The notes beneath the pieces are model-generated. The model had not been told where the DNA came from, did no database searches, and saw only the letters and a program-made list of their open reading frames with translations. The position numbers and the translations under genes were made by a program. From a virus, in UHGV virus genome UHGV-0217160: a DNA stretch of 15,042 nucleotides, one strand, 5' to 3'. Positions 1 through 15,042 of this stretch are shown piece after piece (positions within the stretch are counted from its first letter, which is position 1; the number at the start of each line of letters is the position of its first letter).

Positions 1-3620
<3,620 letters not shown>

Positions 3621-3640
<20 letters not shown>

Positions 3641-4940
3641 TCTCCCGCATATTGCCAGCATGGCCTTTAATGAGCCGCTGATGCTTGAACCCGCCTATGC
3701 GCGGGTTTTCTTTTGTGCGCTTGCAGGCCAGCTTGGGATCAGCCGCCTGACGGATGCGGTGTCCGGCGACAGCCTGACTGCCCAGGAGGCACTCGCGACG
3801 CTGGCATTATCCGGTGATGATGACGGACCACGACAGGCCCGCAGTTATCAGGTCATGAACGGCATCGCCGTGCTGCCGGTGTCCGGCACGCTGGTCAGCC
3901 GGACGCGGGCGCTGCAGCCGTACTCGGGGATGACCGGTTACAACGGCATTATCGCCCGTCTGCAACAGGCTGCCAGCGATCCGATGGTGGACGGCATTCT
4001 GCTCGATATGGACACGCCCGGCGGGATGGTGGCGGGGGCATTTGACTGCGCTGACATCATCGCCCGTGTGCGTGACATAAAACCGGTATGGGCGCTTGCC
4101 AACGACATGAACTGCAGTGCAGGTCAGTTGCTTGCCAGTGCCGCCTCCCGGCGTCTGGTCACGCAGACCGCCCGGACAGGCTCCATCGGCGTCATGATGG
4201 CTCACAGTAATTACGGTGCTGCGCTGGAGAAACAGGGTGTGGAAATCACGCTGATTTACAGCGGCAGCCATAAGGTGGATGGCAACCCCTACAGCCATCT
4301 TCCGGATGACGTCCGGGAGACACTGCAGTCCCGGATGGATGCAACCCGCCGGATGTTTGCGCAGAAGGTGTCGGCATATACCGGCCTGTCCGTGCAGGCT
4401 GTGCTGGATACCGAGGCTGCAGTGTACAGCGGTCAGGAGGCCATTGATGCCGGACTGGCTGATGAACTTGTTAACAGCACCGATGCGATCACCGTCATGC
4501 GTGATGCACTGGATGCACGTAAATCCCGTCTCTCAGGAGGGCGAATGACCAAAGAGACTCAATCAACAACTGTTTCAGCCACTGCTTCGCAGGCTGACGT
4601 TACTGACGTGGTGCCAGCGACGGAGGGCGAGAACGCCAGCGCGGCGCAGCCGGACGTGAACGCGCAGATCACCGCAGCGGTTGCGGCAGAAAACAGCCGC
4701 ATTATGGGGATCCTCAATTGTGAGGAGGCTCACGGACGCGAAGAACAGGCACGCGTGCTGGCAGAAACCCCCGGTATGACCGTGAAAACGGCCCGCCGCA
4801 TTCTGGCCGCAGCACCACAGAGTGCACAGGCGCGCAGTGACACTGCGCTGGATCGTCTGATGCAGGGGGCACCGGCACCGCTGGCTGCAGGTAACCCGGC
4901 ATCTGATGCCGTTAACGATTTGCTGAACACACCAGTGTAA
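3621..4940 (+). CDS. C: Capsid maturation protease / minor capsid protein C-type (S49/ClpP-like), GTG start
   Basis: The ORF track opens at 3507, but the lambda C N-terminus (TAELRNLPHIASMAFNEP...) begins at GTG 3621, preceded by GAGGAGAAGA. The C-terminal part is the Ala/Gln-rich scaffold-like region. Stop TAA at 4938-4940. Confidence 0.85.
4335..4940 (+). CDS. Nu3: Scaffolding protein Nu3-type (in-frame internal start within C)
   Basis: In-frame ATG at 4335 (MDATRRMFAQKVSAYTG...) sits where lambda Nu3 starts inside the 3' part of C. Called from established lambda gene organisation, not from an independent signal in the sequence. Confidence 0.5.
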   Translation: MDATRRMFAQKVSAYTGLSVQAVLDTEAAVYSGQEAIDAGLADELVNSTDAITVMRDALDARKSRLSGGRMTKETQSTTVSATASQADVTDVVPATEGENASAAQPDVNAQITAAVAAENSRIMGILNCEEAHGREEQARVLAETPGMTVKTARRILAAAPQSAQARSDTALDRLMQGAPAPLAAGNPASDAVNDLLNTPV

Positions 4941-4949
4941 GGGATGTTT

Positions 4950-5282
4950 ATGACGAGCAAAGAAACCTTTACCCATTACCAGCCGCTGGGCAACAGTGAC
5001 CCGGCTCATACCGCAACCGCGCCCGGCGGATTGAGTGCGAAAGCGCCTGCAATGACCCCGCTGATGCTGGACACCTCCAGCCGTAAGCTGGTTGCGTGGG
5101 ATGGCACCACCGACGGTGCTGCCGTTGGCATTCTTGCGGTTGCTGCTGACCAGACCAGCACCACGCTGACGTTCTACAAGTCCGGCACGTTCCGTTATGA
5201 GGATGTGCTCTGGCCGGAGGCTGCCAGCGACGAGACGAAAAAACGGACCGCGTTTGCCGGAACGGCAATCAGCATCGTTTAA
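4950..5282 (+). CDS. D: Head decoration protein, lambda gpD-type
   Basis: [110 protein letters not shown]. The ORF track starts two codons earlier at 4944; the lambda-type start is the second ATG. Confidence 0.9.
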
Positions 5283-5302
5283 CCTTACCCTTCATCACTA
5301 AA

Positions 5303-5324
5303 GGCCGCCTGTGCGGCTTTTTTT
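5303..5324 (+). terminator. D-E intergenic GC hairpin followed by a T7 run (terminator/attenuator-like)
   Basis: GGCCGC-CTGT-GCGGC stem-loop at 5303-5317 followed by TTTTTTT (5318-5324), between the D stop and the E start. Confidence 0.4.
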
Positions 5325-5337
5325 ACGGGATTTTTTT

Positions 5338-5613
5338 ATGTCGATGTACACAACCGCCCAGCTGCTGGCGGCAAATGAGCAGAAATTTAAGTTTGATCCG
5401 CTGTTTCTGCGTCTCTTTTTCCGTGAGAGCTATCCCTTCACTACGGAGAAAGTCTATCTCTCACAAATTCCGGGACTGGTAAACATGGCGCTGTACGTTT
5501 CGCCGATTGTTTCCGGTGAGGTTATCCGTTCCCGTGGCGGCTCCACCTCTGAATTTACGCCGGGATATGTCAAACCCAAGCACTTAGCATGGCTTTCTGA
5601 GGCTTTCGTGTAG
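5338..5613 (+). pseudogene. E: Major capsid protein E (lambda-type), truncated after codon 82 and fused to 9 unrelated codons
   Basis: MSMYTTAQLLAANEQKFKFDPLFLRLFFRESYPFTTEKVYLSQIPGLVNMALYVSPIVSGEVIRSRGGSTSEFTPGYVKPKH matches the lambda E N-terminus, then LAWLSEAFV-stop. Full-length E is ~341 aa, so about 75% of the gene is missing. The break coincides with the start of the island. Confidence 0.85.
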
Positions 5614-5745
5614 TTGCTGGTTTTTACACTTAATCTTTTGATAATAAAGAATAAGTTTATCTGGCGCTTTCACTGAATTTTCCTCGTTATCTGTGTGTTG
5701 CAATCATCTCTGTATTGCAGCTTGTATTGCTTTTTGGGGCTAAAA

Positions 5746-6981
5746 ATGGCTGGCGAGAACAAACTGAGCGACAAAGCGCTTAAAGGATATCTGGGGAAAC
5801 CCAGAGAAAAGCAGATCACCATTGCTGATGGAAAGGGGCTTTCTATTCGTGTGAGTACCAAGGGGGCTGTGAGCTTTGTTTTCTTCTACAGGTTAGCAGG
5901 TGGCCGGGCTGCTCCGGTCTGGCTAACGTTGGGTAAATATCCTGATATGTCACTCAAACAGGCAAGGGAAAAGCGCGACGAGTGCCGTGGTTGGTTGGCT
6001 GACAAACGTGATCCGCGTATCCAGATTAAGATTCAGGCTGAAGAACGCTTAAAGCCGGTCACAGTGGAGGATGCACTAAATTACTGGTATGAAAATTACT
6101 GTAAGGTGCGTCGTAAAACTCATGCTGTAACGCTTGGCAGATTTCGAAAGCATATCTTTCCCTATATCGGTCATTTGCCCGTAAATGACACTCACCTATA
6201 TGAATGGCTGGACTGTTTTGACCGAATTAAACGTAATGCACCAGTTATGGCGGCGTATGTTTTTTCTGACACTAAATTAGCTCTTCGTTTTTGTCGGGTA
6301 CGCCAGTACGCGACGTGTGATGCTTTAAAGGATTTGCGCATGAGTGATGTGGGGCAGATTGCAGGTAAGCGGGATCGGGTTCTGGATGAAGCCGAACTCG
6401 GCCAGCTCTGGAAGGCAATTTTTGTCGAGCCTGATTTAAAACTAATGTCTGAATACACGCGAAAAATGTTTGTGCTTTGTACAGTATTTGGATGTCGAAT
6501 GAGTGAAGCCCGATTATCAGAATGGAGCGAATGGGATCTCGAAAGTTGGGTTTGGACTGTACCAAAAGATCACTCAAAAACTGGTGTTGAAATCGTCAGA
6601 CCAGTACCTGAAATTCTACGACAGTGGGTAACGGATGTTCACGAAGAGACAAAACATACTGGTTATGTGCTGGGAAGTCTGCGAATTAGAGAAAGCGTAA
6701 GCAAGATTGGGGGGAAAATCGGTAAACGTTTGGGCCATGAAAAACAATGGTCACTACACGACCTTAGAAGAACGCTATCTACTCATCTAAGTGATCTCGG
6801 TGTTGAATTTTATGTAGTAGAACAACTGTTAGGCCATGCGCTACCTGGCGTGGCGGGTGTTTATAACCGGAGTAAGTTTATGGCTAAAAAACTGGATGCT
6901 CTGGAACTCTGGACTACATATCTCAATAGCATCGCAGGTGCTGATTCAAAAGTGACAATCCTCAAACAAAAGGCTGGTTAA
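5746..6981 (+). CDS. int: Tyrosine integrase, P4-type (N-terminal arm-binding domain plus C-terminal catalytic domain)
   Basis: MAGENKLSDKALKGYLGKPREKQITIADGKGLSIRVSTKGAVSFVFFYRLAGG... is a typical P4-family integrase N-terminus. The C-terminal region contains HDLRRT...LGH...GVYNRS, consistent with the R-H-R-Y catalytic set. The ORF track start at 5695 is a 5' extension. Confidence 0.9.
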   Translation: MAGENKLSDKALKGYLGKPREKQITIADGKGLSIRVSTKGAVSFVFFYRLAGGRAAPVWLTLGKYPDMSLKQAREKRDECRGWLADKRDPRIQIKIQAEERLKPVTVEDALNYWYENYCKVRRKTHAVTLGRFRKHIFPYIGHLPVNDTHLYEWLDCFDRIKRNAPVMAAYVFSDTKLALRFCRVRQYATCDALKDLRMSDVGQIAGKRDRVLDEAELGQLWKAIFVEPDLKLMSEYTRKMFVLCTVFGCRMSEARLSEWSEWDLESWVWTVPKDHSKTGVEIVRPVPEILRQWVTDVHEETKHTGYVLGSLRIRESVSKIGGKIGKRLGHEKQWSLHDLRRTLSTHLSDLGVEFYVVEQLLGHALPGVAGVYNRSKFMAKKLDALELWTTYLNSIAGADSKVTILKQKAG

Positions 6982-6982
6982 C

Positions 6983-7207
6983 ATGAAAAAAATGGCAATT
7001 GTTGATAAAAAGGGTCTGGAGTACAATCCTAACATCGATCGTATGATCCGTGAGAAAGAATGTCGGGAGCTAACCACTCTTGCGAACAGCACACGCTGGA
7101 AGCTGGAGAAGGAAGGAAAATTTCCTAAGCGGATCAAGATTGGTGCTACAGCTGTGGCGTATCGCCTCTCTGAAATTCAGGCATGGATTAAAGGGGATTG
7201 GAAGTAA
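6983..7207 (+). CDS. alpA: AlpA-family (Phage_AlpA / MerR-like HTH) transcriptional regulator
   Basis: 74 aa; RELTTLANSTRWKLEKEGKFPKRIKIGATAVAYRLSEIQAWI matches the AlpA helix-turn-helix-wing signature. It lies 1 nt after the int stop, the conserved int-alpA arrangement of P4-like elements and Gram-negative PICIs. Confidence 0.85.
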   Translation: MKKMAIVDKKGLEYNPNIDRMIREKECRELTTLANSTRWKLEKEGKFPKRIKIGATAVAYRLSEIQAWIKGDWK

Positions 7208-7239
7208 TTTTAATTATTTTTTATACGGTAGGAATAAGA

Positions 7240-7995
7240 GTGGACTATATAAGCGAAGTTGTTTTGGATAAAGTTGTGAATGAACTTGCAACAAGGGCTA
7301 AAAATGCAAGGAGAGCAAGGGCTCTAATAGGTATGACTATAATTTCTGTGGCCGTAATTCTTTCTGCGTTTATTTCCTATAGACTAACTGATGACTTTTC
7401 ATTAAAAGGGTTTAGAAGTGGTTTGTTCGCTTCTACAATTTCAAATGGATTCAATGATACATCGGGAATACGTGAAGCGTTTAATCTGGAACTATTAAAT
7501 GTATTTCCAGAAACATCGAAGAGTGATTCGATTGCCAAGTTGTTTTCTCAATTAGATGGAGGAACTCCTCAGTCTAGTGGTGAAAATGAAGTATTAAAAA
7601 AAATTACTAAGGAAGAGAAAGACGAAGCTCTTTCTTATGTAAGTAAATTGGTTGATTACTATGTCAAAGTTGCCGCAGCTGAAAATGGACGTCCGGTTAA
7701 CAAAACAGATAATACATATAGTAGTTTGATTAGTTCATTAGCTCTTTCAGCAGGTGCTGTCGGATTTGTATTATATATCTTACAGATAGCAGTTAGTTTT
7801 GTGCGTTATTACTCTAGACTGGCTGAGTTATATGACTCTCAACGGACTGCGTTAATTGCATCTGACGGCAATGTCGAAACGGCAAAAATACTTATGGATA
7901 TATTATCAAATGATCATGTCGGTTTGGGAAAAGAACCAACTACTTTATATGGAAAAGCATTAGATGTAATTGGCGAGGTTGCAAAGTCAAAATAA
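7240..7995 (+). CDS. Hypothetical membrane protein with two predicted transmembrane helices (AT-rich cargo gene)
   Basis: Open frame 7198-7995. Likely start is GTG 7240 preceded by TAGGA (a TTG at 7198 is the alternative). Hydrophobic segments MTIISVAVILSAFISY and LISSLALSAGAVGFVLYILQIAVSFV flank a ~115-aa hydrophilic loop. Hand-counted sample lines are about 35% G+C against about 60% in the lambda-type genes. No recognisable family. Confidence 0.6.
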   Translation: MDYISEVVLDKVVNELATRAKNARRARALIGMTIISVAVILSAFISYRLTDDFSLKGFRSGLFASTISNGFNDTSGIREAFNLELLNVFPETSKSDSIAKLFSQLDGGTPQSSGENEVLKKITKEEKDEALSYVSKLVDYYVKVAAAENGRPVNKTDNTYSSLISSLALSAGAVGFVLYILQIAVSFVRYYSRLAELYDSQRTALIASDGNVETAKILMDILSNDHVGLGKEPTTLYGKALDVIGEVAKSK

Positions 7996-8019
7996 TACTT
8001 GCGAAGGGGGGCGTTTTTG

Positions 8020-8220
8020 ATGTCCCTCCTGTATATTTATCGAGAGGAAAAATATAATTTATTTGGTTGTGGTTTTACTTTTAAATATATGGTGGACCAT
8101 TATTGCTCAAGGTTTTTATACATGGCTTGTAACTTAAAGACTTTCTGTCAACCCCGTACTTTGAAATCTGCACGGTCGCATTCCGTAATTGTTCTTTGTC
8201 GTTCTTGCGAGGTGTGGTGA
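8020..8220 (+). CDS. Possible small Cys-rich ORF (66 aa) downstream of the 2-TM gene
   Basis: ATG at 8020 preceded by AAGGGGGG (spacing 8). Product MSLLYIYREEKYNLFGCGFTFKYMVDHYCSRFLYMACNLKTFCQPRTLKSARSHSVIVLCRSCEVW has 6 Cys. It lies in AT-rich DNA where chance ORFs are easy, so low confidence. Confidence 0.2.
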   Translation: MSLLYIYREEKYNLFGCGFTFKYMVDHYCSRFLYMACNLKTFCQPRTLKSARSHSVIVLCRSCEVW

Positions 8221-8268
8221 TACATCTCTCATGTCAGTTGTTTTTTGACCGTGGGAACATAAAACAAA

Positions 8269-8287
8269 GGCGACAAGAATAGTCGCC
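8269..8287 (-). terminator. Candidate intrinsic terminator for the leftward RHH-SWIM operon
   Basis: GGCGAC-aagaata-GTCGCC stem-loop. On the minus strand it is followed by a U-rich run (complement of 8255-8268 AACATAAAACAAAG), about 70 nt beyond the SWIM gene stop. Confidence 0.35.
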
Positions 8288-8356
8288 AGTGGCATAACAC
8301 TAAACTTAAGCGTATTCAGAATACCAAGTTGTAGGCTGATGGAAAATAGAATTAGT

Positions 8357-8713
8357 TCAATATTTAGGTGGTTCTACAAGAGCGTTTATCATTGCTCTCA
8401 AATTATCTCGGACACTTATCCAAGTCTGTTCTGCTCGTTCTAATTCATCAGTGTACAGCTTTAATGTTTTATCTATGCCATATGTGGCTATTAAATTTAT
8501 AGCTTCTTGTAACTTTTCGGGGTTATTCCTTCTTGGGGGCGTAAATATACCTCGGATTTTTCCGGTGATTAAAGCTTTACGGTGTCTGCATAGAATACCT
8601 TTACTTCCAGCAGGACAATTACAAGTCATGATTAGCGAGCCAGAATCGTTTGATACAGTGACTATGTATACATCCAAACTACTGCTACTTGTTGCGAAGA
8701 ATTCGTATTTCAT
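8357..8713 (-). CDS. SWIM-type zinc-finger protein (hypothetical)
   Basis: 118 aa; contains C-N-C-PAGSKGIL-C-R-H (CxC-x8-CxH), the SWIM zinc-finger signature. Strong SD (AAGGAG, 8 nt upstream on the minus strand). Sits 27 nt downstream of the RHH gene in the same orientation. Confidence 0.6.
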   Translation of the reverse strand: MKYEFFATSSSSLDVYIVTVSNDSGSLIMTCNCPAGSKGILCRHRKALITGKIRGIFTPPRRNNPEKLQEAINLIATYGIDKTLKLYTDELERAEQTWISVRDNLRAMINALVEPPKY

Positions 8714-8740
8714 GTTTTAGCTCCTTGAATTCAGGTATTC

Positions 8741-8935
8741 TTATCCTTTTGGTTCAATTCCGCGACGTAGCAGCTCTTTGCGCCCTAATTCTTTAAGCCA
8801 GTTGGCTAGGCTTACCCCATCGTTACTGGCTTCGTTATCAAACTGCTCCTTCAATTCAGGAACTATGCGCATATGGAACGGTGGGGCCTTTCCTGTGCCT
8901 TTTGGTTTTTTATCGCGCTTAATAATCGTTGACAT
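8741..8935 (-). CDS. Arc/Mnt-like ribbon-helix-helix DNA-binding protein (candidate repressor)
   Basis: 64 aa; PPFHMRIVPELKEQF followed by ASNDGVSLANWLKELGRKEL parallels the Arc repressor beta-strand and helix A (PQFNLRWPREVLDLV...ENGRSVNSEIYQRV). Its start codon abuts the palindromic operators. Confidence 0.65.
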   Translation of the reverse strand: MSTIIKRDKKPKGTGKAPPFHMRIVPELKEQFDNEASNDGVSLANWLKELGRKELLRRGIEPKG

Positions 8936-8991
8936 GTGTACACCTATAGCGTTATGTTTTTATTCGATAGGTGTACACCTTAACACGTGTG
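8934..8991. promoter_or_regulatory. Divergent control region with two copies of a 12-bp palindromic operator (core GTGTACAC) plus an ACACGTGT palindrome
   Basis: ATGTGTACACCT at 8934-8945 (one mismatch from perfect) and the perfect palindrome AGGTGTACACCT at 8969-8980, centres 35 bp apart; ACACGTGT at 8984-8991. Located between the leftward RHH gene and the rightward small-ORF/primase operon. Confidence 0.5.
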
Positions 8992-9074
8992 CATTTAAAA
9001 ACGCAACGCCCCGCAGTGCGGGAACACATGCAGGGCGTCTAACCACCAACGATAGCAACAGTATCGAGGTAGCT

Positions 9075-9278
9075 ATGAGAAATCATACCACACACCCGCA
9101 AGGGCGGGACTCGCACAACCTGAATAAATACATCTGGCGTTTTATCGCCCTGAGCACCGCACAACCACGCGTAATACACATCGAGGCCGCCAGCGAACAG
9201 GAAGCCCGACTGCAATCCCCAACTGGCTACGTGATGATATTCGCCGCCCGTATTCGTCAGGAGGTGTGCCATGAATGA
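9075..9278 (+). CDS. Hypothetical protein (68 aa), first gene of the primase operon
   Basis: ATG 9075 with GAGG 6 nt upstream. The stop overlaps the next start (ATGAATGA). The track's 8778-9278 ORF is a 5' over-extension running antisense through the RHH gene. Confidence 0.45.
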   Translation: MRNHTTHPQGRDSHNLNKYIWRFIALSTAQPRVIHIEAASEQEARLQSPTGYVMIFAARIRQEVCHE

Positions 9279-9495
9279 TCTTTATTTTAAAGTGCTGACA
9301 CATGCTGAAAACGCGCTCGTTTGTGGCAAAAATATGCGAGAAATCTTATCAACCTGGCTTGATGGGACAACAAATGCGGAACACGATGAACGGGATGCTA
9401 ATTTAGCTGGAGCGTTAATTACGTTACTTGATCCTGTCATCAAAGAGCTGGATGAAGCTATAAAAATACACGACCAGAGCTATACCGGAGAATAA
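9271..9495 (+). CDS. Hypothetical protein (74 aa)
   Basis: ATG 9271 with AGGAGG 8 nt upstream; translationally coupled to both neighbours. No family recognised. Confidence 0.55.
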   Translation: MNDLYFKVLTHAENALVCGKNMREILSTWLDGTTNAEHDERDANLAGALITLLDPVIKELDEAIKIHDQSYTGE

Positions 9496-9497
9496 AA

Positions 9498-9785
9498 ATG
9501 AAAAATAAATTTTCTGGCTTTATTGCCAGCGGTCAAACTCATTCAAAAATCAGCCTTGGGGATATTTTCAAAGATAGCTATGGCTATCGGGTAAAGATTA
9601 TTTCGGTTGATGATCGCCGTGTCTCTTATTTGCGTGATGGTTATGATTTTGAATGTGTTATGCCGCGTCAGCAGTTCGAAAGAGATTTCATTCTGGTAAA
9701 AAATTGCAAGACAGATAATCAGAGGCGTTCCGCAGGCTATATCCGCAAAATTCGGGCAATGTTAGTTGCCGGAGGTAACAAATGA
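9498..9785 (+). CDS. Hypothetical protein (95 aa)
   Basis: ATG 9498 with GGAGA upstream; stop overlaps the primase start (ATGA). No family recognised. Confidence 0.55.
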   Translation: MKNKFSGFIASGQTHSKISLGDIFKDSYGYRVKIISVDDRRVSYLRDGYDFECVMPRQQFERDFILVKNCKTDNQRRSAGYIRKIRAMLVAGGNK

Positions 9786-11602
9786 AACGTGCTCCGAACT
9801 TAAAATACCAACCGCGCGACAAAATGACAGAAGTCATCATTTTTGCTGGCAGTGATGCCTGGAGCCATGCAAAAGAATGGAATGAATGGGCGGGTAAGCA
9901 TATTGCAGCAGATGATACACCACCAGTAATTCTGGGTACGGAACAACTGGAAAACCTGGATGATATGCAAATTATCGATGAAGGCCGTCATTATGTGCGT
10001 GTTTATCGTGCCGGAAAGATCGCAGAGAAAAATCTGACGAAGGTTGCGACATTACTTGCTATTGCAGGCGTAAAGGAAGCACGTTGTTACCGTAGCTTTG
10101 TTGATCGAGAGCCTGAAAACTGGACTCCGCGCCTTGTCGGCCTAAAAGCTGAAGCGGAGCATGGGGAAAGTCTGGTGATTGAACTGCCAGTGAAGAAGGC
10201 TGAGCGCAAAAATGACGAGCGTGCTTCATCTTTGGCGTTGAATCAGATGGGGGCCAGCCAGCGCGGTGAAGTTCTCCTTGCACATTACGGCGGCGAACTG
10301 GCAATCAATGCCGACTCTGACACCGTTCATCATTACAACGGCGTTGTATGGGAGCCGGTTCAGGATAAAGAGTTACAGCGTGCTATGGCGCAGATTTTCA
10401 TTGATGCGGAGATCAGCTATTCGCAGAACGCCATTAAATCGGCGGTAGATACCATGAAGTTAAGTTTGCCTGTAATGGGGAATACAGCCCGTAACCTGAT
10501 TGGATTCAGTAACGGGGTATTTGATACCAGAACTGGTAATTTTCGGGAGCATAACAAAAACGACTGGTTGTTAATTGCCAGTGAATTACCTTTCAGCCCA
10601 CCAGCAGAGGGGGAAACGCTGGCAACACATGCGCCGAATTTCTGGAAGTGGTTGCGCCGTTCGGTGGCTGAGAATGACCGCAAGGCAGATCGCGTACTGG
10701 CGGCATTATTCATGGTGCTGGCGAACCGGTACGACTGGCAGTTATTCATTGAGGTAACAGGGCCGGGGGGAAGTGGTAAAAGTGTGATGGCGGAGATTTG
10801 CACCATGCTGGCGGGTAAGGCTAATACAGTATCAGCAAGCATGAAGGCGCTGGAAGATGCAAGGGAACGTGCGTTAGTGGTTGGCTTTTCGCTGATTATC
10901 ATGCCGGATATGACCCGCTACGCTGGTGATGGGGCAGGGATTAAGGCCATTACAGGCGGTGACAAGGTGGCAATTGACCCGAAACACAAAGCCCCCTATT
11001 CAACGCGTATTCCGGCAGTAGTGCTGGCGGTTAACAATAACGCCATGTCATTCAGTGACCGCAGCGGGGGGATCTCACGTCGTCGGGTGATATTCAATTT
11101 TTCGGAAGTTGTACCGGAGAACGAACGCGATTCGATGCTGGCGGAAAAAATAGAAGGTGAGCTGGCGGTAGTGATTCGTCATCTGCTTACACGGTTTGCT
11201 GATCAGGACGAAGCCAGACGCCTGTTATATGAGCAGCAGAAATCTGAAGAAGCACTGGCGATAAAGCGAGAGGGGGATTCGCTGGTGGACTTCTGCGGCT
11301 ATCTCATGGCATCGGTAATGTGTGATGGCCTGTTAGTGGGTAATGCTGAAATTGTGCCATTCAGCCCACGCAGGTATCTCTATCATGCCTATCTGGCTTA
11401 TATGAGGGCACATGGGTTTGGTAAACCTGTAACACTGACGCGCTTCGGTAAAGATATGCCGGGGGCAATGGCGGAATATGGCAGGGAGTATATGAAACGG
11501 AAAACGAAGCACGGTTTGCGTTCAAACGTGACACTGACGGAGGAATCAGAAGACTGGATGCCATCATGTGTATCGGTCACTAATGACGATAGCAAAAATT
11601 AA
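9782..11602 (+). CDS. Phage/plasmid primase-helicase, P4-family (D5/SF3-type NTPase domain)
   Basis: 606 aa; Walker A GPGGSGKSV and a Walker-B-like hydrophobic stretch ending in D (LIIMPDM). Size and position (after int/alpA, immediately before the iteron ori) match the pri/rep gene of P4-like elements and PICIs. Confidence 0.85.
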   Translation: MKRAPNLKYQPRDKMTEVIIFAGSDAWSHAKEWNEWAGKHIAADDTPPVILGTEQLENLDDMQIIDEGRHYVRVYRAGKIAEKNLTKVATLLAIAGVKEARCYRSFVDREPENWTPRLVGLKAEAEHGESLVIELPVKKAERKNDERASSLALNQMGASQRGEVLLAHYGGELAINADSDTVHHYNGVVWEPVQDKELQRAMAQIFIDAEISYSQNAIKSAVDTMKLSLPVMGNTARNLIGFSNGVFDTRTGNFREHNKNDWLLIASELPFSPPAEGETLATHAPNFWKWLRRSVAENDRKADRVLAALFMVLANRYDWQLFIEVTGPGGSGKSVMAEICTMLAGKANTVSASMKALEDARERALVVGFSLIIMPDMTRYAGDGAGIKAITGGDKVAIDPKHKAPYSTRIPAVVLAVNNNAMSFSDRSGGISRRRVIFNFSEVVPENERDSMLAEKIEGELAVVIRHLLTRFADQDEARRLLYEQQKSEEALAIKREGDSLVDFCGYLMASVMCDGLLVGNAEIVPFSPRRYLYHAYLAYMRAHGFGKPVTLTRFGKDMPGAMAEYGREYMKRKTKHGLRSNVTLTEESEDWMPSCVSVTNDDSKN

Positions 11603-11615
11603 ACTTATGGAATAA

Positions 11616-11847
11616 CTGTTCACCACTGTTCACCCTGTCATAAATATCTTTTATATCAGTATATTATAGGGTGAACAGTTATTTATGAACTGTTCACCAA
11701 ACTATTCACTGTTCACCTTTTTGATTGTTTATTGAGCTTCAAGGGTGAACAGTGGTGAACAGTTGGTGAATAGTTTTTGTGAAACTGTTCACCCATTAAC
11801 ATTATGAATTAAAAGAGAAAATATCAAAAGGTGAACAGGTGAAGGGT
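11616..11847. repeat. Iteron-type replication origin: 9 perfect and at least 1 degenerate copy of GGTGAACAG in both orientations, with an AT-rich unwinding block
   Basis: CTGTTCACC at 11616, 11626, 11690, 11709, 11785; GGTGAACAG at 11670, 11744, 11754, 11830; GGTGAATAG at 11765. Tandem copies have 10-11 bp periodicity. AT-rich stretch at 11635-11669. Directly downstream of the primase gene. Confidence 0.8.
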
Positions 11848-11889
11848 TAAAACGCAAAAATTTTAATTTACTGCTGTGAGATAAAGCCT

Positions 11890-12135
11890 ATGACAGCGAA
11901 GCACACAAAAAAATCACAATCGCACGCCCTTGATTTGACGGAACACTGGTTAAGGGTGTCGATAAAAATCATCGACCGCAACGCCGGGGAAGGTTACGCG
12001 AAAGCACATCCCGAACTGATTAGCGCATTCATGACAACGGCGGCTGCAAACTTTGCCACTCTGACCGAACGGGAGATTGCTGAAGCGGAGGAAGTGACAA
12101 CAATCAATATTAAGTCCGGAGAGCAGGCAGCATGA
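11890..12135 (+). CDS. Hypothetical protein (81 aa)
   Basis: ATG 11890; stop overlaps the start of the SSB-like gene (ATGA). No family recognised. Confidence 0.5.
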   Translation: MTAKHTKKSQSHALDLTEHWLRVSIKIIDRNAGEGYAKAHPELISAFMTTAAANFATLTEREIAEAEEVTTINIKSGEQAA

Positions 12136-12581
12136 CGGCGCAAATATCAGTTTACGGGCGGTTGGTGGACGACCCGCAGACAAAACAGACCAGCAAGGGC
12201 ACCCCCATGACGCTGGCGCGTATGGCGGTATCACTGCCCTGCAGTCAGTCGGATGACGGTCAGGCGACGATGTGGTTATCTGTCCTGGCGTTTGGCAGAC
12301 AAGCCGACGCGCTGGCAAAGCATCACAAAGGCGAACTCCTGAGCGTGGCGGGTAACATGCAGATGAGCCAGTGGACTGGACAGAACGGCGAAACGCGGCA
12401 GGGCTGGCAGGTTATCGCAGACAGCGTAATCAGTGCGCGATCGGTGCGACCGGGCGGCAATAAAGGCCAACAGGGGCAGGCTACTGACGCACTGAACAGA
12501 GCAAAACAACAGGCAGATCAGCAAGGAAGCCAGCCACCAGTGGGAGATAATGAGCAATGGGGAGATGATATCCCGTTTTAA
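12132..12581 (+). CDS. Single-stranded DNA-binding protein-like (OB fold with SSB-type acidic C-terminal tip)
   Basis: 149 aa; N-terminal region resembles the SSB OB fold (ISVYGRLVDDPQ...MWLSVLAFGRQADALAKHHKGELLSVAGNMQMSQWTGQNGETRQGWQV), followed by a Gly/Gln-rich linker and the C-terminus DDIPF, as in E. coli SSB. Confidence 0.7.
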   Translation: MTAQISVYGRLVDDPQTKQTSKGTPMTLARMAVSLPCSQSDDGQATMWLSVLAFGRQADALAKHHKGELLSVAGNMQMSQWTGQNGETRQGWQVIADSVISARSVRPGGNKGQQGQATDALNRAKQQADQQGSQPPVGDNEQWGDDIPF

Positions 12582-12600
12582 ATATTGCCAATAAAAAAAG

Positions 12601-12624
12601 CCGGAAAAAATAAATTTTCCGGCA
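12601..12624. terminator. Perfect 9-bp-stem hairpin (GCCGGAAAA / TTTTCCGGC) between the replication module and the capsid operon
   Basis: Stem 12601-12609 pairs with 12616-12624, loop 6 nt. The A-run is 5' of the stem on the plus strand and there is no 3' U tract, so terminator function for the rightward transcript is uncertain. Confidence 0.3.
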
Positions 12625-12797
12625 TGCTACATAAATCCCGACCAAAGGGAGTGAAGATATTAACACTAATTGTCCGCACTGAAGTTGTCACCCCAAAACT
12701 TTATACAACATTGCACTCGGTTGCATGTGTTCGCATGACAAATATCGGTGATAGCATATATCCACAATTATTTTTAATGAATGCAAAGAGGATGCGT

Positions 12798-13838
12798 ATG
12801 GTTGATTTATATTCGCCTACTCAGCTTGTACAGGTGGTTAATGCTGTAGATGTACAAAAACAACTAAATGCGTTGTTTACCAGTTTGTTTTTTACTCGCT
12901 CGGTAATGTTTGAATCGCGCGATATTATTCTTGATACAATCGACGATCCAAATATCCCAATTGCAGCATTTTGTTCTCCTATGGTGGGTAGTAAAGTTTC
13001 ACGTGACGAAGGGTACGAATCAAAAACAATTCGTCCAGGCTATATGAAGCCGAAAAGCAGCATTGATCCAAATAAGTTAGCTGTGCGCCCTGCTGGTGTA
13101 TCACCTGAGCAATACAATGCTTTTGGGGCGCGTAATATTAAAGTTAAACAGGCGATTGTAAATCAAGCTAAAGCTATTCGTGCACGTATTGAATGGCTTG
13201 CCGTTCAGGCAATCACAACGGGGAAAAATATCATTGAGGGCGATGGTATTGAACGTTATGAGCTGGACTGGAATATTAAACCACAAAATATCATCACTCA
13301 GTCTGGCGGTGCTGAGTGGTCAGGTAAGGATAAAGAAACTTTTGATCCAAATGATGATATTGAGAGCTACGCAGAATTTAGTGAGGGCGTCACTAATATC
13401 ATCATTATGGGCGGTAATGTATGGAAGAAATACCGTTCATTCAGAGCGATAAAAGAGGCTCTGGATACCCGTCGTGGTTCTAATTCCGAACTGGAAACGG
13501 CCCTTAAAGACCTTGGTGATTCGGTGAGTTTTAAAGGATATATGGGCGATGTTGCGATTGTTGTTTACAGCGGGCGTTATACCGACGAGGACGGAACTGA
13601 AAAACATTTCCTTGATCCTGATTTGATGGTGCTTGGCAATACGGCTCTTCAGGGGATTGTCGCCTATGGCGGTATTCAGGATCCGGAGCTAATCCGAATG
13701 GGGCTGACTAAAGCCGAACTTGCACCGAAAAACTATATTGTGCCTGGTGATCCTGCTATTGAATATGTGCAGACACATTCAGCACCACAGCCAATACCGG
13801 CCCGCATCAATCGTTTTGTTACCGTTCGCATTGGCTAA
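12798..13838 (+). CDS. Major capsid protein, lambda gpE-family (HK97-fold), diverged island-encoded paralog
   Basis: 346 aa from ATG 12798 (AAGAGGA upstream), which aligns with the lambda E start. Alignable end to end with lambda E: MVDLYSPTQLV / MSMYTTAQLL; GYMKPK / GYVKPK; ITQSGGAEWSGKDKETFDPNDDIESYA / ITQSGGTEWSKRDKSTYDPTDDIEAYA; DTRRGSNSELETALKDLG identical over 14 of 18; GDVAIVVYSG identical. The track ORF from 12585 is a 5' over-extension through the hairpin. Confidence 0.88.
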   Translation: MVDLYSPTQLVQVVNAVDVQKQLNALFTSLFFTRSVMFESRDIILDTIDDPNIPIAAFCSPMVGSKVSRDEGYESKTIRPGYMKPKSSIDPNKLAVRPAGVSPEQYNAFGARNIKVKQAIVNQAKAIRARIEWLAVQAITTGKNIIEGDGIERYELDWNIKPQNIITQSGGAEWSGKDKETFDPNDDIESYAEFSEGVTNIIIMGGNVWKKYRSFRAIKEALDTRRGSNSELETALKDLGDSVSFKGYMGDVAIVVYSGRYTDEDGTEKHFLDPDLMVLGNTALQGIVAYGGIQDPELIRMGLTKAELAPKNYIVPGDPAIEYVQTHSAPQPIPARINRFVTVRIG

Positions 13839-13847
13839 GGGGGAGCA

Positions 13848-14189
13848 ATGGCTACTCATTACACTGAACTCATGGCTGGCACTGAAGCACTGGTGACTAC
13901 GCTGGGGATATTTTCAGCTAATAAAGGGGTAATTCCTGCATTTACGCCACTGATGCAGGAAGATGCAACAGGTGCACTGGTAGTATGGGATGGTTCGAGC
14001 GTAGGTAAAGCGGTTTATGTTTCCGCTGTACAAATCGACACCGCGAAAAAAACACAGGCTCAGGTCTATAAGACAGGTGTCTTAAATGTTGATGCTCTGA
14101 ACTGGCCTGAGTCTGTTAAAGAACTGTCAGTAAAGGTTGCAGCGTTTGTTGGCTCAGGTATTTCTGTTCAGCCGCTGGCTCGTGTGTAA
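13848..14189 (+). CDS. Head decoration protein, lambda gpD-family, diverged island-encoded paralog
   Basis: 113 aa. AFTPLMQEDATGALVVWDGSSVGKAV...VYKTGVLNVDALNWPE...AAFVGSGISV aligns with lambda [27 protein letters not shown]...[16 protein letters not shown]...[11 protein letters not shown]-rich SD AAGGGGGAG. Immediately downstream of the E-like gene, the same D/E pairing as lambda but in reverse order. Confidence 0.8.
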   Translation: MATHYTELMAGTEALVTTLGIFSANKGVIPAFTPLMQEDATGALVVWDGSSVGKAVYVSAVQIDTAKKTQAQVYKTGVLNVDALNWPESVKELSVKVAAFVGSGISVQPLARV

Positions 14190-14200
14190 AGGGGGATACA

Positions 14201-14584
14201 ATGCAGAATGATTACAATGACCTTAAGCCAATTGCCGAAATGATGTACCCGAATCAAGCTGTAGAGGAATTAAAAGCTATCGCTGACAAAATGTGTTTAA
14301 GCGAGCGCCTTGTTGATATGAATCAGGTGATGGAAATTACAACCCTGAGTCGTCGTACACTGCTAAACCTTGAGGCTAGTGGAGAGTTCCCGGAGCGTGT
14401 GCAGGTTACGGAAGGGCGTAAGGCCTGGTATTTAAGTGAAGTGATCGACTGGATAAATAATATTCCTCGCGCTTCTGAATATTGCCGCGTACCTGTCCCA
14501 AAAAAGCCAGATGCGGCGCTATGCCTCAAGATTGAGCGTGTACGCCGCAATGCACGGGATGGTCGCTATAAGCTGATTGGTTGA
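14201..14584 (+). CDS. AlpA/MerR-type winged-HTH DNA-binding protein encoded immediately upstream of cos (candidate packaging specificity or regulatory factor)
   Basis: 127 aa; MEITTLSRRTLLNLEASGEFPERVQVTEGRKAWYLSEVIDWI matches the AlpA HTH-wing pattern and parallels the Nu1 N-terminal HTH (LADIFGASIRTIQNWQEQGMPVLRGGGKGNEVLYDSAAVIKWY). SD AAAGGGGGA, like the D-like gene. Stop is 27 nt before cosQ-type sequence. Confidence 0.7.
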   Translation: MQNDYNDLKPIAEMMYPNQAVEELKAIADKMCLSERLVDMNQVMEITTLSRRTLLNLEASGEFPERVQVTEGRKAWYLSEVIDWINNIPRASEYCRVPVPKKPDAALCLKIERVRRNARDGRYKLIG

Positions 14585-14610
14585 TGAAATTAGGGCCCGC
14601 TCTGGCTGGC

Positions 14611-14810
14611 GGGTCCTTTCCGGCGATCCAGAACGTTACGGGGCGTCAGGCGCGCAGTTTTTCGCTATTTGTGAAAATTTTCCTGTTTAAGGCGTTTCCG
14701 TTCTTCTTCGCCGTAACTTAATGTTTTTATTAAAAACACCCCCTAAAAAGAAAGGAAACGACAGGTGCTAAAAACAGGCTTTTTGGCCTCTGTCGTTTCC
14801 TTTCTCTGGT
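14611..14810 (+). other. cos: cos packaging site, lambda-type: cosQ, cosN (variant 12-nt cohesive-end sequence) and cosB (R3, IHF-site region, R2, R1)
   Basis: GGGTCCTTTCCGG...GTTACG (cosQ side), then by homology the nick site between 14640 and 14641 with predicted overhang GGGCGTCAGGCG (lambda: GGGCGGCGACCT, as recalled). R3 CGTTTCCGTTCT at 14693-14704, R2 GAAAGGAAACGACA at 14749-14762, R1 TGTCGTTTCCTTTCTCT at 14791-14807. Confidence 0.8.
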
Positions 14811-14829
14811 TTTGTCCGTGGAATGAACA

Positions 14830-15042
14830 ATGGAAGCCAACAAAAAGCAGCTGGCTGACATTTTCGGTGCGAGTATCCGTACCATTCAGAACTAGCAGGA
14901 GCAGGGAATGCCCGTTCTGCGAGGCGGTGGCAAGGGTAATGAGGTGCTTTATGACTCTGCCGCCGTCATAAAATGGTATGCCGAAAGGGATGCTGAAATT
15001 GAGAACGAAAAGCTGCGCCGGGAGGTTGAAGAACTGCGGCAG
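14830..15042 (+). pseudogene. Nu1: Terminase small subunit Nu1-type, interrupted by an in-frame TAG at codon 22; 3'-partial at window end
   Basis: ATG 14830: MEANKKQLADIFGASIRTIQN, then TAG (14893-14895) where lambda Nu1 has Trp, then QEQGMPVLRGGGKGNEVLYDSAAVIKWYAERDAEIENEKLRREVEELRQ in the same frame to the window end. AGGAG at 14897-14901 precedes the in-frame ATG at 14908. Confidence 0.75.

Follow-up and report, generated by a model that had tools for sequence, protein, structure and literature searches.

The 15,042-nucleotide stretch of UHGV virus genome UHGV-0217160 analysed here (hereafter the window) carries at 5573-5745 what is very probably the attL of an ~11-kb phage-inducible chromosomal island (PICI) embedded within its helper (HE-PICI), which belongs to site group E:Phage_cap_E:80 and entered the helper major capsid gene E by means of its own integrase. 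HE-PICIs were described by Tommasini, Mageeney and Williams (2023, NAR Genom Bioinform; PMC10111431), with 201 instances at site E:Phage_cap_E:80, and the window junction is a member of this already known class, published in 2023. With the window, one more copy becomes available, and newer collections, i.e., complete E. coli genomes and IMG/VR contigs, confirm the class independently.

The left part of the window is occupied by the head genes of a lambda-like prophage, all of which are on the plus strand (Table 1). Gene E starts with an ATG at 5338 and reads normally through V78 K79 P80 K81 H82 (5569-5583). Past H82, the disrupted ORF of E enters the island, where it continues with L-A-W-L-S-E-A-F-V before it terminates at a TAG at 5611-5613. 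Translation thus places the boundary between E and the island at 5583/5584, after E codon 82, in agreement with the preliminary description of this DNA, and the same stretch of E is labelled by PGAP as 'major capsid protein, incomplete, missing C-terminus' in the two closest complete genomes, MLI106K3 (L001) and S1bESBLb (L073). The island parts of these two genomes are ~100% identical to the window, and their E genes consist of 246-nt and 789-nt pieces that flank an island of 10,955 bp. In S1bESBLb, these 10,955 bp extend from core to core, and the attR core is found at window-equivalent positions 16528-16537; the window contains 86% of the island, whose right end is ~1.5 kb past the window end. 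What lies beyond the window in MLI106K3 and S1bESBLb is the rest of a Nu1-like pseudogene, a DUF2971 gene on the opposite strand, a non-coding arm and then E, which resumes at codon 79 directly beyond the island in every locus with a right flank. Compared over 1-5286 and 5287-15042, the best-matching genome S1bESBLb differs from the window by 56 mismatches, of which 55 fall in the head genes of the helper and a single one (7026) in the 9.5 kb of the island. We infer the attR of the source genome from such genomes, the islands of which differ by 1 base in 9.5 kb.

Table 1. Features of the window and of the compared loci.
Feature	Position	Strand	Notes
Terminase A, partial	ends 1839	+	
W	1836-2042	+	
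Portal B	2039-3640	+	
Protease C/Nu3	3507-4940	+	
Decoration D	4944-5282	+	
Helper major capsid gene E, N-terminal 82 codons	5338-5583	+	B arm of attL; translation, PGAP annotation of relatives
att core, attL copy	5573-5582	+	AACCCAAGCA; E codons 79-82 (K P K H)
attL			...GGATATGTCA-AACCCAAGCA-CTTAGCATGG...; from the window
attR			...TTGACTCATGT-AGCCGAAGCA-TGAAGTGAATCC...; from L001/L073
Intact E			GGATATGTCA-AGCCGAAGCA-TGAAGTG; uninterrupted genes
P' arm of attachment site, core to int	5584-5745	+	AT-rich, highly conserved
Third, degenerate motif copy	5694-5701	+	TGTGTTGC; 17 bp upstream of doubled motif
Doubled motif	5708-5731	+	ctcTGTATTGCagctTGTATTGCt; candidate arm-type binding site
Tyrosine integrase int, 411 aa	5746-6981	+	Arm-DNA-bind_3 PF13356 (3.7e-19), Phage_integrase PF00589 (1e-16)
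AlpA-family regulator, presumed excisionase	6983-7207	+	Pfam PF05930, 3.1e-15
Variable zone	7198-9495	mixed	differs from island to island; hypothetical 265-aa ORF (+), SWIM (-), HicB-like (-), Icd-like (+), small ORF (+)
SWIM zinc-finger gene	8357-8713	-	
HicB-like antitoxin gene	8741-8935	-	
Replication zone	9782-12581	+	Pfam
D5_N/Pox_D5 primase-helicase	9782-11602	+	followed by a small ORF before SSB
SSB	12132-12581	+	Pfam
Late zone	12798-14584	+	Pfam PF03864, PF02924, PF05930
Island's own E-family capsid gene	12798-13838	+	
D-family decoration gene	13848-14189	+	
Second AlpA-like gene	14201-14584	+	
Island cos region and Nu1-like small-terminase pseudogene	14609-15042	+	belongs to island, not resumed phage
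Variable cargo, L001	30489-31247		
Variable cargo, L002	15663-16538 and 24113-24874		
Variable cargo, L004	22880-24022		
Variable cargo, L074	9737-11453		

A 10-bp core with the general form A-R-CC-N-AAGCA is found on both sides of the island. In the window lineage, the attR core AGCCGAAGCA matches the attL core AACCCAAGCA at 8 of 10 positions, and the attL and attR of L001 alone are insufficient to place the crossover. A junction table of 72 loci, which comprises 4 E. coli genomes and 68 IMG/VR contigs collected with the integrase protein, revealed both alleles at both ends. Of the 51 loci that have both ends, 36 have the core as a perfect 10-bp repeat, and the rare variants GCCC, GCCA and GCCT also agree between attL and attR. 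The preliminary description recognised no att repeat and had named beforehand a core duplicated at both island ends as the observation that speaks against its reading; such a duplicated core is what these loci possess. Its observation of no repeat in common with the right end is true of the window only, because the right end was assumed to be at 14585-14640, where the second AlpA-like ORF ends and the island's own cos/Nu1-like segment starts; the true attR carries the core. The possibility, also raised there, that the true att lies outside the window proved correct in the closest genomes, and the continuation of E from codon 83, which it proposed to look for elsewhere, is found beyond the island in L001 and L073.

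Mismatched cores occur in both directions among the E. coli-type loci, with ACCC in attL and GCCG in attR (n = 6) or GCCG in attL and ACCC in attR (n = 3), and the attL and attR cores of the diverged locus L054 share no identical run longer than 4 nt. The longest run that is identical between attL and attR in the window lineage is AAGCA, which is shorter than the typical overlap of 6-8 bp. Judging from the aligned cores, either heterology in the overlap must be tolerated or one core copy must have been converted later. In the diverged loci, AAGCA is always found in attL and AAACA in attR, which indicates that the P'-derived sequence of attL begins at or before core position 8. The core has two synonymous sites, which are tightly linked to each other (AAG-CCG or AAA-CCC); attL, attR and intact E each have both alleles, in every combination. 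A purely island-derived origin of AAACCC was ruled out, as intact E genes with AAACCCAAGCAT are common; given that AAG-CCG and AAA-CCC both occur in intact E genes, neither allele is attributable solely to the island. Hundreds of intact E genes have the paired synonymous allele AAA-CCC. From the mismatched cores it is conceivable, albeit rather unlikely, that recombination by the integrase extends over a heterologous overlap, with the heteroduplex segregating to either allele, in which case AAA-CCC in intact E genes could be a footprint of satellite integration and excision. If so, past HE-PICI traffic would be readable from uninterrupted prophage capsid genes. Joining the two pieces of E at the core in silico yields an uninterrupted E of 341 aa, and capsid genes that are intact in other E. 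coli (H31) match its DNA with 100% identity.

The 160-bp region upstream of int was described as AT-rich with a short direct repeat, and both features were confirmed: the P' arm is AT-rich and contains TGTATTGC twice, at 5711-5718 and 5723-5730. There are 3 copies of this motif in the window, compared with 0.61 expected by chance. Measured from the first core base, the two copies start at +138 and +150 in all 68 of 68 loci, and the degenerate copy TGTGTTGC is at offset +121 in 52 of the 68. In the other (P) arm, a co-oriented TGTATTGC pair is found in 54 of 54 loci, either at -97/-85 (45 loci) or at -96/-84 (9 loci). Except for this pair and TTGACTCATGTA, which is immediately left of the core in attP, the P arm is highly variable between islands, while P' arm identity is 97-100% in E. 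coli loci and 83-95% in diverged loci. Fixed spacing in both attP arms amid diverging sequence is the pattern expected of sites for an arm-type recombinase or its accessory proteins, and the doubled motifs are likely the binding sites of the integrase arm domain or of AlpA. The attP of HE-PICIs is reported to carry a doubled motif, tgTGTATTGCantgTGTATTGCa, at distances of 81 ± 2 bp (upstream) and 132 ± 2 bp (downstream) from its centre (PMC10111431), and the offsets found here agree with these published distances from the attP centre. The earlier suggestion that TGTATTGC could be an arm-type integrase site is consistent with that published motif. As to the region around the junction (5250-5800), a sigma-70 scan returned one weak promoter-like match, TTTACA-18-AAGAAT (9/12), compared with 0.7 expected, and a terminator scan of the same region found none. 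An IHF-like candidate match, TATCAAAAGATTA, was seen by eye on the minus strand at about 5633-5645.

P4-type integrases were expected in the preliminary description to sit next to a tRNA gene. ARAGORN predicted 0 tRNA/tmRNA genes and an Rfam scan gave no match at the gathering score, both over the whole window, which excludes a tRNA-type att site and bears out the statement that the junction contains no tRNA-like sequence. The premise itself does not apply to this clade of integrases, which targets prophage late genes. A tRNA-targeting P4-type island was also considered and rejected, since the flank is E coding sequence and attL has no tRNA/tmRNA 3' end. The integrase shares Arm-DNA-bind_3 and the catalytic domain with the P4/CP4-57-type integrases that target tRNA 3' ends, along with an AlpA partner and a D5-type primase; unlike in those elements, the junction has no tRNA, the target is a phage protein-coding gene and the attP contains no replacement 3' part.

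Of 5,426 complete E. coli genomes, 175 have the segment containing int and the P' arm. The E junction is present in 171 of those, i.e., 171/5,426 (3.2%), in different lambdoid prophages. An intact (empty) E site, which the preliminary description had suggested looking for in related genomes, is present in about 3,100 E. coli genomes. Among the 68 IMG/VR loci, which extend the recurrence to species beyond E. coli, the N-terminal part of E ends at the same nucleotide in every informative locus, and the same junction is kept in loci whose int and E are 78-85% and 77-82% identical to the window at the DNA level, respectively. The host prophages also differ: that of L001 has hokD and tRNA genes, that of L002 (PK8275) has ompC and iss, that of L003 has cold-shock (csp) genes and that of L004 (IAI39) is beside a tRNA-Arg gene, with its int cut by IS3.

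These results bear on how the island entered E. The preliminary description considered a non-integrase route, i.e., illegitimate or cos-proximal recombination. By such a route, or by a packaging accident near cos, the island would have been placed between E codon 82 and the cos site of the phage. Such an origin would fit with the absence of a second core copy within the window and with the sequence after 14600, which is similar to lambda cos and then Nu1 and can be read as phage DNA resuming. However, the helper has its own cos and Nu1 in their normal place upstream of gene A in L001 and L073, and these are only 69% identical to the cos/Nu1 segment of the island. Moreover, E picks up again at codon 79 beyond the island, and the junction is nucleotide-identical in different prophages and with integrase and E alleles that have diverged. 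Since 171 E. coli genomes have the junction at an identical nucleotide, the core is at both ends and the arm motifs occupy fixed positions, we consider entry by a non-integrase route extremely unlikely. Homologous recombination between the E-like capsid gene of the island and helper E is even less credible, to the point of being negligible. The island capsid gene retains PGY-x-KPK at the equivalent position, which would fit with such an exchange, but it is internal to the island rather than at its end and shares only 41% protein identity with restored helper E, and its DNA at the equivalent site, ATGAAGCCGAAAAGCAGC, sits amid unrelated sequence. The ends of the island are instead int-proximal and cargo-proximal non-coding arms with conserved motifs.

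The recurrence of the junction could also reflect a single ancient insertion, after which the copies spread vertically or by prophage; recurrence would then be uninformative about site specificity and the integrase might no longer use the site. Among the 171 E. coli copies, many differ little from one another (int 99-100%), and some helpers have decayed, e.g., by IS3 in IAI39 and by a frameshifted portal gene in 13E0767, as would be expected if this were the case. The host prophages nevertheless differ in early, lysis and cargo genes, and the attL and attR core alleles co-vary across E alleles, as repeated integrations would give. The contrast with S1bESBLb (1 base in the island versus 55 positions in the helper head genes) likewise argues against it: the same island occupies head-gene regions that are ~1% diverged, which suggests that the island moved recently or that the head region recombined. 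Excision has also been measured experimentally for the near-identical island 11capE (PMC10111431), and a single ancient insertion is in our view highly improbable.

Insertion by the island's own integrase is the reading that we prefer. The order of Pfam domains is Int, AlpA, D5 primase, SSB, Phage_cap_E, HDPD and second AlpA, and the zones follow the PICI order of integration, variable (Bro), replication and late. The int, alpA, primase and capsid genes are all on the plus strand and co-oriented with helper genes A-W-B-C-D-E. Thus, the island lies within a prophage late gene and is co-oriented with it, which is the arrangement that characterizes HE-PICIs. The published att identity block of the site group is found at both ends, as attL in the window and as attR in L001, L073 and, overall, 51 loci.

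The closest characterized relative is Eco567.11capE, an 11-kb PICI of E. coli NRG857c (L074), which lies in a lambdoid prophage's capsid gene and has a 10-bp identity block (PMC10111431). Precise excision of 11capE after mitomycin C was demonstrated by qPCR and deep sequencing, which detected both attB and attP, and virions of 11capE or its helper were not recoverable by the authors of that study (PMC10111431). The supplementary alignments of the same study include the attL sequence of the window and the identity blocks aacccaagca, agccgaagca and agcccaagca (PMC10111431). The integrases of 11capE and the window are identical at 410 of 411 residues, the one change being A55D, and on this identity the window integrase is predicted to belong to the 11capE subclade. 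Both islands are ~11 kb, share the E target codon, the 10-bp identity block, the attL sequence, the doubled TGTATTGC motif in both arms and the gene order, and are 98.7% identical in nucleotide sequence across their replication and late zones. The differences lie in the zone after alpA and in the attR-side cargo (SWIM, HicB and DUF2971 in the window lineage versus HEPN and DUF262 in 11capE), in the Nu1-like pseudogene, which 11capE is without, and in the core copies, which are mismatched here (ACCC/GCCG) whereas those of 11capE form a perfect repeat. The helper prophage of the window is also not the icd-integrated one.

The Gram-negative PICIs, of which EcCICFT073 is an example (Fillol-Salom et al., 2018; PMC6092414), share the int-alpA-primase organisation, a size of ~11 kb, a lambdoid helper, their own cos site and, commonly, an E-like capsid gene. 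Classical PICIs occupy a chromosomal site apart from the helper, whereas the window island sits within the late operon of its helper and disrupts one of the helper's genes. Assignment to the classical Gram-negative PICIs was rejected, as the island is found inside the head-gene cluster of a lambdoid prophage, and not at a separate chromosomal site, in every genome examined.

We propose that the island's own tyrosine integrase catalysed the site-specific recombination by which it entered, with the exchange taking place inside the 10-bp core A-R-CC-N-AAGCA. An integrase tetramer may bridge the core and the doubled motifs, and AlpA may function as the directionality factor. Excision within the core would restore the 341-codon E. 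Because E is split without a replacement 3' part, helper capsid protein is impossible until the island excises, and expression of E would be delayed until then; the helper late transcription may meanwhile read through into the co-oriented island, which could be packaged via its own cos. A satellite that sits in the capsid gene of its helper, and so blocks helper heads until it leaves, follows an unusual strategy, by which it is replicated, and probably transcribed, together with the helper. For annotation, junctions between a truncated capsid gene and an integrase gene should be read as the attL of HE-PICIs and not as prophage decay or assembly error.

The cos segment of the island has features of its own. 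The cosN-equivalent 12-mer of the island is GGGCGTCAGGCG (14641-14652) and that of the resident helper is GGGCGGCGACCT (L001, about 14206-14217), which is the canonical cosN of lambda. Between island and helper, 6 of the 12 positions differ, while the flanks GTTACG and TTTTCGCTATTT are conserved between them; the packaging specificities of the island and the resident helper may not be shared. The Nu1-like pseudogene starts with an ATG at 14830, has an in-frame TAG at 14893-14895 (codon 22) and is cut by the window end. It is annotated as 'terminase small subunit, internal stop' in L001 (29831-30382) and L073, and the PK8275 island has an intact equivalent (L002, 22881-23423). The N-terminal half of the pseudogene appears similar to the lambda type, whose Nu1 has Trp at codon 22, and its C-terminal half appears to diverge from the resident helper Nu1.

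Two spots in the island, after alpA and beside attR, are variable, and their cargo differs among copies, which carry genes for DUF2971, TIR-domain and abortive-infection proteins, or HEPN and DUF262. The genes at these spots look like exchangeable anti-phage defence cargo. The SWIM and HicB-like genes of the window are on the strand opposite to all core island genes, and a HicA toxin partner was not noted. In E. coli IAI39 (L004, 12733-14912), an IS3-family element removed int codons 1-108, attL and the helper head genes, and the stranded island still adjoins the C-terminal part of E.

What the first reader, a model, noticed from the sequence alone, without database searches (positions are those of the whole stretch)
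8269..8991. Leftward Arc-like RHH + SWIM zinc-finger operon controlled by paired GTGTACAC palindromes: candidate island master switch or toxin-antitoxin-like pair
An Arc/Mnt-like RHH protein (64 aa) and a SWIM zinc-finger protein (118 aa) form a two-gene leftward operon ending at a hairpin terminator. Its control region faces the rightward primase operon and contains two 12-bp palindromes 35 bp apart, one overlapping the RHH ribosome-binding site, plus a third palindrome (ACACGTGT). This is the layout of a repressor/operator switch (cf. P22 Arc/Mnt, SaPI Stl) that could hold the replication operon off until a helper signal arrives. Alternatively RHH plus a downstream partner is the classic antitoxin-toxin gene order. 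Co-occurrence of a SWIM finger with an RHH regulator is unusual.
Basis: partly seen in the sequence, partly recalled or inferred. Interest (0 to 1): 0.6.

Follow-up and report, generated by a model that had tools for sequence, protein, structure and literature searches.

The report
Satellite repressor switch with SWIM passenger gene
A small Arc-like repressor, its two matching DNA binding sites and an antisense RNA most likely keep the replication genes of a phage-parasitising island in E. coli switched off, and the zinc-finger (SWIM) gene behind the repressor looks like a passenger, not a toxin.

Summary

The window is an E. coli helper-embedded PICI satellite, inserted in the major capsid gene of a lambdoid prophage. 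This class is already published.

The 64-aa protein is an Arc-like ribbon-helix-helix protein. In 63 distinct control regions from Enterobacterales the two-site layout is kept, while the central 4 bp of both sites change together. The changes track RHH residues 19 and 21, which align with the Arc base-contact residues Q9 and N11.

The sites sit inside a conserved rightward promoter (TTGACA made by RHH codons 1-3, then TAnnnT). They also cover the -10 of the leftward promoter. So the repressor/operator reading is well supported, by computation only.

A second layer was not in the finding. A conserved SymR-like antisense RNA (about 9076 to 8997, minus strand) covers the ribosome-binding site of the first rightward gene (Icd-like here, SymE toxin in relatives).

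The toxin-antitoxin reading is not supported:
- The RHH lacks SWIM in 71 of 71 loci from other species.
- SWIM homologues follow other RHH types or a CI-like repressor, or stand alone.

The function of the SWIM protein remains unknown.

The parts
8741..8935 (-). Arc-like ribbon-helix-helix (RHH) repressor gene, 64 aa. The basic N-terminal arm is residues 1-19, the beta-strand 20-25, and the helices 26-38 and 43-57.
   Evidence: ORF. AF2 model with pLDDT 79.5. Foldseek top hits are Arc, CopG and RHH antitoxins, with probability up to 1.0. PHROG 228 'Arc-like repressor', E 3.7e-5. The family profile's best PDB hit is Arc, E 0.002.
8357..8713 (-). Small SWIM zinc-finger protein gene, 118 aa, co-oriented with the RHH gene and 27 nt downstream. 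It looks like a passenger of the repressor transcript.
   Evidence: Pfam SWIM above cut-off. Invariant CxC...CxH motif. AF2 model with pLDDT 80.7: three strands, a zinc knuckle and a long C-terminal helix. PHROG 13130, unknown function.
8259..8287 (-). Intrinsic-terminator-like hairpin plus T-run that ends the leftward unit.
8936..8947 (.). Proximal operator (core GTGTACAC, 8936-8943). It lies in the spacer of P_R, touches the RHH start codon and contains its Shine-Dalgarno sequence.
   Evidence: Same position in relatives.
8967..8980 (.). Distal operator (12-bp palindrome AGGTGTACACCT, 8969-8980). It lies at about +2 to +15 of P_R and overlaps the -10 and start site of P_L.
   Evidence: Conserved 35-bp spacing in 38 loci.
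8929..8958 (+). Rightward promoter P_R: -35 TTGACA (8929-8934, made by RHH codons 1-3), 18-nt spacer, -10 TATGTT (8953-8958).
   Evidence: Consensus scan. Column conservation. TTGACA is exact in 53 of 63 control regions. RHH codon 2 is TCA in 55 of 66 loci. TAnnnT at a 16-19 nt spacer occurs in 39 of 63.
8977..8985 (-). Leftward promoter P_L, extended -10 TGtTAAGGT. A weak -35-like TTGCGT lies at 9004-8999.
   Evidence: Conserved TGnTAnnnT in 41 of 63 control regions. The assignment is inferred; the start site is not mapped.
8997..9076 (-). SymR-like cis-antisense RNA (about 80 nt). Hairpin 1 carries the anti-Shine-Dalgarno sequence. It is followed by a GGUUAG linker, a terminator hairpin and a U-run. 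It is complementary to the 5' UTR, ribosome-binding site and start codon of the Icd-like gene.
   Evidence: Fold energy -38.5 kcal/mol, z = -5.2. Compensatory changes in hairpin 1. A 10-15 bp hairpin is present in all 37 distinct relatives, starting right after the linker in 36, with 3-6 pair types per rank and many U-G pairs on this strand. Weak Rfam SymR match, 22 bits.
9082..9090 (-). Promoter of the antisense RNA (TGgTATGAT), embedded in codons 3-6 of the Icd-like gene.
   Evidence: A conserved TAnnAT lies at a fixed distance from the divergent start codon in 51 loci, even though the encoded proteins are unrelated.
9075..9278 (+). Icd-like gene, first gene of the rightward operon (followed by orf74, DUF4222 and the D5-type primase at 9782-11602).
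   Evidence: NCBIfam phage_ICD_like, E 1.1e-19. Annotation. Pfam hits on downstream genes.
8983..8990 (.). ACACGTGT palindrome. It overlaps the TG of the extended -10 and is probably incidental.
   Evidence: Not conserved as a palindrome in relatives. Broken to ACACATGT in a 99%-identical relative.

Best explanation
The 64-aa protein is an Arc-like RHH repressor of a helper-embedded PICI satellite. One dimer probably binds each AGGT-NNNN-ACCT palindrome, with its beta-ribbon over the central 4 bp.

The proximal site lies between the -35 and -10 of a near-consensus rightward promoter, P_R. This promoter drives the Icd-like gene, orf74, DUF4222 and the primase. The distal site covers the start of P_R and the -10/+1 of the face-to-face leftward promoter, P_L. 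Bound repressor would therefore hold the replication operon off and limit its own synthesis.

A SymR-like antisense RNA adds a second brake. It is made from a promoter inside the first codons of the Icd-like gene, and would block translation of that gene.

The SWIM gene is a passenger of the repressor transcript. It would be expressed while the island is quiescent. It is not a cognate toxin. Its role is unknown; exclusion or defence, or helper sensing, are guesses.

What is shown here: the fold, the sites, the covariation, the conserved promoter positions and the RNA structure. What is inferred: DNA binding, transcription start sites, the direction of regulation, and how repression is lifted.
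For: Fold and homology:
- The AF2 model and Foldseek hits are Arc, CopG and RHH antitoxins.
- The family profile's best PDB hit is Arc, E 0.002. It aligns RHH residues 19, 21 and 23 with Arc Q9, N11 and R13. That these are Arc's base-contact residues is from my own knowledge.

Architecture:
- In 38 loci the distal site sits at the same 35-bp spacing.

Covariation:
- P19/H21 goes with GTGTACAC.
- Q19/R21 goes with GTGACCAC.
- T19/Q21 goes with GTACGTAC.
- A19/Q21 goes with GTACAYAC.
- S or N at 21 goes with GTMTRGAC.
- Pairs of proteins sharing residues 19 and 21 differ at 0.3-0.5 of 8 operator positions. This holds even at 40-55% identity elsewhere in the protein.
- Pairs differing at those residues differ at 2.3-3.0 positions, even at 75-90% identity elsewhere.

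Promoters:
- TTGACA is exact in 53 of 63 control regions. Ser codon 2 is TCA in 55 of 66 loci.
- The only conserved spacer positions match TAnnnT.
- TGnTAnnnT for P_L occurs in 41 of 63.

Antisense RNA. The first gene in many relatives is a SymE toxin (Pfam E 8e-17).

SWIM as a passenger. In other relatives the same slot holds defence genes: AriA-like, PDC-M01A and cll.
Against: - No binding, transcript or expression data were available.
- The -35 of P_L is weak, and all start sites are inferred.
- RHH and operators are physically linked, so some co-divergence is expected by descent. The identity-binned test reduces this concern but does not remove it.
- When the operator core is asymmetric, the two copies are usually mirror images of each other. 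A simple one-dimer-per-site model does not require this.
- Sequence matches to RHH families are weak: Pfam HicB is below cut-off, and Foldseek E-values are 0.1 or higher because the protein is small.
- Only 2 of the 3 palindromes are conserved.
- The signal that would lift repression is unknown.
Confidence: 0.7

Rival explanations
1. RHH and SWIM form a type II toxin-antitoxin pair: RHH is the antitoxin and autorepressor, SWIM is the toxin.
For: The gene order and the 27-nt spacing resemble antitoxin-toxin operons. PGAP labels the RHH 'HicB family antitoxin'. SWIM homologues at 33-100% identity often follow an RHH.
Against: - The RHH lacks SWIM in 71 of 71 loci from other species, and in most E. 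coli genomes that carry it. Several loci have no room for any partner gene.
- The RHH has the same length with or without SWIM, and ends 5 residues after helix 2.
- SWIM follows a CI-like S24 repressor in one phage, and stands alone in others.
- Pfam HicB is below cut-off and there is no HicA.
- There is no toxin-like fold or family hit for SWIM.
Confidence: 0.04
2. The paired repeats act as a nucleic-acid hairpin, not as protein operators. In a leftward RNA that contains both arms, a 12-bp stem would hide the RHH Shine-Dalgarno sequence. Alternatively the DNA forms a cruciform.
For: The arms are a perfect 12-nt inverted repeat. The proximal arm holds the Shine-Dalgarno sequence. In about seven lineages with asymmetric cores the two copies stay mutually complementary.
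Against: - The core sequence tracks the beta-strand residues of the adjacent protein. A hairpin would not require this.
- The GTGACCAC group keeps direct copies, not complementary ones.
- The conserved P_L -10 places the leftward start inside the distal arm, and P_R starts between the arms. Neither main transcript would carry both arms.
- Most cores are palindromic in themselves.
Confidence: 0.08
3. SWIM is a functional partner of the repressor module. It could be a co-repressor, a sensor of a helper-phage signal, or a protector against anti-repressors. On this view it is not an unrelated passenger.
For: In 7 of about 12 lineages the SWIM gene lies directly behind a repressor gene, including five RHH types and one CI-like repressor. 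The SWIM domain and a long C-terminal helix suggest DNA or protein binding and oligomerisation.
Against: - It associates with repressors of unrelated folds and specificities, which argues against a specific protein contact.
- It also occurs alone.
- Most RHH switches work without it.
- The same slot holds defence genes in relatives.
Confidence: 0.15
4. The palindromes are bound by another factor, such as AlpA or a helper-phage repressor. The RHH would then have another role, for example an excision or replication accessory protein.
For: The island encodes two AlpA-like proteins. Published work names AlpA as the activator of Gram-negative PICIs (PMC6092414).
Against: The operator type follows the RHH beta-strand across genera. 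The sites are fused to the RHH start codon in every lineage. GTGTACAC occurs nowhere else in the window.
Confidence: 0.05

Closest known systems
P22 immI Arc repressor (and Mnt)
   Same: Both are small RHH proteins, and Arc is the best PDB sequence and fold match. In both cases the operator lies between promoter elements. One repressor acts on two overlapping, oppositely oriented promoters (for Arc: PMC2724298 introduction).
   Different: Arc binds as a tetramer to one 21-bp operator with two TAGA boxes. Here there are two separate 12-bp palindromes 35 bp apart, probably with one dimer each. The target is a satellite replication operon, not an antirepressor gene. Sequence identity is only about 23%.
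pMV158 CopG control of the initiator gene repB (the antisense RNA II part is from my own knowledge)
   Same: An RHH repressor binds a symmetric element overlapping the promoter of the replication genes (PMC2724298). In pMV158 an antisense RNA also limits repB translation, so control is dual: a protein plus an antisense RNA.
   Different: copG is co-transcribed with repB from the same promoter. Here the RHH gene is transcribed in the opposite direction, and the antisense RNA targets the first small gene (Icd-like or SymE-like). pMV158 is a plasmid; this element is an integrated satellite.
SaPI / Gram-positive PICI master repressor Stl (Rpr)
   Same: The position and proposed role match: a repressor gene facing the replication module, holding the island quiescent (PMC6092414).
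   Different: Stl proteins are larger and, from my own knowledge, helix-turn-helix proteins, unrelated in fold to an RHH. Relief by a helper-phage protein is shown for Stl and is unknown here. [quoted passage not shown]
E. coli symE/symR type I toxin-antitoxin locus
   Same: A cis-antisense RNA has its promoter embedded in the first codons of the target ORF. Control is multi-level: a transcriptional repressor plus the antisense RNA (PMC1891008). In many relatives the target gene is a true SymE_toxin. The Rfam SymR model aligns end to end.
   Different: The Rfam score is 22 bits against a cut-off of 61, and no relative tested reaches the cut-off. In this window the target is Icd-like, not SymE. 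The transcriptional repressor would be an RHH, not LexA.
Helper-embedded PICI (11capE class; Tommasini, Mageeney and Williams 2023)
   Same: Same element class: about 11 kb, with int, AlpA, primase and its own capsid gene, inserted at site E_Phage_cap_E_80 with att core AACCCAAGCA.
   Different: That paper lists '-HicB' and '-DUF3950' in its gene strings and discusses C4/isrK-type immunity RNAs in the 'Bro zone'. I found no mention there of an RHH/operator switch, a SymR-like RNA or SWIM.
Passenger genes in repressor operons of temperate phages, such as lambda rexAB and HK022 nun behind cI (own knowledge)
   Same: The gene sits directly behind the maintenance repressor and would be expressed in the quiescent state. 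One SWIM homologue lies 9 nt behind a CI-like gene.
   Different: There is no sequence or fold similarity to those proteins. An exclusion function for SWIM is a guess.

Membership tests
Ribbon-helix-helix (Arc/MetJ/CopG) transcription factors | Beta-alpha-alpha fold. | tested here: met
   The AF2 model shows an extended segment at 20-25 and helices at 26-38 and 43-57. Foldseek hits are almost all RHH proteins; Arc 1myl has TM 0.84 and probability 1.0.
Ribbon-helix-helix (Arc/MetJ/CopG) transcription factors | Sequence similarity to a characterised member. | tested here: met
   Profile against PDB: Arc, E 0.002. PHROG 228 Arc-like repressor, E 3.7e-5. Both are weak, as expected for 45-residue domains.
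Ribbon-helix-helix (Arc/MetJ/CopG) transcription factors | Symmetric operator overlapping the regulated promoter, read by beta-strand side chains. | tested here: met
   The palindromes lie within P_R and P_L. The operator core covaries with residues 19 and 21, which align with Arc Q9 and N11. Physical binding was not tested.
Ribbon-helix-helix (Arc/MetJ/CopG) transcription factors | Dimerisation and DNA binding in vitro. | not testable with these tools
   Needs protein work.
HicB antitoxin (HicAB type II TA), the PGAP label | Pfam HicB at or above the gathering score. | tested here: not met
   15.5 bits against a cut-off of 21. No NCBIfam hit above cut-off.
HicB antitoxin (HicAB type II TA), the PGAP label | Adjacent HicA toxin gene. 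| tested here: not met
   The neighbours are SWIM and Icd-like; there is no HicA.
Type II toxin-antitoxin pair (RHH antitoxin plus downstream toxin) | Conserved pairing of the two genes. | tested here: not met
   The RHH lacks SWIM in 71 of 71 loci. SWIM occurs with other repressor types or alone.
Type II toxin-antitoxin pair (RHH antitoxin plus downstream toxin) | Antitoxin carries a toxin-neutralising extension beyond the DNA-binding domain. | tested here: not met
   Only 5 residues follow helix 2. The length is the same in loci with and without SWIM.
Type II toxin-antitoxin pair (RHH antitoxin plus downstream toxin) | Toxicity of the downstream protein, relieved by the upstream one. | not testable with these tools
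   Needs expression tests.
SWIM zinc finger (PF04434) | CxCxnCxH signature and a Pfam score above cut-off. | tested here: met
   24.1 bits against a cut-off of 19.6. C31, C33, C42 and H44 are invariant.
SymR/SymE type I toxin-antitoxin | Rfam SymR at or above the gathering score. | tested here: not met
   22 bits against 61 in the window. No hit in 12 related loci.
SymR/SymE type I toxin-antitoxin | Antisense promoter embedded in the 5' codons of the target ORF, with the RNA covering its ribosome-binding site and start codon. | tested here: met
   A conserved -10 lies 10 nt from the start codon in 51 loci with unrelated first genes. Structure and strand-specific G-U pairs support the RNA. The transcript itself was not observed.
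SymR/SymE type I toxin-antitoxin | Target gene encodes a SymE_toxin. | tested here: not met
   In the window the gene is Icd-like. In many relatives it is SymE_toxin, E 8e-17.
Helper-embedded PICI (HE-PICI) | Integration inside a prophage late gene, with int, AlpA and primase in the island. | tested here: met
   The capsid E gene is split. The att core AACCCAAGCA lies at 5573-5582, as in PMC10111431. Int, AlpA and a D5 primase are present.
PICI master repressor (Stl/Rpr class, defined by function) | Repression lifted by a helper-phage protein. | not testable with these tools
   No data. Only the position facing the replication module is met.

The most novel reading that the evidence does not exclude
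The RHH-operator pair and the SymR-like antisense RNA together form the maintenance ('immunity') switch of a large group of Gram-negative PICI-type satellites. The literature had left the existence of such a repressor open. On this reading the switch has diversified into at least five specificity types, set by two beta-strand residues. The ~110-aa SWIM proteins would be a new family of quiescent-state accessory factors (exclusion or helper sensing) that repeatedly settle behind repressor genes of satellites and temperate phages.
Probability: 0.35. Interest if true: 0.7.

Novelty: new variant of a known kind. Interest (0 to 1): 0.58.

Why it matters
[quoted passage not shown] This locus offers a concrete, testable candidate for the missing brake on replication.

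Three features make it useful:
- It suggests a simple recognition code. Residues 19 and 21 appear to set the central 4 bp of the operator. Point mutants could test this directly.
- It links the chromosomal symE/symR type of control to the head of satellite replication operons.
- It flags two things worth screening for anti-phage functions: an uncharacterised small SWIM family, and the slot behind the repressor gene, which holds known defence genes in relatives.

It also shows that the database label 'HicB family antitoxin' for this protein is probably wrong.

Tried and rejected
- Rfam at gathering thresholds found nothing in the window. In relaxed mode it gave only a 22-bit SymR match. SymR was not found in 12 related loci. 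I therefore call the RNA SymR-like, not a family member.
- C4/isrK immunity RNAs, reported for some PICIs, were not found in the window.
- PADLOC gave only a weak hit, PDC-S62, E 4.9e-5.
- The diverse SWIM alignment A3 was too divergent for a locus search, so I used the narrower A4.
- RNAalifold on the MAFFT alignment missed the terminator stem because of indels. I replaced it with per-sequence folds anchored on the conserved linker.
- Literature searches for SWIM with prophage or satellite, and for RHH with PICI, found nothing relevant.
- A nucleotide search for a link to E. coli symE found only the RHH part, in 15 genomes. The idea that K-12 symER descends from this cassette is therefore left open.
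- ACACGTGT as a third operator was rejected because it is not conserved.
- The 104-aa extended RHH ORF seen in many relatives was rejected as a mechanical artefact. The MST start, its Shine-Dalgarno sequence and the operator layout are conserved.
Full report
**What is in the window.** The window matches several E. coli chromosomes at 100% identity. In the annotated record, an island of about 11 kb lies inside a lambdoid prophage. The island carries int, alpA, two unknown ORFs, the SWIM gene, the RHH gene, an Icd-like gene, orf74, DUF4222, a D5-type primase, SSB, its own major capsid and decoration genes, a second AlpA-like gene, a terS pseudogene and DUF2971. It splits the prophage's major capsid gene: the N-terminal fragment is at window 5311-5613, and the C-terminal fragment follows the island. 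The att core AACCCAAGCA is at 5573-5582. This is the published 'helper-embedded PICI' class, site E_Phage_cap_E_80 (PMC10111431). The element as a whole is therefore known. That paper lists '-HicB' and '-DUF3950' in its gene strings, but I found no mention of SWIM or of an RHH switch.

**Check of the observation.** Both ORFs exist. The 118-aa protein passes Pfam SWIM, and its four zinc ligands are invariant in 22 diverse homologues. A terminator-like hairpin follows the SWIM gene. GTGTACAC occurs exactly twice in the window, at 8936 and 8971, against 0.11 expected. The two copies extend to a perfect 12-nt inverted repeat. The proximal copy abuts the RHH start codon and holds its Shine-Dalgarno sequence. 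There are three small corrections:
- Only the distal site is a perfect 12-bp palindrome.
- The first rightward gene is Icd-like (NCBIfam E 1.1e-19), not the primase.
- ACACGTGT is not conserved, and is broken in a 99%-identical relative.

**The 64-aa protein is Arc-like.** Pfam gives only a sub-threshold HicB match. PHROGs gives 'Arc-like repressor', E 3.7e-5. The AF2 model (pLDDT 79.5) has a disordered basic arm, an extended segment and two helices. Its Foldseek neighbours are Arc, CopG, AmrZ and RHH antitoxins, with Arc first. A profile of 26 homologues finds Arc as the best PDB sequence (E 0.002). The alignment places RHH residues 19, 21 and 23 on Arc Q9, N11 and R13. From established knowledge, these are the base-contacting residues of Arc. 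The PGAP name 'HicB family antitoxin' is not supported: the score is below cut-off, there is no HicB N-terminal domain, and there is no HicA.

**Comparative evidence that the RHH reads the palindromes.** A genome scan returned 71 loci with RHH homologues across Enterobacterales. Aligning the upstream regions on the start codon shows the same layout almost everywhere. One site ends at the ATG, and a second lies 35 bp upstream; this spacing holds in 38 loci. The outer boxes AGGT/ACCT stay the same, but the central 4 bp differ between lineages, and both sites of a locus change together. The core type follows the beta-strand residues:
- P19/H21 with GTGTACAC.
- Q19/R21 with GTGACCAC.
- T19/Q21 with GTACGTAC.
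- A19/Q21 with GTACAYAC.
- S or N at 21 with GTCCATAC or GTCTATAC.

Gene and site are linked, so I controlled for descent. Within every bin of identity over the rest of the protein, pairs sharing residues 19 and 21 differ at 0.3-0.5 of 8 core positions. Pairs differing at those residues differ at 2.3-3.0 positions. Pairs only 40-55% identical elsewhere still share the operator if they share the two residues. Independent SWIM-linked loci fit the same rule: L075 has FQIRI with GTACGTAC.

**Promoter context.** A consensus scan finds TTGACA-18-TATGTT on the plus strand at 8929-8958. The -35 box is the reverse complement of RHH codons 1-3 (ATG TCA ACn). Across 63 distinct control regions, TTGACA is exact in 53. 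Serine codon 2 is TCA in 55 of 66 loci. The only conserved positions in the otherwise free inter-site spacer are those of a TAnnnT -10 box. The proximal operator therefore lies in the P_R spacer, and the distal one sits at about +2 to +15. On the other strand, a conserved TGnTAnnnT (8985-8977) ends in the first GT of the distal core. It is present in 41 of 63 regions. I read this as the extended -10 of the leftward promoter P_L. The two promoters would be face to face, with start sites a few bases apart, and both would be covered by bound repressor. All start sites are inferred.

**A second control layer that the finding did not include.** On the minus strand, 9076 to about 8997 folds into two hairpins followed by a U-run (-38.5 kcal/mol, z = -5.2).
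- Hairpin 1 shows compensatory changes in 5 of 8 predicted pairs.
- All 37 distinct relatives have a 10-15 bp second hairpin. In 36 of them it starts right after a conserved GGUUAG linker. Each stem position has 3-6 pair types, and there are many U-G pairs. These would be A-C mismatches on the other strand.
- A conserved TAnnAT lies 10 nt beyond the start codon of the divergent gene, inside its codons 4-6 (codons 3-6 with the TG in the window). This holds in loci whose first genes are unrelated (Icd-like, SymE-like, or a 176-aa protein). It explains their shared N-terminal peptides.

The SymE-like genes are true SymE_toxin members (Pfam E 8e-17). Rfam SymR aligns end to end to the window, but at only 22 bits. 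In E. coli symE/symR, the antisense promoter is also embedded in the target ORF, and control combines a transcriptional repressor (LexA) with the RNA (PMC1891008). I therefore call this RNA SymR-like. Membership in the Rfam family is not met.

**The SWIM gene.** Close homologues are few. An exhaustive search finds 109 cluster representatives of about 110 aa with the same motif. The model has three strands, a zinc knuckle and a long C-terminal helix. It has no meaningful neighbour in PDB. Context is the informative part:
- 100% identity: behind the H-type RHH.
- 74% identity: behind a Q-type RHH with GTACGTAC operators, in PICIs at other integration sites.
- 54% and 35% identity: behind DUF3950-type RHHs.
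- 33% identity: behind a 56-aa RHH with GTAATTAC operators, in another capsid-embedded island.
- 40% identity: 9 nt behind a CI-like HTH plus S24 peptidase repressor, in a 42-kb phage contig.
- Elsewhere: a lone gene on the opposite strand in a lambdoid early region and in a plasmid-like contig.

Conversely, none of the 71 RHH loci from other species has SWIM. Only 46 of 233 matching E. coli genomes carry both genes. In other relatives the slot behind the RHH holds an AriA-like ATPase, PDC-M01A or a cll-type protein. This pattern does not fit a cognate toxin-antitoxin pair. It fits a passenger gene that exploits the transcript made in the quiescent state. It also supports, independently, the view that the RHH occupies the 'repressor' position. 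What the SWIM protein does is not known. Exclusion or defence, or a link to helper sensing, are guesses.

**What remains unexplained.** When the core is not itself palindromic, the two copies are usually mirror images: about seven lineages, including the DUF3950-type locus. They are direct copies in the GTGACCAC group. This could reflect an overall dyad of the 47-bp region, for example two dimers bridged across a loop. It could also reflect a hairpin that hides the RHH Shine-Dalgarno sequence in read-through transcripts. The covariation with the protein, and the predicted start sites, make the hairpin the weaker reading, but it is not excluded. The signal that lifts repression is unknown. The published induction data for this island class show late excision, after the composite has replicated.

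**Comparison and verdict.** The closest mechanistic relatives are:
- P22 Arc: an RHH acting on two overlapping opposed promoters.
- pMV158 CopG: an RHH controlling the initiator promoter. From my own knowledge, an antisense RNA also acts there.
- SaPI Stl: same position and role, unrelated fold.
- symE/symR.

The switch is a new arrangement of known parts, in an element class for which a repressor had not been identified in the papers I could read. The repressor reading is well supported, by computation only. The toxin-antitoxin reading is rejected. The SWIM association is real but general.

Noticed in passing
window 5311-5613 and 5573-5582; L001 11139-11384 and 22331-23119: The island is inserted in the major capsid gene of a lambdoid prophage, with att core AACCCAAGCA. 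It matches the published HE-PICI '11capE' class (PMC10111431).
   Followed up: yes
window 8997-9090 (-): A conserved SymR-like antisense RNA, with its promoter embedded in codons 3-6 of the Icd-like gene. Unrelated first genes in relatives share N-terminal peptides because of this embedded promoter.
   Followed up: yes
L053, L051, L058, L009, L031 (just downstream of the RHH gene): In relatives, the slot directly behind the RHH gene holds anti-phage candidates: an AriA-like ATPase of 663 aa, PDC-M01A of 547 aa, and a cll-type protein. It behaves like a cargo hotspot.
   Followed up: partly
L033 4000-7000 (Citrobacter) and similar tRNA-Sec-adjacent loci: The cassette of RHH, operators, antisense RNA and SymE toxin also occurs next to tRNA-Sec, with Hcp, DUF1493 and an autotransporter, and with no satellite genes nearby. 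An RHH-only match lies in EPEC E2348/69 and O55:H7 genomes.
   Followed up: partly
window 12798-14584: The satellite carries its own lambda-E-type major capsid gene, a decoration-protein gene and a second AlpA-like gene. The terS beyond the window is a pseudogene with an internal stop in the annotated record.
   Followed up: no
L001 21289-22047 (-), just beyond the window: The DUF2971 protein at the island end matches the PADLOC defence candidate PDC-S31 (E 7.6e-26).
   Followed up: no
window 7200-8800: This block has low GC (0.34-0.39, against 0.45-0.55 in the rest of the island and about 0.58 in the prophage). It holds two unknown ORFs (265 aa and 73 aa), SWIM and the RHH gene, which suggests recently acquired cargo.
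   Followed up: no
window 8741-8935; L079-L108: In many near-identical relatives, the mechanical ORF for the RHH runs to 104 aa through the operators. Some database proteins (95-111 aa) carry this probable false extension. The PGAP label 'HicB family antitoxin' also looks wrong.
   Followed up: partly
L002 8828-8896: Rfam int-alpA RNA (RF02996) is found in a related Morganella island, but not at gathering score in this window.
   Followed up: no

What the first reader, a model, noticed from the sequence alone, without database searches (positions are those of the whole stretch)
9075..9785. Three small translationally coupled ORFs (68, 74, 95 aa) lead the primase operon
All three have good SD sequences and overlapping stop/start codons (ATGAATGA, ATGA), ending in the primase gene, so they are co-translated with the replication initiator. 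None has a family I can recognise. In satellites, small genes in this position often encode derepression or helper-interference factors.
Basis: inference. Interest (0 to 1): 0.35.

Follow-up and report, generated by a model that had tools for sequence, protein, structure and literature searches.

The report
Satellite replication operon's three leader genes
These are three real small genes at the front of a phage satellite's DNA-replication operon: the first is a relative of the phage cell-division blockers P1 Icd and P4 Kil, and the other two are a conserved uncharacterised pair that sits just before the replication gene, which is ordinary for this satellite family although its control region looks new.

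Summary
ORF1 (9075-9278, 67 aa), ORF2 (9271-9495, 74 aa) and ORF3 (9498-9785, 95 aa) each have a Shine-Dalgarno (SD) sequence. They are packed against the primase gene: an 8-nt overlap, a 2-nt gap, then an ATGA overlap. RefSeq annotates them at these coordinates. All three families are under purifying selection (median dN/dS 0.32-0.41).

The claim that no family is recognisable is wrong. ORF1 is an Icd-like protein (NF033153), collinear with P4 Kil and homologous to P1 Icd. ORF3 is DUF4222 (PF13973). ORF2 is phrog_2196, a confidently predicted acidic two-helix hairpin.

The element is a helper-embedded PICI of the published 11capE type, inserted in capsid gene E of a lambdoid prophage. The operon corresponds to the P4 left operon. 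Across 88 satellite loci the order is Icd-like, 0-4 variable small genes, ORF2 family, DUF4222, primase.

The P1/P4 control RNAs (C4, isrK) are absent here. In their place are a divergent RHH gene with element-specific palindromes over the promoter, and a conserved hairpin that reads as RNA on the minus strand, which is probably a cis-antisense RNA over the ORF1 ribosome-binding site.

DUF4222 also precedes O-type initiator genes in lambdoid phages. An unannotated copy lies inside e14 ymfM in E. coli K-12.

The functions of ORF2 and ORF3 remain inferred.

The parts
8741..8935 (-). Divergent 64-aa ribbon-helix-helix (RHH) gene, annotated in RefSeq as 'HicB family antitoxin'. It is the candidate repressor of the operon.
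   Evidence: phrog_228 Arc-like repressor at 3.7e-5. Pfam HicB at only 0.016, below the cut-off. It aligns with the YlcI/YnfO-family genes at the same position in other PICIs, at 16-32% identity.
8929..8958 (+). Sigma-70-like promoter of the operon: TTGACA, 18 nt, TATGTT.
   Evidence: Consensus scan, 10 of 12 matches. The TTGAC(A/G) is conserved in most related loci. This is a prediction only.
8936..8978 (.). Perfect 12-bp inverted repeat GTGTACACCTAT / ATAGGTGTACAC flanking the -10 element. It is the candidate operator pair.
   Evidence: repeat I4. Other elements carry different paired palindromes at the same place next to their own diverged RHH genes.
8993..9077 (-). Putative cis-antisense RNA of about 80 nt. 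It comprises the 9-bp outer stem 9007-9015/9032-9040 and inner stem 9016-9019/9027-9030, a U-rich tail (8993-9005), and a 5' part complementary to the ORF1 SD and AUG.
   Evidence: 13 pairs were tested and 9 show compensatory changes. 90% of cells are paired against 80% in shuffles (0 of 500 reach the observed value) and 30-56% when the partner is slid. G-U cells number 26 on the minus strand and 3 on the plus strand. There are 56 G-U cells across 32 sequences. The RNA folds at -38.5 kcal/mol with z = -5.8. No Rfam family matches. The 5' end is inferred.
9082..9090 (-). Candidate extended -10 promoter (TGgTATGAT on the minus strand) for the antisense RNA. It lies inside ORF1 codons 3-6.
   Evidence: It reads TGGTAT(G/A)AT in every type-A leader examined, and some have a perfect TATAAT. 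The motif is weaker in leader types B and C. Not tested experimentally.
9075..9278 (+). ORF1, 67 aa, pI 9.2. An Icd-like protein, the homologue of P4 Kil and P1 Icd, and the first cistron of the operon.
   Evidence: NF033153 at 1.1e-19. The P4 ORF137 C-terminus hits the same model at 7.8e-21, and its internal Met (start of the 65-residue C-terminal stretch that corresponds to Kil) lies within a few residues of the point that corresponds to the ORF1 start. hhalign to P1 Icd gives 94.7% probability and E 6.4e-8. dN/dS is 0.1-0.4.
9271..9495 (+). ORF2, 74 aa, pI 4.6 (net charge -8). A member of phrog_2196, predicted to be an antiparallel two-helix hairpin.
   Evidence: phrog_2196 at 3.9e-35. AlphaFold2 pLDDT 86.4, helices 2-32 and 40-71. 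It lies directly upstream of DUF4222 in 79 of 88 loci. Median dN/dS 0.41. Foldseek returns only generic hairpins.
9498..9785 (+). ORF3, 95 aa, pI 9.9 (net charge +8.6). A DUF4222 domain (residues 17-68) with satellite-specific N- and C-terminal extensions.
   Evidence: PF13973 at 3.4e-22. It is always immediately followed by a primase in 88 of 88 satellite loci, with an ATGA junction in 87. In lambdoid phages it sits just ahead of the replication genes: directly before, and overlapping, an O-type gene in six of eight loci examined. The single-sequence model is all-beta with low confidence, pLDDT 59.
9782..11602 (+). Primase/helicase replication initiator (D5_N, DUF5906, Pox_D5; P4-family primase C-terminus). 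It is the last coupled cistron.

Best explanation
**Identity (shown).** The three ORFs are the front of the replication operon of a gram-negative PICI satellite. The element is helper-embedded and of the '11capE' type. The operon is the counterpart of the left operon of satellite P4.

**ORF1.** ORF1 is the Kil/Icd cistron. I infer two roles for it from P1 and P4.
- Its translation licenses expression of the cistrons behind it. ORF2 starts 5 nt before the ORF1 stop. ORF3 starts 2 nt after the ORF2 stop, and its SD lies in the last ORF2 codons. The primase starts inside the ORF3 stop (ATGA).
- Its product arrests host cell division, or kills the cell, when made in quantity.

**Control.** Control differs from P1 and P4, because no C4/CI or isrK RNA is present. 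Instead there are two elements.
- A divergent RHH protein probably represses the promoter through two palindromes that flank the -10 element.
- A minus-strand RNA of about 80 nt probably pairs with the ORF1 SD and AUG. It ends in a conserved hairpin followed by a U-rich tail.

Relief of this control would switch on all four cistrons together. Relief could come from the helper, or from late transcription reading in from the surrounding prophage.

**ORF2 and ORF3.** ORF2 is an acidic helical hairpin and ORF3 is a basic DUF4222 protein. They form a conserved pair made together with the initiator. My best guess is that they act on the host, or modulate the initiator, rather than being part of the replication machinery. 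I hold this guess weakly.
For: **Shown: context**
- The genes are int, alpA, primase, SSB, capsid and decoration, all co-oriented, inside a split prophage gene E. This matches the published 11capE (PMC10111431).

**Shown: family membership and coding selection**
-.

**Shown: architecture across 88 loci**
- An Icd-like ORF lies upstream in 83 loci.
- An ORF2-family gene lies directly before DUF4222 in 79 loci, with a gap of 2-17 nt.
- DUF4222/primase is an ATGA junction in 87 loci.
- The distance from the Icd stop to the ORF2 start ranges from -8 to over 1000 nt.

**Shown: control region**
- RHH and palindromes differ from element to element, while the leader and ORF1 stay about 90% identical.
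- The hairpin shows covariation and strand-specific G-U pairs.
- The window has no C4 or isrK.
- Sister satellites and P4 do carry them at this exact spot.
- Of 78 loci with enough flank, 57 have the hairpin inside the scoring window and 11 have C4. None has both. Of the other ten, eight have a profile hit just outside the window.

**Precedent**
- The P1 record shows C4 sites a2/b2, then icd ('required for expression of ant'), then an ATGA junction to ant1.
- P4 Kil/Eta and termination control are described in PMC10111431.
- An Icd-like gene was required for phage-triggered cell death in a six-gene locus that includes a primase.
- rep plus ori alone replicates in EcCICFT073, so the small genes are not needed for replication itself.
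Against: - There are no expression data of any kind.
- Both promoters are consensus matches only.
- The antisense promoter is good in type-A leaders but weak in types B and C.
- The minus-strand hairpin could instead be an attenuator in a long leader of the RHH mRNA.
- No terminator or Rho site inside the operon was identified, so polarity after untranslated ORF1 rests on analogy only.
- The ORF1 protein is only 30-39% identical to P4 Kil and P1 Icd over about 46 residues. Its toxicity is untested.
- DUF4222 precedes several different initiator types: D5/P4-type primase, DUF927, O-type proteins, and in mEp390 and ST147-VIM1phi7.2 proteins that did not match the SfII O query. This argues against a specific partner but does not say what the protein does.
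- The ORF3 structure model is poor. Fold and PDB searches gave nothing significant.
Confidence: 0.6

Rival explanations
1. ORF2 and ORF3 are replication accessory factors that act directly on the initiator. They could be copy-number or loading regulators, as Cnr (orf106) is for P4 alpha. They are made stoichiometrically with the initiator through translational coupling.
For: - DUF4222 is strictly adjacent to the initiator gene in 88 of 88 satellites, and lies directly before and overlapping an O-type gene in six of eight phage loci examined.
- The ORF2 family is adjacent to DUF4222 in 79 of 88 loci.
- P4 has a small gene directly before alpha. From my own knowledge, that gene is cnr, a negative regulator that binds alpha.
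- The opposite charges of ORF2 and ORF3 suggest that they form a complex.
Against: - The downstream partner varies between families: D5/P4-type primase, DUF927 and O-type proteins.
- There is no similarity to P4 orf106.
- rep plus ori alone supports replication in EcCICFT073.
- Phage copies of DUF4222 lack ORF2 and lack the satellite-specific extensions.
Confidence: 0.25
2. The front of the operon is mainly an abortive-infection device. A cue from an infecting phage derepresses it, and the Icd-like protein, perhaps together with ORF2 and ORF3, stops or kills the cell. This protects the population and interferes with the phage.
For: - In ECOR61, a locus of six linked genes that includes an Icd-like gene and a primase gave cell death on expression of phage orf24. 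Removing the Icd-like gene abolished the effect.
- A P4 prophage gave cell death on expression of P22 Abc1, and kil was suspected.
- From my own knowledge, P4 Kil kills when over-expressed.
Against: - The ECOR61 protein has a long N-terminal extension that is absent here.
- None of the three ORFs hits a PADLOC defence model.
- Arresting division is also what a replicating satellite would want, so the phenotype does not separate defence from self-interest.
Confidence: 0.3
3. ORF2 or ORF3 is a helper derepressor or anti-repressor, the functional analogue of P4 epsilon.
For: - ORF2 occupies the position of epsilon, directly after the Kil cistron with the same 8-nt overlap.
- It is small and acidic, as many protein inhibitors are.
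Against: - There is no sequence similarity to epsilon.
- In most related satellites the ORF2 family is separated from the Icd-like gene by other genes and stays next to DUF4222 instead.
- A satellite embedded in its helper is induced together with it and has less need to derepress it (PMC10111431).
- DUF4222 also occurs in the helper-type phages themselves.
Confidence: 0.08
4. The ORFs are chance open frames or untranslated leader sequence.
For: None beyond their small size.
Against: Family matches, third-position bias in substitutions, and conserved SD and start positions across dozens of diverged loci.
Confidence: 0.02

Closest known systems
Left operon of satellite phage P4 (eta/kil, epsilon, orf151, orf106, alpha)
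   Same: - The first cistron carries the same Icd-like domain and has the same length: Kil is 65 aa and ORF1 is 67 aa.
- The next gene overlaps it by 8 nt.
- A string of small genes ends in a P4-family primase.
- An immunity element sits in the leader just upstream of kil.
   Different: - The window has no CI/C4 or isrK RNA.
- The window has no long Eta frame starting after alpA.
- The middle genes are unrelated to those of P4.
- A divergent RHH gene, palindromes and a minus-strand hairpin RNA are present instead.
immI operon of phage P1 (c4 RNA, icd, ant1/2)
   Same: - ORF1 is homologous to Icd (hhalign 94.7%, E 6.4e-8).
- In both, icd is a short first cistron whose stop overlaps the next start (ATGA in P1). 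The P1 record describes icd as an 'inhibitor of cell division; apparently required for expression of ant'.
   Different: - The downstream genes here are replication genes, not an antirepressor.
- The C4 RNA and its a/b target sites are absent here.
Gram-negative PICIs and helper-embedded PICIs (EcCICFT073; Eco567.11capE)
   Same: - The same element type and zone order: integration, variable zone, replication, late.
- Inserted in prophage capsid gene E and carrying its own capsid gene.
- 100% identical copies occur in E. coli chromosomes.
   Different: - The papers I read do not analyse the small genes before pri.
- They state that a master repressor is unclear.
- They report C4/isrK hits in only some elements.
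e14 prophage ymfM (SfiC cell-division inhibitor) region
   Same: - A 59-aa DUF4222 ORF lies directly before, and overlaps, the replication gene oweE. This is the same placement as ORF3 before the primase.
   Different: - The e14 copy is unannotated and lies out of frame inside ymfM.
- It lacks the N- and C-terminal extensions of ORF3 and has no ORF2 partner.
- Whether YmfM or the DUF4222 protein causes filamentation has not been separated.
immI region of phage P22 (mnt, arc, sar RNA, ant), from my own knowledge and not examined here
   Same: A divergent RHH repressor, operators over the promoter, and a short cis-antisense RNA covering a ribosome-binding site in the operon.
   Different: The proteins were not compared. 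The resemblance is one of logic only and is a lead, not a test.

Membership tests
Icd-like / Kil (NCBIfam NF033153) | Matches the family model above its cut-off | tested here: met
   70.1 bits against a cut-off of 25, E 1.1e-19, ORF1 residues 19-62.
Icd-like / Kil (NCBIfam NF033153) | Homology to the named members P1 Icd and P4 Kil | tested here: met
   P4 ORF137 residues 85-132 hit the same model at 7.8e-21 and align collinearly with ORF1. P1 Icd gives hhalign probability 94.7% and E 6.4e-8. Plain BLAST is weak: E 0.005 to P4, and P1 is not found.
Icd-like / Kil (NCBIfam NF033153) | Short first cistron of an immunity-controlled operon, coupled to the next gene | tested here: met
   It is the first ORF after the predicted promoter and overlaps ORF2 by 8 nt. 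P1 and P4 have the same layout.
Icd-like / Kil (NCBIfam NF033153) | Translation controlled by a C4/CI-type RNA | tested here: not met
   No C4, c4-a1b1 or isrK match at E up to 1 in the window. Sister satellites and P4 do have them.
Icd-like / Kil (NCBIfam NF033153) | Inhibits cell division or kills on expression | not testable with these tools
   Needs induced expression and microscopy.
DUF4222 (Pfam PF13973) | Matches the Pfam model above the gathering score | tested here: met
   78.2 bits against 27, E 3.4e-22, covering the full model 2-53 of 53.
phrog_2196 | Full-length match to the family profile | tested here: met
   E 3.9e-35, residues 1-73 against profile positions 1-73 of 74. The family has no known function.
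P4 epsilon (helper derepressor) | Sequence similarity of ORF2 to epsilon | tested here: not met
   No BLASTP alignment at E up to 100.
P4 orf106 (Cnr; DUF5375) | Sequence or profile similarity of ORF3 to orf106 | tested here: not met
   hhalign probability 0.1%.
Helper-embedded gram-negative PICI | int, alpA and pri co-oriented, in an element of about 11 kb inserted in a prophage late gene | tested here: met
   The integrase ORF in frame with the RefSeq CDS, AlpA (PF05930) and the primase all lie on the plus strand. The prophage capsid gene is split into an N-terminal part (window 5338-5583) and a C-terminal part beyond the window. This matches PMC10111431.
HicAB toxin-antitoxin (RefSeq label of the neighbouring RHH gene) | HicB domain above the cut-off and an adjacent HicA toxin | tested here: not met
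   HicB scores 15.5 bits against a cut-off of 21. There is no HicA gene. The neighbours are a SWIM protein and ORF1.
Known anti-phage defence systems (PADLOC) | Any of the three ORFs matches a defence model | tested here: not met
   No match at E up to 0.01.

The most novel reading that the evidence does not exclude
This large branch of enterobacterial satellites has replaced the P1/P4 C4-type immunity RNA with an undescribed two-part switch. The switch consists of an element-specific RHH repressor with its operator, and a cis-antisense RNA that covers the ribosome-binding site of the Kil/Icd cistron. In addition, the DUF4222 protein that is always co-translated with the replication initiator, rather than the annotated YmfM frame, is the SfiC-type inhibitor of host cell division. 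Its hidden copy in e14 would then explain the ymfM filamentation phenotype.
Probability: 0.15. Interest if true: 0.7.

Novelty: new variant of a known kind. Interest (0 to 1): 0.45.

Why it matters
- About a third of complete E. coli genomes (1709 of 5426) carry a stretch similar to this module, yet the papers I read on these satellites do not treat it.
- Placing ORF1 as the Kil/Icd cistron ties PICI replication control to the well-studied P1 and P4 immunity logic.
- The RHH/operator pair and the minus-strand RNA are concrete candidates for the 'missing' repressor of gram-negative PICIs.
- DUF4222 becomes a testable family. It is always made just before an initiator, and it lies unannotated inside a K-12 gene that is credited with SOS-induced filamentation.

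Tried and rejected
**Searches that found nothing useful**
- Rfam on the window at E up to 1 gave only chance miRNA-like matches and nothing near the ORFs.
- The word-indexed protein search found only 4 clusters for ORF2 and 8 near-identical clusters for ORF3. The full HMMER scan for ORF2 found 17 hits, of which about 12 are small proteins. The real spread of the family only showed up with a profile run on fetched loci.
- The genome-contig scan with the ORF2 alignment first failed for lack of a conserved stretch, then returned a single locus.
- PDB profile searches for ORF2 and ORF3 gave nothing below E 0.29.
- PADLOC and Pfam gave nothing for the variable cargo genes.

**Structure work**
The single-sequence model is weak (pLDDT 59). 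Its Foldseek matches are non-significant: Sm/LSm-like barrels with E above 0.5.
- The ORF2 model is confident, but it matches only generic helical hairpins.

**Ideas rejected**
- ORF2 = epsilon and ORF3 = Cnr were rejected for lack of similarity.
- A plus-strand leader structure, such as a nut- or put-like site or a plus-strand terminator, was considered. I rejected it because the non-Watson-Crick cells are A-C on the plus strand and G-U on the minus strand, and no U-tract follows the hairpin on the plus strand.
- The 77-aa ORF antisense to ORF1 (9039-9272) is taken to be a by-product of the ORF1 frame.

**Not available**
- The Forti 1999 paper on P4 kil/eta is not held. P4 details come from PMC10111431 and from my own knowledge.
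Full report
**1. The observation**

The window holds three consecutive plus-strand ORFs followed by a 606-aa primase gene at 9782-11602.
- ORF1: 9075-9278, 67 aa.
- ORF2: 9271-9495, 74 aa.
- ORF3: 9498-9785, 95 aa.

Each ORF starts with ATG and has a purine-rich SD 5-7 nt upstream: GAGG at 9066, AGGAGG at 9259, GGAG at 9487. The primase has GGAGG at 9771.

The junctions are as follows.
- ORF1 and ORF2 overlap by 8 nt (ATGAATGA).
- ORF3 and the primase overlap by 4 nt (ATGA).
- ORF2 and ORF3 do not overlap. Two bases separate them.

RefSeq annotates exactly these three CDSs in E. coli chromosomes that are 100% identical over 8700-9900.

**2. They are genes**

Each ORF matches a family.
- ORF1 matches NCBIfam NF033153 'host cell division inhibitor Icd-like' at E 1.1e-19.
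- ORF3 matches Pfam DUF4222 at E 3.4e-22.
- ORF2 matches phrog_2196 at E 3.9e-35.

I collected 88 related satellite loci: 80 from IMG/VR plus E. coli and Shigella loci. Across them, substitutions concentrate at third codon positions. Median dN/dS is 0.40 (ORF1), 0.41 (ORF2) and 0.32 (ORF3), against 0.28 for the N-terminus of the primase. Chance ORFs are excluded.

**3. Context**

The three ORFs lie in an element of about 11 kb. Its genes, in order and all on the plus strand unless marked, are:
- integrase
- AlpA
- a 265-aa unknown protein
- a SWIM protein (minus strand)
- a 64-aa RHH protein (minus strand)
- ORF1, ORF2, ORF3
- primase
- an 81-aa unknown protein
- SSB
- a gpE-like capsid protein
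- a head-decoration protein
- an HTH protein

[quoted passage not shown] The prophage terminase, portal, protease and gpD genes fill the left part of the window.

This is the published helper-embedded PICI type '11capE' (Tommasini, Mageeney and Williams 2023, PMC10111431). That paper defines four zones: integration, Bro, replication and late. It notes that C4 and isrK RNA models hit some PICIs. It does not analyse the small genes before pri.

**4. ORF1 is the Kil/Icd cistron**

The old P4 'cI protein' ORF137, which is the eta/kil frame, carries the same NF033153 domain at residues 85-132 (E 7.8e-21). Its internal Met starts a 65-residue C-terminal stretch, matching the 65 aa I recall for P4 Kil, and it lies within a few residues of the point that corresponds to the ORF1 start in the alignment.

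That obsolete annotation also explains why PHROGs calls the ORF1 family a 'transcriptional repressor'.

A profile of ORF1 relatives aligns to P1 Icd with 94.7% probability and E 6.4e-8. Plain BLAST barely sees either relative.

In P1 the record shows, in order, the C4 RNA, its targets a2/b2, icd, and an ATGA junction to ant1. The record describes icd as 'inhibitor of cell division; apparently required for expression of ant'.

In P4, Kil is the first translated gene after the constitutive promoter. The CI RNA sits just upstream of it, and translation of the region prevents early termination (PMC10111431; also my own knowledge of Forti et al. 1999, which is not held). P4 epsilon overlaps the end of kil by 8 nt, exactly as ORF2 overlaps ORF1.

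**5. The module is widespread and has a fixed frame with a variable middle**

Some part of 9075-9785 is matched in 1709 of 5426 complete E. coli genomes. The ORF1 part is about 90% identical at the nucleotide level. Only 100 genomes match 80% or more of the stretch.

Annotated examples show this order:
1. a divergent small regulator
2. the Icd-like gene
3. one to four small genes
4. DUF4222
5. a primase, either D5/P4-type or DUF927

Counts across the 88 loci:
- An Icd-like ORF lies upstream in 83.
- An ORF2-family gene lies directly before DUF4222 in 79, with a gap of 2-17 nt and never an overlap.
- DUF4222 is followed at once by a primase in all 88. The junction is ATGA in 87 and GTGA in one.
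- The distance from the Icd stop to the ORF2 start ranges from -8 nt (17 loci, including the window) to more than 1 kb.

So there is a cargo slot between the Icd-like gene and the ORF2-DUF4222-primase trio. The cargo genes I sampled have no Pfam or PADLOC match.

**6. ORF2 and ORF3 as proteins**

ORF2:
- It is acidic, with pI 4.6 and net charge about -8.
- It is confidently predicted (pLDDT 86) as two long antiparallel helices.
- Foldseek finds only generic hairpins such as ROP-like and designed bundles.
- Many family members end in ..TGE, and those codons form the SD for the next gene.

ORF3:
- It is basic, with pI 9.9 and net charge about +8.6.
- The DUF4222 core spans residues 17-68. The N-terminal extension and the basic C-terminal extension are specific to satellites.
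- The only model I could obtain, from a single sequence, is a low-confidence small beta-barrel (pLDDT 59).
- Its Foldseek matches are non-significant Sm/LSm-like folds.

Neither protein resembles P4 epsilon or orf106. The opposite charges and the constant adjacency suggest a complex. That is inference.

**7. DUF4222 goes with initiators of unrelated families**

In lambdoid phages and prophages a 59-76-aa DUF4222 ORF with its own SD sits just ahead of the replication genes. I examined SfII, Eeyore, mEp390, KpF5, vB_EcoS-733R5, ST147-VIM1phi7.2, a Stx2a phage and e14.
- In six of the eight it lies directly before, and overlaps, an O-type or 'primosomal' gene.
- In mEp390 and ST147-VIM1phi7.2 the next gene is annotated differently and did not match the SfII O query.
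- In the Stx2a phage the DUF4222 ORF lies inside a 277-aa annotated CDS, and the O gene starts about 850 nt further on.

Together with the two primase types in satellites, this makes a specific protein partner less likely.

In EcCICFT073, rep plus ori alone under an arabinose promoter replicates a plasmid (Fillol-Salom 2018, PMC6092414). A CFT073-serotype genome carries the same Icd...DUF4222-primase layout. The small genes are therefore not needed for replication as such.

**8. Control region**

A sigma-70-like promoter (TTGACA, 18 nt, TATGTT; 8929-8958) overlaps the start codon of the divergent RHH gene. A perfect 12-bp inverted repeat flanks its -10 element. The outer 8 bases of each arm form the palindrome GTGTACAC.

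Other elements keep the TTGAC(A/G). Each has its own pair of palindromes, such as GTGTTNAACAC, TGTGCGCACA or GTGGGCCACAC. Each also has an RHH/YlcI-YnfO-type protein only 16-32% identical to the one here. Meanwhile the leader and ORF1 next door stay about 90% identical. This is the pattern of an immunity repressor and its operator.

Fillol-Salom 2018 states that a global repressor of gram-negative PICIs is unclear.

**9. A conserved minus-strand RNA hairpin in the ORF1 leader**

A hairpin lies about 35-70 nt before ORF1, with stems spanning 9007-9040. It shows compensatory changes.

On 28 distinct sequences:
- 9 of 13 pairs change on both sides.
- 90.3% of cells pair, against 80.1% in shuffles. 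None of 500 shuffles reaches the observed value.
- Only 30-56% of cells pair when the partner column is slid.

The non-Watson-Crick cells are strand-specific. There are 26 G-U cells if the RNA is read from the minus strand and 3 if it is read from the plus strand. A second alignment of 32 sequences has 56 G-U cells on the minus strand.

On the minus strand the stem is followed by a T-rich stretch, 51% T over 12 nt. The simple scan also calls it terminator-like on that strand.

The minus strand of ORF1 codons 3-6 reads TGgTATGAT, an extended -10 motif. It is present in every type-A leader, and some have a perfect TATAAT.

An RNA from about 9077 to 8993 would be complementary to the ORF1 SD and AUG. 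It folds at -38.5 kcal/mol with z = -5.8.

In leader types B and C the 5' hairpin changes by compensation (CGAUA/UAUCG becomes CGUUA/UAACG) and shows the anti-SD CUCC in its loop.

I therefore propose a cis-antisense RNA. The alternative is that the hairpin is an attenuator in a long leader of the RHH mRNA. The RNA ends and the promoter are inferred, not shown.

**10. The hairpin type and the C4 type are alternatives**

The window has no Rfam match near the ORFs. Six sister satellites and P4 carry isrK, C4 or c4-a1b1 just upstream of their Icd-like ORF.

Among 78 loci with enough flank, local profiles gave these results:
- The hairpin is found in 57.
- C4 is found in 11.
- Both are found in none.
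- Of the ten scored as neither, eight have a hairpin hit just outside my distance window, and one more (L091) has a diverged hairpin visible by eye.

Two different RNA devices thus occupy the same slot before the same cistron. This supports a regulatory role for the hairpin RNA.

**11. How it most likely works**

Shown:
- the gene order
- the coupling geometry
- family membership
- purifying selection
- the operator-like repeats
- the structured minus-strand element

Inferred from P1 and P4:
- ORF1 translation is the gate. When it is blocked, the distal cistrons are not expressed.
- When the block is relieved, ORF2, ORF3 and the primase are made in a fixed ratio.
- Relief could come from a helper cue acting on the RHH protein or the antisense RNA.
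- Relief could also come from late transcription reading through from the prophage, as Tommasini et al. propose for this element type.

Inferred from family precedent:
- The ORF1 protein arrests division or kills. Silas et al. found an Icd-like gene necessary for phage-triggered cell death in a six-gene locus that includes a primase. They also suspected kil in P4-mediated death.

The role of the ORF2-ORF3 pair is open. I rank the options in this order: host-directed action, then modulation of the initiator, then helper derepression.

**12. Side finding in E. coli K-12**

The e14 DUF4222 ORF lies at L005 5002-5181, which is MG1655 1204001-1204180. It matches PF13973 at E 8.6e-19, and it has an AAGGAG SD and a TTG start. 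It is not annotated. It lies out of frame inside the 3' half of ymfM and overlaps the first 11 nt of oweE.

In the shared 47 codons, across seven phages:
- In the DUF4222 frame, differences fall 142/86/482 at codon positions 1/2/3, and amino-acid identity is 66-98%.
- The ymfM frame shows dN above dS and 28-54% identity among all but the three near-identical Klebsiella-type loci.

The N-terminal 56 codons of ymfM do look constrained, with dN/dS about 0.3 between e14 and Klebsiella phages. These are therefore two overlapping genes.

Ansari et al. cloned the ymfM ORF alone in pBAD24. In a text search I found no mention of frame-specific mutants. That clone holds 53 of the 59 DUF4222 codons together with the SD. 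Which product causes the filamentation has not been separated.

**13. Verdict**

- ORF1 belongs to a known, experimentally studied family.
- ORF3 and ORF2 belong to named but uncharacterised families.
- The element type is published.

Three things are not in the papers I could read:
- the fixed Icd / cargo slot / ORF2-DUF4222-primase architecture
- the RHH-plus-antisense-RNA control that replaces C4
- the hidden DUF4222 gene in e14

Noticed in passing
window 5338-5583 and 5746-14584 (continues beyond the window; L001 8639-20619): [quoted passage not shown] This is the published helper-embedded PICI '11capE' configuration (PMC10111431).
   Followed up: yes
window 8993-9090, minus strand: A conserved hairpin with a U-rich tail lies opposite the ORF1 leader. 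It shows compensatory changes and has G-U pairs only on the minus strand. A candidate extended -10 promoter lies inside ORF1 codons 3-6. No Rfam family matches. It is mutually exclusive with C4/isrK in sister satellites.
   Followed up: partly
window 8741-8978; L008-L011, L017, L018 at the same position: The divergent RHH/YlcI-YnfO-type gene and the paired palindromes over the operon promoter differ from element to element, while the adjacent leader and ORF1 stay about 90% identical. This is a candidate immunity repressor and operator for gram-negative PICIs. The RefSeq label 'HicB family antitoxin' is not supported: the score is below the cut-off and there is no HicA.
   Followed up: partly
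L005 5002-5181 (E. coli K-12 MG1655 1204001-1204180, e14 prophage): An unannotated 59-aa DUF4222 ORF (PF13973, E 8.6e-19) lies out of frame inside the 3' half of ymfM, the reported SfiC division inhibitor, and overlaps the start of oweE. In the overlap, selection acts on the DUF4222 frame only. The published ymfM clone contains 53 of its 59 codons.
   Followed up: partly
L008 1568-2707, L010 1892-2704, L011 1664-2704, L017 3065-4201: In many PICIs the Icd-like frame stays open for 270-379 codons upstream. This is an Eta-like long ORF starting after alpA, and it runs antisense through the annotated YlcI/YnfO gene. RefSeq splits it into a 'partial' pseudogene plus the short Icd-like CDS. In the window only 118 upstream codons remain open (8721-9074).
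   Followed up: no
window 9271-9785: ORF2 is strongly acidic (about -8) and ORF3 is strongly basic (about +8.6). They are adjacent in 79 of 88 loci, which suggests a complex. Many ORF2-family members, including the one in the window, end in ..TGE, and those codons encode the SD of ORF3.
   Followed up: partly
window 11687-11776: Repeated GTTCACC / TGAACAG motifs form a long imperfect palindrome just after the primase gene. This is probably the satellite origin of replication. It surfaced only as a chance miRNA-like Rfam match.
   Followed up: no
window 7198-7995 and 8357-8713: A 265-aa protein with no recognised family (only a weak match to phrog_2611, E 6e-7) and a 118-aa SWIM zinc-finger protein occupy the zone where other PICIs carry Bro-type genes. 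The SWIM protein has a weak PADLOC match to PDC-S62 (E 4.9e-5). They could be defence or accessory cargo.
   Followed up: no
L002 (LR881103.1, 'Escherichia phage vB_KppS-Ant', 16.5 kb): An induced, packaged element has an Icd-like domain at the C-terminus of a 324-aa protein, then a 64-aa ORF, then an ORF2-family gene overlapping the primase, with no DUF4222. It shows that the ORF2 family can sit directly before the initiator.
   Followed up: partly

Follow-up and report, generated by a model that had tools for sequence, protein, structure and literature searches.

An iteron array of two inverted modules 3' of pri-rep as the probable replication origin of a helper-embedded PICI

The repeat array at positions 11616-11846 of the window (the whole stretch of DNA analyzed, 15,042 nt of UHGV virus genome UHGV-0217160) is very probably the vegetative replication origin of an EcCICFT073-type Gram-negative PICI in its helper-embedded capE variant, and consists of two ~105-bp inverted modules with six candidate sites each for the initiator Pri-Rep. 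Such an origin is of an already described kind and resides in a known kind of satellite, so that our analysis is a refinement and does not introduce a new kind of system. It would pinpoint the cis-acting origin and the determinant of initiator specificity of a PICI replicon that occurs in ~11% of complete E. coli genomes, including 11capE. Modest additions are the dyad anatomy of 6 + 6 sites, the homology of both the exact iteron and the modules with P4 ori, and a degenerate TOPRIM-like domain at the N-terminus of the initiator; a further addition is the explicit covariation between iterons and the predicted origin-binding domain, including natural swap pairs.

Anatomy of the repeat array

Nine perfect copies of the 9-mer GGTGAACAG were identified, starting at 11616, 11626, 11690, 11709, and 11785 on the minus strand and at 11670, 11744, 11754, and 11830 on the plus strand. 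They are accompanied by a copy with one mismatch, GGTGAATAG, at 11765 (plus strand), and by two degenerate iterons with two mismatches each at 11702 (minus strand) and 11838 (plus strand), which gives 12 slots in total. Allowing up to one mismatch, the window contains 15 matches to GGTGAACAG (3.1 ± 1.6 expected), a number reached by none of 200 dinucleotide-preserving shuffles; the five matches outside the array are scattered and all carry a single mismatch. The earlier note had reported nine perfect 9-mers and a one-mismatch copy within ~230 bp on both strands, which was confirmed by these counts. The tandem periodicity of 10-11 bp and the inverted pairs that it described were borne out as well: start-to-start distances of tandem iterons are 10, 10, and 11 bp, those of the others 19-20 bp with one pair at 8 bp, and each module holds an inverted iteron. 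Its AT-rich block, in contrast, proved to be not a single element but two spacers, one in each module. The array and its parts are as follows:

11616-11717, minus strand: origin module A, with iterons at 11709, 11702 (degenerate), and 11690, an inverted iteron at 11670, an AT-rich spacer, and iterons at 11626 and 11616
11635-11669, no strand: AT-rich spacer of module A, 35 nt, 80% A+T, candidate DNA-unwinding element
11718-11743, no strand: segment between the modules with the dyad axis, 73% A+T; the inverted repeats I1 and I2 are centered here
11744-11846, plus strand: origin module B, with direct iterons at 11744, 11754, and 11765, an inverted iteron at 11785, an AT-rich spacer, and iterons at 11830 and 11838 (degenerate)
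11794-11829, no strand: AT-rich spacer of module B, 36 nt, 83% A+T, second candidate unwinding element

Both modules (~105 bp each) follow the same plan, i.e., three direct iterons, one inverted iteron, a spacer of ~35 nt, and two direct iterons, and they are inverted relative to each other. The reverse complement of module A is 66% identical to module B, and the entire array forms one long imperfect palindrome (folding z = -7.2). It fills a gap of 287 bp between the stop codon of the ORF at 9782-11602 (pri-rep) and the ATG at 11890, with the first iteron 14 bp past the pri-rep stop codon. A+T content of this gap amounts to 67%, compared to 51% for the whole window. Within the module A spacer, positions 11640-11669 represent the least stable 30-bp duplex of the 15-kb window (dG -27.0 versus a mean of -41.0, sd 3.9), and the module B spacer ranks among the window's 15 least stable 30-bp duplexes.

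Short repeats between genes might also serve as transcriptional operators, either for autoregulation of pri-rep or for control of the SSB/capsid operon by Pri-Rep or another regulator. The gene blocks on either side of the array do share one orientation, and in many replicons the iterons also serve as operators. Furthermore, no intrinsic terminator was found in 11450-12000, i.e., none separates pri-rep from the downstream genes, and transcription therefore probably runs through the origin. However, the same segment contained no sigma-70-like promoter (0 versus 1.1 expected), and the array is located downstream, not upstream, of the gene whose product is predicted to bind it. Twelve sites plus AT-rich spacers of the unwinding type, homologous to the proven P4 origin, also far exceed what an operator needs. 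With neither promoters nor intrinsic terminators detected in 11450-12000, an operator as the main function of the repeats is not supported and appears most improbable to us; a regulatory side-role of the array would be compatible with its being an origin. An RNA element was rejected, as an Rfam scan of the whole window returned no matches.

The initiator Pri-Rep and its covariation with the iterons

The gene directly upstream of the array encodes the presumptive initiator:

9782-11602, plus strand: pri-rep initiator gene, 606 aa, with an N-terminal TOPRIM-like domain, D5_N, SF3 helicase, and a C-terminal winged-helix origin-binding domain
11273-11563, plus strand: segment encoding the origin-binding domain (aa 498-594), with a phmmer match to PDB 1KA8

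Pfam assigned D5_N, DUF5906 (SF3 helicase, DUF5906/PPV_E1_C), and a C-terminal Pox_D5 domain to Pri-Rep, and the protein matches PHROG 864 'DNA primase' (E = 5e-186). Within NCBIfam, the helicase model 'primase_Cterm, P4 family' was the only match, with a score below its cutoff. Residues 498-594 match the solved origin-binding domain of P4 alpha (PDB 1KA8; phmmer E = 1.9e-24), and the only other PDB match of Pri-Rep was 7OLA 'DNA primase' (E = 2.6e-10, aa 238-441). Compared to P4 alpha, aa 149-596 are 50.6% identical; by domain, identity reaches 64% in the helicase and 48.5% in the origin-binding domain, but only 18%, which is essentially none, in the first 148 residues. Identity to Pri-Rep of EcCICFT073 is 44% overall and 33% in the origin-binding domain.

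The N-terminal ~130 residues share no sequence similarity with the P4 primase domain (hhalign probability 0.2%), no homology to the other short N-terminal type of the relatives was found, and a Pfam search yielded zero matches even at E ≤ 10. Residues invariant in the family comprise 'FAGSDAW' after strand 1 and 'RAG' after strand 3. A zinc-binding domain is absent from the N-terminus, and so are the Glu and DxD which we take to be canonical for DnaG. Judged from its sequence, we classify the domain as degenerate and TOPRIM-like, and its primase activity may have been lost. The earlier note had placed a primase gene upstream of the array; the location is correct, but the name was transferred. 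The domain at the N-terminus of Pri-Rep is a different one from the primase domain of P4. In three E. coli proteins (P0011, P0016, and P0017), the N-terminal domain of Pri-Rep is fused straight to an SSB domain. Such proteins probably stem from PICIs of this kind in which a deletion removed the helicase, the origin-binding domain, and the origin.

To compare initiators and arrays, we used 80 relatives of Pri-Rep from Enterobacterales (one genome per species), together with P4, Ant, and CFT073. Almost all relatives possess an array within 450 bp past the stop codon. Four iteron classes were distinguished: GGTGAACA (class A, 64 loci), which takes in the window, P4, and the Klebsiella element vB_KppS-Ant, GGTAGAYA (7 loci), GGTGGAGA (8 loci), and GSGGACAG (4 loci). 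Irrespective of class, the iterons keep their distances to the stop codon, as seen from the window (14/24/68/88/107/142/152/163/183/228) and a class C locus from Yersinia (L024; 15/25/69/89/100/108/130/143/153/173/218/226).

Statistics on identity within and between classes are confounded by phylogeny, with many Xenorhabdus copies in the set, and pairs with identical helicases and divergent origin-binding domains were used instead. In one such pair, L007 (class A) and L013 (class B), the helicase segments are 100% identical, whereas the origin-binding domains share 66% identity and the iterons differ. A second pair (L010 and L016) combines 99.5% identity in the helicase with 67% in the origin-binding domain. 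The latter domain also carries an indel pattern specific to each iteron class, located after 'EYGKEY' in what is presumably the wing of the winged helix. The iteron class tracks the origin-binding domain and not the helicase. Among 13 distinct class A arrays from eight genera, iteron columns are 75% conserved compared to 60% for the spacers (p = 1.5e-5), and the spacers drift in sequence while keeping their AT-richness. The covariation and the conservation pattern of the iterons are what is expected if the C-terminal domain reads the repeats. Together with the homology to 1KA8, the covariation argues for the suggestion of the earlier note that the array is bound by the initiator. The natural swap pairs offer a means of working out how this winged-helix family recognizes DNA, or of constructing orthogonal satellite replicons.

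The initiator family as a whole is mosaic (loci L005-L084), with at least four classes of origin-binding domain and iteron on near-identical helicase cores, which points to recombination at domain boundaries. Three unrelated N-terminal modules, a P4-type module of ~320-350 aa and two short types, are likewise found on the same core of helicase and origin-binding domain.

The satellite and the origins of related PICIs

The left part of the window (94-5613) contains head genes of a lambdoid prophage, i.e., terL, portal, S49 protease, gpD, and a capsid fragment of 100 aa, which is directly followed by int. Further features of the element are:

5311-5613: N-terminal fragment of the major capsid gene (interrupted prophage gene)
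5695-6981, plus strand: PICI integrase, left end of the satellite (Pfam Phage_integrase and Arm-DNA-bind_3)
11890-12135, plus strand: small conserved ORF, 81 aa, in the PICI 'replication zone' (PHROG 1231), in the same position in 95-3322, CFT073, and NRG857c
12132-12581, plus strand: SSB gene of the replication zone (Pfam SSB, E = 1.7e-16; PHROG 44)

In the annotated equivalents of strains 95-3322 and NRG857c, an island of ~11 kb splits the capsid gene and is co-oriented with it. Its gene order is int, HTH/AlpA, Icd-like, DUF4222, 'DNA primase', small ORF, SSB, capsid, decoration protein, HTH, and (terS); a terS homologue begins at ~14765 in the window and is annotated in strain 95-3322. The satellite is unidirectional, ~11 kb long, devoid of tail and lysis genes, and shows an int-alpA-pri-rep organization. 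The element is an EcCICFT073-type Gram-negative PICI in the HE-PICI capE configuration, a configuration that has been published (Mageeney et al. 2023, PMC10111431).

The origin array was detected at ≥ 90% identity in 594 of 5426 complete E. coli genomes (≥ 99% in 164), while the attL junction of capsid and int was present in 173 of the 5426. The same replicon is thus also carried by PICIs integrated elsewhere. A single E. coli genome contains as many as six copies of the array, and two copies are plasmid-borne, so that satellites with a shared initiator/iteron specificity can co-reside. Two further observations concern the composition of these elements. The zone between alpA and Icd-like (7198-8713) is variable and differs from strains 95-3322 and NRG857c; it contains an ORF of 265 aa at 7198-7995 (weak match to PHROG 2611) and, on the minus strand, a SWIM zinc-finger ORF of 118 aa at 8357-8713 (PHROG 13130), which may represent accessory or defence cargo. 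In strain 95-3322, the S49 head protease of the helper prophage (8359-9675 of that locus) is annotated as a pseudogene with an internal stop, and some helper/satellite composites are probably defective.

Terminase sites can be short repeats, and the element has a terS homologue downstream of the array, which brings up the possibility of a packaging signal, i.e., binding repeats for the terminase small subunit or a cos-associated site. We regard the likelihood of this as negligible. No lambda-type cos core was found in or near the array, and the sole match in the locus of strain 95-3322 was the prophage's own cos at 3943; with the lambda cos core absent from the satellite, a packaging site was rejected. 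In addition, the published PICI cos is located at the element's far right (PMC10111431), arrays of the same architecture exist in PICIs without terS (CFT073 and 11capE), and the repeat sequence tracks the DNA-binding domain of the initiator.

Gram-negative PICI origins have been described as lying 3' of pri-rep, and a pri-ori fragment of EcCICFT073 maintained a temperature-sensitive plasmid, with replication abolished by deletion of either ori or pri (Fillol-Salom et al. 2018, PMC6092414). This amounts to the cloning test suggested in the earlier note, performed on a sister element. The features published for such origins were found here as well: the array lies 3' of pri-rep, its iterons flank AT-rich DNA, and its sequence is that of a catalogued PICI. 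EcCICFT073 shares with the window the gene order, an array immediately 3' of pri-rep, the two inverted modules, and almost identical site offsets. However, it belongs to another specificity class with the iteron GGTAGACAG, and its second spacer is not AT-rich. EcCIIHE3034 likewise combines the two-module architecture of the window with the iteron GGTAGACAG. Closest to the window is EcCI224 (CP018948), whose intergenic array is almost base-for-base identical and whose Pri-Rep is 87% identical overall and identical from ~aa 150, and nine copies of the same iteron, separated by diverged spacers, are present in EcCIRM13514. Both are PICIs that are not helper-embedded, located at frmR-thiM (EcCI224) and yicC-dinD (EcCIRM13514). 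EcCI042 and EcCIDi14, on the other hand, have a RepA-type helicase and unrelated repeats. For the GGTGAACAG iteron class, no binding or replication experiment in a PICI was found in the literature consulted, where the iterons in Fig. 2a of Fillol-Salom 2018 are given as an image only. A full-text literature search for TGTTCACC returned primer noise alone, and iteron sequences are absent from the text and supplements of Fillol-Salom 2018.

The helper-embedded PICI Eco567.11capE of E. coli NRG857c has an array 99.7% identical to that of the window, the same insertion in the lambdoid major capsid gene, and the same replication zone; differences were seen in the window's variable zone at 7198-8713 and in the terS homologue at its right end. 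Mageeney et al. placed ori downstream of pri in 11capE and did not dissect the origin (PMC10111431). In the native host, two of three repeats gave an attP:attB ratio of ~1 for 11capE, with values of 1.6-1.9 in the remaining one, and the composite prophage was amplified 4-6 fold while attP:attB of 11capE stayed near 1 in those two repeats (PMC10111431). Autonomous replication of 11capE after induction is weak or ambiguous on these figures, and its origin may fire weakly, late, or mainly while embedded in the helper. The same figures, a ratio near 1 next to an amplified composite prophage, could hint at a decaying or idle origin relic in a satellite that is copied passively with its replicating helper. 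Decay, however, is hard to reconcile with nine perfect sites out of 12, an array maintained at ≥ 90% identity in 594 genomes and at ≥ 99% in 164, and iterons conserved above the spacer background across genera. The initiator ORF is also intact, and the same replicon is found in EcCI224 and EcCIRM13514, which are not embedded. We therefore consider a relic highly unlikely and prefer a functional origin.

The origins of SaPIs and Gram-positive PICIs, reportedly described by Ubeda et al. and summarized in PMC6092414, resemble the array in that an initiator-helicase gene is followed by iterons flanking AT-rich DNA, and in the existence of specificity classes. They differ in that no homology of iterons or modules is detectable, and the initiator is distantly related in the helicase core only.

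Relationship to the P4 replicon and a model for initiation

The ori, crr, and alpha gene of satellite phage P4 were reportedly characterized by Ziegelin et al. in 1993 and Yeo et al. in 2002. The GenBank entry of P4 (NC_001609) annotates 'ori type 1 repeats', six of them in ori and five in each of two 120-bp direct repeats of crr; crr lies directly 3' of alpha, and ori is 4.5 kb away. P4 contains 11 exact copies of GGTGAACA, all of which fall in ori or crr, and the copies in ori are GGTGAACAG 9-mers. The iteron of the window is thus identical to that of P4 and contains its 'type 1 repeat' TGTTCACC. Both modules can be aligned collinearly with P4 ori, module B with 67% identity over 127 bp and module A, as its reverse complement, with 58% identity. 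Each of the two modules repeats the arrangement of P4 ori, with six sites in identical order and orientation and the AT-rich spacer in the same place. Identity to the crr units is lower (45-56%; 56% for module B with each unit), but the spacer of module B is homologous to the 'gaaattaaaagagaaaa' spacer of the crr units. Further likenesses are the homologous SF3 helicase and winged-helix origin-binding domain, and an iteron region directly 3' of the initiator gene. The earlier note had likened the array to P4 ori/crr and SaPI ori, as an origin located 3' of a rep gene, and this comparison held up in the following respects: the 9-mer is the P4 type 1 repeat, the modules are collinear with P4 ori, and the position is that of P4 crr and of published PICI origins.

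Several differences were noted. The cis elements of P4 are bipartite, comprising ori and a distant crr with direct repeats, whereas here a single locus holds two inverted modules. A terminator, t-alpha, separates alpha from crr in P4 (4604-4628 of the P4 locus), while positions 11603-11889 of the window lack an intrinsic terminator. P4 alpha begins with a Zn-finger and a DnaG-type primase of ~320 aa, in place of which Pri-Rep has its domain of ~130 aa. The P4 hijacking genes psu, delta, sid, and ash/epsilon and a P2-type helper were not encountered, and the helper context is lambdoid. The downstream genes, which encode SSB, a lambda-E-like capsid protein, a decoration protein, an HTH protein, and TerS, are also unlike those of P4.

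The position of the array 3' of the gene corresponds to P4 crr and not to P4 ori. The array could, accordingly, be a crr-like cis enhancer only, with true initiation elsewhere in the satellite, just as P4 ori lies 4.5 kb from crr; the likeness of the module B spacer to the crr spacer fits this as well. Yet no second iteron cluster, as for a separate ori in the style of P4, was found in the rest of the window or in the complete satellite of strain 95-3322, where all nine exact 8-mers of the island fall inside the array. Furthermore, both modules are nearer to P4 ori than to crr, and in EcCICFT073 pri-rep plus the equivalent region alone sufficed for replication (PMC6092414). An enhancer without origin function is therefore an unlikely reading, although we would give it slightly more weight than the operator or the relic.

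If Pri-Rep acts like its homologues, P4 alpha and other SF3 initiator-helicases, a vegetative origin at the array would operate as follows. After induction, Pri-Rep monomers would dock on the GGTGAACAG iterons via the winged-helix domain and form hexameric rings of the SF3 helicase; each six-site module would plausibly receive one ring, which would place two rings head-to-head. These hexamers would melt the AT-rich spacers and unwind outward, leading to bidirectional replication, and the PICI-encoded SSB would coat the single strands. For priming, host DnaG is the likelier candidate, with the N-terminal TOPRIM-like domain as the alternative. Six sites per module and two inverted modules suggest a loading platform for a double hexamer, as at other dyad-symmetric SF3 origins; with two of the 12 sites degenerate, however, reading 6 + 6 sites as a double hexamer is numerology at this stage.

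Judged by sequence comparison, the PICI replicon is evolutionarily the same as that of P4: it shares with the latter the iteron and the layout of the modules, and its helicase and origin-binding domains are homologous to those of P4 alpha. In the literature consulted, P4 alpha and PICI Pri-Rep have been referred to as 'different in sequence' or as 'analogs'. A more far-reaching scenario, which we put forward tentatively and consider rather doubtful in its entirety, regards the PICI replicon as a rearranged P4 replicon. The functions of ori and crr would have been fused into a 6 + 6 dyad that loads two head-to-head SF3 hexamers, the P4 primase would have been swapped for a catalytically degenerate TOPRIM-like domain with priming via host DnaG, and P4 alpha and Pri-Rep would cross-recognize each other's origins, as their identical iterons imply. 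If true, this cross-recognition could result in cross-activation or in iteron-based incompatibility between satellite families that use P2 and lambdoid helpers, respectively. The sharing of the iteron with P4 predicts replication cross-talk between the families, which would matter for the co-residence of satellites.

Regarding the layout of crr, P4-like loci from Xenorhabdus and Photorhabdus (L034-L082) are of interest. Many of them combine a long alpha with an inverted-pair array 3' of alpha, and the site pattern of one such array (L047, <<><<>>>) is unlike the pair of direct 120-bp repeats that make up P4 crr. The crr layout of P4 itself may thus be the exception in the family.

Follow-up and report, generated by a model that had tools for sequence, protein, structure and literature searches.

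A probable accessory single-stranded-DNA-binding protein encoded in the replication module of a helper-embedded phage satellite of Escherichia coli

The helper-embedded configuration of phage-inducible chromosomal islands (PICIs) was published in 2023 and is represented by the element 11capE, which lies in capsid gene E; 11capE excised upon mitomycin C treatment, and no particles were recovered (PMC10111431). In the same work, the Primase, SSB and DUF5906 families were found to colocalise with the origin and were assigned to the replication zone of Gram-negative PICIs; SSB is mentioned there as a category label only. In published PICIs, the origin directly follows the replication initiation gene on its 3' side (PMC6092414). 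SSB goes unmentioned in the papers on capsid-forming PICIs (cf-PICIs), in the SatelliteFinder and EcCIMP1 papers, and in both papers on EcCICFT073, the prototype Gram-negative PICI. The present analysis follows up an earlier note, made from the sequence alone, in which an open reading frame of one such element was read as an SSB-like protein with the C-terminal tip of E. coli SSB.

The satellite and its replication module

The right two-thirds of the window (i.e. the whole stretch of DNA analysed, 15,042 nucleotides) match a chromosomal segment of E. coli S1bESBLb, and also of three other strains, with 100% identity. At locus L001 of S1bESBLb, a lambdoid prophage has its major capsid gene, which is lambda-E-like, split by an island of about 10.9 kb; the helper capsid gene breaks off after its N-terminal part at about window position 5583, and its C-terminal part follows outside the window (L001 22931-23719). 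The helper genes for terminase, W, portal, protease and D lie 5' of the island (window 1-5613), and FI and the tail genes lie 3' of it. With its size (PICIs, about 10-20 kb), few late genes (E-like, D-like and a terS-like pseudogene) and neither lysis nor tail genes, the island corresponds to a PICI. No identity block longer than 6 nt that could represent attL/attR was detected at the island junctions in a simple ungapped search, and the island boundaries are therefore approximate. The element is a Gram-negative PICI, helper-embedded and inserted in capsid gene E, and the ssb gene lies in its replication module, so that the attribution of this gene to a phage satellite in the earlier note was correct.

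Like 11capE (PMC10111431), the element is a PICI of about 11 kb, is inserted in a lambdoid prophage within the lambda-E-like capsid gene and in the same orientation, and has an E-like capsid gene, a primase and an origin of its own; the likeness is one of configuration. Whereas the helper of 11capE sits at icd, the helper prophage described here abuts a tRNA-Ser gene beside mtfA.

The left end of the island carries int for a tyrosine integrase (5695-6981, plus strand) and alpA (6983-7207, plus strand), followed by an accessory zone that includes a 265-aa ORF as well as oppositely oriented SWIM and HicB-like genes. The subsequent genes and features are, in this order, an Icd-like gene, a hypothetical protein gene, a DUF4222 gene, a primase-helicase gene, iterons, orf81 and ssb; after ssb, the island contains its own E-like capsid gene, a D-like decoration gene, a second AlpA-like gene, a small-terminase-like pseudogene and a DUF2971 gene. 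The DUF4222 gene (9498..9785, plus strand; Pfam PF13973, 78 bits) overlaps the start of the primase gene and is part of a conserved replication module, the order of which matches that in cf-PICIs and in EcCICFT073. The primase-helicase gene (9782..11602, plus strand) is predicted by Pfam to encode a D5_N, a DUF5906 and a Pox_D5 C-terminal domain, and its product matches phrog_864 (DNA primase) with 622 bits. In the adjoining A+T-rich intergenic region (11603..11889), which is the probable replication origin, GGTGAACAG occurs about 12 times, in either orientation (repeat families D2 and D3, inverted pairs).

The origin region is followed by orf81 (11890..12135, plus strand), a gene for a conserved small protein that matches phrog_1231 ('unknown function', 163 bits). 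Its TGA stop codon (12133-12135) overlaps the ATG of ssb as ATGA, and ssb has in addition its own Shine-Dalgarno sequence, GGAGAG (12118-12123, plus strand), 8 nt 5' of the ATG and within orf81. Both features agree with the translational coupling of ssb to an 81-aa ORF without known function, as put forward in the earlier note.

The ssb gene product

The ssb gene (12132..12581 including the stop codon, plus strand) starts with an ATG at 12132 and ends with a TAA at 12579-12581; its product comprises 149 aa, with MTAQISVYGRLV at the N-terminus and NEQWGDDIPF at the C-terminus. Three SSB profiles match the product: Pfam PF00436 (SSB; residues 4-99) with 60.6 bits (curated cut-off 26; E 1.7e-16), NCBIfam TIGR00621 (ssb) with 70.1 bits (curated cut-off 53.95), and phrog_44 ('single strand DNA binding protein') with 131.9 bits. 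The alignment to TIGR00621 spans residues 4-149 of the protein on positions 6-165 of the model (165 in total), i.e. the match extends to the tip. When the protein was used to search the PDB by sequence, all matches at E < 0.001 were bacterial SSBs, the best being 1z9f of Thermotoga maritima (E 3.6e-12). The protein is 100% identical to RefSeq WP_000126718.1, named 'single-stranded DNA-binding protein'. A homologue search yielded 558 matches, and nearly all of the named ones among the 120 listed are from Enterobacteriaceae. The dN/dS of the whole gene in comparison with five homologues is 0.08-0.17, indicating purifying selection. Judged by these matches, the ORF at 12132-12581 encodes a bona fide SSB-family protein.

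Residues 1-103 (12132..12440, plus strand) represent an OB-fold domain with predicted ssDNA-binding function. An AF2 model of the protein, built on 37 family members, is of moderate confidence (mean pLDDT 69; 65-89 within the domain) and places strands at residues 3-11, 16-19, 25-35, 45-54, 69-82 and 88-101 and a helix at residues 55-62; this order, E-E-E-E-H-E-E, makes up a five-strand OB barrel with one helix. In a Foldseek search with the model, all 50 of the 50 listed PDB matches were bacterial SSBs, SsbA included, with E-values down to 6e-9 and target TM-scores of up to 0.80. The dN/dS of the domain is 0.07-0.20.

The chromosomal SSB of E. coli (EcSSB; P0AGE0) served as the reference. The OB domain is 23% identical to that of EcSSB; hence, the fold is indeed divergent, as the earlier note had supposed, yet it is well within reach of profile models. 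The residues W48, F54 and W81, all three invariant in the family, align with W54, F60 and W88 of EcSSB, which together with W40 are the aromatic residues that stack on ssDNA; three of these four aromatics are thus kept, and the fourth (W40) is replaced by C37. The position of EcSSB H55, the tetramer-interface residue that is altered in the ssb-1 mutant, is occupied by L49. Because of these two replacements, the binding mode and the oligomeric state could differ from those of EcSSB. In overall architecture, the satellite SSB is like EcSSB in its OB fold, in its equivalents of W54, F60 and W88, and in a disordered C-terminal region that ends in DDIPF. It is unlike EcSSB in its length (149 aa vs. 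178 aa) and in its linker, which is shorter (about 40 aa vs. about 56 aa), not rich in Gly/Pro, and partly predicted to be helical.

The linker (aa 104-140; 12441..12551, plus strand) includes a conserved segment, QQGQATDALNRAKQQ. In the AF2 model a helix is predicted at residues 114-130 at low confidence (pLDDT about 50-60), and residues 104-113 and 131-149 have a pLDDT below 50. The QQGQATDALNRAKQQ motif is found in 89 of the 113 full-length family members; the members without it, EcCICFT073 among them, carry RRKTTGTQGNQPPAGG or a Q/N-rich linker, and the linker helix is missing from the EcCICFT073 and cf-PICI variants. A segment of such high conservation in most family members is atypical of SSB linkers.

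The acidic C-terminal tip comprises the last 9 residues (12552..12578, plus strand). Among the 120 homologues listed out of 558, 104 end in IPF, 110 in PF and 113 in Phe; the family alignment shows no variation at D145 and F149 and hardly any at P148. The resemblance to the tip of EcSSB is therefore not coincidental. Moreover, the three unrelated linker types (QQGQATDALNRAKQQ, RRKTTGTQGNQPPAGG and Q/N-rich) all converge on DDP(Y/F)xDxIPF, and the tip, which stays constant while the linkers are swapped, is therefore the selected part. The earlier note had also portrayed the tip as specially retained, and this does not hold: among the 113 nearest 50%-cluster representatives with lengths of 120-210 aa (taken from a library of 1.8 billion proteins), at least 67 have an acidic tail with a terminal Phe, many of the others look incomplete, and such a tail is the default state of the SSB family. 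The description of the motif as host-type applies to the acidic tail with its terminal Phe, which is conserved; it does not apply to the exact DDIPF, which varies across genera. The satellite SSBs end in YDDDF in Klebsiella, in HEDDF in Enterobacter hormaechei and Rosenbergiella, in DDETPF in Enterobacter asburiae and E. sichuanensis, in DDEPPF in Scandinavium, and in DDQIPF in Leclercia. Since Klebsiella, Enterobacter and other genera have tips other than IPF, the partners of the tip may differ from the exact host set.

Distribution and relatives of the orf81-ssb cassette

Of 5426 complete E. coli genomes, 1791 (33%) contain blastn matches to the 692-nt segment of orf81 and ssb, in up to six places per genome; all but two of the 2528 places (2526) are chromosomal. 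The homologues of orf81 number 159, and all named ones among the 120 listed are from Escherichia, Shigella or Citrobacter.

The same cassette is found in EcCICFT073, where it lies 5' of the capsid (c1499) and decoration (c1500) genes, and in cf-PICIs, where the order is DUF4222, primase, a gap, an 85-aa ORF, ssb (with the ATGA overlap), PerC and an HK97-type capsid module. The SSB of EcCICFT073 (WP_000126698.1, C_RS06995) is 69% identical to the window protein and shares the GDDIPF tip; the cf-PICI SSB (P0107; loci L002-L006) is 70% identical. Common to the window, EcCICFT073 and the cf-PICIs is the succession of DUF4222, primase, iteron origin, a small ORF (85 aa in the latter two; C_RS06990 in EcCICFT073) and ssb, joined to the small ORF via ATGA. 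The window SSB is, unlike those of EcCICFT073 and the cf-PICIs, 13 aa longer and equipped with the QQGQATDALNRAKQQ linker segment that those variants lack; further, the window has no downstream PerC gene, and its iterons differ (GGTGAACAG in the window vs. GGTAGACAG in cf-PICI L002 and EcCICFT073). Between the window and the cf-PICIs the identity is 70% for ssb and 84-88% for orf81 (dN/dS of orf81, 0.17), but 42% for the primase, 43-46% for the DUF4222 protein and 41-44% for the integrase. With ssb and orf81 far more similar than the primase, and with different iterons, the cassette is exchanged independently of the initiator-origin pair.

In 18 loci of other species, the SSB homologue follows the primase-helicase wherever an upstream replication gene could be identified; in most loci of other Enterobacterales genera, it is located 180-690 nt 3' of the primase-helicase gene. 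The primases near the SSB gene are of three architectures (D5_N plus DUF5906; Toprim plus D5_N plus DUF5906; Zn-ribbon plus Toprim plus DUF927, or DUF927 alone), the related loci each have their own set of iterons in the same place, and SSB is present whatever the type of primase (25 loci). SSB thus generally accompanies satellite replicons, irrespective of the initiator. The ORF that is coupled 5' of ssb varies as well. In the Escherichia PICIs analysed it is orf81 or its 85-aa counterpart; Pluralibacter has an unrelated ORF of 105 aa at this place, Citrobacter a PerC-like gene, and Yokenella the primase gene itself.

Phage- and plasmid-encoded SSBs are presumed to supplement the host SSB during the element's own replication. 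The satellite SSB is like those of phages (phrog_44) and conjugative plasmids in that it is an accessory SSB on a mobile element with an acidic, Phe-ending tail; unlike them, it forms a separate lineage, is almost exclusively chromosomal in E. coli, and is encoded beside satellite-type primase-helicases in every locus examined. A phage or conjugative-plasmid origin of the lineage was considered and rejected: the best identity in the phage collection is 34%, and only eight plasmid records have matches at 60-80% identity.

The identity of the protein as an SSB was already known, through the RefSeq name and through the listing of SSB as a replication-zone family of Gram-negative PICIs (PMC10111431); the original observation is thus correct but ordinary. 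The additions made here are modest, i.e. that roughly one in three complete E. coli genomes has the cassette, that the cassette moves independently of primase and origin, and that the acidic, Phe-ending tip remains constant while linkers are swapped.

Role of the satellite SSB

The protein is probably an accessory replication SSB, which would coat the DNA unwound at the satellite origin and hand it over to the host replisome via its tip. A role in the replication of the element, as suggested in the earlier note, fits the position of ssb directly after the primase-helicase gene and the iteron origin. Upon helper induction, the satellite primase-helicase would bind the GGTGAACAG iterons just upstream and unwind the origin; SSB and the orf81 protein would be translated from one transcript, and SSB would cover the exposed single strands, supplementing the host SSB pool, on which helper replication would draw too. 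The tail ending in DDIPF would then dock partners of the host SSB, e.g. the chi subunit of the Pol III clamp loader and PriA, and the host replisome would copy the satellite. On this reading, the satellite SSB would act as a dose-boosting factor that is neither origin-specific nor a new activity; it speaks against such a role that the host already makes abundant SSB with the same tip.

It is well established that the tip of E. coli SSB recruits chi, PriA, RecQ, ExoI and others (e.g. PMC10164576 and PMC7145534). The last five residues of the satellite SSB are identical to those of EcSSB, which suggests that its tip, too, may bind host genome-maintenance proteins. For the transfer of EcCICFT073, only int, alpA and pri have been reported to be important, and some transfer, at a low level, persists even upon deletion of pri-rep (PMC6092414); SSB may therefore be dispensable.

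The earlier note had alternatively proposed that the satellite SSB competes with host or helper SSB for partner proteins. The lambdoid helper prophage offers no SSB to compete with, as none is annotated in any part of it; competition for the host partner proteins is conceivable though unlikely. The helper, having no annotated SSB, would depend on the host SSB network, and this would expose it to an SSB whose tip, perhaps with the linker helix and orf81, diverts or titrates host SSB-interacting proteins. Partners would thereby be pulled to satellite DNA or off the helper, contributing to interference with the helper or to the protection of satellite DNA against processing by ExoI, RecJ or RecQ. 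Such hijacking of the SSB hub is unlikely. It is in line with the conservation of the tip under selection and with the unusual conservation of the linker segment in most family members, but a tip that is the family default needs no special explanation, the linker helix is not shared by the EcCICFT073 and cf-PICI variants, and ssb is located in the replication zone, outside the interference/late zone. Furthermore, RppA (c1503) has been published as the interference factor of EcCICFT073; in the lambda-interference screen, clones are listed from c1499 onwards, i.e. 3' of ssb, and SSB was thus apparently outside this screen.

We consider it improbable that the SSB serves as a dedicated adaptor, the tip of which would capture the host SSB interactome while the linker helix (QATDALxRAxQ), possibly with orf81, binds components of the satellite or helper and so directs the host replisome towards the satellite origin, to the detriment of the helper. 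If true, this would constitute a new mechanism of interference or replication priority and, with the cassette in a third of E. coli genomes, a widespread modifier of the SSB hub that can be induced. If SSB did determine the replication priority of satellite versus helper, this would be cheaply tractable in EcCICFT073.

A function in recombination is doubtful to a high degree: SSB, possibly together with orf81, would aid recombination-dependent replication or single-strand annealing and thereby the production of concatemers for cos packaging in full-size helper capsids. The genes for SSBs adjoin recombinase genes in many phages (PMC11846896), PICIs of the EcCICFT073 type are packaged as phage-length multimers (PMC6092414), and orf81 is tightly coupled to and co-conserved with ssb. 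However, orf81 has no similarity to annealing proteins, and searches of Pfam, NCBIfam and PADLOC returned no match for it; its AF2 model is an uninformative helical hairpin (pLDDT 67), for which a Foldseek search of the PDB gave nothing at E < 6. Also, the ORF coupled upstream of ssb differs in other genera (105-aa ORF, PerC-like, primase).

Some defence systems sense phage SSBs, and the satellite SSB might accordingly serve as a decoy for bacterial immune systems that detect foreign SSBs or ssDNA, or else activate them, shaping the range of usable helpers and hosts; this is highly improbable, as no PADLOC model matches SSB or orf81, ssb lies in the conserved replication zone and not in the variable accessory zone, and its conservation pattern is that of a standard SSB. 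Satellites are described as often carrying defence or anti-defence cargo (PMC10085698); specific support was found for neither the defence-related nor the recombination reading.

As to the expression of the cassette, a crude scan of positions 11500-13000, weak as a negative, revealed no sigma-70-like promoter before orf81 and ssb. The C4/isrK immunity RNAs have been reported in some PICIs; in an Rfam scan of the window, no family reached its gathering score. A terminator scan of the gap between ssb and the capsid gene identified a G+C-rich hairpin (12600..12623), the T-run of which is on the minus strand only, so that it would be at best a weak terminator for plus-strand transcripts.

Insertion in the helper capsid gene

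The satellite has inserted into the major capsid gene of a lambdoid prophage, a lambda-E-like gene that runs in the same orientation as the satellite. Helper sequence occupies the left side of the insertion (window 1-5613), and the satellite extends from about 5584 onward, with its right junction lying beyond the window; in the E. coli chromosomal locus with the identical island (L001), the two parts of the interrupted capsid gene are found at 11739-11984 and 22931-23719. Excision of the satellite is needed before the helper can produce capsid protein. In its insertion within capsid gene E, the satellite agrees with the helper-embedded PICI class represented by 11capE (PMC10111431). The helper prophage has an integrase of its own, annotated as frameshifted (L027 18756-19806, outside the window); because of this frameshift, the helper-satellite composite in this strain may have lost the ability to excise normally.

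Putative origin and the SSB linker

Directly 3' of the primase gene, about 12 GGTGAACAG iterons, some in one orientation and some in the other, are densely arranged around A+T-rich spacers (window 11603-11889). This array presumably represents the satellite origin; related satellites carry iterons of different sequence at the same position.

SSB linkers are normally variable and of low complexity. The linker of the satellite SSB (aa 104-140; window 12441-12551) contains the segment QQGQATDALNRAKQQ, for which a helix is predicted with low confidence and which is kept across genera in most members of the SSB family; such conservation is unusual among SSB linkers. The 136-aa and 146-aa variants of the family have unrelated linkers in place of QQGQATDALNRAKQQ.

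Capsid, decoration and small-terminase-like genes

Between ssb and the capsid gene of the satellite, a G+C-rich hairpin is located at window 12600-12623, with a T-run on the minus strand only; it would therefore terminate antisense, not sense, transcription. The prototype Gram-negative PICI EcCICFT073 and the capsid-forming PICIs (cf-PICIs) carry a PerC-family gene at the corresponding position.

The satellite encodes its own E-like capsid protein (window 12798-13838), with 44% identity to the interrupted helper E in the C-terminal part and 33% in the N-terminal part, and a D-like decoration protein (13848-14189) with 38% identity to helper D. The equivalents in EcCICFT073, c1499 and c1500, were reported to be dispensable for transfer and interference (PMC6092414).

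A small-terminase-like gene (window about 14830-15042, continuing past the window; L001 21231-21782) lies at roughly the same position as rppA (c1503) of EcCICFT073. The annotation gives this gene an internal stop and classes it as a pseudogene. If the internal stop is real, the satellite may have lost its packaging-redirection factor.

Accessory zone and a related SSB copy

The accessory zone comprises a plus-strand 265-aa ORF (window 7198-7995), for which the family search gave no match, and an opposite-strand (minus) pair of genes for a SWIM zinc-finger protein (8357-8713) and a HicB-like antitoxin (8741-8935). The former weakly matches the PADLOC candidate PDC-S62 (E 5e-5); for the latter, an adjoining toxin is absent from the annotation.

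A 60%-identical copy of the enterobacterial satellite SSB, together with a D5-type primase fragment, is found on a 5.7-kb contig (L020) binned as Candidatus Paceibacterota. The bin is a MAG of a CPR bacterium, and the assignment is most likely a binning error.

Follow-up and report, generated by a model that had tools for sequence, protein, structure and literature searches.

The island within helper gene E

The window, by which we mean the whole 15,042-nucleotide stretch of virus genome UHGV-0217160 analysed here, carries on its plus strand, as are all genes discussed below, the intact gene D of a lambda-like helper prophage (4950..5282; 99% identical to lambda D) and the N-terminal fragment of helper gene E (5338..5582), which ends at the attL of an island (core at about 5573-5582). 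This fragment aligns to lambda E nt 1-245 and to positions 1-78 of the Phage_cap_E profile. The first-pass annotation had taken the neighbouring E to be truncated and the element to be a genome of ~15 kb; the gene is instead interrupted by an island of 10,955 bp (10.95 kb), co-oriented with the helper late operon, and its C-terminal three quarters lie beyond the island, outside the window. In L001 (NZ_CP117020), an island at least 99.96% identical to the window's sits between the N- and C-terminal fragments of E, and the rest of the gene (lambda E nt 236-1026) is found beyond it, with prophage tail genes next. The same gene E junction was present in 173 of the 5,426 complete E. coli genomes. 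The 411-aa integrase has 83-100% identity among the capE-embedded loci L007, L010 and L012, and L009, at a chromosomal site, carries one with 100% identity to it. Site-specific integration accounts for the break in helper E, and excision would make the gene whole again.

The backbone (5583..12581), assigned from Pfam and from the RefSeq annotation of the near-identical L001 island, consists of int (5746-6981; a tyrosine integrase of 411 aa), alpA (6983-7207), a variable zone (7198-9495), a DUF4222 gene (9498-9785), a D5-type primase gene (9782-11602), an 81-aa ORF (11890-12135) and ssb (12132-12581). Its int, alpA, D5-type primase and SSB are those of a PICI-type backbone, as the first reading of the sequence had proposed. 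The resemblance to P4 is limited to the D5-type primase, the integrase and AlpA, and Sid/Psu and Delta had zero Pfam matches among island ORFs of at least 50 aa. Neither Pfam nor the RefSeq annotation places a portal, protease, connector or TerL gene in the island. With int, alpA and pri/rep co-oriented at the left, a length within 10-20 kb and no lysis or tail genes, the element has the gene layout and size described for Gram-negative PICIs (Fillol-Salom 2018). It is a helper-embedded PICI of the 11capE or E:Phage_cap_E:80 type, located at codon ~80 of helper gene E.

In the island, the capsid and decoration genes described below are followed by a conserved third gene of the module (14201..14584), which encodes a 127-aa AlpA-family wHTH protein (Pfam Phage_AlpA, 7.5e-09; phrog_2790, 3.2e-49; PDB AlpA 8C3T, 2.2e-09). 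This gene also follows D-like in L005 and L007-L012, with a dN/dS of 0.18. When it was considered as the packaging redirector Rpp (PDB 6HLK/6HN7), the PDB sequence search matched only AlpA 8C3T, and the 94-aa ORF of the CFT073-type island likewise gave no match. Next comes a cos-like region with a lambda-type nu1 remnant of the island (14620..15042); here 14653-15042 aligns to lambda nt 13-403 at 95.7% identity, and the cosN-equivalent 12-mer (14641-14652) matches at 7/12 positions. The nu1 ATG (14830) is followed by an in-frame TAG (14893-14895), and in RefSeq this gene, broken by an internal stop, is listed as a pseudogene of the terminase small subunit.

The capsid and decoration genes and their leader

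The E-like gene (12798..13838) encodes a 346-aa major capsid protein of the lambda-E family with a predicted HK97 fold, belonging to a satellite clade, and the D-like gene (13848..14189), which begins 9 nt 3′ of it, encodes a 113-aa head decoration protein of the gpD/SHP family. E-like matched Pfam PF03864 Phage_cap_E (1.4e-41; 143.1 bits, cut-off 22.9) over profile positions 4-327 of 329, phrog_29 major head protein in PHROGs (3.4e-89) and, in a PDB sequence search, 3BQW (2.6e-121) and lambda gpE 7VI9 (2.3e-76). D-like matched Pfam PF02924 HDPD (4.5e-15; 56.3 bits, cut-off 29.1), phrog_49 head decoration (1.3e-25) and, by the same kind of PDB search, phage 21 SHP 1TD0 (4.7e-16) and lambda gpD (1e-11). 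On these scores, both family assignments are far above chance. The first-pass annotation, made from the letters alone, had described two full-length ORFs of just these sizes, alignable end to end with lambda E and D, lower in G+C (about 40% versus about 60%) and not recent duplicates of the neighbouring D and E. All of this holds, the profile and structure searches having returned capsid and decoration families. Aligned end to end, E-like shares 43.5% identity with lambda E and 42.6% with the reconstructed helper E, and D-like shares 38.5% with lambda D and 39.4% with the helper D of the window. The estimate of base composition was roughly right, with a GC of 43.4% (GC3 35.7%) for E-like and 46.8% for D-like against 55.8% for helper E and 59.0% for helper D.

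The AF2 model of E-like (pLDDT 80.7, pTM 0.82) predicts a complete HK97 fold, with N-arm, E-loop, spine helix and A and P domains, that is superposable on gpE, and Foldseek gave TM scores of 0.91 to 3BQW, 0.87 to 7SJ5 and 0.83 to 7VI9. Residues 1-150, which form the N-arm, E-loop and spine helix on the model, are the most diverged from lambda E (16-34% identity), and the A-domain region is 47-80% identical. The E-loop and N-arm had been singled out at first pass as the elements that set curvature; both indeed belong to the most diverged part, but neither sequence nor model contains an insertion or deletion predicting altered curvature, the TM score to lambda gpE being 0.83-0.87 over the full length. 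A literature search on the assembly residues of lambda gpE (W308A) yielded nothing usable. In the lambda capsid structure, gpD contacts the E-loop and the N-arm. Since the divergence of E-like is concentrated there, where lambda gpD binds, E-like and D-like could be a cognate pair.

Between ssb and E-like lies an untranslated leader (12582..12797; GC 37%) with an A-tract (12593-12599), a hairpin (12600-12623) predicted as a terminator on the minus strand, a repeat motif TTTATACAACATTGCA..TTGCA (12700-12725), an extended -10-like element TGATAGCAT (12749-12757) and an RBS, GAGG (12788-12791), ahead of the E-like ATG at 12798. When five diverged islands were aligned, these elements were kept amid otherwise dissimilar sequence, the repeat motif and the -10-like element at a spacing of 48-49 or 58-59 bp. 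The suggestion that a late promoter might lie in this leader was upheld in part: the conserved extended -10-like element and repeat motif speak for it, whereas a sigma-70 consensus scan of the plus strand found neither a full consensus promoter nor a -35 element. Rfam, at gathering thresholds, had zero matches in the whole window, leader included. The motif TTTATACAAYATTGCA occurs once in the window, which alone is at chance level (65/200 shuffles), so that its weight comes only from its conservation across islands. The leader plausibly carries an activator-type promoter-like element. An N-terminal extension or delta domain of E-like was considered for the same region and rejected; the frame is open from 12585 but has stops in related islands.

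Occurrence and evolution of the pair

This variant of the E-like/D-like module was found in 365 of the 5,426 complete E. coli genomes (about 7%). At every locus examined, in Escherichia, Serratia, Edwardsiella and Cedecea, the two genes adjoin on int/alpA/primase backbones. Some islands with the pair sit at chromosomal sites (L003/L004, L005 and L009), others within gene B or gene E of a helper; in L006 the interrupted gene is the helper's portal gene, and that helper has both its D and its E intact. In L006, E-like is 45.6% identical to the E of its own helper and 44.0% to a foreign E; the sequences therefore give no hint that E-like and the E of its helper have co-adapted to form mixed capsomers. 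As a separate observation, L014 is a single scaffold with an E::E-like chimera, which, if real, would mean that E and E-like can partly stand in for each other.

Recent capture from a sequenced phage was considered and rejected, because megablast against 50,697 phage records returned no match and the 437 tblastn matches of E-like among phages were all at most 42% identical. A midpoint-rooted NJ tree set a 44-member clade, containing every PICI-verified protein, apart from a 66-member clade of phage E. Judged by sequence comparison, the E-like/D-like pair is a satellite-specific lineage, long separated from phage E and D.

Across 11 loci of the four genera, both genes are full-length with zero internal stops, and their order and spacing are kept. 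Pairwise dN/dS was 0.05-0.09 for E-like and about 0.09 for D-like, with 0.04-0.07 for the integrase, at dS values of up to about 1 or more, which indicates strong purifying selection on both genes. A mirrored divergence of the two genes was not borne out, the agreement being imperfect: in L009, D-like is 95% but E-like 85% identical, and L007 shows the opposite trend. This mismatch indicates recombination inside the module.

Possible roles of the pair and relation to known satellites

Among Gram-negative PICIs, capsid and decoration homologs are found in 21/29 reference islands (PMC10111431). Islands embedded in capE are a natural place to look for a function, since helper E is disabled in cis there. 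The only deletion tests so far were made in EcCICFT073 and gave no phenotype, yet E-like and D-like have been evolutionarily maintained. In that island, packaged DNA was phage-sized, and deletion of c1499 or c1500 left transfer and interference unchanged (PMC6092414); when its genes 3′ of ori were expressed singly, only c1503 (RppA) inhibited lambda (PMC6739421). That the pair does something is nevertheless argued by its old satellite-only lineage, purifying selection, constant pairing and conserved leader. If so, the missing phenotype probably reflects redundancy of a structural role, if any, with helper E and D under the conditions of that assay.

We regard the pair as a conserved late-zone capsid/decoration module of a helper-embedded Gram-negative PICI, and a structural role as shell and cement, which we favour by a little over even chances, as the most likely of its functions. 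Late transcription would start in the leader, at a promoter that depends on an activator; as long as the island stays embedded, read-through from the helper's Q-antiterminated late transcript would add to it. E-like would then be the shell subunit and D-like its cognate cement. With genes for portal, scaffold/protease and large terminase all missing from the island, E-like would have to rely on the helper's gpB, gpC/Nu3 and terminase, and could form heads, alone or jointly, into which cos-cut island concatemers are packaged; by arithmetic, four island units come to 43.8 kb, or 90% of the lambda genome. Such a satellite would be less dependent on helper E, whose expression the island blocks until excision.

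A stronger form of this proposal, which we consider doubtful, would make the island a "half capsid-forming" satellite, with its own shell and cement and only portal, scaffold/protease, terminase and tail borrowed, and the capE-embedded form would hold the helper shell gene hostage in cis. If true, heads in induced cells would be largely or wholly satellite-type shells, possibly of another T number or stability, and the island would be intermediate between classical PICIs and cf-PICIs.

Alternatively, as the first-pass annotation proposed, E-like might redirect capsid size, by co-assembling with helper E (e.g., as pentons) or by replacing it, and lower the T number until the head admits the ~11-kb island but not the ~50-kb helper. 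This resembles SaPIbov5 Ccm, which occupies the pentamers of T=4 shells (PMC8569155), and small capsids are also made by PmCI172, which has a capsid homolog (PMC6092414). Volume scaling puts the capacity of a T=3 shell at about 13.6 kb and of a T=4 shell at about 21 kb, room for roughly one and two island units respectively, and the regions of inter-capsomer contact, N-arm and E-loop, are the most diverged in E-like. However, the DNA packaged by EcCICFT073 was all phage-sized and its capsid and decoration genes had no effect on interference or transfer when deleted (PMC6092414, PMC6739421); full-size heads would suffice, since four island units nearly fill the lambda length; a Ccm-like penton role needs no dedicated decoration protein; and the E-like sequence and model lack a curvature-altering indel. 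A change of capsid size is conceivable, yet none of the data points to one, and we judge redirection to be rather unlikely.

The pair could also be a back-up copy for the embedded state, replacing the interrupted helper gene so that heads can be made before or without excision. Tommasini et al. proposed this (PMC10111431), and the island does split E yet carry an intact E homolog. As a general reason, replacement of a broken E does not stand, since the pair is also found in PICIs without an interrupted E, namely the chromosomal-site islands and the portal-gene island L006. Moreover, D-like would be left unexplained because helper D is intact here, and the E-like lineage long predates any one integration event, which makes a back-up function quite unlikely.

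It is improbable that the pair is a poison, by which E-like and/or D-like would enter or cap helper capsid assembly as dominant-negative proteins and lower helper yield, with no satellite capsids built. Helper capsid assembly is a common satellite target (reviewed in PMC6893505), and the conserved A-domain could let E-like enter helper capsomers. Nevertheless, deletion of c1499 or c1500 did not restore lambda plaques, c1503 being the only gene inhibitory alone (PMC6092414, PMC6739421); a satellite that needs the same heads would be harmed too; and a conserved, foldable full shell protein with a cognate cement exceeds what a poison requires. That the pair is a functionless relic of late genes captured from a former helper is scarcely credible, for although clustered capture of helper late genes is known in PICI late zones (PMC10111431), the adjoining nu1 copy is a pseudogene and the EcCICFT073 deletions had no phenotype (PMC6092414), both genes are full-length in 11/11 loci of four genera, with order, spacing and promoter-like element conserved and dN/dS of 0.05-0.09 in pairs with dS up to about 1 or more.

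The kind of element and the arrangement of capsid and decoration genes in E. coli are already published, and the window holds another copy, so that the novelty implied at first pass does not stand. E. coli PICIs with capsid and decoration homologs were reported in 2018 (EcCICFT073 c1499/c1500; PMC6092414), a satellite capsid homolog was described in SaPIbov5 Ccm (PMC8569155), and the 2023 study of Tommasini, Mageeney & Williams (PMC10111431) described 201 instances of an 11-kb PICI that sits in helper gene E and brings a capsid gene of its own. The main text of the last discusses the capsid gene and leaves the decoration gene, selection on the pair and the leader unmentioned; it also reports that 11capE/50icd composite virions were not recoverable. 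A literature search for later functional work on HE-PICI capsid genes found none. What is added here is the satellite-only clade, the strong purifying selection indicated for both genes, the constant pairing whatever the site and the conserved promoter-like leader.

By its published description, 11capE of E. coli NRG857c is likewise an 11-kb island, co-oriented at ~codon 80 of a lambda-like prophage E, and both share a short attL/attR identity core, an int-alpA-primase backbone, their own E-family capsid and a cos-like segment shared with the helper, with no difference in kind. EcCICFT073, the sole experimentally tested member of the clade, has the c1499/c1500 homologs adjacent in the PICI late zone 3′ of ssb (L003/L004). 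PDB 3BQW, an E. coli CFT073 protein that is probably c1499, belongs to the same satellite capsid clade as E-like, and this type of capsid (3BQW, P0038; 351 aa) is about 54-55% identical to the window's E-like. Unlike the window's island, EcCICFT073 lies at a chromosomal site, has a 68-aa ORF in place of the leader and lacks the conserved promoter-like motifs and the AlpA-like third gene, but has an intact Nu1 homolog.

Compared with lambda gpE/gpD and phage 21 SHP, E-like and D-like are of the same families and folds, with lengths within 5 residues and adjacent genes, but identity is 38-44%, GC is lower, and E-like precedes D-like in the island whereas D precedes E in lambda; moreover, they are not part of a head operon that also encodes portal, protease and scaffold. 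Ccm (Hawkins et al. 2021, PMC8569155) is also a satellite homolog of a helper HK97-fold capsid protein on a cos-packaged island, but it forms pentons and turns prolate phi12 heads into T=4 isometric ones, has no partner decoration protein, is of an unrelated sequence family and acts in a Gram-positive host; size redirection is so far without demonstration in any E. coli PICI of the window's type. The cf-PICIs (EcCIEDL933; bioRxiv 10.1101/2022.09.08.507074) similarly combine a PICI backbone with satellite-lineage capsid genes apart from those of phages; they encode capsid, protease, portal, connectors, HNH, TerS and TerL, whereas the island studied here carries only shell, cement and a dead nu1.

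Insertion of the island within the head operon

The window opens in a lambda-type head operon, which runs from terminase A (from 94) through W, portal B and C/Nu3 to the D gene (4950-5282) and the first ~82 codons of the E gene (5338-5582) of the helper, the lambda-like prophage hosting the island; past ~5582 the GC content drops and the island begins. Aligned to lambda E, the left E fragment covers nt 1-245 and the right fragment nt 236-1026, which puts the insertion of the 10,955-bp island near codon 80, with a core of ~10 bp (about 5573-5582, roughly CCnAAGCA). In the locus L001 of E. coli MLI106K3 (NZ_CP117020), 99.96-100% identical to the window in its island part and 99.0% in its prophage part, the E fragments lie at 8754-8998 and 19944-20734, and the part beyond the window end contains, in order, a nu1 pseudogene, a DUF2971 gene, the remaining three quarters of E, FI, FII and tail genes. 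The lambda-type E, which the first-pass annotation had taken as truncated, is thus interrupted by the island. The E-fragment/integrase junction recurs in 173 of 5,426 complete E. coli genomes, while 12585-14600, 100% identical to a stretch of the MLI106K3 genome, is present at no less than 80% coverage in 365 of the 5,426; no deposited phage matched this stretch at megablast level. The variable zone of the island encodes a SWIM zinc-finger protein on the minus strand as well as a HicB-like antitoxin (8357-8935, minus strand, and 8865-9278); the antitoxin gene overlaps a plus-strand Icd-like cell-division-inhibitor gene in the RefSeq annotation.

At the right end of the window, 14620-15042 carries a remnant of lambda-type cosB and nu1 (the 5′ part of the gene), with 95.7% identity to lambda nt 13-403. 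The island nu1 starts with ATG at 14830 and contains an in-frame amber TAG at codon 22 (14893-14895), and the 12-mer at the cosN position (14641-14652, GGGCGTCAGGCG) matches the helper/lambda cohesive end (GGGCGGCGACCT) at only 7 of 12 positions. Since this segment is lambda-like and the N-terminal DNA-binding domain of the helper's own Nu1 is a different one, the cosB specificity is lambda-type in the island and not in the current helper. The slot from AlpA-like/nu1 to the right end of the island varies between islands, containing DUF2971, DUF3892, Abi_C, TIR-domain or AF_1680-family genes (L001 18904-19662; L002 15993-17930; L009 13180-13941; L011 12230-13546; L012 12106-13254), which suggests anti-phage defence cargo.

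Identity and lineage of the capsid and decoration genes

The E-like (12798-13838, plus strand, 346 aa) and D-like (13848-14189, plus strand, 113 aa) products matched Pfam Phage_cap_E (1.4e-41, nearly the whole profile) and HDPD (4.5e-15), and were assigned in PHROGs to major head protein (3.4e-89) and head decoration (1.3e-25), respectively. Global alignment gave E-like 43.5% identity with lambda E and 42.6% with the helper E (reconstructed from its two fragments and 98.5% identical to lambda E), and D-like 38.5-39.4% with the D proteins of lambda and the window. The pair is of lower GC (43.4% for E-like and 46.8% for D-like) than the helper E (55.8%) and D (59.0%), so that the diverged, full-length and GC-poor paralogs recognized in the first-pass annotation are borne out. 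The AlphaFold2 model of E-like (pLDDT 80.7, pTM 0.82) superposed on the HK97-type structures of PDB 3BQW, lambda gpE 7SJ5 and the lambda procapsid subunit 7VI9 with TM of 0.91, 0.87 and 0.83, and its predicted fold is complete, without large insertion or deletion. Divergence is highest in residues 1-150, which form the N-arm, E-loop and long spine helix on the model (16-34% identical to lambda E), and lower in residues 151-300 of the A-domain region (47-80%), including a near-invariant block, LDTRRGSNSELETA...GDVAIVVYSG.

Among PDB sequences, D-like matched phage 21 SHP (4.7e-16) and lambda gpD (1e-11), and the best match of E-like was 3BQW (2.6e-121), followed by lambda gpE (2.3e-76). This 2008 structural-genomics crystal structure is labelled 'putative capsid protein of prophage (E. 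coli CFT073)'; it shares about 96% identity with P0038, which is the capsid protein of a CFT073-type phage-inducible chromosomal island (PICI) locus (L003/L004 10001-11056), so a structure from the satellite capsid clade has been available since 2008 under a prophage label. 3BQW is probably c1499, the capsid homolog of the E. coli PICI EcCICFT073, and would hence be a satellite rather than a prophage protein.

The identity of E-like to its database homologs declines gradually from 99% to about 50% across Escherichia, Cedecea, Scandinavium, Serratia, Edwardsiella, Salmonella and Lelliottia, and then drops in one step to the 38-43% of the lambda-E proper group; among INPHARED phages none was closer than 42%. 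A midpoint-rooted NJ tree resolved two clades, one of 44 members containing every capsid protein verified as PICI-borne and the other of 66 members containing lambda E and the E of the Edwardsiella helper. Every context retrieved had an int-alpA-primase/helicase backbone with E-like directly followed by D-like, located at chromosomal sites in E. coli (L003/L004, L009), at a fis-adjacent site in Serratia (L005), within the portal gene of an Edwardsiella prophage with its own D and E intact (L006), or within gene E (L007, L008, L010-L012, Cedecea among them). Thus the pair is a general PICI module and not a by-product of interrupting E. In the Edwardsiella island, E-like is about as similar to the E of its own helper (45.6%) as to lambda E (44.0%). 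In Cedecea, the helper prophage around a capE-embedded island (L012 14301-21041) has a head module of lambda type (portal_2, S49 protease, D, E) together with contractile-tail genes resembling those of P2 (baseplate V, W, J, I; sheath).

Relative to the window, the L009 island, flanked in gene calls by chromosomal genes (ynfA side, rspA side) rather than E fragments, has a 100% identical integrase (2940-4175 vs window 5746-6981) but only 85% and 95% identical E-like and D-like, indicating that modules are shuffled between islands. A chimeric capsid gene (2801-3829, protein P0044) on a 4.4-kb metagenome scaffold (L014; ENA ERZ28600228 scaffold_2787) is lambda-type E to about nt 668 and then near-identical to the window E-like through the stop, with an identical protein and 3 nt differences in that part, followed by D-like and the start of the AlpA-like gene at 100% identity. 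The crossover falls on the longest exact E/E-like match, of only 17 nt, and the chimera could reflect true recombination between E and E-like or an assembly error.

The leader upstream of E-like

The E-like frame is open upstream to 12585, an openness not conserved in related islands, so translation is placed at 12798, behind GAGG (12788-12791). Across five subclade islands (window, L005, L007, L009, L012), three elements are kept amid otherwise dissimilar sequence: an A-tract (12593-12599) just after ssb with a strong hairpin (12600-12623) oriented as a minus-strand intrinsic terminator, whose structure is kept with differing stems (ΔG -14.5 to -19.2); the motif TTTATACAAyATTGCA-N5-TTGCA (12700-12725); and an extended -10-like TGnTAnnAT (12749-12757). 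The motif and the -10 are separated by 48-49 bp in three islands and by 58-59 bp in the other two; such a shift of roughly one turn of the helix is what a phased activator site would show. The leader has no -35 hexamer, so the plus-strand consensus promoter scan was empty, and it gave no Rfam match. An activator-dependent promoter is therefore a plausible candidate; the late promoter anticipated here by the first-pass annotation has the conserved -10-like element and motif in its favour, and the missing -35 and empty scan against it. The motifs are absent from the more distant CFT073-type and Edwardsiella islands, in which a 68-70-aa ORF overlaps the capsid start. The A-tract and hairpin could serve as an antisense RNA, an ori element or a 3′-end stabiliser. 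No minus-strand gene lies to the right of the hairpin, and a minus-strand promoter-like site occurs within E-like (13162-13134).

Possible roles of the pair and known satellites

The island genes include no portal, scaffold/protease, large terminase or connectors. E-like could act as a shell subunit with D-like as its cognate cement, in heads whose assembly would have to use the helper gpB, gpC/Nu3 and terminase, and the D-binding and capsomer-contact parts of E may have diverged together with D. As a conserved cement makes sense only on its own lattice, selection on D-like would imply that E-like lattice sites exist. We favour this structural reading tentatively, with slightly less than even confidence. 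In EcCICFT073, deletion of c1499 or of the head decoration homolog c1500 neither relieved lambda interference nor altered transfer, and packaged DNA was all phage-sized (Fillol-Salom et al. 2018, PMC6092414). The silent deletions would fit redundancy with the helper E/D, a redundancy that capE-embedded islands take away in cis until they excise.

Redirection of capsid size, the first-pass interpretation, has an analogue in the SaPIbov5 capsid homolog Ccm, which forms pentons and gives T=4 shells (PMC8569155), but four island units make 43.8 kb, or 90% of the lambda genome, in agreement with the phage-sized DNA of EcCICFT073, so that small capsids are not required; such redirection seems unlikely. 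That the pair is only a back-up copy is a still less likely account. A poison subunit is improbable; when the genes downstream of the EcCICFT073 ori were expressed singly, lambda was blocked by c1503 (RppA) alone (Fillol-Salom et al. 2019, PMC6739421). The pair can hardly be a relic: 11 of 11 copies are full length and stop-free, and pairwise dN/dS is 0.05-0.09 for E-like (for instance dN 0.097 and dS 1.07 against L009) and about 0.09 for D-like, compared with 0.18 for the AlpA-like gene and 0.04-0.07 for the integrase, values which clearly point to maintenance of both genes for function.

The first-pass observation of a satellite-borne pair is confirmed and its interpretation partly supported; what keeps the pair of interest is the role of two satellite genes, for shell and cement, that are both widespread and strongly conserved. 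Elements of this kind have been described before. Of 29 reference GN-PICIs, 21 carry capsid genes (PMC10111431), and the 11capE element, inserted in a lambdoid prophage at profile codon 80 of Phage_cap_E, was reported with 201 further instances (Tommasini et al. 2023, PMC10111431), a capE-embedded class to which the window almost certainly belongs.

Follow-up and report, generated by a model that had tools for sequence, protein, structure and literature searches.

A second AlpA-family protein as a candidate regulator of the capsid operon in helper-embedded Gram-negative PICIs

We tentatively propose that the 127-aa protein encoded at positions 14201 to 14584 (plus strand, ATG start) of the window, that is, of the whole 15,042-nucleotide stretch of DNA analyzed here, is a module-specific AlpA-family regulator that binds a phased array of direct repeats and thereby controls the capsid operon of the satellite in which it lies. 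The proposal draws on sequence comparison, and we would put it a little short of an even chance; we infer both that the protein, hereafter AlpA2, is what binds the array and in which direction it would regulate. What makes this reading more likely is the conserved synteny of the gene with the capsid genes, the presence of the array, the joint absence of gene and array from EcCICFT073, the covariation between the recognition helix of the protein and the hexamers of the array, and the precedent of the AlpA family itself.

Results

The window spans the head region of a lambdoid prophage (genes A, W, B, C, D, and a truncated E at 5311 to 5613) and does not represent a circular phage; its DNA matches E. 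coli chromosomes with 100% identity. A satellite of ~11 kb is inserted in capsid gene E of this prophage. The window ends before the satellite does, and the remainder of the satellite is found just beyond it, as is the 3' part of E (20731 to 21519 of locus L001). The satellite begins with int, alpA (74 aa), a hypothetical gene, SWIM and HicB genes on the minus strand, an Icd-like gene, and DUF4222, and it continues with a primase, iterons, an 81-aa gene, SSB, the major capsid protein gene (MCP), the decoration gene D, alpA2, cos, and a Nu1 pseudogene.

This element is a Gram-negative PICI of the helper-embedded type, a published kind. It has int and alpA, a primase next to ori iterons (11600 to 11840), and a late zone with a capsid gene and cos; the size range that we used to define PICIs was 10 to 20 kb, and the integration lies within a co-oriented late gene of the prophage. 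Helper-embedded PICIs (HE-PICIs) were described by Tommasini, Mageeney, and Williams in 2023 (PMC10111431), and our element shows the doubled TGTATTGCA motif that these authors found in att arms (5711 to 5730 of the window; 20632 to 20651 of L001). The integrase-adjacent alpA gene (6983 to 7207, plus strand) encodes a 74-aa protein that is the conventional AlpA activator or recombination directionality factor (RDF) and is 34% identical to AlpA2 over the HTH.

AlpA2 itself contains an AlpA/MerR-type HTH core, as the original prediction had it. Residues 36 to 85 (coding positions 14306 to 14455, plus strand) match Pfam Phage_AlpA (PF05930) over profile positions 2 to 51 of 51 (E = 7.5e-9; 35.8 bits, above the gathering cutoff of 21 bits), and this region includes the near-invariant recognition helix TTLSRRTLLNLE. 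A PF05930 match is likewise precomputed on all full-length homologs. The RefSeq entry for the identical gene, WP_001178672.1, is annotated as a "helix-turn-helix transcriptional regulator," and NCBIfam yielded no model for the protein. PHROG 2790, labeled "excisionase and transcriptional regulator," matches residues 11 to 109 (E = 3e-49). Searches of the PDB by sequence turned up a single relative, 8c3t (E = 2e-9 for the sequence on its own and 1.5e-13 for the profile; 42% identity across 52 residues), which belongs to the AlpA family and was deposited under the name of GIsul2 excisionase; a literature search found no paper on it. An AlpA-type antiterminator of P. aeruginosa was also considered as a relative and was rejected, as the PDB sequence searches gave nothing except 8c3t.

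The gene is under purifying selection. The median dN/dS over the whole gene is 0.17; by region it is lowest in the HTH (0.05), intermediate in the C-terminal extension (residues 89 to 127; 0.24), and highest in the N-terminal extension (residues 1 to 35; 0.40). Both extensions are conserved among homologs, and we therefore conclude that the gene and both extensions are real and constrained. This bears out the earlier description of a core with extensions at either end and two Cys residues in the C-terminal part. These residues, C95 and C108, are near-invariant, with at least one of them replaced in the homologs from Buttiauxella, Scandinavium, and Cedecea; because of these replacements in three genera, a Cys-based metal site is unlikely and was rejected.

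Homologs equal in length to AlpA2 are found in Escherichia, Citrobacter, Enterobacter, Salmonella, Klebsiella aerogenes, Pluralibacter, and Trabulsiella and further in Kosakonia, Kluyvera, Superficieibacter, Cedecea, Buttiauxella, and Scandinavium. The family is narrow. When 1.84 billion representatives were searched exhaustively with the profile, the only full-length relatives were one 50% cluster and two outliers, and the remaining matches share the HTH core alone. A scan of GTDB genomes added just four loci with the gene, and the INPHARED phage genomes contained no full-length relatives, only weak matches restricted to the HTH. Within the family the recognition helix, TTLSRRTL(L/I)NLE, is identical in ~93 of 99 homologs.

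An AF2 model of low confidence (pLDDT 65) gives AlpA2 an N-terminal helical pair at about residues 8 to 32, an AlpA-type winged HTH at 36 to 88 (helices at 40 to 47, 51 to 59, and 78 to 87; the wing is poorly resolved), and then a Pro-rich linker and, at about residues 105 to 119, a basic C-terminal helix. In Foldseek searches with this low-confidence model, 8c3t came first, followed by BldC (rank 2), MtaN, and RdfS, all with weak E-values, while the Nu1 DNA-binding domain (1j9i) ranked 16th and the RppC-TerS complex (6hn7) ranked 19th, both with E near 1. The earlier statement that AlpA2 and Nu1 belong to one fold class holds only at the level of a general MerR-like winged-HTH fold.

AlpA2 is encoded by the third gene of a capsid module. 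The first gene specifies the satellite MCP (12798 to 13838, plus strand), a 346-aa protein of the lambda E family identified by Pfam PF03864 (E = 2.6e-41) and RefSeq and having a conserved start; the second specifies a 113-aa head decoration protein of the lambda D family (13848 to 14189, plus strand; Pfam PF02924, E = 4.5e-15). The G-rich Shine-Dalgarno sequence AGGGGGA is common to alpA2 and the D-like gene, as had been noticed before, and a gap of 11 nt separates D from alpA2, which is translationally linked to it. All 12 of the 12 loci compared, which represent at least eight named genera, keep the order MCP (346 to 347 aa)-D (112 to 113 aa)-alpA2, and the module is found in ~395 complete E. 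coli genomes (~7%) as well as in many enterobacterial genera.

In all 12 loci the conserved unit comprises a terminator, two to four phased hexamers, an extended −10, MCP, D, and alpA2. The terminator of the window is a GC hairpin flanked by an A-run (12600 to 12623, no strand assigned) that lies between the replication genes and the capsid module and was called by a scan as a minus-strand terminator; equivalent hairpins precede the capsid module in other loci. Outside this unit the 12 loci differ in their integrases (407 to 479 aa) and integration sites (capsid gene E, fis, or near rpoD/mug), in the early regulator (Phage_AlpA or HTH_17), in the primase (D5_N or DUF927), and in the genes that follow cos. 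The MCP-D pair of EcCICFT073 is ~66% identical to the module at the DNA level, yet that element has neither the alpA2 gene nor the array.

The array, a candidate operator at 12701 to 12736 (plus strand), has the form TTATAC-n4-TTGCAC-n4-TTGCAT-n4-TcGCAT with an exact 10-bp period (with its spacers, TTATAC-aaca-TTGCAC-tcgg-TTGCAT-gtgt-TcGCAT). In each of the 12 loci with alpA2, an array of the hexamer TT(A/G)(C/T/G)A(C/T) with this 10-bp period precedes the MCP start by 55 to 95 bp. Most have three or four pattern-matching hexamers, while L002, L012, and L019 have one matching pair with degenerate copies alongside in phase. Hexamer triples of the pattern are expected at 0.013 per 15 kb, and where a triple is present it is the sole one in its locus, the window and L001 included. 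No second array was found in 37 kb of satellite and helper late region or in 36 kb of helper early region and adjoining chromosome, and a scan of the CFT073 helper region found none.

Downstream of the array, TGaTAGCAT at 12749 to 12757 (plus strand) is an extended −10-like element with no good −35, which the cross-locus alignment leads us to predict as the promoter of the MCP-D-alpA2 operon, with transcription expected to start near 12764. The pattern TGnTAnnAT is conserved downstream of the array in other loci, and the distance from the array to the −10 varies by about one helical turn among loci. A consensus sigma-70 scan called no promoter at these positions, and it is by cross-locus conservation alone that the extended −10 is recognized.

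The array and the recognition helix of AlpA2 appear to change together. All loci with the standard helix RRTL(L/I)NLE have TTGCAC/TTGCAT hexamers, and an altered helix goes with altered hexamers in four lineages: Cedecea (helix RGTLLNLE, hexamers TTGTAC), Buttiauxella (RRTLLDME, TTATAC and TTAGAT), L017 (RRTILDME, mixed TATAC and TTGCAC), and L019 (RQTILDME, TTAGAC). These four lineages, which carry the covariation, are also the most divergent overall, and the covariation has to be read with that caveat. The array stays TTGCAC while the early regulator switches family between AlpA and HTH_17, and AlpA2 is the only DNA-binding protein that always accompanies the array. A further caveat is that this association is a co-occurrence within one inherited module, which linkage alone could produce.

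The same hexamers invite a different reading, in which the array senses a helper activator, for instance a CII-like protein binding TTGC-N6-TTGC, and AlpA2 acts elsewhere, such as in trans on helper or host promoters. We assign this a low probability. The sequence TTGCAC-n4-TTGCAy does also read as TTGC-N6-TTGC, the lambda CII site, but the arrays of Buttiauxella and L019 (TTATAC and TTAGAC) have no TTGC. In the CII-dependent promoter pRE the −10 follows about 13 nt after the second TTGC, and the spacing of 15 to 27 nt between array and −10 seen here is unlike that of CII-dependent promoters. No CII gene is annotated in the prophage embedding the satellite in this strain, and ~55 kb of scanned helper prophage and adjoining chromosome contained no array. 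What does fit such a reading is that PICI gene expression is helper dependent (PMC6092414) and that satellites encode regulators of helper genes, as exemplified by PLE CapR (cited in PMC10111431).

We also weighed the possibility that AlpA2 is a late-expressed excisionase, or RDF, that acts on the attP arms together with the satellite integrase and times excision to the late phase of the helper. The closest relative of AlpA2 by sequence and among solved structures is the GIsul2 excisionase, the label of PHROG 2790 includes excisionase, and HE-PICI excision is indeed late (PMC10111431); moreover, the doubled TGTATTGCA motif in the attP arms of HE-PICIs has the core ATTGCA in common with the array. 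This motif, however, has a 12-bp period and is specific to HE-PICIs, being absent from the fis-integrated and other satellites that carry alpA2, and no hexamer array occurs near att in any locus. The alpA2 gene lies 7.2 kb downstream of int, and in every locus it is an alpA or HTH_17 gene separate from alpA2 that adjoins int. The recognition helix of AlpA2 is invariant despite unrelated integrases and att sites (capE, fis, and near rpoD/mug), so that AlpA2 is neither adjacent to a cognate integrase nor covaries with one, as would be looked for in an RDF. An excisionase role would seem unlikely in view of these observations. The fallback offered by the original prediction, an excisionase or a late activator, is nevertheless where the evidence points, specifically toward a late regulator of the capsid module; its excisionase half is less favored.

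If AlpA2 is such a capsid-operon regulator, its monomers would bind head to tail on the two to four hexamers, which are one helical turn apart (12701 to 12736 in the window), in a mode modeled on Xis, Cox, and BldC-like winged-HTH proteins. The predicted promoter is of the extended −10 type and has no good −35; the array would lie just upstream of its −35 region and overlap it, and the bound protein would control transcription of MCP, of D, and of alpA2 itself. Activation, in the form of positive feedback late in helper growth, is the most likely outcome, and an autorepressor is less likely; we favor activation because of the geometry and the poor −35 and because PICI AlpA switches on its own promoter (PMC6092414). 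The basic C-terminal helix and the N-terminal helices may serve in oligomerization or in contacting RNA polymerase. Several features call for caution: it is unusual for an operon to have the gene of its regulator at its 3' end, the closest characterized relative, 8c3t, is an excisionase, and the AF2 model from which the helices are taken is of low confidence.

The surroundings of cos bear on the function that was first suggested for AlpA2. The satellite cos (14611 to 14805, plus strand) opens with a cosQ-like block, GGGTCCTTTCCGG (14611 to 14623), and continues with the cohesive-end position at 14641 to 14652 (GGGCGTCAGGCG) and a lambda-type cosB with R3, I1, R2, and R1 (~14693 to 14805, plus strand). 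The stop codon of alpA2 lies 27 nt ahead of the cosQ-like block, and the gene is the last one before cos here and in most other loci, just as had been stated. An imperfect GC hairpin (GGGCCCGC...GCGGGTCC; 14593 to 14616, plus strand) lies between the stop codon and cos and overlaps the cosQ-like block; across satellites this stretch from the stop to cosQ holds no conserved sequence, merely GC hairpins that are not homologous to one another. The lambda Nu1/nohA-like small terminase gene (14830 to 15042, plus strand) has an in-frame TAG (14893 to 14895; TGG to TAG at codon 22), and this pseudogene holds the position taken by Rpp in EcCICFT073.

It had been suggested that AlpA2 binds the satellite cos and/or the helper TerS and redirects packaging in the manner of Rpp or that it serves as the DNA-recognition part of a terminase whose Nu1 has no HTH. 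What favors this is that in this strain the satellite has a lambda-type cosB and a broken Nu1 of its own, while the helper TerS and cosB are of another type, presumably phage-21-like. To this may be added the place of alpA2 next to cos and the general winged-HTH fold class common to Nu1 and Rpp (PMC6739421), and yet we regard the suggestion as very unlikely.

Homology and position both speak against it. Rpp is a protein of 139 to 154 aa that dimerizes via its C-terminal helices and whose N-terminal winged HTH (residues 1 to 64) is ~25% identical to the Nu1 DNA-binding domain (Fillol-Salom et al. 2019, PMC6739421; Murialdo and Feiss 2022, PMC9026076). Its gene follows cos and takes the place of terS (PMC9026076), whereas alpA2 lies upstream of cos and its product has a central, AlpA-type HTH. 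An hhalign comparison of the AlpA2 family profile with RppA detected no relation (probability, 0.2%), and the comparison with the helper TerS gave the same probability (0.2%). AlpA2 has no match to PF07471 (Phage_Nu1), its gene is also in the wrong position for a terminase small subunit, and PDB sequence searches with it retrieve neither RppC nor Nu1. In EcCICFT073 (22931 to 33655 of L011) the order is MCP (c1499), D (c1500), c1501, cos1, and rppA (32660 to 33094), and c1501, which occupies the position of alpA2, is unrelated to it and looks like Nu3/scaffold, since it aligns with that portion, at the C terminus, of head-protease profiles. The Rpp/terS position in the window element is, accordingly, on the other side of cos from alpA2, and the Rpp analogy is to be corrected in this respect.

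The DNA that follows alpA2 varies across nine satellite backbones. The window combines a lambda-type cosB with the Nu1 pseudogene and L006 has a lambda-type cosB and no Nu1; L002, L012, and L013 have a GGTGGTGG-type cosB and an intact Nu1-family gene of 168 to 180 aa, and L015 and L016 have a third cosB type and an extra 131-aa open reading frame that separates alpA2 from cos. A factor that determines cosB specificity should covary with cosB, and AlpA2 does not, its recognition helix being the same in ~93 of 99 homologs across at least three cosB types; a role as cos-recognition factor is therefore not supported. The hexamer array is likewise found in no cos region. As for the notion of a stand-in for the missing Nu1 domain, a Nu1-like gene is intact or absent in most satellites with alpA2. 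The segment with the nonsense allele is matched at 99% identity or more by ~60 complete E. coli genomes, against ~395 with the module, from which it follows that AlpA2 did not evolve to compensate for the Nu1 lesion. As far as these comparisons reach, the analogy with Rpp fails on homology, on position, and on covariation.

Discussion

Among known systems, the AlpA proteins of Gram-negative PICIs such as EcCICFT073 are the nearest parallel, having both PF05930 and the kind of element in common with AlpA2. PICI AlpA is a small winged-HTH activator of its own satellite's promoter (PMC6092414). In both, phased direct repeats precede the promoter under control, which for AlpA2 is a candidate one; by our own reading of the sequence, the region upstream of alpA in EcCICFT073 has five phased (G/A)AACAAC repeats. 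The putative site of AlpA2 is TTGCAC-like, and the AlpA repeats are AACAAC-like. AlpA2 differs further in being about twice as long, in its conserved N- and C-terminal extensions, and in forming a narrow family of its own, and its gene is the third of a capsid module in the late zone and is not adjacent to int.

The RDFs of the AlpA/Xis type (GIsul2 8c3t, P4 Vis, TorI, and RdfS) have the type of winged HTH that typically sits on phased direct repeats, and 8c3t is the best match of AlpA2 in both sequence and fold. In contrast to these proteins, AlpA2 is encoded away from the integrase and is conserved across unrelated integrases, and the att regions of non-HE satellites contain no sites that match it. 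P2 Cox, lambda Xis, and Streptomyces BldC exemplify the mode of binding that we propose, with winged-HTH monomers on hexamers one helical turn apart, although no sequence homology with AlpA2 is detectable beyond the fold and its own binding is a prediction. P2 Cox would offer a parallel in function too, as it activates a satellite late promoter. With Rpp (RppA, RppB, and RppC) the likeness is that of a small satellite protein encoded beside cos and having a MerR-like winged-HTH fold (PMC6739421); Rpp is, however, homologous to the DNA-binding domain of Nu1, it has its HTH at the N terminus and a coiled coil at the C terminus, and it is encoded on the opposite side of cos.

Part of this picture is already known. 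The type of element has been published, and the fold and family of AlpA2 are ordinary. The description of HE-PICIs (PMC10111431) files Phage_AlpA under "Integration" and makes no mention of a second, late-zone AlpA-family gene or of an array. A distinct, extended AlpA-family subfamily whose genes form an obligate trio with those for the satellite capsid and decoration proteins, together with a conserved phased array, would appear to be undescribed.

A capsid gene is present in 21 of 29 reference Gram-negative PICIs, often with a decoration gene, and has no known phenotype. In EcCICFT073, deletion of c1499 or c1500 left both transfer and interference unchanged (PMC6092414). The constant pairing of the capsid module described here with a DNA-binding protein of its own and with a phased array in the promoter region suggests that the module is a regulated, functional unit, and AlpA2 and the array may offer an entry point to the still unexplained role of the capsid genes of PICIs. 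A bolder version of the proposal, which we consider improbable, is that AlpA2 and the array form a self-contained cassette by which the capsid and decoration genes are switched autonomously; in its most radical forms, AlpA2 would act in trans on the helper, or its tails would couple satellite DNA or terminase to satellite-made capsids. Were the cassette to exist, AlpA2 would be the missing clue to why capsid genes are found in Gram-negative PICIs at all, and coupling through the tails would amount to a route to packaging specificity distinct from that of Rpp.

Among published elements, 11capE is of the same type as the satellite in the window. It is a helper-embedded PICI that lies co-oriented in a lambdoid capsid gene E and has int-alpA, a primase, a capsid gene of its own, cos, and the doubled TGTATTGCA in its att arms. 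It was described as being without terS, whereas its relative in the window has the Nu1 pseudogene and others have intact Nu1-like genes. The prophage that embeds the satellite in the present strain has a frameshifted integrase gene, for which reason the composite of helper and satellite may be decaying.

Organization of the embedded satellite

The satellite, a PICI of the helper-embedded type (HE-PICI), takes up the right-hand two-thirds of the window in full, from 5614 to 15042, and its insertion point lies inside gene E, the major capsid gene of a prophage. The part of gene E that precedes the satellite lies at 5311-5613. In L001, an E. coli chromosomal locus that matches the window and extends past its end, the satellite runs on to about 20730, and the 3' part of gene E restarts at 20731. 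Because the satellite is embedded in gene E, the window comprises prophage head genes plus a satellite rather than one genome.

A doubled TGTATTGCA motif, previously described in HE-PICI att arms (PMC10111431), is found at window 5711-5730 and at L001 20632-20651, and the integrase start codon lies 16 nt after the end of one of these copies. The att motif has an ATTGCA core in common with the phased hexamers of the capsid-promoter array (window 12701-12736), but its period is 12 bp, unlike that of the array (10 bp). Directly 3' of the primase gene, a dense set of ACTGTTCACC iterons, both direct and inverted, spans 11600-11840, and this region is likely the satellite's replication origin.

The satellite's variable zone holds a 265-aa hypothetical gene that overlaps the end of alpA (7198-7995), as well as two minus-strand genes (8357-8935), one for a SWIM zinc-finger protein and the other for a HicB-like antitoxin. 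NCBIfam gave no family assignment for any of the three, which could be cargo or defence genes.

The mechanical ORF list gave the capsid gene as a 417-aa ORF with a TTG start (12585-13838). Cross-locus alignment and the RefSeq start overruled this assignment and place the true start at the ATG at 12798, giving a protein of 346 aa; this start leaves space 5' of the gene for a promoter and the array.

Packaging sites and possible decay of the composite

The cohesive-end sequence of the satellite, GGGCGTCAGGCG (14641-14652), is unlike that of the helper, the lambdoid prophage that embeds it, which is the lambda-identical GGGCGGCGACCT (L001 3407-3418); in L002, a related satellite locus, it is GGGCGGAAGGCG. 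The satellite cosB is of the lambda type, while the helper cosB and TerS belong to a different one, which we take to be phage 21-like.

The satellite's Nu1/nohA-like small terminase gene (14830-15042) carries a TGG-to-TAG change at codon 22 (14893-14895). An in-frame ATG follows five codons after the TAG, and the putative restart product would lack the HTH. The 111-nt Nu1 segment with the TAG is matched at 99% or more in about 60 complete E. coli genomes and at 95 to 99% in about 4000 genomes, chiefly in cryptic-prophage nohA/nohD. In the annotation, the integrase of the embedding prophage itself is marked as frameshifted (15000-16050 of L025, the locus that carries it). Taken with the nonsense codon in Nu1, this lesion suggests a helper-satellite composite that is undergoing decay in this strain.

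Comparison with EcCICFT073

In EcCICFT073, carried by the CFT073 locus L011, the position of the 127-aa winged-HTH gene (window 14201-14584) is taken by c1501 (32084-32497); to make the published EcCICFT073 tetA island, tetA was inserted into this gene as a marker. The c1501 product matches the C-terminal part of the head-maturation-protease PHROG (positions 495-567 of 583), a Nu3/scaffold-like region, so that the EcCICFT073 module may, judging by this match, consist of capsid, decoration and scaffold. Between int and alpA of the same island lie five phased (G/A)AACAAC repeats with a 10- to 11-bp period (L011 24185-24245), candidates for arm sites of AlpA or Int.

Follow-up and report, generated by a model that had tools for sequence, protein, structure and literature searches.

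The stretch of DNA analysed here (the window, 15,042 nucleotides of the virus genome UHGV-0217160) is 99.6% identical to E. coli chromosomes. In one of these, NZ_CP159453.1 (L001), a lambdoid prophage has its major-capsid gene E split by an island that carries a cos site. When the uninterrupted E gene of another prophage (L168) is aligned here, it matches both flanks, the two matches overlapping by 8 bp, which gives the island a length of ~10.95 kb. The first part of the island comprises, in this order, an integrase, an AlpA gene, SWIM/HicB/Icd-like genes, DUF4222, a D5-type primase and an SSB gene, while the second part holds its own E-type capsid gene, a D-type decoration gene, a 127-aa AlpA-family gene, the cos site and an interrupted Nu1 gene, followed by a DUF2971 gene on the minus strand. 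The Pfam domains recovered in the island are Phage_AlpA, D5_N/Pox_D5/DUF5906, Phage_cap_E, HDPD and Phage_integrase/Arm-DNA-bind_3, and its genes are co-oriented with the late operon of the embedding prophage, referred to below as the helper. The 127-aa protein also matches the PDB entry 8c3t (AlpA family protein, E = 2e-9); its HTH gene, upstream of cos, had been considered as a candidate Rpp, which was ruled out by the Pfam and PDB assignment to the AlpA family and by the lack of any match to an Rpp structure.

The integrase and AlpA genes, the D5-type primase, the own capsid gene, the co-orientation and the insertion in E identify the carrier of the cos site as an ~11-kb helper-embedded PICI of the published 11capE, or E:Phage_cap_E, group (PMC10111431), in line with the original prediction in so far as it had pointed to a satellite. 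Tommasini, Mageeney and Williams described 201 11capE-type elements in the capsid gene, and for one of them, Eco567.11capE, excision was shown and transfer was not detected; a 258-bp, 90%-identical cos-like stretch common to island and helper was already noted in that work, without further analysis (PMC10111431). The features of the island and of its cos site are collected in Table 1.

Table 1. Positions in the window of the island features and of the predicted cos subsites, with the basis of each assignment.
Feature	Position	Strand	Basis
attL junction in helper gene E	about 5575-5582	+	Alignment of the L168 E gene; split capsid gene annotated
PICI integrase	5746-6981	+	Pfam Phage_integrase/Arm-DNA-bind_3
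Satellite major capsid protein	12798-13838	+	Pfam Phage_cap_E, 1.4e-41; 44% identical to helper E
Satellite head decoration protein	13848-14189	+	Pfam HDPD, 4.5e-15; 38% identical to helper D
127-aa AlpA-family gene directly upstream of cos, marks the PICI late module	14201-14584	+	PF05930, E = 7.5e-9
Whole predicted packaging site, cosQ-cosN-I2-R3-I1-R2-R1	14611-14830	+	Homology with lambda
cosQ, GGGTCCT, packaging-termination element	14611-14617	+	7/7 identical to lambda; exactly 30 nt upstream of the nick
Spacer between cosQ and cosN, with the nick-flanking CG (14639-14640) at its end	14618-14640	+	5/23 mismatches to lambda
cosN cohesive end, GGGCGTCAGGCG	14641-14652	+	Gapless against DE3/lambda cos; 5/12 differ
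Right CG (14653-14654) and cosN-to-R3 spacer including I2	14653-14689	+	bp 13-49; 4/37 mismatches
R3, TerS-binding box positioning TerL on cosN	14690-14705	+	16/16 identical to lambda bp 50-65 (extent as given in PMC9026076), at equal distance from cosN
I1 region (IHF bend site), between R3 and R2	14706-14748	+	bp 66-99; 4/34 mismatches
R2, inverted TerS-binding box	14749-14764	-	AGAAAGGAAACGACAG, the lambda R2 16-mer
R1, TerS-binding box	14790-14805	+	CTGTCGTTTCCTTTCT, 16/16 identical to lambda R1
Satellite Nu1/TerS gene, 183 codons	14830-15042, on to 15381 beyond the window	+	Amber at codon 22

The reference for the comparison of cos was phage DE3/lambda, whose cos is annotated at L002 632-643; window positions 14300-15042 yield a 433-nt alignment that has no gap between cosQ and the last nucleotide of the window. 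The recognition elements are those of lambda, as had been predicted: cosQ (7/7), R3, R2 and R1 (16/16 each) are conserved at equal spacing, with the same order and orientation of the three boxes, and the interval 14611-14810 indeed brackets cosQ to R1 accurately. The segment TAACTTAATGTTTTTATT of the I1 region is identical in window and lambda, and we take the IHF core to lie within it. At the nick site, the 12 nt read GGGCGTCAGGCG where lambda has GGGCGGCGACCT, with positions 6, 8, 9, 10 and 12 changed and positions 1-5 and 11 kept; the lambda overhang was given exactly in the original prediction, as was the fact that the two differ. By homology with lambda, the top strand is predicted to be nicked 5' of 14641 and the bottom strand after 14652, giving the junctions ...TTACG/GGGCGTCAGGCG/CGCAG..., in which the CG/CG flanks and the GGGC start are present. 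All five mismatches of the cosQ-cosN spacer lie within ...CCAGAACGT, and the terminal TACG is the same as in lambda.

Concerning the distribution of these differences, 11 of the 32 positions from -12 to +20 around the nick are mismatched to lambda, against 18 of 401 over the remainder of the 433 nt aligned (Fisher p ~9e-7). Divergence amounts to 42% in cosN against ~11% in the spacers, and the Nu1 coding part from 14830 shows only 3 mismatches in 211 positions. A denser substitution of cosN and I1 together had been proposed; the data bear this out for cosN and not for I1, which with 4/34 changes is no more altered than the other spacers (~11%). Substitutions are therefore centred on the nick site, not on I1. 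In its sequence the site has the cosQ spacing, the CG/CG-flanked 12-bp interval, the GGGC start and the cosB layout by which a lambda-type cos would be recognised. Its overhang departs from that of lambda at 5 of 12 positions, and a lambda-identical overhang does not define the family, since N15 and Gifsy-1 are counted among the lambda-like phages (PMC4669245).

The helper has a cos of its own, at L001 16206, 15 kb upstream of the satellite cos and in equal orientation. Its overhang is the canonical GGGCGGCGACCT, and its cosB and the DNA-binding domain of its TerS are of the phage-21 type, as judged by comparison with the annotated phage 21 sequence; the two cos sites of the L001 composite therefore differ not only in cosN but also in cosB. 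With mismatches at 5 of 12 positions, the ends of satellite and helper would not be expected to anneal to each other, and the anticipated mismatch with a co-resident lambda-type prophage is thus found in the embedding prophage itself. The cosN mismatch is seen in all five capE composites sampled, each with GGGCGGCGACCT in the helper and GGGCGTCAGGCG in the embedded PICI, the two cos sites being co-oriented 15 kb apart.

The satellite Nu1 of this copy is interrupted by an amber codon, TGG having become TAG at 14893-14895 (codon 22), and the PGAP annotation treats the gene as a pseudogene containing an internal stop. Its protein is a chimera with a foreign C-terminal half: identity to lambda is 97% over residues 1-100, whereas residues 101-183 (83 aa) share ~45% with lambda/21 TerS and no more than 41% with any deposited phage. 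L058, L147 and L169 have the same amber, and Nu1 is intact in L023, L165, L142, L160 and L171. A GAA-to-GAG change that creates AGGAG before Met27 was considered as an amber-linked restart and discarded, as the same change occurs in intact copies and in a prophage. Given the known lambda/21 specificity, the TerS of the helper should not use this cosB, and because Nu1 carries an amber and the resident helper is of the 21 type, packaging of this copy would need another helper of lambda specificity. This copy is thus probably not packaged by its own embedding prophage, and it may be non-mobilisable in its strain.

To follow the allele beyond this copy, a 19-mer covering the variant overhang, TACGGGGCGTCAGGCGCGC, was searched in IMG/VR and found in 57 contigs; it also occurs exactly in independent complete genomes. 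Mapping of island and helper proteins shows nearly all of these contigs to be PICIs with a capsid - decoration - AlpA - cos cassette. A census of PICI cos sites was then obtained from an IMG/VR scan that took the AlpA gene end and cosQ as anchors and left cosN free. Its 91 sites divide into 50 with GGGCGTCAGGCG, 35 with the lambda allele and 6 with other alleles (GGGCGGAAGGCG in four, GGGCGGCAGACG in one and GGGCGGCTGACG in one), and CG directly precedes the overhang in 91/91. The allele is associated with the type of cosB: PICI sites with lambda-type cosB have the variant cosN in 40/40 cases and the lambda allele in none, while all 35 lambda-allele sites have a non-lambda cosB, lambda cosN being present in 35 of the 50 PICIs of the latter kind. 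Five loci are capE-embedded sibling PICIs with the lambda allele. Among 5426 complete E. coli genomes, 418 (~8%) contain the AlpA-cos module as such.

A general scan for lambda-type cos gives the lambda allele in 118 of 135 sites among the matches listed, and GGGCGTCAGGCG in about one of ~115 non-satellite cos sites, the latter being a pattern-limited sample. Nevertheless, the variant does occur in prophages: in L168 it precedes a full Nu1-A-W-B-C-D-intact E-FI series, and in L134 and L179 it precedes Nu1-A, the three having different upstream contexts. GGGCGTCAGGCG is hence neither satellite-specific nor universal in the PICI family. In deposited phages the exact overhang was not found, the best match reaching 87% identity over 70 bp; the nearest ones, YDC107_1 and PhiR46_1, bear GGGCGGAAGGCG, which is 5 positions away from lambda and 2 from GGGCGTCAGGCG. 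The possibility that the sequence would prove identical to a known lambdoid cos is accordingly answered in two ways: it is absent from deposited phages and present in predicted full prophages. Relative to deposited phages and to the variants described in PMC4669245, we regard GGGCGTCAGGCG as a new cohesive-end allele, at a known kind of site and in a known satellite family.

The cassette left of cosN is 94-100% conserved among PICIs, whereas the right side falls into about ten groups. Some of these have one of several diverged lambda-type cosB sequences with an intact, amber, truncated or absent Nu1; in others an unrelated cosB is followed by a 180-aa TerS homologue. Sibling elements accordingly have a common left part and different right parts. 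Many of the E. coli matches to the AlpA-cos module break at window positions 14674-14682, which locates the left/right junction in the conserved I2 stretch to the right of cosN. The 180-aa protein beside the alternative cosB is 38% identical to the satellite Nu1; it was also tried as a candidate Rpp and rejected, as it is a TerS homologue and has no PDB sequence match at E<=1, and for this reason the alternative cosB of the siblings is not termed Rpp-type here. These data depict cosN and cosB as modules inherited separately and recombining in the short conserved stretch between them.

Conservation within the site was examined in 29 unique related sequences having the variant cosN and lambda-type cosB. 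None of the 7 positions of cosQ varies and the cores of the R boxes are invariant, against up to 23 of 27 variable positions in the spacers. R2 is at bp 109 in 27/29 sequences, the regular expression locating none in L126 and L130, and R1 is at bp 152 in 22/29, the rest likewise not being located by it. The pattern bears the signature expected of a cos under purifying selection while the adjoining Nu1 decays.

Whether the altered overhang would impair cutting can be approached through what is established for lambda-like phages, in which the conserved parts are cosQ, the left half of cosN and the nick-flanking CG dinucleotides, and overhang differences at bp 7-12 are common: N15 and phiD326 differ at 9 and 12, and Gifsy-1 at 8, 9 and 11 (PMC4669245). 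Variants of the right half of cosN are nicked efficiently by lambda TerL, which is anchored by TerS at R3; lambda and N15-hybrid terminases give an equal burst on either cosN; and ends mismatched at 2 bp are viable, though the yield falls four-fold (PMC4669245). The passage of Vahanian et al. 2017 that is cited in PMC9303873 gives the first four bases and the two flanking bases per side as conserved. The window cosN retains CG/GGGCG....../CG, with four of its five changes in the right half and the fifth at position 6, a position that varies to T or A in the rare phage cos sites L087 and L114. Variation of this extent is most likely tolerated: for bp 7-12 tolerance has been demonstrated, and for position 6 it is these two rare natural variants that suggest it.

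The TerL of L168, which serves a variant cosN, differs from the TerL of the helper, which serves a canonical one, at 10 of 641 residues. Six of the ten lie in the first 37 residues, presumably the TerS-binding end of gpA, and no cluster is seen in the nuclease domain. In this one complete comparison there is no co-variation of TerL with the cosN allele. An altered terminase discrimination, as proposed from the divergent overhang, is accordingly unlikely, the same overhang being served in L168 by a TerL so close to that of the helper.

Taking these data together, our main reading, to which we assign a probability of roughly 0.7, is that the lambda-type cos of this 11capE PICI is functional and that its overhang is one of the natural alleles that are tolerated, has been inherited along with the late module and probably does not act as a discrimination device. 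By homology with lambda, induction and excision would be followed by replication of the island. A TerS with a lambda-type DNA-binding domain, supplied by a helper or by the island's own Nu1 where this is intact, would bind R3, R2 and R1 across the IHF bend at I1 and position a lambda-like TerL on cosN. TerL would then nick 12 bp apart, leaving 5' overhangs GGGCGTCAGGCG, and cosQ plus cosN would terminate packaging at the downstream copy. Both ends of the packaged molecule would be of one allele and anneal normally after injection and, because they match each other, cyclisation of the island should be unaffected. The allele would travel by descent with the capsid - decoration - AlpA - cosQ - cosN module, while the cosB/TerS modules on its right would be swapped by recombination in the conserved I2 stretch. 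It would be tolerated because its differences fall in positions 6-12, cosQ, CG/GGGCG.../CG and the distance to R3 being kept. Divergence of cosN nonetheless goes beyond simple drift and would have to come from selection or from a patch recombined in from a distant lineage. The occurrence of the variant cosN in 40/40 sites with lambda-type cosB can be explained by descent, and could be explained by selection too.

The first alternative gives the overhang an adaptive role, as a determinant of incompatibility or discrimination that separates the ends of the satellite, or their cleavage, from those of the embedding helper. Chromosomes running from satellite to helper cos, or mixed joins, would then fail to cyclise, or only some TerL variants would cut. 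Several observations agree with it. The five capE composites pair a helper GGGCGGCGACCT with a PICI GGGCGTCAGGCG in 5/5 cases; the allele makes up 55% of PICI cos sites and about 1 of ~115 in the pattern-limited non-satellite sample; no sampled PICI has a cos that is lambda-like throughout, given the 40/40 variant cosN with lambda cosB and the converse 35/50; the changes cluster around the nick (p ~1e-6); and a mismatch of 2 bp in the ends is enough to cut viable yield four-fold (PMC4669245). However, these counts are not independent, as the left module is one lineage, 94-100% identical, and the pattern of cosN and cosB in PICIs is equally expected from descent with a recombination junction just right of cosN. 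With ~90% of prophage cos sites, among the matches listed, having the lambda allele, 5/5 mismatched pairs would be expected by chance. The five capE-embedded sibling loci with the lambda allele, the full prophages that bear the variant allele with near-identical TerL, and the published tests, in which lambda-type terminases lack cosN specificity for changes in the right half, also speak against it, and we could think of no clear advantage for the satellite. We consider an adaptive role of the overhang unlikely.

A broader form of selection would act in E. coli PICIs against any cos that matches the one of a lambda-type helper throughout, so that either cosB is changed, along with an own TerS-like or Rpp gene, or, where lambda cosB is kept, the cohesive end. 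The contrast of 40/40 with 0/35, the 5/5 mismatched pairs and the concentration of changes at the nick site are compatible with such selection. If true, the variant overhang would be a determinant of cohesive-end incompatibility that blocks joining of satellite and helper or, in the embedded state, cyclisation of satellite-to-helper-cos molecules, and end compatibility, if the mismatch is selected, would be a new layer in satellite-helper conflict. We hold this to be rather unlikely, and present evidence favours neutral inheritance of the mismatch.

It is improbable, in our view, that the cos is a decaying, unused relic, captured with a Nu1 fragment from a lambdoid phage in a defective island. 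The amber in Nu1, the deletion or truncation of Nu1 to varying degree in relatives, an internal stop in the integrase of the sibling L181 and the wrong, 21-type cosB specificity of the resident helper would fit such a history. But cosQ, the CG flanks, GGGC and the three R boxes are all intact at exact spacing; key positions are invariant in the 29 unique sequences while the spacers are saturated with changes, contrary to what decay would produce; 418 of 5426 complete E. coli genomes have the module; and the maintenance of R boxes while Nu1 decays points to selection acting on the site. Finally, an artefact, whether from a wrong lambda sequence, from faulty alignment or from an error in sequencing, is refuted by the annotated DE3/lambda cos, which reads GGGCGGCGACCT as given in the original prediction, by the gapless alignment from cosQ to Nu1, and by the exact 19-mer in 57 IMG/VR contigs and independent complete genomes.

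Compared with the 11capE elements as published (PMC10111431), the island has the same insertion point in an E-type capsid gene, a short identity block, a length of ~11 kb, co-orientation and the order int-AlpA ... primase ... own capsid gene ... cos. What is added to that description are the cos subsites, the overhang differing from that of the helper, the swaps of cosB among siblings and the 21-type cosB of the helper, so that the packaging site of an 11capE satellite is given a precise anatomy. The mismatches between helper and satellite also offer an experimental handle on the choice of helper by embedded satellites.

A PICI precedent had been invoked for cos sites that differ from those of the helper, and it proves to be the reverse case. 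In the Rpp-type PICIs (EcCICFT073; Fillol-Salom et al. 2018/2019; Murialdo & Feiss 2022), where the PICI protein Rpp retargets the TerS of the helper, cosQ and cosN of the helper are kept and cosB is replaced (PMC6739421, PMC9026076), while the window keeps the lambda cosB and changes cosN. Common to both are an E. coli PICI cos at the end of the late module, packaging by a lambda-like terminase, as predicted for the window, and a TerS-like or Rpp gene adjoining cos. The window departs from an Rpp-type cos in having 5/12 differences in cosN and all of R3, R2 and R1. No rpp gene (139-154 aa) lies beside its cos, which has the 183-codon Nu1 homologue downstream and the 127-aa AlpA gene upstream.

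With respect to lambda itself, the site shares cosQ and its distance from the nick, the R boxes, TAACTTAATGTTTTTATT, the CG/CG flanks, overhang bases 1-5 and the distance to the start of a Nu1-type gene. It is unlike lambda in the overhang changes at 6, 8, 9, 10 and 12 and in eight further substitutions within ~12 bp on either side, in its location in an 11-kb satellite after an AlpA-family gene, where the cos of lambda follows the lysis/bor region, and in a satellite Nu1 whose C-terminal half is foreign and which, in this copy, is interrupted by an amber. Among the E. coli PICI late modules sampled, one non-lambda cohesive-end allele is the commonest (55%), and lambda ends should not be assumed when PICI or lambda cos cassettes serve in transduction or as "antibacterial drones", or when phage termini are deduced from sequence.

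The natural cosN variants of Feiss and co-workers form a further close comparison, and include the mEp213/LLS overhang GGGCGGCGCGCT (PMC4669245; Vahanian et al. 2017). As in the window, their variation lies in the inner or right part of the overhang, and cosQ, the CG flanks and GGGC are kept. The window, with 5/12 changes that include the left-half position 6, exceeds the 2-3/12 of the published examples. Its 12G is shared with N15, whose overhang we read as GGGCGGCGTCCG.

The association between cosN overhang and cosB type is strict in the 91 PICI cos sites sampled at IMG/VR loci, shared ancestry being uncorrected in these counts: the variant overhang GGGCGTCAGGCG of the island accompanies lambda-type R boxes in 40 out of 40 cases, and the sites with the lambda overhang all (35/35) carry an unrelated cosB, recognized by a GGTGGTGG... 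motif and followed by a 180-aa TerS homologue. A fully lambda-like cos was found in 0 of the 91 sampled sites. In some sibling satellites (L126, L128 and their relatives) bp 13-45 to the right of cosN read CGCAGATTCTTGCTATTTATGAC, which is closer to the right flank of phage N15, CGCAGATTCTCGCTATATATG, than to that of lambda, and suggests mosaic exchange with N15-like elements.

In the helper prophage that hosts the island, both cosB and the DNA-binding domain of TerS are of the phage 21 type. The island cosB is instead lambda-type, so that packaging specificity is mismatched between helper and satellite in this strain. The same mismatch is seen in strain XJ6.1 (L181, NZ_CP074356.1). The satellite TerS (Nu1) is a chimera of a lambda-like N-terminal part and a diverged remainder: residues 1-100 display 97% identity to lambda Nu1, while residues 101-183, corresponding to the TerL-binding half of Nu1, reach only ~45% with lambda/21 and no more than 41% with any deposited phage, and are kept at 99-100% among satellites. 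It may represent a satellite-specific TerS by which the helper TerL is retargeted.

Codon 22 of the satellite Nu1 is changed from TGG to a TAG amber, a polymorphic character present in 4 of the 9 IMG/VR siblings having satellite Nu1, the other 5 being intact; PGAP annotates the gene as a pseudogene. In the near-identical sibling island of XJ6.1 the integrase has an internal stop, so some copies of the island family are decaying in place, with the helper capsid gene split permanently.

The island contains two AlpA-family genes. The product of the one next to cosQ presents an N-terminal extension of ~35 aa, and this gene is kept in PICIs at several integration sites, i.e. capsid E, portal B, tRNA-Pro, near abgR and near roxA.

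Other elements were observed along the island. Repeated inverted-repeat units (GGTGAACAGTTATTTATGAACTGTTCACC and variants) fit a PICI replication origin, which published work locates downstream of pri. A 30-nt direct repeat, TCATC..TGTATTGCA..TTGTATTGC.TT, whose copies are 83% identical, occurs once just inside each island end, and possibly corresponds to the doubled att-flanking motif reported as unique to HE-PICIs (Tommasini et al., PMC10111431). Finally, a DUF2971 gene, found only in siblings with a lambda-type Nu1, could be accessory or defence cargo.

Coordinates of the features discussed (L001, the E. coli chromosome NZ_CP159453.1 carrying the composite; L181, the XJ6.1 locus)
Feature	Window	Other coordinates	Strand	Location
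Helper prophage cosB and TerS region		L001 16170-16460		~870 bp upstream of window start
30-nt direct repeat, two copies	5704-5733	L001 33424-33453		
AlpA-family gene	6983-7207			adjoining integrase
Inverted-repeat units	11605-11793	L001 28605-28793		just 3' of primase gene
AlpA-family gene, 127 aa	14201-14584			directly upstream of cosQ
Satellite TerS gene	14830-15042	on to L001 32381		
Nu1 codon-22 amber	14893-14895			
DUF2971 gene		L001 32488-33246	opposite	past window end, between satellite Nu1 and attR
Sibling integrase		L181 9877-11112

Follow-up and report, generated by a model that had tools for sequence, protein, structure and literature searches.

A common amber allele in the Nu1-family small terminase gene of an E. 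coli helper-embedded PICI is probably a tolerated loss-of-function variant of an accessory gene

The closest described relative of the element analysed here is 11capE, the type HE-PICI of E. coli NRG857c (Tommasini, Mageeney & Williams 2023, PMC10111431). Only for 11capE in NRG857c has it been proven experimentally that induction of the helper leads to excision and replication, and the HE-PICI papers describe 11capE without a terS gene. Elsewhere, "terS homologs" were noted in some Gram-negative PICIs in 2018 (Fillol-Salom 2018, PMC6092414), and PICIs of the EcCICFT073 type encode Rpp proteins that redirect phage packaging (Fillol-Salom 2019, PMC6739421; PDB 6HLK, 6HN7). The TerS-S proteins of pac-type SaPIs represent the same strategy as the gene studied here, in which a satellite carries its own small terminase gene, but no large one, beside its own packaging site. 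We analysed a viral genome of 15,042 nucleotides (UHGV-0217160, hereafter the window) that ends within a Nu1-family gene interrupted by an amber codon. This gene is part of an ~11 kb helper-embedded PICI of the 11capE type and not of a phage. Elements of this type have been published before and terS genes of satellites are known as well; the TerS subgroup and its amber allele are new. In contrast to the pac-type SaPI proteins, this TerS is of the cos-type Nu1 family and is interrupted in the window, and its role here is a prediction from sequence.

The window aligned with the corresponding region of the E. coli E1 chromosome over its full length, without gaps and at 99.6% identity; window coordinates equal those of the E1 locus (L001) minus 2441. 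The best match of the helper part among complete genomes was 99.1% identical, and the last 483 bp of the window were found at 100% identity in several chromosomes of a set of 5,426 complete E. coli genomes. The E1 lambdoid prophage possesses its own intact TerS and TerL, followed by W, portal, C and D, all upstream of the island. A 246-bp N-terminal fragment of gene E comes next, then the ~11 kb island, the remaining gene E and the tail genes. The two gene E fragments translate as contiguous E over the junction (...GYVKPKH / EVNPQMT...), and the integration site is E:Phage_cap_E:80. The window covers the left ~9.5 kb of the satellite. In E1, where both E fragments are present, the tyrosine integrase gene adjoins the interrupted late gene E of the prophage and is co-oriented with it. 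The first half of the island encodes this integrase, AlpA and a hypothetical protein, then SWIM and HicB proteins on the other strand, and Icd-like and DUF4222 proteins; the second half encodes primase, SSB, an E-like capsid protein, a D-like decoration protein and a 127-aa AlpA-family protein (AlpA-127), followed by cos, the TerS gene with its stop and a DUF2971 gene on the opposite strand. All PICI zones were found, namely int with AlpA, the Bro zone, primase with SSB, and a late zone with capsid genes (Table 1). Beyond the satellite TerS gene of E1 lie the oppositely oriented DUF2971 gene and then the 3' part of helper gene E, and no A/terL gene follows. The original prediction had taken the interrupted gene for the phage's own Nu1. 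It is the satellite's, and the E1-type prophage carries intact Nu1 and A upstream.

The satellite shares with Eco567.11capE of E. coli NRG857c the site in a lambdoid capsid gene E and a like gene order (int, AlpA, Bro zone, primase, SSB, capsid, decoration, AlpA-127, cos). DNA identity is ~96% across the AlpA-127 gene and cos, and the variant cosN is identical. The two elements differ 3' of cos: in Eco567.11capE, only ~12 Nu1 codons are left, which run into unrelated sequence with HEPN and DUF262 genes beyond it, whereas the window has a full-length Nu1-family gene with an amber codon, and DUF2971 comes next. The Bro zone of the present element contains genes for a SWIM zinc-finger protein and a HicB-family antitoxin (8357-8935, minus strand), with HicA not annotated. 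This zone is wholly different in the satellites of strains S1-KEN and 95-3322 despite their common late module. The composite of 95-3322 also shows decay, in that its helper has an internal stop in the head protease gene C (L025 5528-6844).

Table 1. Features of the window discussed in the text, in window coordinates
Feature	Position	Strand	Basis or remark
Helper prophage head genes: terL (3' part), W, portal B, C protease, D	1..5282	+	ORFs, E1 annotation
Helper gene E, N-terminal fragment (attL side)	5338..5583	+	C-terminal fragment lies beyond the window, past the DUF2971 gene
Satellite integration, Bro and replication zones, integrase to SSB	5746..12581	+ (SWIM, HicB minus)	E1 annotation with offset, ORFs
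Satellite major capsid protein (E-like, 346 aa) and head-decoration protein (D-like, 113 aa)	12798..14189	+	Phage_cap_E, HDPD
127-aa AlpA-family HTH protein, just 5' of cos	14201..14584	+	Pfam Phage_AlpA, E = 7.5e-9; PDB 8c3t, E = 2.2e-9
Satellite cosN 12-mer GGGCGTCAGGCG	14641..14652	+	Differs from canonical GGGCGGCGACCT at 5 of 12 positions; aligned to lambda DE3 and helper cos
Lambda-type cosB: R3 ~14693-14708, R2 ~14750-14765, R1 ~14790-14805	14693..14805	+	Near-identity to lambda DE3 cosB
Satellite Nu1-family TerS gene with W22amber	14830..15042	+	Runs past the window end; 552 nt in E1
TAG, codon 22	14893..14895	+	One G-to-A change from sister TGG
AGGAG, 6-nt spacer and ATG (Met27), possible re-initiation site	14897..14910	+	Sequence, anti-SD energy

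The Nu1-family ORF starts at an ATG (14830-14832, plus strand), continues in the frame MEANKKQLADIFGASIRTIQN and is then broken by the TAG at codon 22 (14893-14895). The codons 3' of the stop read CAG GAG CAG GGA ATG and contain an AGGAG (14897-14901) placed 6 nt before an in-frame ATG (14908-14910, Met27), which itself lies 12 nt past the TAG. All these features had been described in the original prediction and can be read directly. Its inference that TGG had become TAG also holds, since codon 22 is TGG in lambda-type Nu1 (phage DE3) and in the intact sister alleles described below, as does its GAA for codon 24 of lambda: comparison with phage DE3 confirmed that the GAG of the window creates the AGGAG. 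From Met27 the frame contains no stop up to the window end, its E1 counterpart comprises 157 codons, and the Met27 ORF scored 215.9 bits against Pfam Phage_Nu1 (PF07471), for which the cut-off is 30. The N-terminal winged-HTH DNA-binding domain is broken by the TAG and is whole in the sister alleles. The anti-SD duplex energy is -6.6 kcal/mol at the Met27 site, compared to -3.3 kcal/mol at the native start and -5.0 kcal/mol with the GAA of lambda. With the stop 12 nt upstream and this SD sequence, re-initiation at Met27 is plausible. Codon 3 (14836-14838) is GCC, giving Ala in the satellite TerS where lambda has Val, and V3I figures among the mutations by which lambda TerS evades Rpp interference (PMC6739421 Table 1).

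The amber codon is real and common. The identical 81-mer (14830-14910) was found in 17 of the 5,426 complete E. coli genomes. The sources of these 17 span several continents and comprise humans, a swan, a frigatebird and the sediment of a frog farm. NCBI labels the gene "terminase small subunit, internal stop" in each of the 11 TAG genomes for which annotation was retrieved, E1 included. The exact 157-aa Met27 ORF occurs on 162 public contigs from several sources, compared to 156 for the commonest intact 183-aa protein, and the TAG allele is present in 3 IMG/VR contigs. Altogether, ~500 public contigs have the gene. With these independent genomes and contigs in agreement, a sequencing or assembly error, one of the alternatives in the original prediction, was discarded as the source of the TAG, and we give it virtually no chance. 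In the databases, the 157-aa Met27 ORF appears under many accessions, BEB30344.1 among them, with the name "terminase small subunit".

We consider that the TAG probably arose recently and abolished the function of an accessory satellite TerS whose loss is tolerated, although the wide occurrence of the allele speaks against this. The allele accounts for 17 of the 32 complete genomes having this TerS and for ~1/3 to 1/2 of all copies, and its contig count is slightly above that of the most frequent intact protein. It also resides on at least two satellite backbones and in different helper prophages. The TAG satellites of E1 and S1bESBLb are of one common type; that of S1-KEN has a different AlpA and primase and is flanked by prophage genes resembling those of DLP12; the copy in PSJ-16 is a deleted remnant inside a Qin-like prophage. 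In PSJ-16, the satellite decoration gene has been joined by a deletion to a fragment of helper terL (L003 4742-5192).

The stop codon could also be leaky. Read-through of the UAG, or a host amber-suppressor tRNA (CUA anticodon), would supply full-length TerS at a low level and make the allele a dosage variant. This possibility fits the single stop in an otherwise perfect ORF, and the base next to the stop is a C, UAG-C being a comparatively weak terminator in E. coli. However, basal read-through is typically very low, and no tRNA gene was found in the 34.5 kb E1 composite. The 17 natural isolates look unrelated and come from several continents and hosts, so that suppressors in all of them are implausible. 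We therefore regard leaky full-length synthesis as very unlikely.

Intact alleles were then compared with the TAG allele. For eight of the 32 complete genomes with this TerS, the sequence confirmed an intact gene (95-3322, 980-2, ECA64, PEB20, EC21Z-147, E203449, 184/2aE and A37). The allele shared by 95-3322 and 980-2 (WP_032348759.1) differs from the window gene solely at nt 65, where G has become A and TGG has become TAG. GAG at codon 24 was seen in the intact TGG alleles of 95-3322, ECA64 and E203449; other intact alleles have GAA, as does lambda-type Nu1 (phage DE3). Met27 is likewise found in lambda-type Nu1. Because GAG24 exists in intact alleles and Met27 in lambda Nu1, the AGGAG and the ATG are older than the stop. 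Creation of the SD as compensation for the stop was thus rejected, and the "strengthened SD" that the original prediction had tied to the stop is not connected with it. By contrast, the plain inactivating mutation that it had named among its alternatives has become the best-supported reading, as intact alleles lie one base away and the gene is often absent from relatives (see below).

The intact sister gene encodes a 183-aa TerS composed of two parts with different histories. Residues 1-100, which comprise the DNA-binding winged HTH and the coiled coil, are ~98% lambda-like. Amber aside, residues 1-98 differ from lambda gpNu1 (PDB 1J9I; 6HN7 chain B) at two positions, V3A and Q78L. Synonymous divergence of this N-terminal part from lambda-type genes is 0.046, which indicates that it was probably exchanged with lambda-type phages recently. 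The gene also occupies the same place as lambda Nu1, directly 3' of a lambda-type cosB, and belongs to the same Pfam family Phage_Nu1. Unlike the phage gene, which is followed by terL, it has no terL after it and carries the amber at Trp22. The last 84 residues, the part responsible in lambda gpNu1 for self-assembly and gpA binding, are different: residues 100-183 are at most 41-42% identical to any TerS among ~50,000 phage records. They are 72% identical to the TerS of chromosomal Citrobacter PICIs, with saturated synonymous sites and a pN of 0.16. The homologue search with this domain returned 8 proteins, including those of the Citrobacter PICIs and Klebsiella homologues. Judged from these comparisons, the C-terminal domain is of old origin and conserved, and it is known to date from satellites only. 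The 84 residues are coded at 2430-2678 of the 95-3322 locus (L005), equivalent to ~15130-15381 in window coordinates.

The Citrobacter PICIs have the same late module (capsid, decoration protein, AlpA-127, cos, TerS), and the PICI of ETEC-2264 has this module too, yet with another Nu1-family TerS and another cosB. Both, like the intact sister alleles, have a satellite terS without terL next to the element's own packaging site. In the A37 satellite (L009 1870-2679), the cosN, the cosB and the TerS N-terminus have been swapped for the helper's canonical-cosN, 21-type versions, and the satellite-specific C-terminus of TerS has been kept despite this swap. The A37 arrangement shows that the cos-terS regions of satellite and helper have recombined as modules.

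The reading that the original prediction had preferred is a functional N-terminally truncated TerS. It would be made by re-initiation at Met27, comprise 157 aa, lack the HTH and retain the wing, the coiled coil and the satellite C-terminal domain, and it would act on the helper terminase, with suggested roles as a dominant-negative protein or as an adaptor biasing packaging. The anti-SD pairing at Met27 exceeds that of the native start, and the downstream frame is whole in all 11 TAG alleles inspected. The frequency of the allele in several satellite and helper backgrounds and the age and conservation of the C-terminal domain favour such a role as well. The same SD and ATG weigh on the loss-of-function reading, in that an HTH-less product is probably made. 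However, the SD and ATG are already present in intact alleles and nothing in them is purpose-built. The truncated protein would also lack residues 11-13 of helix 1, which are part of the dimer interface of the DNA-binding domain (PMC9026076). Relatives discard the whole gene and do not retain its C-terminal part. Some of the short Klebsiella homologues (113-132 aa) are frameshifted or truncated, and the copy that was inspected together with its surroundings is part of a remnant without other satellite genes. A Met27 product is mechanistically plausible, and nothing points to selection for it; with a difference of one base from intact alleles, private changes that are all missense (see below) and ~9/10 of relatives without the gene, the truncated TerS as preferred reading was not upheld. 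We judge a functional truncated TerS to be improbable, and the specific proposal that an HTH-less TerS, as a natural dominant-negative or adaptor, engages the helper terminase and alters how packaging is shared between helper and satellite to be slightly more doubtful still.

The Rpp proteins provide a precedent for PICI proteins that sit at this position and act through the helper TerS. The satellite TerS and the Rpps are alike in their position just 3' of a PICI cos, in an N-terminal winged HTH related to TerS, and in being part of satellite packaging by a lambda-like terminase. The likeness does not extend to the sequence: the match to RppC (6HLK) has an E-value of 0.053 and covers 48 HTH residues only, with no meaningful similarity, and an Rpp identity of the satellite TerS was rejected on this basis. 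The Rpps are proteins of 139-154 aa without a TerS-like C-terminus, whereas the satellite TerS is a Nu1 homologue over its full length. Helper-type R sites are missing from PICIs with an Rpp but present in this satellite, as lambda-type R3, R2 and R1. The upstream 127-aa HTH protein was also considered as an Rpp and rejected, being of the AlpA family. If the truncated reading were true, an HTH-less TerS could be an evolutionary intermediate between satellite TerS and Rpp-like hijackers.

Constraint after the stop was examined on the 11 TAG alleles. Their private changes are 4 missense and 0 synonymous: G34D (WP7, LST200A), E144G (SCU-102), D179N (200177) and N180K (S1bESBLb). Among 17 alleles compared, the changes past nt 252 are just the four private missense ones. 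For codons 27-183, 76% of the possible non-stop changes are missense. Four missense changes out of four would thus arise with a probability of 0.34 if evolution were neutral, and of 0.02 if the long-term dN/dS of 0.19 applied. The pattern weakly favours relaxed constraint, as would be expected of an allele that has lost its function, and it counts against a truncated TerS under selection. Nevertheless, four substitutions have little power, and polymorphisms at the tips are missense-rich even in functional genes. No second stop or frameshift was found in the 11 TAG alleles inspected. This intactness can be held against a knockout, and it fits a recent event.

We next considered whether satellites of this kind need the gene at all. 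The adjacent AlpA-127 gene was found in 373 complete genomes and this TerS in only 32, and ~9/10 of the E. coli satellites with an AlpA-127-type gene have no copy of this TerS. Among 57 IMG/VR loci with the satellite cosN, ~32 do not read into a Nu1-family TerS past the cos region; 5 of these ~32 have only the 11capE-type stub, and cargo lies 3' of cos in the loci inspected. The others comprise ~9 loci with another Nu1-type TerS, 5 with the intact gene, 3 with the TAG allele and a few cut by contig ends. The cargo in the slot 3' of cos varies, and this TerS counts as accessory. The interval from cos to attR is hypervariable, with DUF2971 here (L001 17929-18687), HEPN and DUF262 in 11capE (L002 3888-5604) and unrelated ORFs elsewhere (L028-L084), and its cargo may consist of defence-type genes.

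Repeated loss or replacement of the gene in related satellites could alternatively mean that its loss is selected, the intact protein being harmful to the embedding helper or costly. The share of TAG among all copies would agree with this, and in an HE-PICI the satellite and the helper are linked physically, so that harm to the helper is harm to the composite. On the other hand, interference by the intact protein is only postulated, the frequency of the allele could result from clonal expansion of host lineages, and intact alleles coexist with TAG alleles in near-identical satellites. An adaptive knockout thus appears about as improbable as a functional truncated TerS. A neutral loss remains the reading that we prefer, and we infer that the TAG allele lacks function, is neutral and could persist since it affects an accessory gene.

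The packaging site provides a reason to expect a use for the satellite TerS. The gene lies directly 3' of cosN and of a cosB with conserved R3, R2 and R1 sites, names that we assigned on the assumption that established lambda knowledge applies here. Canonical GGGCGGCGACCT is kept in all six embedding helper prophages examined, and the satellite cosN differs from all six. The variant cosN 19-mer was found at 57 IMG/VR loci, mostly satellites; three of these loci (L038, L072, L083) are true lambdoid phages, in which lysis genes, the variant cosN, lambda-type Nu1 and gpA come in this order. The helpers of E1 and S1bESBLb (L001 1575-2380 in E1) combine a 21-type cosB with a naturally hybrid TerS, whose DNA-binding domain is of the phage-21 type and whose C-terminus is lambda-type, in contrast to the satellite (14640-14830) with its lambda-type cosB. 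Satellite and embedding helper therein appear mismatched in packaging specificity. According to the established lambda/21 specificity, a 21-type helper should not recognise a lambda-type cosB, and therefore the satellite's own TerS would seem useful, or even needed, there, which is a further point against a harmless knockout. The TerS type of the window's own helper is inferred from E1 and S1bESBLb, the closest genomes. Against such a need, the helpers of S1-KEN, PSJ-16, 95-3322 and 980-2 have a lambda-type TerS, and their cosB is of the same type as the satellite's. The E1 genome also has a second lambda-type Nu1 copy elsewhere. The original prediction had further proposed that the truncation, taken together with the upstream HTH protein and the variant cosN, may point to rewired packaging specificity. 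What stands of this is a separate cos/HTH/TerS packaging module at the level of the element, in which the sister TerS is intact; as the preferred explanation of the amber allele it does not hold.

The course of events that we favour would begin with an intact satellite late module, in which capsid, decoration protein, AlpA-like protein and cos were followed by the Nu1-family TerS. A single G-to-A transition would then have made Trp22 (TGG) amber in this lineage, most likely with loss of the full-length DNA-binding TerS. With lambda-type R sites in the satellite cosB, any helper TerS of lambda specificity could start packaging at the satellite cos, and many related satellites appear to have exchanged this gene for cargo already. 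Ribosomes halted at the TAG may re-initiate at Met27 and produce an HTH-less fragment, which would be a by-product of the pre-existing SD and ATG and not an evolved feature.

As a common nonsense allele of an accessory gene whose design-like features were inherited, the TAG allele in itself matters little, and its recognition averts over-reading. This also concerns annotation, as the truncated Met27 form is spreading in the databases through gene callers as though it were a normal protein. HE-PICIs of the 11capE type have been described without terS, but a subgroup of them does have a Nu1-family TerS with a satellite-specific C-terminus. The TGG, TAG and deleted alleles of this gene, present with lambda- and 21-type helpers, constitute a natural genetic series on the packaging of cos satellites.
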